This document shows, piece after piece, positions 1 through 12,299 of a stretch of DNA of 12,299 bases. This DNA is from Candidatus Jordarchaeales archaeon (GTDB taxonomy: Archaea > Asgardarchaeota > Jordiarchaeia > Jordiarchaeales > Freyrarchaeaceae). The position numbers were made by a program, and so were the translations under genes. Location: NCBI GenBank assembly GCA_038858525.1, contig JAWCFL010000047.1:1-12299 (forward strand). The letters are read 5' to 3'. Position 1 is the first letter of the stretch. Every line of letters begins with the position of its first letter. The notes below the pieces were generated by a model that worked only from the letters and a program-made list of their open reading frames with translations, searched no databases and had not been told where the DNA came from.

Positions 1-173
1 GGCGCATAGTAGCACCTTTTAGGGGAAATTACTTCCCCCTTCTGCTTTAGGTTCTGTATTATTTTTGATATTTCCTTGCTGTCAAGGTTGACGATCTTCG
101 CCAAGTCGCCTGGCCTTAGCGGCTTCCCAGCTTTCCTCATGGCATCGAGAACGAGGCGCTCCTTATCCTCCAT
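1..173 (-). CDS. Small winged helix-turn-helix protein, 3' end cut by the window edge; not in the ORF track
   Basis: ATG at 173 with RBS GAGGGGGTG at 188-180. The frame is open to the edge: MEDKERLVLDAMRKAGKPLRPGDLAKIVNLDSKEISKIIQNLKQKGEVISPKRCYYA(P). The three helices plus wing and the SPKRCY ending match a small conserved prokaryotic wHTH family. It explains the region better than the antisense ORF 76..267. Confidence 0.85.
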   Translation of the reverse strand, partial: MEDKERLVLDAMRKAGKPLRPGDLAKIVNLDSKEISKIIQNLKQKGEVISPKRCYYA

Positions 174-250
174 ATGTTGCACCCCCTCTTCAGCACCTAA
201 AGCACATAAAAAAACGGAGAATATTAAGGTTGACGTAAAGAAAGTAATAC

Positions 251-264
251 AAAAAAAAGAAAAA
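251..264 (-). terminator. T-rich archaeal-type terminator candidate downstream of ssb
   Basis: The minus strand reads TTTTTCTTTTTTTT about 30 nt after the ssb stop codon. Confidence 0.55.
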
Positions 265-293
265 TGAGCAAGTTGTGAAGGAGAGAAAGAGGG

Positions 294-734
294 CTAGTAT
301 CTTCTTCCTCTTCTGTACTCTCCTCTATCCTGCTGGAATCTGGGCTTATATGGACGTCTTTGCTGCTCGTAGAACCTGTCTGAGAGGTTATTTTCCGTGT
401 TGACGTTCACTTCATGTTCTCCGTTGTCCTCCTCCACGCTCCCGTAGCGTCCAATATTTAGTCTGAGGGAATTCCTATATATCGTGGTGTAAACGTTCCT
501 TAGAACGTAGACTTGTCCTGGCGTCAATTTATCGATCTCGTCGTTCCAGAGCGTGAGGTATATGCAACCAGTCTCGTCGCCAACTAAAGCGTCGGCAACC
601 CTCAGAGTCTCACCCGTTCTCCTAGAGACAACCTCTCTTTCGTCACCCAGCGAGTCACACTTGACAATTATATTTATGTTTTTAAGGTTGGGCTTTAAGT
701 CAGATACCTTGCTGAAGGACGATTCACTCAACAC
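294..734 (-). CDS. ssb: Single-stranded DNA-binding protein, single OB fold (crenarchaeal SSB / hSSB1-like)
   Basis: Motifs KVSDLKP, VADALVGDETGCIYLTLWND, G-VY-L-N-Y and LNIGRYG are characteristic of single-OB archaeal SSBs. A low-complexity Arg-rich tail follows. The start is GTG 734 or TTG 731, downstream of GGATGG. Confidence 0.9.
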   Translation of the reverse strand: MLSESSFSKVSDLKPNLKNINIIVKCDSLGDEREVVSRRTGETLRVADALVGDETGCIYLTLWNDEIDKLTPGQVYVLRNVYTTIYRNSLRLNIGRYGSVEEDNGEHEVNVNTENNLSDRFYEQQRRPYKPRFQQDRGEYRRGRRY

Positions 735-810
735 TCATTCCATCCTTTGCTTTCAGAGAAGAAAGCCGTTCGACACGACTTCTTCTATGCCTGAGACAAC
801 ACCTTACTCC

Positions 811-818
811 TATTTAAA
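811..818 (-). promoter_or_regulatory. TATA box candidate for ssb
   Basis: The minus strand reads TTTAAATA, a match to the archaeal TTTAWATA consensus, preceded by CCAAAGG (weak BRE). It lies about 77 nt upstream of the start codon. Confidence 0.6.
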
Positions 819-998
819 CCTTTGGAGTCAAGGTCTCCGCAAACTAGCAAGCACCAGCAAATCTTCTTTTCGCTTATTGCTTCCGCCCTTCAGCTTTGAA
901 GCTTCCTTAAATTGGCGGACGTCGCAAGATACAATTTCAGTTCTCCCTTTCCTTAATTGTTCCTTTAGACTCCGAGCAGAGGCTTAAACTACCCAGGT

Positions 999-1017
999 AA
1001 AAGGAAAGTAAATAAAA
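999..1017 (-). terminator. T-rich terminator candidate downstream of the flavin oxidoreductase
   Basis: The minus strand reads TTTTATTTACTTTCCTTTT about 40 nt after the stop at 1059. Confidence 0.5.
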
Positions 1018-1058
1018 GTTGATTGCTGTTGGCTTTCGAGACGAGCGACGTAGACGTA

Positions 1059-2171
1059 TCATGTATTCTGTTTTGAGCATCTAAGCCCTTGCTTTCCTGC
1101 GTTTCGCAGGCAGTCGTTACATGATGCGCAGTCCGACTTTAGCCCTTCGCCCTTCATCCACTTCATCGGAAGATCAGGGTCTCTGATTAGTGGGCGCGAC
1201 ATCGATATGAAGTCGGCGTACCTCTTCTCGATTATTTCCTCCGCTACGCTCTTCGACCTTATCCCACCGACAAGCATTATCGGCGTCGATGGCAAAGCCT
1301 TCTTGGCCTCTATCGCTAAGGAGAGGAAGTATGCTTCAGGTTCCCCCTTTCCGACGTTCGTTCTCACAGAGGTTAAGTTCCCATAGAGCGACGACTCGTA
1401 TATTCCCCCCGACACTTCTATAGCGTCAGCCCCGCTCTCCGAGACCATTCGGGCTATCTCGACCGACTCGGGCAGTTTCAACCTGTTTTCGTCAGCAACA
1501 AAGTCATCCATTTGAAGCTTCACAAGCACCGGCCAGTCCCTGCCACAAGCCTTCTTCATGCCTCTAACCATTTCAATAAGCATTCTAGCTCTGTTCTCCG
1601 TGCTTCCACCATACTCATCGTTTCTCCTGTTCGAGTAGGGAGAAAGGAACTGCGAAACAAGGTAGCCGTGGCACGCCTGAATCTGCACACCGTCAAACCC
1701 AGCATCCTTCGCTCTCTCCGCCGCACTTACAAAGTCCTCAATGACCTCTTTAACTTCTTCGCGGGTCATCTCTCTCGGCGTAGCATTAACAGACTTGTCA
1801 GGTATAGGTGAAGGAGCTATGAGAACGCCACCTGTGAGCTTCGGGTGCGCCTGCCTCCCCCCATGAGACAGCTGAACTACCACTTTGACTTCTGGATCAA
1901 CTTCACGGACGGCTTCAACCATCTTTCTTAGAGGAGGCACGCACGCGTCAGAGTAAAGCCCCGCCTGGCCCCTTAGGGCTATACCGTCCTTCCGCACATA
2001 GGCGAACCCAGTGATTATCAGTCCTGTACCTCCCTTCGCAAGCTTCCTGTAGAGCTCAACGTAGCGCTCGCCCACAATGCCGTTCTCGTCCGCTAACCCC
2101 TCATAGGTGGCTGACCTAACAATCCTGTTTTTAACCTCCATGGGTCCTACAAGTCCTGGTTCGAAGAGCAA
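1059..2171 (-). CDS. NADH:flavin oxidoreductase / Old Yellow Enzyme family (FMN TIM barrel) with C-terminal CxxCxxC...C putative 4Fe-4S motif
   Basis: Motifs NRIVRSAT, GGTGLIITG, QLSHGGRQ, AGFDGVQIQACHGYLVSQFLSP, NRRNDEYGGSTENRAR, VGGIRS and ADFISMSRPLIRDPDLP are present. The C-terminus reads CASCNDC...C. The start is TTG 2171 with RBS GAGGTGA at 2182-2176. Confidence 0.93.
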   Translation of the reverse strand: MLFEPGLVGPMEVKNRIVRSATYEGLADENGIVGERYVELYRKLAKGGTGLIITGFAYVRKDGIALRGQAGLYSDACVPPLRKMVEAVREVDPEVKVVVQLSHGGRQAHPKLTGGVLIAPSPIPDKSVNATPREMTREEVKEVIEDFVSAAERAKDAGFDGVQIQACHGYLVSQFLSPYSNRRNDEYGGSTENRARMLIEMVRGMKKACGRDWPVLVKLQMDDFVADENRLKLPESVEIARMVSESGADAIEVSGGIYESSLYGNLTSVRTNVGKGEPEAYFLSLAIEAKKALPSTPIMLVGGIRSKSVAEEIIEKRYADFISMSRPLIRDPDLPMKWMKGEGLKSDCASCNDCLRNAGKQGLRCSKQNT

Positions 2172-2218
2172 GCAATCACCTCTCCGAATAATTGGGCAAC
2201 AAACAGTAAGAGAACGCC

Positions 2219-2227
2219 TTTAAAAAA
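2219..2227 (-). promoter_or_regulatory. TATA box candidate for the flavin oxidoreductase gene
   Basis: The minus strand reads TTTTTTAAA about 48 nt upstream of the start codon. Confidence 0.4.
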
Positions 2228-2297
2228 TTGCTTGATGATGACGACTCCTATGCCGCGCTTATTTCTTGCAGCTTATAGACGACGCATAGAAAAACAT

Positions 2298-2333
2298 TTA
2301 TTCCACTTATTCCACTTTTTCCACTTGGTGGAA
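2298..2333 (+). repeat. Operator-like repeat array upstream of vapB: three tandem 9-mers plus one inverted core
   Basis: TTATTCCAC (2298-2306), TTATTCCAC (2307-2315) and TTTTTCCAC (2316-2324) are followed by TTG and GTGGAA (2328-2333), the reverse complement of TTCCAC. The array overlaps a BRE/TATA candidate (GAAAAACATTTATT, 2289-2302) and the RBS GGTGG. Confidence 0.8.
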
Positions 2334-2335
2334 GA

Positions 2336-2581
2336 ATGAAGACGATCAAGGTTAGCGATGAAACATACAGGAAGCTCTGCGAAAAAGCAGGAAGACTTCA
2401 GGCTGAGCTGAAAAGACCAGTATCAATCGATGAAACGATACGTTACCTGCTGGAAGAGAAGAAAAAAAGCGGTATCTTGGAGCTAGCCGGAAGCTGGGAG
2501 CTTAAAGATGATGAAGCTGAGGAGATATTTTCCTCGCTCAGAAGGTGGTGGGGCAGTTGGAGGACGGAAAGGTCTGCCTAG
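2336..2581 (+). CDS. vapB: VapB-type antitoxin (ribbon-helix-helix-like N-terminus)
   Basis: 81 aa. The N-terminus has a strand-helix-helix pattern (MKTIKVSDETYRKL...SIDETIRYLL) and the C-terminus is acidic/aromatic (LAGSWELKDDEAEEI). It overlaps a downstream PIN-domain gene. Confidence 0.8.
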   Translation: MKTIKVSDETYRKLCEKAGRLQAELKRPVSIDETIRYLLEEKKKSGILELAGSWELKDDEAEEIFSSLRRWWGSWRTERSA

Positions 2582-2967
2582 ATTCGGATGTGCTCATAAG
2601 CTACCTTAGGGGTAAAAGCGCGGCGGTCGACGATGTACGCAGGCTTGAGGAGGAGGCAGTTACCTTATCAACGACTTCGATAAACGCCTTTGAGGTTTTT
2701 TACGGCGCCTATAAAAGCGGAAGGAGGATGAACGTGGAAAGCGCCATTAGGCTTATGGAGAGGCTCGTGATCCTCCACTTTGACAGAGAAGCCGCTGAGG
2801 CCGCAGGAAGAATTCTAGCCCAGCTCGAGGCAAAAGGAGAGTTAGTGGAGTTTAGAGACGTGCTTATAGGGGCAACTTGCCTAGTTAATGGGTACACCAT
2901 AGCCACTTGGAACGCCAAGCACTTCAGGAGGATCCCTGGCTTAAAAGTTATTGAGCTGCAACGCTGA
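2557..2967 (+). CDS. vapC: VapC-type PIN-domain ribonuclease toxin
   Basis: PIN motifs CLDSDVLI, INAFEV, FRDVLIGAT and TWNAKHF are present. The likely start is TTG 2557, 6 nt after GGTGGTG; the ORF track gives GTG 2545. Confidence 0.92.
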   Translation: MEDGKVCLDSDVLISYLRGKSAAVDDVRRLEEEAVTLSTTSINAFEVFYGAYKSGRRMNVESAIRLMERLVILHFDREAAEAAGRILAQLEAKGELVEFRDVLIGATCLVNGYTIATWNAKHFRRIPGLKVIELQR

Positions 2968-2993
2968 ACGTGAGCAACGGGAGTTTGAAGGAG

Positions 2994-3019
2994 AGAGCTG
3001 AAGCACGTGCTTCAACTCT
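2994..3019. promoter_or_regulatory. Near-perfect 26-bp palindrome, candidate transcription-factor site or hairpin
   Basis: AGAG-C-TGAAGCACGTGCTTCA-A-CTCT. The perfect 16-bp core spans 2999-3014, and four more pairs follow one mismatch. It is intergenic, between the vapC stop and the operon TATA candidate. Confidence 0.6.
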
Positions 3020-3029
3020 TGTCGTCTTC

Positions 3030-3046
3030 GAAAATGATATTTTAAG
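3030..3046 (+). promoter_or_regulatory. BRE/TATA candidate for the AAA-vWA-SMC operon
   Basis: GAAAATGATATTTTAAG has a purine-rich BRE-like segment followed by an AT-rich TATA-like box. Its position favours TTG 3077 (after GGAGGT 3068-3073) over TTG 3050 as the start. Confidence 0.45.
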
Positions 3047-3049
3047 AGT

Positions 3050-4771
3050 TTGGATAAGAAATTTTGGGGAGGTCCTTTGTCGTCTGAGATTCTTCGCAGG
3101 AAAGTGCTGGATGTGATTAACATAGTCGAGAGCCATGGACTCTTTGTACACGACAGCAGGCTGGTCGTCAGGTGTGGAGATGGAGAGGAGATTAGAGTTT
3201 TGGAGATGCCGCTGGTCGTCACGTTGGCTGTCCTCAACGCTTTGGTTCCTAGGGGGGCCATGCTGCTTTACGGCGGACACGGCGGGGGCAAGACGACGCT
3301 GGCGAAGGTTTTGGGGCGCATGATGACTGGCGCCTATCTTTCAGATGTGGAGGAGGCCATAGTGCGCGGGCACCCTCAACTCACAGAGGAGAAGATGATA
3401 GCAACCCTCAAACCCGGACGCTTACTGAAGGACGGAGTGGAGGAGGTGGTGTGGCGCAGGTTCGTTACTAGCTTCTGGAAGATCGTGGATGAGGTCAACA
3501 GGCTCACACCCTACACCCAGAACATTCTTCTCTCTCTCCTCGCCGAGGGGAAGGTGAAGTTCTATGATGCGGTCTATGAGTGCGACCACTTTGTCCTTTA
3601 CGCGACCATGAACCCCCAGGACCCTGGAACGTTCGAGGTGGGGCTTCCATTCCTTGACAGGTTCGGCATAGCGGTGCCCATAACGATGCCGAGCCTCACC
3701 GAGATCCCCTTCATTCTTGCAGGGCAGGACGAGAAGCTGTATGGCTACGACCCGTATTACCAAGTCCCCCAAGTGCTGAGCATGGAAGAGCTGGTCTCCA
3801 CCTGGCGGCTGGTTGACGCCATCCCAGTAGACGAGGAGGCAAAGTTATTCGTGGGTAACCTCATGTCAGAGTTCTCTGTCTGCGAGAGGACATCGAAGGA
3901 AAACGTGGCCATCCTCAGACCGGATACAGGCCTCTGCGACGGGTGCCACTTCAACGTTGAAAAATCAGTATGCAACAAGGTTGTGACGCCTCTCAGCGTG
4001 AGGGCTGCTAAGGACATTTTAAGGTACTCTAAGGCGTTATCTTGGCTCCTTGGACTGGAAAAGGTGACCGTTGACGTGGTTTATGCCGTAGCGCCCTACG
4101 CGATATGGCACAGGGTTAGATACCCGGAGAAGCTCATCAGGGAGGAGCCATACTACGGGGACCAGTTGAAGTTCACGTTGAACATTGTGAGGCTTGTGAG
4201 GGAGAGGTTTGCGGCGAGAAGAAAAGCTCTGGAGATCTTTGAGAAATTCAAAGTGGGGGAGGGAGACGAGAAAGAGATGAGGATGCTTGAGGAGTGGGGG
4301 AGAAGCGACGTGGTGGTCAAGGTGGAGGTGGCGCCGAAGGCTCGCTACTTCGCCAGCAGGGAGTACAGGAAAATGATAGAAATGCTGAAAATGGCCTTGG
4401 GGTCTGGAAGCGTCGAGAAGCTTGAAGAAGTCAGAGACGCCGTTGTGTCAGAGGGGGGCATACCGAACAGGTTTGAGATACTGCGCATGGTCGAGGAGAA
4501 ACTTTACGAGAGTACAAAGAGAAGCTACAAGGTGACTTTCATAGACTGGAAAGCGATATACGGTAGGCTCGCTGAAAGGTTCCCCGAGCTACAGGAGCCG
4601 CTCAAGCACACCTTCAACCCTCCAAAGTCAAGGTTCATTAAGAGCCGGGAACTCATCATAGCTGTTCACACCACGGGAAGGCATGAGGATGACCCAGTAT
4701 TCATAGAGGTGGCTGGAGGGAGAAAAGCGGAGGAAGTGTCAAAGCTTATAAAGGAGGCTTGTGGAAGCTGA
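3050..4771 (+). CDS. MoxR-like AAA+ ATPase with Cys-cluster insertion and about 200-aa C-terminal extension
   Basis: Walker A is LLYGGHGGGKTT, the H2-insert region is GHPQLTEEK, Walker B is KIVDEVNRL, sensor I is ATMNP and the arginine finger is PFLDRF. The Cys cluster is C278/C296/C299/C308. A vWA gene lies directly downstream. The true start may be TTG 3077. Confidence 0.88.
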   Translation: MDKKFWGGPLSSEILRRKVLDVINIVESHGLFVHDSRLVVRCGDGEEIRVLEMPLVVTLAVLNALVPRGAMLLYGGHGGGKTTLAKVLGRMMTGAYLSDVEEAIVRGHPQLTEEKMIATLKPGRLLKDGVEEVVWRRFVTSFWKIVDEVNRLTPYTQNILLSLLAEGKVKFYDAVYECDHFVLYATMNPQDPGTFEVGLPFLDRFGIAVPITMPSLTEIPFILAGQDEKLYGYDPYYQVPQVLSMEELVSTWRLVDAIPVDEEAKLFVGNLMSEFSVCERTSKENVAILRPDTGLCDGCHFNVEKSVCNKVVTPLSVRAAKDILRYSKALSWLLGLEKVTVDVVYAVAPYAIWHRVRYPEKLIREEPYYGDQLKFTLNIVRLVRERFAARRKALEIFEKFKVGEGDEKEMRMLEEWGRSDVVVKVEVAPKARYFASREYRKMIEMLKMALGSGSVEKLEEVRDAVVSEGGIPNRFEILRMVEEKLYESTKRSYKVTFIDWKAIYGRLAERFPELQEPLKHTFNPPKSRFIKSRELIIAVHTTGRHEDDPVFIEVAGGRKAEEVSKLIKEACGS

Positions 4772-6432
4772 TAGAAAGAAGGGGAAGGAAAAGAGGGGAA
4801 AGTAAGAAGATTCTCTCAGCGGTCAGGAGGGGAGTTTCATTAGCTGTCAGTGACTTCTATTACCCCCCAGTTCCCGATCCTGAGGTCAGAGTAGGAAACG
4901 TGAAGGAAACATTATTTTATATTACGGAGAACGATTGGAAGATACACATAAACGTCAGGGATGTGCCCCCGCTGAGGGGTGATGAACTTGTGGCCTTTTT
5001 TCGCTCGTTGTGTAGGCACGAACTGGGGCACTATGCGGTCTGCCCATACGATGTTCCCACATCGACGCTCATAACTGGTAGTGCCGCCAAGCAGGTTGGA
5101 ACAGACCTAGCAGGCTTCGTCGCAAACTTTTTCTCAGACCTCGTCGTCGACAACTATCTTTTCGAGAGATACCCTGATGAGACCGTGTGGGAGAAGAAAA
5201 TCACCGTGAACTATGCTCGTAGCACTGGTTCGCCGAGCAAGGTGTGGATGGTGCTCGTTAGGTGCTACGAGAAAATGTTGAAAGTTAAACTCGCGAAAAA
5301 TTTAGAGACATCCAGAGAGATAGACAAAGCTGCATCGAGAATAGTTAGGACAATTAGGAGAGGGGGAGTGCTGAATGAGGAAACATGGCCGAGGAAAGTG
5401 AGGAAGGTGGCTGAGATACTTAAGCCTTTCTTGGAGGAATTAAGAGAGCCGACGGCTGGTGTTAAGGGAGAATATAAGGAGACGCCTACAGGCAAACGTG
5501 TTTTTGTTCCAGAGGATGTCGCGAGGACTATGAGGGGAAATCCCTTGAAGCCGCCGCTTAGAAGAGAAGGTGAAAGCTGCGAGAAGGCGGCGGCGAGGCA
5601 TGCCGAGAGAGGTGAGAGGCTTGAGGGCTTCGTTTATGCTGCAAGGTCGGCTGGGCTTGTTTCAAGTGAAAAGGAGGCATTAAGGGCTTGGTATAGGGCG
5701 AAGGCTGACATGAAGATTAATGTTAAGCTTAAGTCGGCGAGGAGGAAGGGAGCGGAGGTGCAGGTTTACCCCGACATATGGAGGATTGACGACCCGATCG
5801 AGGAGCTCGACATACCTCTCTCTATACAGTCATTCCCTAGAATGATACCGGGCGTGACGACGAAGAAATGGATTAAGAGTTCAGGTGAGAGTGGAGGGAG
5901 GGAGGGGGCGCCGCCCGACATGTTAATAGTCCTGGATAGTTCGGGCAGCATGGAGGGCTTTGGAGATGGGACACCTTTCGATCTAGCGCTCATAGCAGCT
6001 TTCTCAGCCCTCAAATTCGCGATGAGCAGGAGCTGTAAGGTTGCAGCCATCAACTTCTCCGATAGAGCGATAGAGTGCAACTGGACCAGGGACAGAATCA
6101 ACATTGAGAACACGCTTCTAGCGTATCAGGGTAACGGCACCGTTCTCCCCGTGAAAAACATAATAGATATCGCGATGAAAAACAATTCAAAGATCCTGCT
6201 ACTAATAATAACGGACACCGAGATATCTAATTGGGACGAGGCCGTGGAAGAGCTTGGGAAGCTTGCATCTATAGGGCATACCGTGTGCATTTTCTTCATA
6301 GGGGGACGCGCAGGTGAGCTGGAGGAGAGACATAAGAAGCTCGTTTCTGCCGGGGGGAAAATTTACACTATTCCGAGCGTTAAGGAGCTACCAGACGTAG
6401 TGATAGAGGAAGTTAGGGGGCACTATATATAG
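4759..6432 (+). CDS. HExxH putative metallopeptidase domain fused to C-terminal vWA (MIDAS) domain
   Basis: RHELGH (H87-H91) is followed by ANFFSDLVVDN (N123, D127, D131). MIDAS residues are LIVLDSSGSM (D393/S395/S397), GNGT (T461) and LIITD (D486). The gene overlaps the AAA gene by 13 nt, and its exact start is uncertain. Confidence 0.85.
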   Translation: MWKLIERRGRKRGESKKILSAVRRGVSLAVSDFYYPPVPDPEVRVGNVKETLFYITENDWKIHINVRDVPPLRGDELVAFFRSLCRHELGHYAVCPYDVPTSTLITGSAAKQVGTDLAGFVANFFSDLVVDNYLFERYPDETVWEKKITVNYARSTGSPSKVWMVLVRCYEKMLKVKLAKNLETSREIDKAASRIVRTIRRGGVLNEETWPRKVRKVAEILKPFLEELREPTAGVKGEYKETPTGKRVFVPEDVARTMRGNPLKPPLRREGESCEKAAARHAERGERLEGFVYAARSAGLVSSEKEALRAWYRAKADMKINVKLKSARRKGAEVQVYPDIWRIDDPIEELDIPLSIQSFPRMIPGVTTKKWIKSSGESGGREGAPPDMLIVLDSSGSMEGFGDGTPFDLALIAAFSALKFAMSRSCKVAAINFSDRAIECNWTRDRINIENTLLAYQGNGTVLPVKNIIDIAMKNNSKILLLIITDTEISNWDEAVEELGKLASIGHTVCIFFIGGRAGELEERHKKLVSAGGKIYTIPSVKELPDVVIEEVRGHYI

Positions 6433-6449
6433 TATAGGTAGGTGGGACG

Positions 6450-7265
6450 TTGAGCGGTTGGGACTCTAAGGTTTCCAAGGCAGCCCTATCTTGCTGCAGG
6501 AGGAGCCTTGATGCCCTAAAGGTCGTTCTTCAAGCGTGGCTTAACAGAGGGAAGCTGGAGGAGAGGAAAGTTCGACCGATAAGCAAGGTAGTCGTAGTTG
6601 CTGATGAGGGTATGATGGCGAGAGAGGCCGTCGGGGAGCTCCTGAAGGAGATGGGTGTTAAGTTCAGAAAGTCAGAGGGACAAGGACGGGTTGTCATGAC
6701 GGTTGATGGAGGGGGTGAAAGCTTCATCATAGAGGTGGTGGAGGGGGGCGAGGCGCAAGGCGGCGATGGGTTAACGCTGAGGGTTAGCAAGCCTGGTTTC
6801 GCTGAGAGAGTGGAGGCGTTAGGTGTTTTGGCGTCTGAGCTCGGAAATTTTGACCTGAGGAGCGTCGCCGAGGCTTGTGATGGATTCACGACGCTGGACG
6901 TTGTTAGGCTAGTCCAGTTTGCTGCTTCACGAAGCCTTGCTGATGGGAGGGATAAGGTGGAGGAGGACGACTTCATGGAGGGAGTCGCTGTTCTGCAGAG
7001 GAGGATAAACGTCTCTGAAACTCTTCCCGATGACCTCTCGGAGCAACTCTACCTTATGGCGGTCAGTGAAGGTGGTGACGGGTTCTCGGAGCTCGTCCAC
7101 CGAGTTAACGCCGGAGAGAAGCTTGACAGGAGGCTTGAAAAAATGCTTGCAAGATACTCGTTCATACTACTCGACGAGCCTGAAAAAAGAGTAGTCAAGC
7201 TCGCCAAGGCTAGAGCGAGCTATGAAAGGCTGAAAAAGGCTTTTGGAGGCGGACAGCGAAGTTGA
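6450..7265 (+). CDS. Degenerate (probably inactive) classic-clade AAA+ protein that retains the helical lid
   Basis: Residues ~110-185 (LRVSKPGFAERVEAL...FDLRSVAEACDGFTTLDVVRLVQFAASRSLADGRDKVEEDDFMEGV) follow the Cdc48/PAN/FtsH lid pattern P-x-x-x-x-R...DL-x-x-LA-x-x-T-x-GFSGADI...EAA...V-x-x-x-DF. No GxxxxGKT or hhhhDE motif was found. The start is TTG 6450 with RBS AGGTGG. Confidence 0.65.
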   Translation: MSGWDSKVSKAALSCCRRSLDALKVVLQAWLNRGKLEERKVRPISKVVVVADEGMMAREAVGELLKEMGVKFRKSEGQGRVVMTVDGGGESFIIEVVEGGEAQGGDGLTLRVSKPGFAERVEALGVLASELGNFDLRSVAEACDGFTTLDVVRLVQFAASRSLADGRDKVEEDDFMEGVAVLQRRINVSETLPDDLSEQLYLMAVSEGGDGFSELVHRVNAGEKLDRRLEKMLARYSFILLDEPEKRVVKLAKARASYERLKKAFGGGQRS

Positions 7266-10200
7266 GCGCATTCAGGCTGAAGTCTCTTTCTTTGAGAAAC
7301 TTTCTCACCTACGAATACGAGTCTTTAGACTTTGTAAGGGAGGGGATGATTGTCTTTATAGGCGGCAACGGGACAGGTAAAACCAGCCTCTTCAACGCCT
7401 TAAGGTTTGTCCTCGGATCAAACCAGAAGGATCAGAGGTACAAGTCTTGGAGCGAGTTCATAAATAACCGTGGCAACGCTAGGTCAGGGTGGGTTGAAGC
7501 GGTTTTCGAGGGGGATGGTGAATCGGTCAAGCTGAGGAGGGAGGTAAGGCGCGGAGAGGCTCCAAGGTTTTATGTCGATGGAAGAAGGGTTAGCGCGGAT
7601 GAGTTCAAGGAGATCGTGCGCGTTAAGCTGGGCGTTGACCCAGACAACCCTTTAGTTTTCGTTCCCCAGGGGCGGGTTGACGCTGTCAAGGAAATGGAGC
7701 CCGTGAAGCTGAGGGAGTTCGTGGAGGAGCTTGTCGGGCTGGCGGATGAAAGGAAGACCATTGACGAGAAAGAAGGCGAGTTTAGAGAAGCGCTGAGGGA
7801 AGCGGATGTCCTTAAGGAGGACGTCAGAATGATCCAGGAAAGGGTGGCGTTGCTAGCTCCGGAGGTTGAAAGGTGGAGGAGGAGAAAGCAACTAGAGGAG
7901 AAACTGAGGAGGCTTGAGGAGGAGGCTGTCTGGAGCAGGATAGAGGAGGGAAAGGCGAGGCTTAATGAACTTGCGAGGGCTGAGAGTGAGGCGGCGGCGA
8001 GAATGGAGGAAGCGTACGCGGCATTCAGGGAGGCGGCCGAGAGAGTTGAGAGGATGGAGACGGAAAGGAGGGTGGCGAAGAGCAGGATGGATGAGATCGA
8101 CAAGGAGGTTGGAAAGCTAAGGGAGGAGGAGGCGGAACTTAGTGCGAAAATCAAAGAGATTTTGAGGAGGCGGGAGAAGTCGCTGGAGGAAGTCGATAAG
8201 GGGAAAAGGGAGCTCGAAAAGGTTGAGAGAGACATTGAAGATCTGAGGGTGAAGATACGTGAGCTCGAAAACAGAAAAGCGGTGCTCGAGGAAGAAAGGA
8301 TGAGGCTAACAGAGAGGAGAGAGAAGCTTGTGGAGGAGCTTAATAATATTTCTGTGGAGAAGGAGAAGTTTAGAGGATGGGAGACCGAGTGGGTTGCGGC
8401 GAAAGCTGATTTTGAGCGGGCAAAGGAGAAGGCTGAGGCGTCAAACAAGAATAGAAGAATGGCTGAGGATGAGCTGGAGAGAGTGAGGAGGAAAATTTCG
8501 GAGTGCGCTCGAAGGGTTGCTGAACTCGCCGAGAAACTTGAAGGATATGACGAGGAAACCTTAAGGAAGAGGAGGGAGGAGCTAAGAAAGGAAAAGGAGG
8601 AACTTATAGCGAAAAGGAAGGATACCGAGGTAAAATTGAGAGGATGGGAAGAAGAAGCGTTAATGCTTAATAAGAAGGTTTCAAGTCTTGAAGCGCGAGT
8701 ACCAGAACAGGTTAGGAGGCTTGAGGAGGAGGTTAAAAAGAGGGGGATGAACGTTGAGGGGCCACTCCTTAAATTGGTCGAGGTGCCCGACGAGTACGCT
8801 GAAGCTGTTGAAGCTGTCCTTGGTAAGGAGCTGTTGGCATTCGTCGCCTTCAATGAATCCGACTTCTATGTTCTAAACGAGCTCAGAAAGAAGTATGATG
8901 CTTGGTGTACAATATACTTGTCGAAGGGGCTGAAAACGTCTACTTTGAGGAAGATAGATGGCGATGGAGTTGTAGGGTGGCTTGAAGAGGTTTTAAAGTT
9001 CCCCGACGAAGTTGGAGGAGTTTTAAGGGACATTACGCGAAGAACCCTTCTAGTCAAAGAGTACAGAAACGCCCTCGCGCTGAGCGGGAAGTACAAAAGG
9101 TTAAGGTTCGTCACGCTTAGAGGCGACGTCGTAGAGGAGAGGAGGGGTGTTTTGAGGAGCCCCTACAGGAAGCCTAGAGGACTCTTAGCCGTGAAAAGGC
9201 TCATGGAGGAACTGGAGGAAGCACAGAAAAACAGGGACTTGCTGGAAAGGGAGCTTAAAGCCTTGGATGAGAGGCTAAGCGAGGTGAGGAGGGAGGAGGG
9301 GAAAGTCGAGGGGGCGATCATGGTTCTCCCCCACTGGAAAAGTCTTCTGAGCGAGAAGATTCGCCTTGAAGATGAGGAGAAAAAACTGAGAGAGGAGGCG
9401 GAAAAAGCCAGAGAGGAGGCGGAAAAAGCCAGAGAGGAGCTGGAGAAGGCGAGGGCGAAGCTAGTAGAGGTTGAGAGCAGAAAGCCGAAGGATTACGTTG
9501 AGCTTGAAGAGGAGGAGAGAAGGGTAAAGGATGAACTGGTAAAGCTAAATCAGAGCATGAAGAAAGTGGAAGCGGAGTATGGGCGGGCGGTGAAGGAGAG
9601 AGAAAAGGCATTGTTAAGGCTCAAGGAGCTTGAGGTTTTCGGCGAGAGCTTATCGAGGAGCATTGAAGCTTTAATGGAGATTGTCACAATGGGGGACAAG
9701 GAGGCTAGTGACGCAACAAGAGAAATAAAAGGGCTGGAGATAAAGGCTAAGGAGTTGCTTGACGAGAAAAGAAGGCTAGAGGAATTGATTGAGGAGCTAC
9801 TTCAGACGTTGGGAAAGGAAAGAGAAAAAATGAGGGAGATGGGGGAAAGGCTTGGAGACAGGAGAAGTGAGGTAGAAAGGATAAGAAGCGAAGTTAGGAT
9901 TGTGAGGGAAGAAGTGGAGGGATTGGAGAGGGAGGCGGAGAGGAGAGGACTAAGGAAGCCGATTAAAGTTAGGCCGCTCTCCGAGGTTAAAGGTGAAATG
10001 GCTTTCCTTGAGGAGGAGCTTGCAGGTTTAGCGGATGTCGACGAGAAAGTTACGAGAGAGATGGAGGAGCTGGAGGAGAGAAGAAAACACGTGGCCAAGA
10101 AGCTTGGGGAGTTGGAGGAGGAGCTACGGGGCATCTTGGAGGAGCTGGAAAGGAGAAAGAAGGACTACATAGTTAAGCTGGTTGGGGTGGTTGAGGGCGT

Positions 10201-10621
10201 TGAAAAGTCGGTTAACGAGTTGCTTGCAATGGTTAACATGAAGTGTAAGCTGAACGTTAGGGGGGATTACAGTGATGCTGGAGTGGAGGTTAAGCTGAGC
10301 GTTAAAGGCGGGCCCATGATTAACGTTACATCAGTAAGTGGTGGGGAGAGGTGCTTCTTCGCTATAGCCCTTATAGCTGCACTACAGAAAGAGTCACGTG
10401 TCCCCCTCGTTTTCCTAGACGAGCCTTCAACACACCTCGACTCCGAGAACAGCGACAGGACGGGACGGATACTGAAGGAGGTGGCTCGTGAAAGGCAGGT
10501 TTTAGTTCTTGTTCCCGACAAGTATCTGGAGTTCGCCAAGCATGCCGATCAGTGCTATGGAACCGCCACTAAGGGTGTTGGGGGAGCGAGCATCGTTATC
10601 CCAGTCAGAATAGCCGGGTGA
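7262..10621 (+). CDS. smc: Structural maintenance of chromosomes (SMC) ATPase with globular hinge, Smc5/6-related motif set
   Basis: Walker A is GGNGTGKTS (34-42) and the Q-loop is FVPQGRV. Two coiled-coil arms of about 340-350 aa flank a hinge (~497-640, GPLLKLVEVPDEYAEAVEAVLG). The signature is VSGGER (1025-1030), Walker B/D-loop is FLDEPSTHLD and the H-loop is QVLVLVP. Its start overlaps the upstream stop as TTGA. Confidence 0.95.
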   Translation: MSAFRLKSLSLRNFLTYEYESLDFVREGMIVFIGGNGTGKTSLFNALRFVLGSNQKDQRYKSWSEFINNRGNARSGWVEAVFEGDGESVKLRREVRRGEAPRFYVDGRRVSADEFKEIVRVKLGVDPDNPLVFVPQGRVDAVKEMEPVKLREFVEELVGLADERKTIDEKEGEFREALREADVLKEDVRMIQERVALLAPEVERWRRRKQLEEKLRRLEEEAVWSRIEEGKARLNELARAESEAAARMEEAYAAFREAAERVERMETERRVAKSRMDEIDKEVGKLREEEAELSAKIKEILRRREKSLEEVDKGKRELEKVERDIEDLRVKIRELENRKAVLEEERMRLTERREKLVEELNNISVEKEKFRGWETEWVAAKADFERAKEKAEASNKNRRMAEDELERVRRKISECARRVAELAEKLEGYDEETLRKRREELRKEKEELIAKRKDTEVKLRGWEEEALMLNKKVSSLEARVPEQVRRLEEEVKKRGMNVEGPLLKLVEVPDEYAEAVEAVLGKELLAFVAFNESDFYVLNELRKKYDAWCTIYLSKGLKTSTLRKIDGDGVVGWLEEVLKFPDEVGGVLRDITRRTLLVKEYRNALALSGKYKRLRFVTLRGDVVEERRGVLRSPYRKPRGLLAVKRLMEELEEAQKNRDLLERELKALDERLSEVRREEGKVEGAIMVLPHWKSLLSEKIRLEDEEKKLREEAEKAREEAEKAREELEKARAKLVEVESRKPKDYVELEEEERRVKDELVKLNQSMKKVEAEYGRAVKEREKALLRLKELEVFGESLSRSIEALMEIVTMGDKEASDATREIKGLEIKAKELLDEKRRLEELIEELLQTLGKEREKMREMGERLGDRRSEVERIRSEVRIVREEVEGLEREAERRGLRKPIKVRPLSEVKGEMAFLEEELAGLADVDEKVTREMEELEERRKHVAKKLGELEEELRGILEELERRKKDYIVKLVGVVEGVEKSVNELLAMVNMKCKLNVRGDYSDAGVEVKLSVKGGPMINVTSVSGGERCFFAIALIAALQKESRVPLVFLDEPSTHLDSENSDRTGRILKEVARERQVLVLVPDKYLEFAKHADQCYGTATKGVGGASIVIPVRIAG
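9389..9439 (+). repeat. Perfect 21-bp in-frame tandem repeat (about 2.4 copies) in the SMC C-terminal arm
   Basis: AGAGAGGAGGCGGAAAAAGCC occurs at 9389-9409 and 9410-9430, with a partial AGAGAGGAG at 9431-9439. It encodes REEAEKA-REEAEKA-REE. Confidence 0.95.
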
Positions 10622-10636
10622 AGGGAGGGAAAATAA

Positions 10637-11185
10637 ATGATAGACGAGGTCTTGACGATGATCGAGGAGGGGAGAGTTGACCCTGCAGAGGTGAACCTTG
10701 GGGCACTCATAGTGGAGGTGAAAGAGGCAGTTGACCTGCGGGAGTGGAGCGAGAAGTTCTCAAGGCTGGTTCGCTTAGCAAGGCTCAAGGTTAGGGCGCT
10801 GGTTGAGAAAGTTCTTCAGCTAAGAGAGGGGAAGGCTTTCACCTTCGTTTCGCCTTCTTTACCATTGATCCCGTGGATTAGTTTCAGGGAGGCGGAGGTC
10901 GACCTTAAATCGCTCGTCGAGGCGTTCTCGAGAAGAAGACGTGTGGAGGACGAGTATGAGGAGGCGCTGCTAGAGAAAAAGGATGTCGTGGAGCTATGCT
11001 TGGTTGAGGAGAGGCGGCACAGGGAGGATGTTTTGAGGCGAGTTGCCGAGCTTGGAAGGGTAAAAGTGGAGGAGCTGCTCGAGGGTGGTATGCTAGAAAG
11101 AGTCTCAATTTTCGTAGAAGTTTTGAGATTAATAACAGAGGGAGTTCTGGGTTACGATAGGGACACGGGGGAGGTGTACGTTTGA
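10637..11185 (+). CDS. scpA: Short ScpA-like kleisin subunit
   Basis: The N-terminus (GRVDPAEVNL, DLREWSEK...ARLKVRAL) parallels ScpA IDPWDIDI and DLR...LRxKSxxL. The middle has VDLKSLVEAF. The C-terminal winged helix is RVKVEELL...RVSIFVEVLRLITEGVL...GEVYV. It lies directly after smc with RBS GGGAGGG. Confidence 0.8.
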   Translation: MIDEVLTMIEEGRVDPAEVNLGALIVEVKEAVDLREWSEKFSRLVRLARLKVRALVEKVLQLREGKAFTFVSPSLPLIPWISFREAEVDLKSLVEAFSRRRRVEDEYEEALLEKKDVVELCLVEERRHREDVLRRVAELGRVKVEELLEGGMLERVSIFVEVLRLITEGVLGYDRDTGEVYV

Positions 11186-11655
11186 GTGAGCATGAAGCGG
11201 TTTTCGCTGGATTAGCTGTTAGGGGGTGGAGGGGGATTAGCGTCAGCGATTTAGCTAAGACAATGGGGCTTAGAGGGGAGCTTGGAGAATGGTATGCTCT
11301 CAGAACACTAATCGGCGCTGCGAAGTACATGAGGCTCTTAGGGTTAACTCTCAGGTTTAACCCGGTGACGGGGACTTGGATAGTAACGTATCGCAGCAGG
11401 GAGACGGCCGGGGGGGCGGGGCTTCCTAGAAGGTTGAAGGCGACGCTGGCCGCTGTTGTCGAGGCTCAGGGCGGTCGTGGTAGCGCTCTGCTTGAGGACA
11501 TACAGAGGTTGAGGGGGAAAAGCAGGAGGAGTACGCTGGACGACCTTAGGGAGCTCGAGGAGATGGGGCTTGTTGAGCGTGTGGGAAAAAAGGAGTTTAG
11601 GATGGCGAAGGTGCTCGCCCCCTTCTTAGAAGAGGGGACGCAACACGGTTTATAG
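11182..11655 (+). CDS. Tandem winged-helix kite subunit (ScpB/Nse1/Nse3-like)
   Basis: wH1 is ISVSDLAKTMG...LLGLTLRFNPVTGTWIV. wH2 is LPRRLKATLAAVV...LEDIQRLRG...LDDLRELEEMGLVERVG, resembling ScpB LSxAALETLAII...IxxIRG...LxxxGLV. It has RBS GGAGGTG and a TTGA overlap with the kleisin stop. Confidence 0.75.
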   Translation: MSEHEAVFAGLAVRGWRGISVSDLAKTMGLRGELGEWYALRTLIGAAKYMRLLGLTLRFNPVTGTWIVTYRSRETAGGAGLPRRLKATLAAVVEAQGGRGSALLEDIQRLRGKSRRSTLDDLRELEEMGLVERVGKKEFRMAKVLAPFLEEGTQHGL

Positions 11656-12299
11656 TTTCCTGGCCTTCGCCGTCACGTCCTGCAGAACCACGTTAAGCGC
11701 TTTTATCAGTTCCATGTTTGTCGTGTATATTCCGACTGGTTGTGGCGCTGCGACTGCAAGTGCCATTTCCTCGTTGTCCCTGTTTATTATGTAGAGGTTT
11801 GATGGATAATGTCTGAGTTGCACGTTGGGGGGTAGGCTTGCAGGCTGAGCGCCTTTTGTGTCGGTGACTATTATGGTTCTCTGCCTTGCCATTTGCCTCA
11901 GCATGTCTAGCGGCACGTCATCTATTGATGGGACAACCATGGTTACCGTGCTTTTCGTGTTGAGGAGGAATGATTTTATGAGGAGGTCTATGTGGGGCTT
12001 CCCCGCTATTCTTCCGGTGTCCTCGAATGGCTGTGGTTCTGTCTCCTCAGCGAGCTTCGCTATTGCTGATATGGTTTCAAGTGAACGTGAAACGAGGCTC
12101 AAGCCCCTGTCGACTAACTCGGCAACTTGTAGCCCACTGCTCTTTATTAGGGACGAGGATTTTCCTGCGGAGGAGCGCAGAAGCTCGCTGAATAACGATT
12201 CAGTTGAAGAAACGCTCTTCCTCCATTCCTCTAGGCTCTCCCTGAATGATTTTGACGTGGCTTGCTCTGCTTCGCCCGCCGTTCTTGCCAGCTCCTCCG
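11650..12299 (-). CDS. C-terminal part of a long helical protein ending in a TrmB effector-binding-like (degenerate PLD-fold) domain; 5' end outside the window
   Basis: The frame of ORF 11650..12102 stays open upstream to the edge (EELARTAGEAEQATSKSFRESLEEWRK...). The C-terminal part (IAGKPHIDLLIKSFLLNTKSTVTMVVP...TIIVTD...IINRDNEEMALAV) resembles TrmB C-terminal domains. No HKD motif is present. Confidence 0.6.
   Translation of the reverse strand, partial: EELARTAGEAEQATSKSFRESLEEWRKSVSSTESLFSELLRSSAGKSSSLIKSSGLQVAELVDRGLSLVSRSLETISAIAKLAEETEPQPFEDTGRIAGKPHIDLLIKSFLLNTKSTVTMVVPSIDDVPLDMLRQMARQRTIIVTDTKGAQPASLPPNVQLRHYPSNLYIINRDNEEMALAVAAPQPVGIYTTNMELIKALNVVLQDVTAKARKL

Follow-up and report, generated by a model that had tools for sequence, protein, structure and literature searches.

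In the MoxR-vWA pairs CbbQ-CbbO, NorQ-NorD, RavA-ViaA and Rea1/midasin, the MIDAS of the vWA protein docks on a client subunit, on which the MoxR hexamer pulls. An SMC client for this chaperone class was not found described in the literature searched. MoxR-vWA 'ternary' conflict systems, in which the third part is an inactive NTPase or an FtsH-type AAA protein, have been reported by Kaur, Burroughs, Iyer and Aravind in 2020 (PMC7159879); the word SMC is absent from that paper. On the SMC side, van Hooff et al. (bioRxiv 10.1101/2024.01.07.573240) described extra 'SMC5/6-related' SMC-kleisin-kite operons in TACK and Asgard archaea. According to their survey, Asgard genomes carry two, sometimes three, SMC-kleisin-kite operons, and Jordarchaeum has three SMCs and a single pair of adjacent genes for an 'Nse4-related' kleisin and an 'Nse1/3-related' kite. 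AAA, MoxR or vWA neighbours are not mentioned there. No description of a MoxR-vWA pair together with an SMC-kleisin-kite complex was found in the literature searched, in agreement with a sequence-only reading of the DNA studied here, which knew of no described system with this combined architecture.

Gene content of the Jordarchaeales locus

The window, i.e. the whole stretch of 12,299 nucleotides that was analysed, contains six + strand genes (Table 1). An ORF check returned junctions of -13, +17, -4, +15 and -4 nt, exactly as the sequence-only reading had placed the six co-oriented genes, and the identities it had proposed for all six products were upheld by Pfam, motifs, AF2 models and Foldseek. 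GGAGG/GGTGG-type motifs lie 5-13 nt 5' of every downstream start in the putative operon. The promoter-like element occupies an equal position 5' of gene 1 in L039 and L040, two genomes from the window's genus and family. The TATA-like run present at the gene 2/gene 3 junction is not conserved in relatives. Three T5-6 runs were found on the + strand, all within gene 2 (4996, 5128 and 5501), and none between 5506 and the contig end. A PIN/antitoxin pair directly precedes the locus in the window. As it is absent at the equivalent place in one related genome, it represents an insertion.

Table 1. Positions of the six genes and the upstream element in the window.
Feature	Position	Strand	Description	Basis or remark
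Promoter-like element	3029..3046	+	CGAAA-N3-ATATTTT, BRE/TATA-like	~30-45 nt 5' of conserved start of gene 1
Gene 1	3077..4771	+	MoxR-class AAA+ ATPase, 564 aa from conserved TTG	ORF open from 3050
Gene 2	4759..6432	+	N-terminal HExxH (zincin-like) and C-terminal vWA with MIDAS	Motifs
Gene 3	6450..7265	+	Cdc48/p97-derived single AAA domain, dead Walker motifs (pseudo-AAA)	Profile and motifs
Gene 4	7262..10621	+	Divergent SMC paralog ('SMC3 type'): ATPase head, long coiled coil, hinge	
Gene 5	10637..11185	+	Short ScpA-like kleisin, 182 aa	AF2 model, structure matches
Gene 6	11182..11655	+	Kite subunit, tandem winged-helix, 157 aa	AF2 model, Foldseek

The TTG at 3077 is the start conserved in relatives of gene 1, and a related Jordarchaeales contig carries a gene call of equal length (564 aa), so that the longest ORF probably extends gene 1 by 9 codons too many. 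Its product matches Pfam AAA_5 with 41.9 bits (cut-off 22) and, more weakly, AAA_3 and AAA_lid_2; among solved structures, the MoxR-like ATPase 2r44 is its best relative. Across 13-19 orthologs, four cysteines do not vary, and neither do Walker A (GGHGGGK) and Walker B (DE). An AAA_5/MoxR gene followed by a MIDAS vWA gene is the order of the pairs named above and of CoxD-CoxE. Unlike these, gene 1 has a Cys4 insert ahead of the lid and a long C-terminal extension of ~200 aa.

In gene 2, the HExxH motif reads HELGH in the window protein, and H87, E88, H91, Y92 and a P96/D98 motif are invariant in 21 orthologs of 33-60% identity, as is the MIDAS DxSxS (DSSGS). The invariance of HExxH in all orthologs suggests that the predicted site is catalytic. 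VWA and VWA_2 matches remain under the Pfam cut-offs. Language-model neighbours, taken as a lead only, include DUF2201_N metallopeptidase clusters (0.81-0.86), whose zincin-vWA proteins resemble gene 2 in having an HExxH domain N-terminal to the vWA domain; in contrast to DUF2201-type partners, gene 2 matched no Pfam metallopeptidase model.

The gene 3 family profile matches Cdc48/p97 (2e-40), and in 34/34 orthologs Walker A is GPxGTDF or a still more degenerate version. In the window the protein is shortened by an internal deletion and Pfam returned AAA_lid_3 only, whereas a Thor ortholog matches PF00004. At its C-terminus lies a helical domain that is peculiar to the family and has a basic tail; this domain is restricted to 109 clusters among 1.84 billion representatives.

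Gene 4 is the third SMC of the host genome. It matches Pfam SMC_N and SMC_hinge, and no variation was seen among 30 orthologs in any ABC motif (Walker A, Q-loop, signature SGG, Walker B DE, D-loop). These SMCs form a clade separate from the canonical and second SMC paralogs. The gene 5 model begins with a helical domain and ends in a winged helix, mostly with pLDDT >90, and a disordered linker connects the two. Its 30 best structural matches in AFDB Swiss-Prot are all ScpA (residues 2-180, E 1.5e-3 to 1e-2), and SMC_ScpA clusters are its language-model neighbours (0.91). The gene 6 model (pLDDT 85.9) consists of two winged-helix domains and found ScpB (E 5e-6), MAGE, MukE, the Nse1-Nse3-Nse4 complex and JetABC complexes in the PDB by Foldseek. 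Archaeal Smc-ScpA-ScpB and SMC5/6-related operons have the same gene order, SMC-kleisin-kite, and likewise encode an SMC with a hinge and complete ABC motifs, a kleisin of ScpA type and a tandem winged-helix kite. Unlike canonical SMCs, gene 4 stays far under the cut-off of TIGR02169 (244 bits, cut-off 729), and Pfam matched neither gene 5 nor gene 6 of the window; a Loki ortholog of gene 6 barely exceeds the ScpB cut-off (28.4 vs 27.4 bits). The Jordarchaeum 'Nse4-related' and 'Nse1/3-related' pair probably corresponds to the trio of genes 4 to 6, an assignment by elimination, since the other two operons have kites that are clearly ScpB. By profile score, gene 4 shows no special closeness to Smc5/6: it reaches 163-169 bits there and 214-230 bits for Smc3 or Smc2.

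In Wadjet JetABCD, too, a kleisin and a kite of tandem winged-helix type accompany an SMC-family ATPase. In contrast to the MukB/JetC type, gene 4 is a true hinge-bearing SMC (JetC models ~30 bits or less), gene 5 is ScpA-like instead of MukF/JetA-like, and the Asgard locus has no JetD Toprim nuclease.

Gene order and distribution in Asgard archaea

Gene 3 had been grouped with the MoxR and vWA genes as a trio. The comparison of genomes places it elsewhere: the SMC gene always lies directly 3' of gene 3, even where the MoxR-vWA pair is located at a different site, making gene 3 the first gene of a conserved four-gene unit. The order gene 3-SMC-kleisin-kite is kept in Jord-type genomes and family f5, is intact in 45 Thor-type loci and in Loki-type genomes, and is still found in the most distant carriers of the gene 3 C-terminal domain. 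We read gene 3 as a dedicated fourth subunit or adaptor of the SMC system, and the window as two conserved Asgard modules fused into a single putative operon in Jordarchaeales.

The kite of the four-gene unit was found in 223 of 400 Asgard genomes (121/135, 14/14 and 68/89 within large classes) and gene 2 in 218 of 400, mostly once per genome; related genomes in these counts are not independent samples. Across 185,579 species, each represented by one genome, gene 1 had 227 relatives. The best 80 of these are all archaeal MAGs. Where they bear a phylum label it is Thor-, Prometh-, Hermod- or Hodarchaeota, apart from one labelled Thermoproteota, a contig that belongs to the same family as the window. 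The MoxR-vWA pair is essentially confined to Asgard archaea. Gene 2 and the kite occur together in families f1, f5, f12, f16, f18-f21, f30 and f31 and are both missing in 14 others; f24 and f25 have gene 2-like matches with the kite mostly missing. Family f2, including a closed genome, has a divergent four-gene unit without gene 1 or gene 2, so that the SMC unit is not strictly dependent on the pair. The SMC tree is consistent with taxonomy, and the system is vertically inherited.

The sequence-only reading had proposed that the MoxR-vWA-pseudo-AAA trio belongs with the SMC-kleisin-kite genes and had named lack of linkage in most related genomes as evidence to the contrary. The outcome is mixed. 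Both modules are colinear in f1 (Jordarchaeales) and f5. They are divergent in 45/45 Thorarchaeota-type loci with enough flank, with a median of 153 bp between starts, and in f30, where ~0.8 kb with a small ORF lies between them. In Lokiarchaeia the pair is unlinked from the four-gene unit (92 kb or ~1 Mb away, or on other contigs). Here it lies tail-to-tail with canonical SMC-ScpB in genera g43, g51, g52 and g39, rearranged in g41, and adjoins no SMC gene but sits among housekeeping genes in most genera sampled (g45-48, g53-55, g36). Where the pair adjoins canonical SMC in Loki genomes, the genes converge, so this adjacency is not co-transcription. The colinear and divergent layouts may go back to one ancestral juxtaposition plus an inversion, so that the number of independent events is small, perhaps two.

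Possible roles of the MoxR-vWA pair

With slightly more confidence than doubt, we regard the SMC complex as the client of the MoxR-vWA pair, the two modules being joined in the Jordarchaeales operon. The four-gene unit, whose SMC is divergent yet has kept its catalytic motifs, would form a chromosomal ring that entraps DNA or extrudes loops. By analogy to the known pairs, the MIDAS of gene 2 would dock onto the SMC-kleisin complex as client and the gene 1 hexamer would then pull on it, so that the ring is opened, unloaded or taken apart at the expense of ATP. The invariant HExxH site may cleave a subunit, for which the kleisin linker is the obvious candidate. The gene identities, conserved motifs, four-gene unit, recurrent adjacency and family-level co-occurrence are observed; that the proteins touch, which client they serve, whether they load or unload it and whether they cut it is what we infer. 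Separase, Wapl-Pds5 and Cdc48/p97 extraction are similar in idea only, in that a protease-like protein and proteins of AAA type have a genetic link with an SMC-kleisin ring. Gene 3 is derived from Cdc48/p97, whereas separase, a caspase-fold enzyme, and Wapl have no homology to proteins of the locus; we would call the relation to these eukaryotic ring openers and cutters an analogy, not membership.

The pair might instead be a neighbour without being a partner. It would then serve another client, such as a metalloenzyme or some other complex of chromatin or the cell cycle, and adjacency would reflect inherited synteny or shared cell-cycle regulation. Most known MoxR-vWA pairs (CbbQO, NorQD, CoxDE) mature or activate enzymes, and the housekeeping surroundings of the pair in many Loki genomes, the convergent layout at SMC-ScpB and the SMC unit of f2 all fit this explanation. 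Nevertheless, the pair adjoins an SMC operon in three layouts and beside two SMC paralogs, and chance adjacency to one of ~3 SMC loci in ~3,500 genes is estimated at well below 1% per event. No alternative conserved client gene accompanies it in any lineage looked at, and at family level it co-occurs with the SMC unit. We therefore consider mere neighbourhood unlikely, albeit a serious competitor.

Genes 1 to 3 could also fold or assemble the SMC holo-complex only once, for instance at high temperature, with no part in the DNA cycle and with an HExxH site that has a structural role or trims a propeptide. Many MoxR proteins act as chaperones of assembly or maturation, and gene 3 is an inactive AAA scaffold. 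This combined proposal is nonetheless rather improbable: not only hot-spring lineages but also mesophilic ones from sediment (Thor, Loki) have the system, the invariant HExxH points to catalysis, and canonical SMC complexes, to our knowledge, assemble without such factors.

Hardly credible is a defence role, in which an SMC of Wadjet or Lamassu kind would sense plasmids or viruses and MoxR-vWA-zincin would be the effector; the replacement of JetD in an anti-plasmid/antiviral SMC sensor had been suggested by the sequence-only reading. In its favour, kite-bearing SMC-family ATPases act in immunity (Wadjet; PMC10586767), a MoxR, a vWA protein and an extra classical-clade AAA, inactive here, recall the ternary systems (PMC7159879) and a PIN/antitoxin pair lies upstream. 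Against it, PADLOC gave generic SMC-head matches only and none for gene 2, gene 3 or the kleisin, the PIN pair is an insertion, the third component travels with the SMC operon and not with the MoxR pair, and the locus has neither a variable effector nor a patchy distribution. Its mostly single-copy, near-universal presence in large Asgard classes, its vertical descent, its stable synteny with housekeeping genes and the lack of a nuclease argue for a chromosomal SMC accessory system over Wadjet-like defence. If the SMC complex is indeed the client of the MoxR-vWA pair, the locus may represent a route by which these Asgard archaea, as kin of eukaryotes, load SMC rings, release them or take them apart.

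Gene layout and flanks of the locus

The window is the entire 12.3-kb contig C47 of an archaeal MAG (2.09 Mb, 63 contigs). Its six ORFs, here called g1 (MoxR AAA+ ATPase), g2 (zincin-like/vWA protein), g3 (pseudo-AAA protein), g4 (SMC), g5 (kleisin) and g6 (kite), are separated by −13, +17, −4, +15 and −4 nt; these distances, proposed by a reading of the sequence only, were recovered unchanged from the ORF coordinates. Each internal start (g2 to g6) is preceded by a purine-rich ribosome-binding motif, and a promoter-like element upstream of g1 is conserved in two related genomes. A TTG is conserved in the same two genomes as the start of g1, giving a product of 564 aa, and the g1 gene call on a related Jordarchaeales contig is also 564 aa long. 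On the plus strand, no T5 run occurs from position 5506 to the contig end. Taken together, the tight junctions, the ribosome-binding sites and the single conserved promoter-like element upstream, with none internally, suggest that g1 to g6 constitute a putative single operon. A TATA-like run at the g2/g3 junction was rejected as an internal promoter because it is not conserved among relatives.

Between an old-yellow-enzyme gene and g1, the window carries a small antitoxin-like gene and a PIN-domain gene. On the related Jordarchaeales contig L174 the same flanks occur while this pair is missing, and thus the pair looks like an inserted VapBC-type toxin-antitoxin module. The convergent ORF at the other end runs off the contig. 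As its counterpart on L174 exceeds 1,799 aa, it represents no more than the C-terminal portion of a giant protein.

Features of the window and of comparison loci
Feature	Source	Position	Strand	Remark
Antitoxin-like and PIN-domain genes	window	2336-2967	+	antitoxin PRK13696-type, weak match
Promoter-like element	window	3029-3046		CGAAA-N3-ATATTTT
g1, MoxR AAA+	window	3050-4771	+	
TTG start of g1	window	3077		
Cysteine cluster of g1	window	3880-3975		residues ~278-308
g2, zincin-like/vWA	window	4759-6432	+	
g3, pseudo-AAA	window	6450-7265	+	
g4, SMC	window	7262-10621	+	
H-loop position of g4	window	10500-10540		SMC residues ~1079-1090
g5, kleisin	window	10637-11185	+	
g6, kite	window	11182-11655	+	start overlaps kleisin stop by 4 nt
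Convergent ORF	window	11650-12297	−	no Pfam match
PAC2-family gene	window's genome	G000:C2:82640-83482	−	directly upstream of canonical SMC
Second SMC operon	window's genome	G000:C4:4324-11909		SMC, kleisin, ScpB
Split g3	genome G115, window's family	L040 7654-8492		same contig as L067
Divergent SMC unit	sister family f2	L151 (G116:C1:1914694-1919694)		
PAC2 genes	Lokiarchaeia	L118:15264-16085; L050:14534-15331		few kb downstream of g1-g2

A third SMC operon and its pseudo-AAA gene

The labels that the sequence-only reading had attached to all six genes hold on Pfam, motif, profile and structure-model evidence, with g2 as a putative peptidase-vWA protein. g4 is a true SMC protein with a hinge (Pfam SMC_hinge at residues 498-607, E 4e-12) and an ABC-type head. 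Across 30 orthologs, its Walker A (GK(T)), Q-loop (Q136), signature motif (S1026-G-G1028), Walker B (D1053-E1054) and D-loop (D1060) do not vary. Pfam SMC_N matches it with 100 bits, and its profile can be aligned with Smc3 and Smc2 chains over the full length. On TIGR02169, the model of the canonical archaeal SMC with a cut-off of 729 bits, g4 reaches only 244-249 bits, compared with 920 bits for the canonical SMC on contig C2 of the same genome and 657 bits for a second paralog on contig C4. The genome holds three SMC-kleisin-kite operons of identical gene order (C2, C4 and the window). The canonical C2 operon gives Pfam matches to ScpA and ScpB, and the kite of the C4 operon is a clear ScpB (E 7e-29 against that of Pyrococcus). 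The genes for a full-length Cdc48 and for a double winged-helix regulator converge on the C4 operon, and DUF790 and TatD genes lie upstream of it. In the SMC tree, g4 and its orthologs form one clade (support 99), separate from the other two SMC types, and the order within this clade tracks taxonomy, with Jordarchaeales-type sequences and family f5, Loki-type sequences, and Thorarchaeota-type sequences and family f30 as its groups.

At the H-loop position, a Pro is invariant throughout the g4 family and two residues are inserted, the sequence reading Q-F-I-L-F-T-P-A-K-S-T in Thorarchaeota and L-V-P-D-K in the window SMC; the other two SMCs of the genome have S-L-R and T-L-K. Smc5/6 proteins have I-T-P here, a resemblance that was not used as evidence.

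Kite and kleisin were identified by structure comparison only, not by profile searches of PDB sequences. The AF2 model of g5 shows the kleisin layout, in which a disordered linker joins a helical domain at the N-terminus to a winged helix at the C-terminus. Its best 30 matches in AFDB Swiss-Prot are all ScpA over the full length, and its language-model neighbours are SMC_ScpA clusters. In Pfam, including SMC_ScpA (PF02616), no family matched g5 at E up to 0.01, and the g5 family profile retrieved no kleisin from PDB sequences. Fold searches with the model, by Foldseek against the PDB and by VIA-align wide, gave mostly generic winged-helix proteins, with the C-terminal domains of ScpA and Scc1 present but not at the top. 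The g6 model (pLDDT 85.9) consists of two winged-helix domains and matches ScpB, MAGE-A3, MukE, Nse1-Nse3-Nse4 and JetABC in the PDB by Foldseek (E 5e-6 to 2e-3); the g6 profile found no informative relative among PDB sequences. The kite gene directly follows the kleisin gene in the window's family, f5, f30, Lokiarchaeia and many Thorarchaeota-type loci. In many Thorarchaeota genomes, 1.7-11 kb of other genes lie between the two (e.g. L062, L069, L083, L095). Thorarchaeota-type operons (L059-L065 and many of L068-L125) also have a gene for a ~120-aa TFIIB-type zinc ribbon and winged-helix protein after the kite, which is absent from the window.

The fourth member of the unit, g3, descends from Cdc48. 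The profile built from its family identifies Cdc48/p97 at 2e-40, and PF00004 recognises the longer orthologs of Thorarchaeota; the window copy, which has an internal deletion, gives a Pfam match to the AAA lid only. The Walker A lysine is absent in 34 of 34 orthologs (GPxGTDF or worse) and Walker B is degenerate, and g3 is therefore a pseudo-AAA protein rather than an active classical AAA ATPase. What defines the family is a helical domain, conserved at the C-terminus and ending in a basic tail, which is found in only 109 clusters among 1.84 billion representative proteins; even its most distant carriers have the four-gene SMC unit (g3-SMC-kleisin-kite). A profile search of PDB sequences with this domain gave no informative relative. 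Complex prediction of g3 with the SMC head halves and the kleisin scored 0.00 in a run without controls and is evidence neither way. In G115, a genome of the window's family, g3 is represented by two overlapping ORFs, owing to a frameshift or else to an error in the assembly; this contig stops inside the SMC gene.

The unit g3-SMC-kleisin-kite is invariant in Jordarchaeales-type loci, f5, 45 Thorarchaeota-type loci, Lokiarchaeial genomes and f30. The pseudo-AAA gene had been assigned to a trio with the MoxR and vWA genes; that boundary has to be moved, as g3 belongs to the invariant SMC unit and g1-g2 form a unit of their own. Of 400 Asgard genomes, 223 contain a match to the kite profile, and in nearly all of these it is the only one.

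The MoxR/zincin-vWA pair and its neighbourhoods

With an AAA_5-type core (Pfam 41.9 bits, cut-off 22), intact Walker A and B and an adjacent vWA partner gene, g1 falls into the MoxR class, and among solved structures the MoxR-like ATPase 2r44 is its best match. Its orthologs all share Walker A, Walker B and an insert with four cysteines. The cluster, C-x17-C-x2-C-x8-C, lies between the AAA core and the lid and looks like a zinc-binding insert; to our knowledge, such an insert is unusual among MoxR ATPases. The N-terminal half of g2 carries an invariant HExxHY...P-Y-D motif, with HExxH kept in 21 of 21 orthologs, and its C-terminal vWA domain has an invariant MIDAS sequence, DSSGS (DxSxS). Pfam VWA, VWA_2 and VWA_CoxE score 17-19 bits, below their cut-offs, and none of the Pfam peptidase models matched g2. 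Language-model neighbours of the N-terminal domain include DUF2201_N-type metallopeptidase clusters, which we treat as a lead only; a word-based protein search with this domain returned only close Jordarchaeales relatives annotated as hypothetical, and one protein of 55% identity carries the label Candidatus Jordarchaeales.

The pair is essentially restricted to Asgard archaea. A scan of 185,579 species, with one genome per species, yielded 227 g1 relatives, and the best 80 of these come from archaeal MAGs only. The phylum labels among these 80 are Thor-, Prometh-, Hermod- and Hodarchaeota, apart from one Thermoproteota-labelled contig that is a member of the window's own family. g2 was found in 218 of 400 Asgard genomes and directly follows g1 in nearly all loci examined. 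In three Loki-type genomes (L126, L129, L140), ~3-4 kb of other genes separate the two, and in genome G310 g2 is located apart from g1.

At the family level, both units are present or both absent, with f2, f24, f25 and f28 as exceptions. The sister family f2, one genome of which is closed (3.6 Mb), has a divergent SMC unit with kleisin and kite after the SMC gene; g1 and g2 are absent from this family and were found nowhere in genome G116. The f2 SMC is shorter (only 835 aa), and the f2 g3 of 459 aa has kept the Walker A lysine (GTGKT), with DN in place of an intact Walker B. That g3 is more ATPase-like in a family lacking the MoxR pair is a hint, coming from one lineage only. The closed Lokiarchaeial genomes of our survey have both units, and thus cultured Lokiarchaeia probably carry both as well.

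The proposed link between MoxR-vWA and SMC genes recurs across genomes in part. The window-like, colinear arrangement of g1-g2 and the SMC unit occurs in the same genus, in the same family, in f5 and on a further Jordarchaeales contig. All 45 Thorarchaeota-type loci with enough flanking sequence are divergent, with a median of 153 bp between the starts of the longest ORFs, and f30 is divergent too, with starts ~0.8 kb apart and a small ORF in between. In Lokiarchaeia, however, the two units are unlinked (92 kb or ~1 Mb apart, or on other contigs). The pair instead lies tail-to-tail with canonical SMC-ScpB genes in the Lokiarchaeial genera g43 (four genomes), g51, g52 and g39, at a spacing of 6 to ~800 bp (25-45 bp in several), and within 5 kb of them in genus g41. 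In other Lokiarchaeial genera its neighbours are housekeeping genes only (PAS kinase, GatC, HAD, AhpC, PAC2). The surveyed genomes are related to one another and are not independent samples. As the colinear and divergent forms possibly arose from one ancestral juxtaposition and an inversion, the independent events would be few, perhaps two. A gene of the PAC2 family (proteasome assembly chaperone 2) immediately precedes the canonical SMC gene in the window's genome and is found some kb past g1-g2 in Lokiarchaeial genomes, which suggests an old synteny block of g1-g2, ScpB-SMC and PAC2 that was broken in some genera.

Comparison with known systems and implications

The sequence-only reading had considered a Wadjet-like defence system. 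The single-copy, broad and vertical distribution of the locus, its housekeeping neighbours, and the lack of a nuclease and of any specific PADLOC match all argue against such an island. In the PADLOC scan, JetC models of Wadjet JetABCD reached ~30 bits or less, and no JetA or JetD match was obtained. Moreover, the Wadjet kleisin JetA is MukF-like, whereas g5 is ScpA-like. The relation to Smc5/6 is less clear-cut. g6 matches the MAGE/Nse3 fold of Smc5/6 kites as well as that of ScpB, but the g4 profile scores Smc5/6 lower than Smc1-4, and neither RING nor SP-RING genes are present in the putative operon.

Archaea of the TACK and Asgard groups have been described as carrying two and in some cases three SMC-kleisin-kite operons (van Hooff et al., bioRxiv 10.1101/2024.01.07.573240). 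For Jordarchaeum, the same authors listed three SMCs and one neighbouring pair of an 'Nse4-related' kleisin and an 'Nse1/3-related' kite; by elimination, this pair probably corresponds to the window's trio. Matching the trio to the 'SMC5/6-related' gene numbers of Prometheoarchaeum by way of the closed Lokiarchaeial genome G134 failed because of disagreeing positions; G134 probably belongs to a different species. No MoxR-vWA or AAA protein is tied to an SMC complex in van Hooff et al. and its supplements, in a survey of MoxR-vWA conflict systems (PMC7159879) or in the papers retrieved by our full-text literature searches.

We conclude that the locus encodes an SMC complex whose putative fourth subunit derives from Cdc48, and that this complex is linked genetically to a MoxR/zincin-vWA pair. 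The gene identities and the recurrent link of the initial interpretation stand, but its division into modules does not, and the defence function that it considered is not supported. The simplest interpretation would be a chromosomal SMC system that has a pseudo-AAA subunit of its own, together with a MoxR/zincin-vWA remodeller of SMC complexes. In MoxR-vWA pairs, docking through the vWA MIDAS and action of MoxR on the client are established. By analogy, the MIDAS of g2 would dock on a subunit of the SMC complex, on which the MoxR ring would then exert force. Proteolysis by g2, which might cut a subunit, is further suggested by its invariant HExxH; the kleisin linker would be the obvious candidate. 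A more far-reaching proposal, which we consider unlikely, is that motor and zincin-vWA protein act in Asgard archaea as an ATP-driven opener of SMC rings or as a kleisin cutter, a functional counterpart of separase, Wapl or p97, with the pseudo-AAA protein as docking adaptor. A regulated SMC-ring release would in that case be older than eukaryotes and have been assembled from unrelated components.

Chromosome organisation involves SMC complexes in all forms of life, and the loading, release and destruction of their rings are a central issue. We know of no dedicated ATP-driven or proteolytic SMC release factor in prokaryotes. In Asgard archaea, to which eukaryotes are more closely related than to any other known group, our study identifies an SMC paralog that is always encoded with a putative fourth, Cdc48-derived subunit, and a conserved MoxR/zincin-vWA pair that is repeatedly found beside SMC operons. 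If this link is physical, it would provide a small, defined set of proteins for studying regulated SMC ring opening outside eukaryotes and would bear on the origin of the eukaryotic SMC toolkit. Should it reflect no more than synteny, the four-gene unit, pseudo-AAA subunit included, nonetheless extends the published picture of archaeal SMC complexes.

Follow-up and report, generated by a model that had tools for sequence, protein, structure and literature searches.

A degenerate AAA+ protein precedes a second, divergent SMC gene in Asgard archaea

Background

SMC complexes usually consist of SMC proteins, a kleisin and kite or hawk subunits. Eukaryotic Smc5/6 also has the non-catalytic regulators Nse5 and Nse6, which are α-solenoid-like and not derived from AAA+ proteins. 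Inactive AAA+ proteins acting as scaffolds or regulators are found elsewhere, for example the clamp-loader subunits δ and δ' and the Torsin activators LAP1 and LULL1.

Two papers describe operons of three genes only from TACK and Asgard archaea, in which a second, "SMC5/6-related" SMC is encoded together with a kleisin and an Nse1/3-like kite of its own, and one of the two notes a possible third SMC set in some Asgard genomes (PMC8665677; bioRxiv 10.1101/2024.01.07.573240). The term "AAA" occurs zero times in these papers and MoxR is not mentioned. Likewise, no account of an AAA-type gene at SMC operons of archaea turned up in full-text literature searches.

The locus analysed here resembles the SMC5/6-related operons (van Hooff et al.; Yoshinaga & Inagaki 2021) in having an extra, divergent SMC gene with a kleisin-like and a kite-like gene, and in that a canonical Smc-ScpAB operon is present elsewhere in the same genome. 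It is unlike the operons as published in carrying an AAA-type gene, the product of which is called pseudo-AAA in the following, and a MoxR-vWA pair; membership of its SMC in the SMC5/6-related clade is putative.

Gene content of the locus

The window, i.e. the whole stretch of DNA that was analysed, covers 12,299 nucleotides of a Candidatus Jordarchaeales archaeon (contig JAWCFL010000047.1, genome G000 in our numbering). It holds six co-directional open reading frames in the order MoxR, vWA, pseudo-AAA, SMC and two small frames.

3050 to 4771, + strand: MoxR-type AAA+ protein, 573 aa, matching AAA_5, AAA_3 and AAA_lid_2
4759 to 6432, + strand: vWA protein, 557 aa, with HELGH at aa 87-91 and the MIDAS motif DSSGS at aa 393-397
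6450 to 7265, + strand: pseudo-AAA+ frame, 271 aa, TTG start, TGA stop
7262 to 7265, + strand: overlap of the pseudo-AAA stop with the SMC start, TTGA, 4 nt
7262 to 10621, + strand: divergent second SMC, 1119 aa, TTG start, matching SMC_N and SMC_hinge, Walker A and B intact
10637 to 11185, + strand: putative kleisin, 182 aa, assigned by position
11182 to 11655, + strand: putative kite, 157 aa, with homologues downstream of SMC and weak winged-helix matches

The Walker A motif of the MoxR protein is intact (GGHGGGKT). Because HELGH and a MIDAS motif are present, the vWA protein may be a metallopeptidase-vWA fusion partner of MoxR. The hinge of the window SMC scores 51 bits and that of the canonical SMC on contig C2 134 bits. 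The raw score of the window SMC profile is higher against Smc2/3/4 chains (~240 bits) than against Smc5/6 chains (~170 bits). The putative kleisin has no Pfam match, and relatives were found by phmmer in genomes G114 and G310 only. A profile of the putative kite retrieved generic winged-helix regulators only from the PDB, with no match to Nse1/3 or ScpB.

Three SMC sets are present in the window genome, which fits the published remark on a third set in some Asgard archaea. Contig C2 carries canonical Smc (1194 aa) with ScpA and ScpB (78.7-82.3 kb; L042:4473-9278), and contig C4 carries an SMC of 1155 aa with a 221-aa open reading frame and a ScpB-like kite (L058:5233-9910). No pseudo-AAA-type gene precedes either of these two sets.

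A defence-system reading of the operon is unsupported by PADLOC, which returned no match for pseudo-AAA, MoxR, vWA, kleisin or kite and generic ABC/SMC-type matches only for the SMC. Just upstream of MoxR, a PRK13696-like small frame (2336-2581, + strand) overlaps a PIN-domain frame (2545-2967, + strand), a pair resembling VapBC-type toxin-antitoxin genes. Further upstream of the operon are an Ssb-like OB-fold protein and an Old-Yellow-Enzyme-type flavin oxidoreductase (294-734 and 1059-2171, both - strand). Outside the archaea, a full-length relative of the window SMC, 23% identical, is encoded on a Thermodesulfobacteriota MAG contig (CAYFYO010000052.1; L041).

Coding status and selection

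The stop codon of pseudo-AAA overlaps the SMC start by four nucleotides at 7262, as the preliminary description of this DNA had read it, and the overlap in G114 is likewise 4 nt. Six orthologues of 60-91% identity were found without internal stops. Between G000 and G114, dN/dS is ~0.12 for the whole gene, 0.12 for the remnant of the ATPase core and 0.07 for the C-terminal tail, values which are rough since dS is near saturation (~1.7). The core remnant is therefore still constrained and not drifting.

In G115 the orthologue is split between two overlapping frames (L003:1187-1537 and L003:1507-2025). The NCBI protein P0007 (279 aa) reads through this split, which is either a frameshift or an assembly error.

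One might read pseudo-AAA as a gene in decay that does nothing itself and persists only for the translation start signals of SMC that it carries. Its core is the shortest of the family, and the split in G115 would agree with decay. The low dN/dS, core remnant included, the six intact orthologues, the very confidently predicted fold and a tail conserved across the phylum all speak against this reading, which we consider extremely improbable. Selection maintains pseudo-AAA as a conserved gene, and its link is to a single SMC paralogue.

Predicted fold and loss of the ATPase core

The AF2 model of pseudo-AAA has a pLDDT of 92.7. The following parts were distinguished.

6450 to 6575, + strand: N-terminal helices (aa 1-42), modelled at 2-15, 17-31 and 33-38
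6576 to 6785, + strand: collapsed core remnant (aa 43-112) with β1, ADEGM, α1, β2, two hairpin strands and β5
6603 to 6617, + strand: P-loop remnant ADEGM (aa 52-56), in the Walker A columns of the family alignment
6786 to 7010, + strand: classic-clade AAA+ lid (aa 113-187), four helices, AAA_lid_3 type
7011 to 7262, + strand: linker and conserved C-terminal tail domain (aa 188-271), five helices within 194-266

In type the lid belongs with those of Cdc48, PAN and FtsH. Residues 133-177 match Pfam AAA_lid_3 with an E-value of 1.3e-5 and 25.1 bits against a cut-off of 27.2 bits, and 6/6 orthologues match this family as well (best E-value 1.8e-7); none of the MoxR signatures (AAA_5/AAA_3, AAA_lid_2) is matched. 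A profile built from the six orthologues matched FtsHi, PAN, Vps4/CdvC, FtsH and Rpt4 in the PDB over query positions 111-185, which correspond to the last core strand and the lid. The match lists obtained with VIA-align and Foldseek for the full-length model are filled by the AAA module. The VIA-align ranges begin at model residues 1-9, and the N-terminal helices, in which W4, K7, K10, C15, C16 and W30 are invariant among the six orthologues, superpose on the helical segment before β1 of AAA modules. The similarity to AAA+ proteins is far beyond chance, and common descent with classic AAA+ (PF00004/PF17862) was found. The homology is also transitive, as full-size relatives of pseudo-AAA match Pfam AAA PF00004 (E-value 3e-10) and Cdc48 D1 in the PDB (E-value 2e-19).

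In the core, the model places β1 at 46-51, a loop at 52-56, α1 at 57-68 and β2 at 72-77, followed by a β-hairpin (80-87 and 90-98) and β5 (108-112). According to the model and the alignment with relatives, α2, α3 and α4 with the second region of homology are missing, and therefore Walker B, the pore-loop regions, sensor 1 and the arginine fingers are missing too. No GxxxxGK[ST] occurs anywhere in the protein. The α2-β3-α3 segment of the relatives, on which a Walker B motif hhhhDE would lie on β3, is predicted to have no counterpart except the hairpin. The sensor-1 asparagine and the arginine fingers are absent, the TTRPELVDRELLAMFDR stretch of the relatives being replaced by EGGEAQGGDG.

The preliminary description, which was made from the letters and their translations, agrees well with these results. 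A classic-clade lid had been recognised there, and AAA_lid_3, the PDB profile matches and the AF2 model all recover it. The strand-loop-helix-strand layout with ADEGMMAR in place of the P-loop is seen in the model, as is the helical tail of ~85 aa, which is confidently modelled over residues 188-271. The core was correctly called much shortened (67 residues from β1 to the lid, as opposed to 120-156 in relatives), and model and alignment agree with it that Walker B is gone. The AF2 and Foldseek comparison that it had proposed did find AAA+ likeness in lid and core, and its term dead AAA+ derivative holds by sequence, fold and family series. Judged from sequence and predicted fold, pseudo-AAA is an AAA+ derivative unable to bind ATP in the canonical way. 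Ring assembly by it is doubtful given the interface helices that the model lacks.

Compared with classic AAA+ proteins (Cdc48/p97, NVL/Rix7, PAN/Rpt, FtsH/Yme1, Pex1/6; PF00004 and PF17862), pseudo-AAA shares the four-helix lid but lacks the P-loop lysine, Walker B, sensor 1, the arginine fingers and three core helices. It has neither an N-domain nor a second ATPase ring, and has instead an extra conserved tail of ~80 aa. FtsHi of the chloroplast Ycf2-FtsHi motor is similar in that the AAA+ fold was kept after catalysis had been lost, presumably for binding. Inactive AAA+ subunits such as FtsHi, clamp-loader δ/δ' and LAP1/LULL1 have a full-size core, however, and act in or on AAA+ rings, whereas pseudo-AAA has lost half of its core and is linked to the SMC, an ABC-type ATPase.

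The preliminary description had also suggested co-assembly with an active AAA ring. Pseudo-AAA, itself inactive, would then take a place in a classic AAA ring, for instance of Cdc48, or sit on it as a cap, and direct the ring to the SMC complex. The type of the lid would suit such a subunit, and rings mixing active and inactive AAA subunits exist elsewhere, FtsHi being an example. The interface elements and pore loops (α2, α3, α4/second region of homology and arginine-finger segments) are deleted, though, and the loci examined share no active AAA gene next to the family member, which makes co-assembly unlikely. The neighbouring MoxR belongs to another clade (AAA_5/AAA_lid_2), and the Cdc48 gene near the SMC set of contig C4 is 1.9 kb away on the other strand. 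We regard a ring subunit as highly improbable.

An Asgard-wide family and its reduction series

The orthologue profile was searched against 400 whole Asgard genomes. Near-full-length matches (E-value below 1e-50) were obtained only in G114, G115 and G005. In ~200 further genomes the last 80-160 residues of the profile matched the C-termini of open frames of ~340-440 aa, with E-values of 1e-15 to 1e-5. A HMMER search with the Jordarchaeales profile against 1.8 billion representatives gave 45 matches.

In the full-size relatives, Walker A reads G-[TS]-[DE]-[FIL] instead of GK[ST], and its lysine is gone in 56 of the 57 family members having this region. The sole member seen with an intact Walker A (GPLGTGKS) is P0020, a protein of 374 aa from a Helarchaeales MAG; its Walker B reads FDP, its arginine fingers are absent and its branch is long. 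P0179 (232 aa, from a 12-kb metagenomic contig) may start at about β4, keeping lid and tail, and is either a shorter family member or a truncated gene call.

The length of the core from β1 to the lid varies across the family as follows.

Loki-type: 138-156 aa
Thor-type: 120 aa
G310: 115 aa
Three metagenomic forms: 102 aa
Baldrarchaeia protein (G005): 90 aa
Jordarchaeales: 63-74 aa (67 aa in the window protein)

In a tree of lid and tail the reduced forms group on one side. The Jordarchaeales proteins form a clade (SH-aLRT 99), the sister of which is the Baldrarchaeia intermediate (support 82). Within this Asgard-wide family of dead AAA proteins, reduction has gone furthest in the window protein.

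The C-terminal tail

The tail is the best-conserved region, both within Jordarchaeales and family-wide. Its core motif runs P-D-D-x-x-x-Q-L-Y-L-M-A, then R-Y-x-F-I-L, and ends in a basic last helix; across the family this becomes Q-L-Y ... F-x-L ... A-K-K, and Q199, Y201 and A254 are invariant in 53 family sequences. The length is fixed at 74-78 aa (78 aa in the window protein), and the preceding linker has 3-8 residues, 7-8 in all members except three. That the tail and not the lid is best conserved was absent from the preliminary description, as was the large Asgard family.

A search with the tail profile against a collection of 5.8 billion proteins gave 618 clusters. Among those listed, the named ones are all Asgard (Promethearchaeota/Lokiarchaeia, Thorarchaeota, Hermodarchaeota) and annotated as hypothetical. 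The ESM Atlas gave no usable match for the tail, and against the PDB its profile gave chance-level matches only, among which were Zip2 (E-value 0.009 over 35 residues) and topoisomerase I. No Pfam match was consistent across the scanned tails. The histone-fold family TFIID_20kDa (E-value 0.003-0.008) was treated as a chance match because it was limited to Jordarchaeales among the tails scanned.

The last helix has a net charge of +7 on an otherwise acidic protein, and a K/R-rich C-terminal end is conserved family-wide. Both features would suit a protein that binds DNA or regulates the operon through this helix, independently of the SMC complex. Yet no helix-turn-helix or other DNA-binding family was matched, and strict adjacency to SMC with overlapping frames is more typical of a complex subunit. 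Such an independent role appears quite unlikely.

Synteny and co-occurrence

Synteny was compared in 30 genomes of Jordarchaeales, Baldrarchaeia and Thor-, Loki- and Hel-type archaea; because these genomes are related, the counts do not represent independent cases. A homologue of the window SMC lies directly downstream of the family member in 30/30. Among the 16 loci with flanks of 5-8 kb, 14 have a kite homologue after the SMC and a kleisin-sized gap; of the remaining two, one breaks off within the SMC. An open frame of 1513 aa in G319, considered as a fusion of the AAA-type protein with SMC, consists of two frames parted by a stop.

The sampled genomes, related as these are, have either both pseudo-AAA and the window SMC or neither. 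Pseudo-AAA is missing from six genomes of the sister family within this order (one of them closed, completeness 87-100%), which also have no high-scoring match to the window SMC. Both are absent from the sampled genomes of four other Asgard families, and in two incomplete congeners the genome missing one of the two genes misses the other as well.

Alternatively, the real partners of pseudo-AAA could be the MoxR ATPase and the HExxH-vWA protein, to which, as an adaptor, it would bring the SMC complex or the kleisin of that complex. MoxR, vWA and pseudo-AAA are co-directional in the window with junctions of -13 and +17 nt, the vWA frame ending 17 nt upstream of pseudo-AAA, and MoxR, with or without vWA, adjoins the set in Jordarchaeales, Baldrarchaeia and many Thor-type genomes, ~15 of the 30 in all. 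However, MoxR is co-directional in Jordarchaeales and Baldrarchaeia and divergently transcribed in the Thor-type genomes, and nine Loki- and Hel-type genomes keep the pseudo-AAA/SMC pair with no MoxR or vWA within ~4-7 kb. The invariant link is SMC. The comparison of co-occurrence with SMC and with MoxR-vWA, proposed in the preliminary description, hence favours SMC (30/30 against ~15/30 genomes), and an adaptor for MoxR is in our view rather unlikely.

Proposed role

Since pseudo-AAA always directly precedes one extra SMC gene, we consider it probable, with moderate confidence, that it serves the second, divergent SMC complex as an accessory subunit or regulator without catalytic activity, a physical association to which the genomic context points. 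Docking on the SMC complex had been part of the preliminary description; the adjacency in 30/30 genomes, the joint presence and absence and the overlapping frames agree with this claim, in which docking itself is inferred from sequence context.

Pseudo-AAA is a degenerate descendant of a Cdc48-type classic AAA+ module, predicted to have lost ATP binding and hydrolysis. What is left of the module is a small remnant of the β-sheet and the four-helix lid, to which a C-terminal helical domain specific to the family is joined. The protein would be made together with the SMC complex from overlapping reading frames. Contact with the complex may be through the conserved tail, with its acidic body and basic last helix, while the lid would serve as a scaffold. 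The binding partner might be SMC, kleisin or kite, and loading or the ATPase activity of SMC might be affected; the basic last helix (+7) could touch DNA or an acidic surface of the complex. Only about half a core is left in the Jordarchaeales form, which suggests that the protein needs neither a ring nor bound nucleotide to do its work.

Nse5/Nse6 and other SMC loaders resemble pseudo-AAA in the role proposed for it, that of a non-enzymatic accessory factor associated with an SMC ring. They differ in that Nse5/6 and pseudo-AAA have no sequence or fold relationship, and the tail profile matches none of these factors in the PDB.

More tentatively, lid and tail may form a stoichiometric fourth subunit of the second (SMC5/6-related) SMC complex of Asgard archaea. 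Such a subunit would be an AAA-derived, ATP-independent regulator docking on the SMC head, neck or kleisin and controlling loading or head engagement. We see this as a possibility somewhat short of even.

Conclusion

The Jordarchaeales version of pseudo-AAA is a natural deletion experiment, in which half of the ATPase core is gone while lid and tail are strongly constrained, and a clear example of how far the AAA+ fold can be trimmed and still be kept. Its lid and tail show which part to express, to crystallise and to use as bait. A fourth conserved, translationally linked and AAA-derived gene before SMC across Asgard archaea points to an unrecognised component of an SMC complex that has been placed on the evolutionary line to eukaryotic Smc5/6. 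If the fourth-subunit proposal is true, dedicated regulators without catalytic activity were already part of SMC complexes in the archaea closest to eukaryotes, and the Jordarchaeales protein would define the minimal functional unit.
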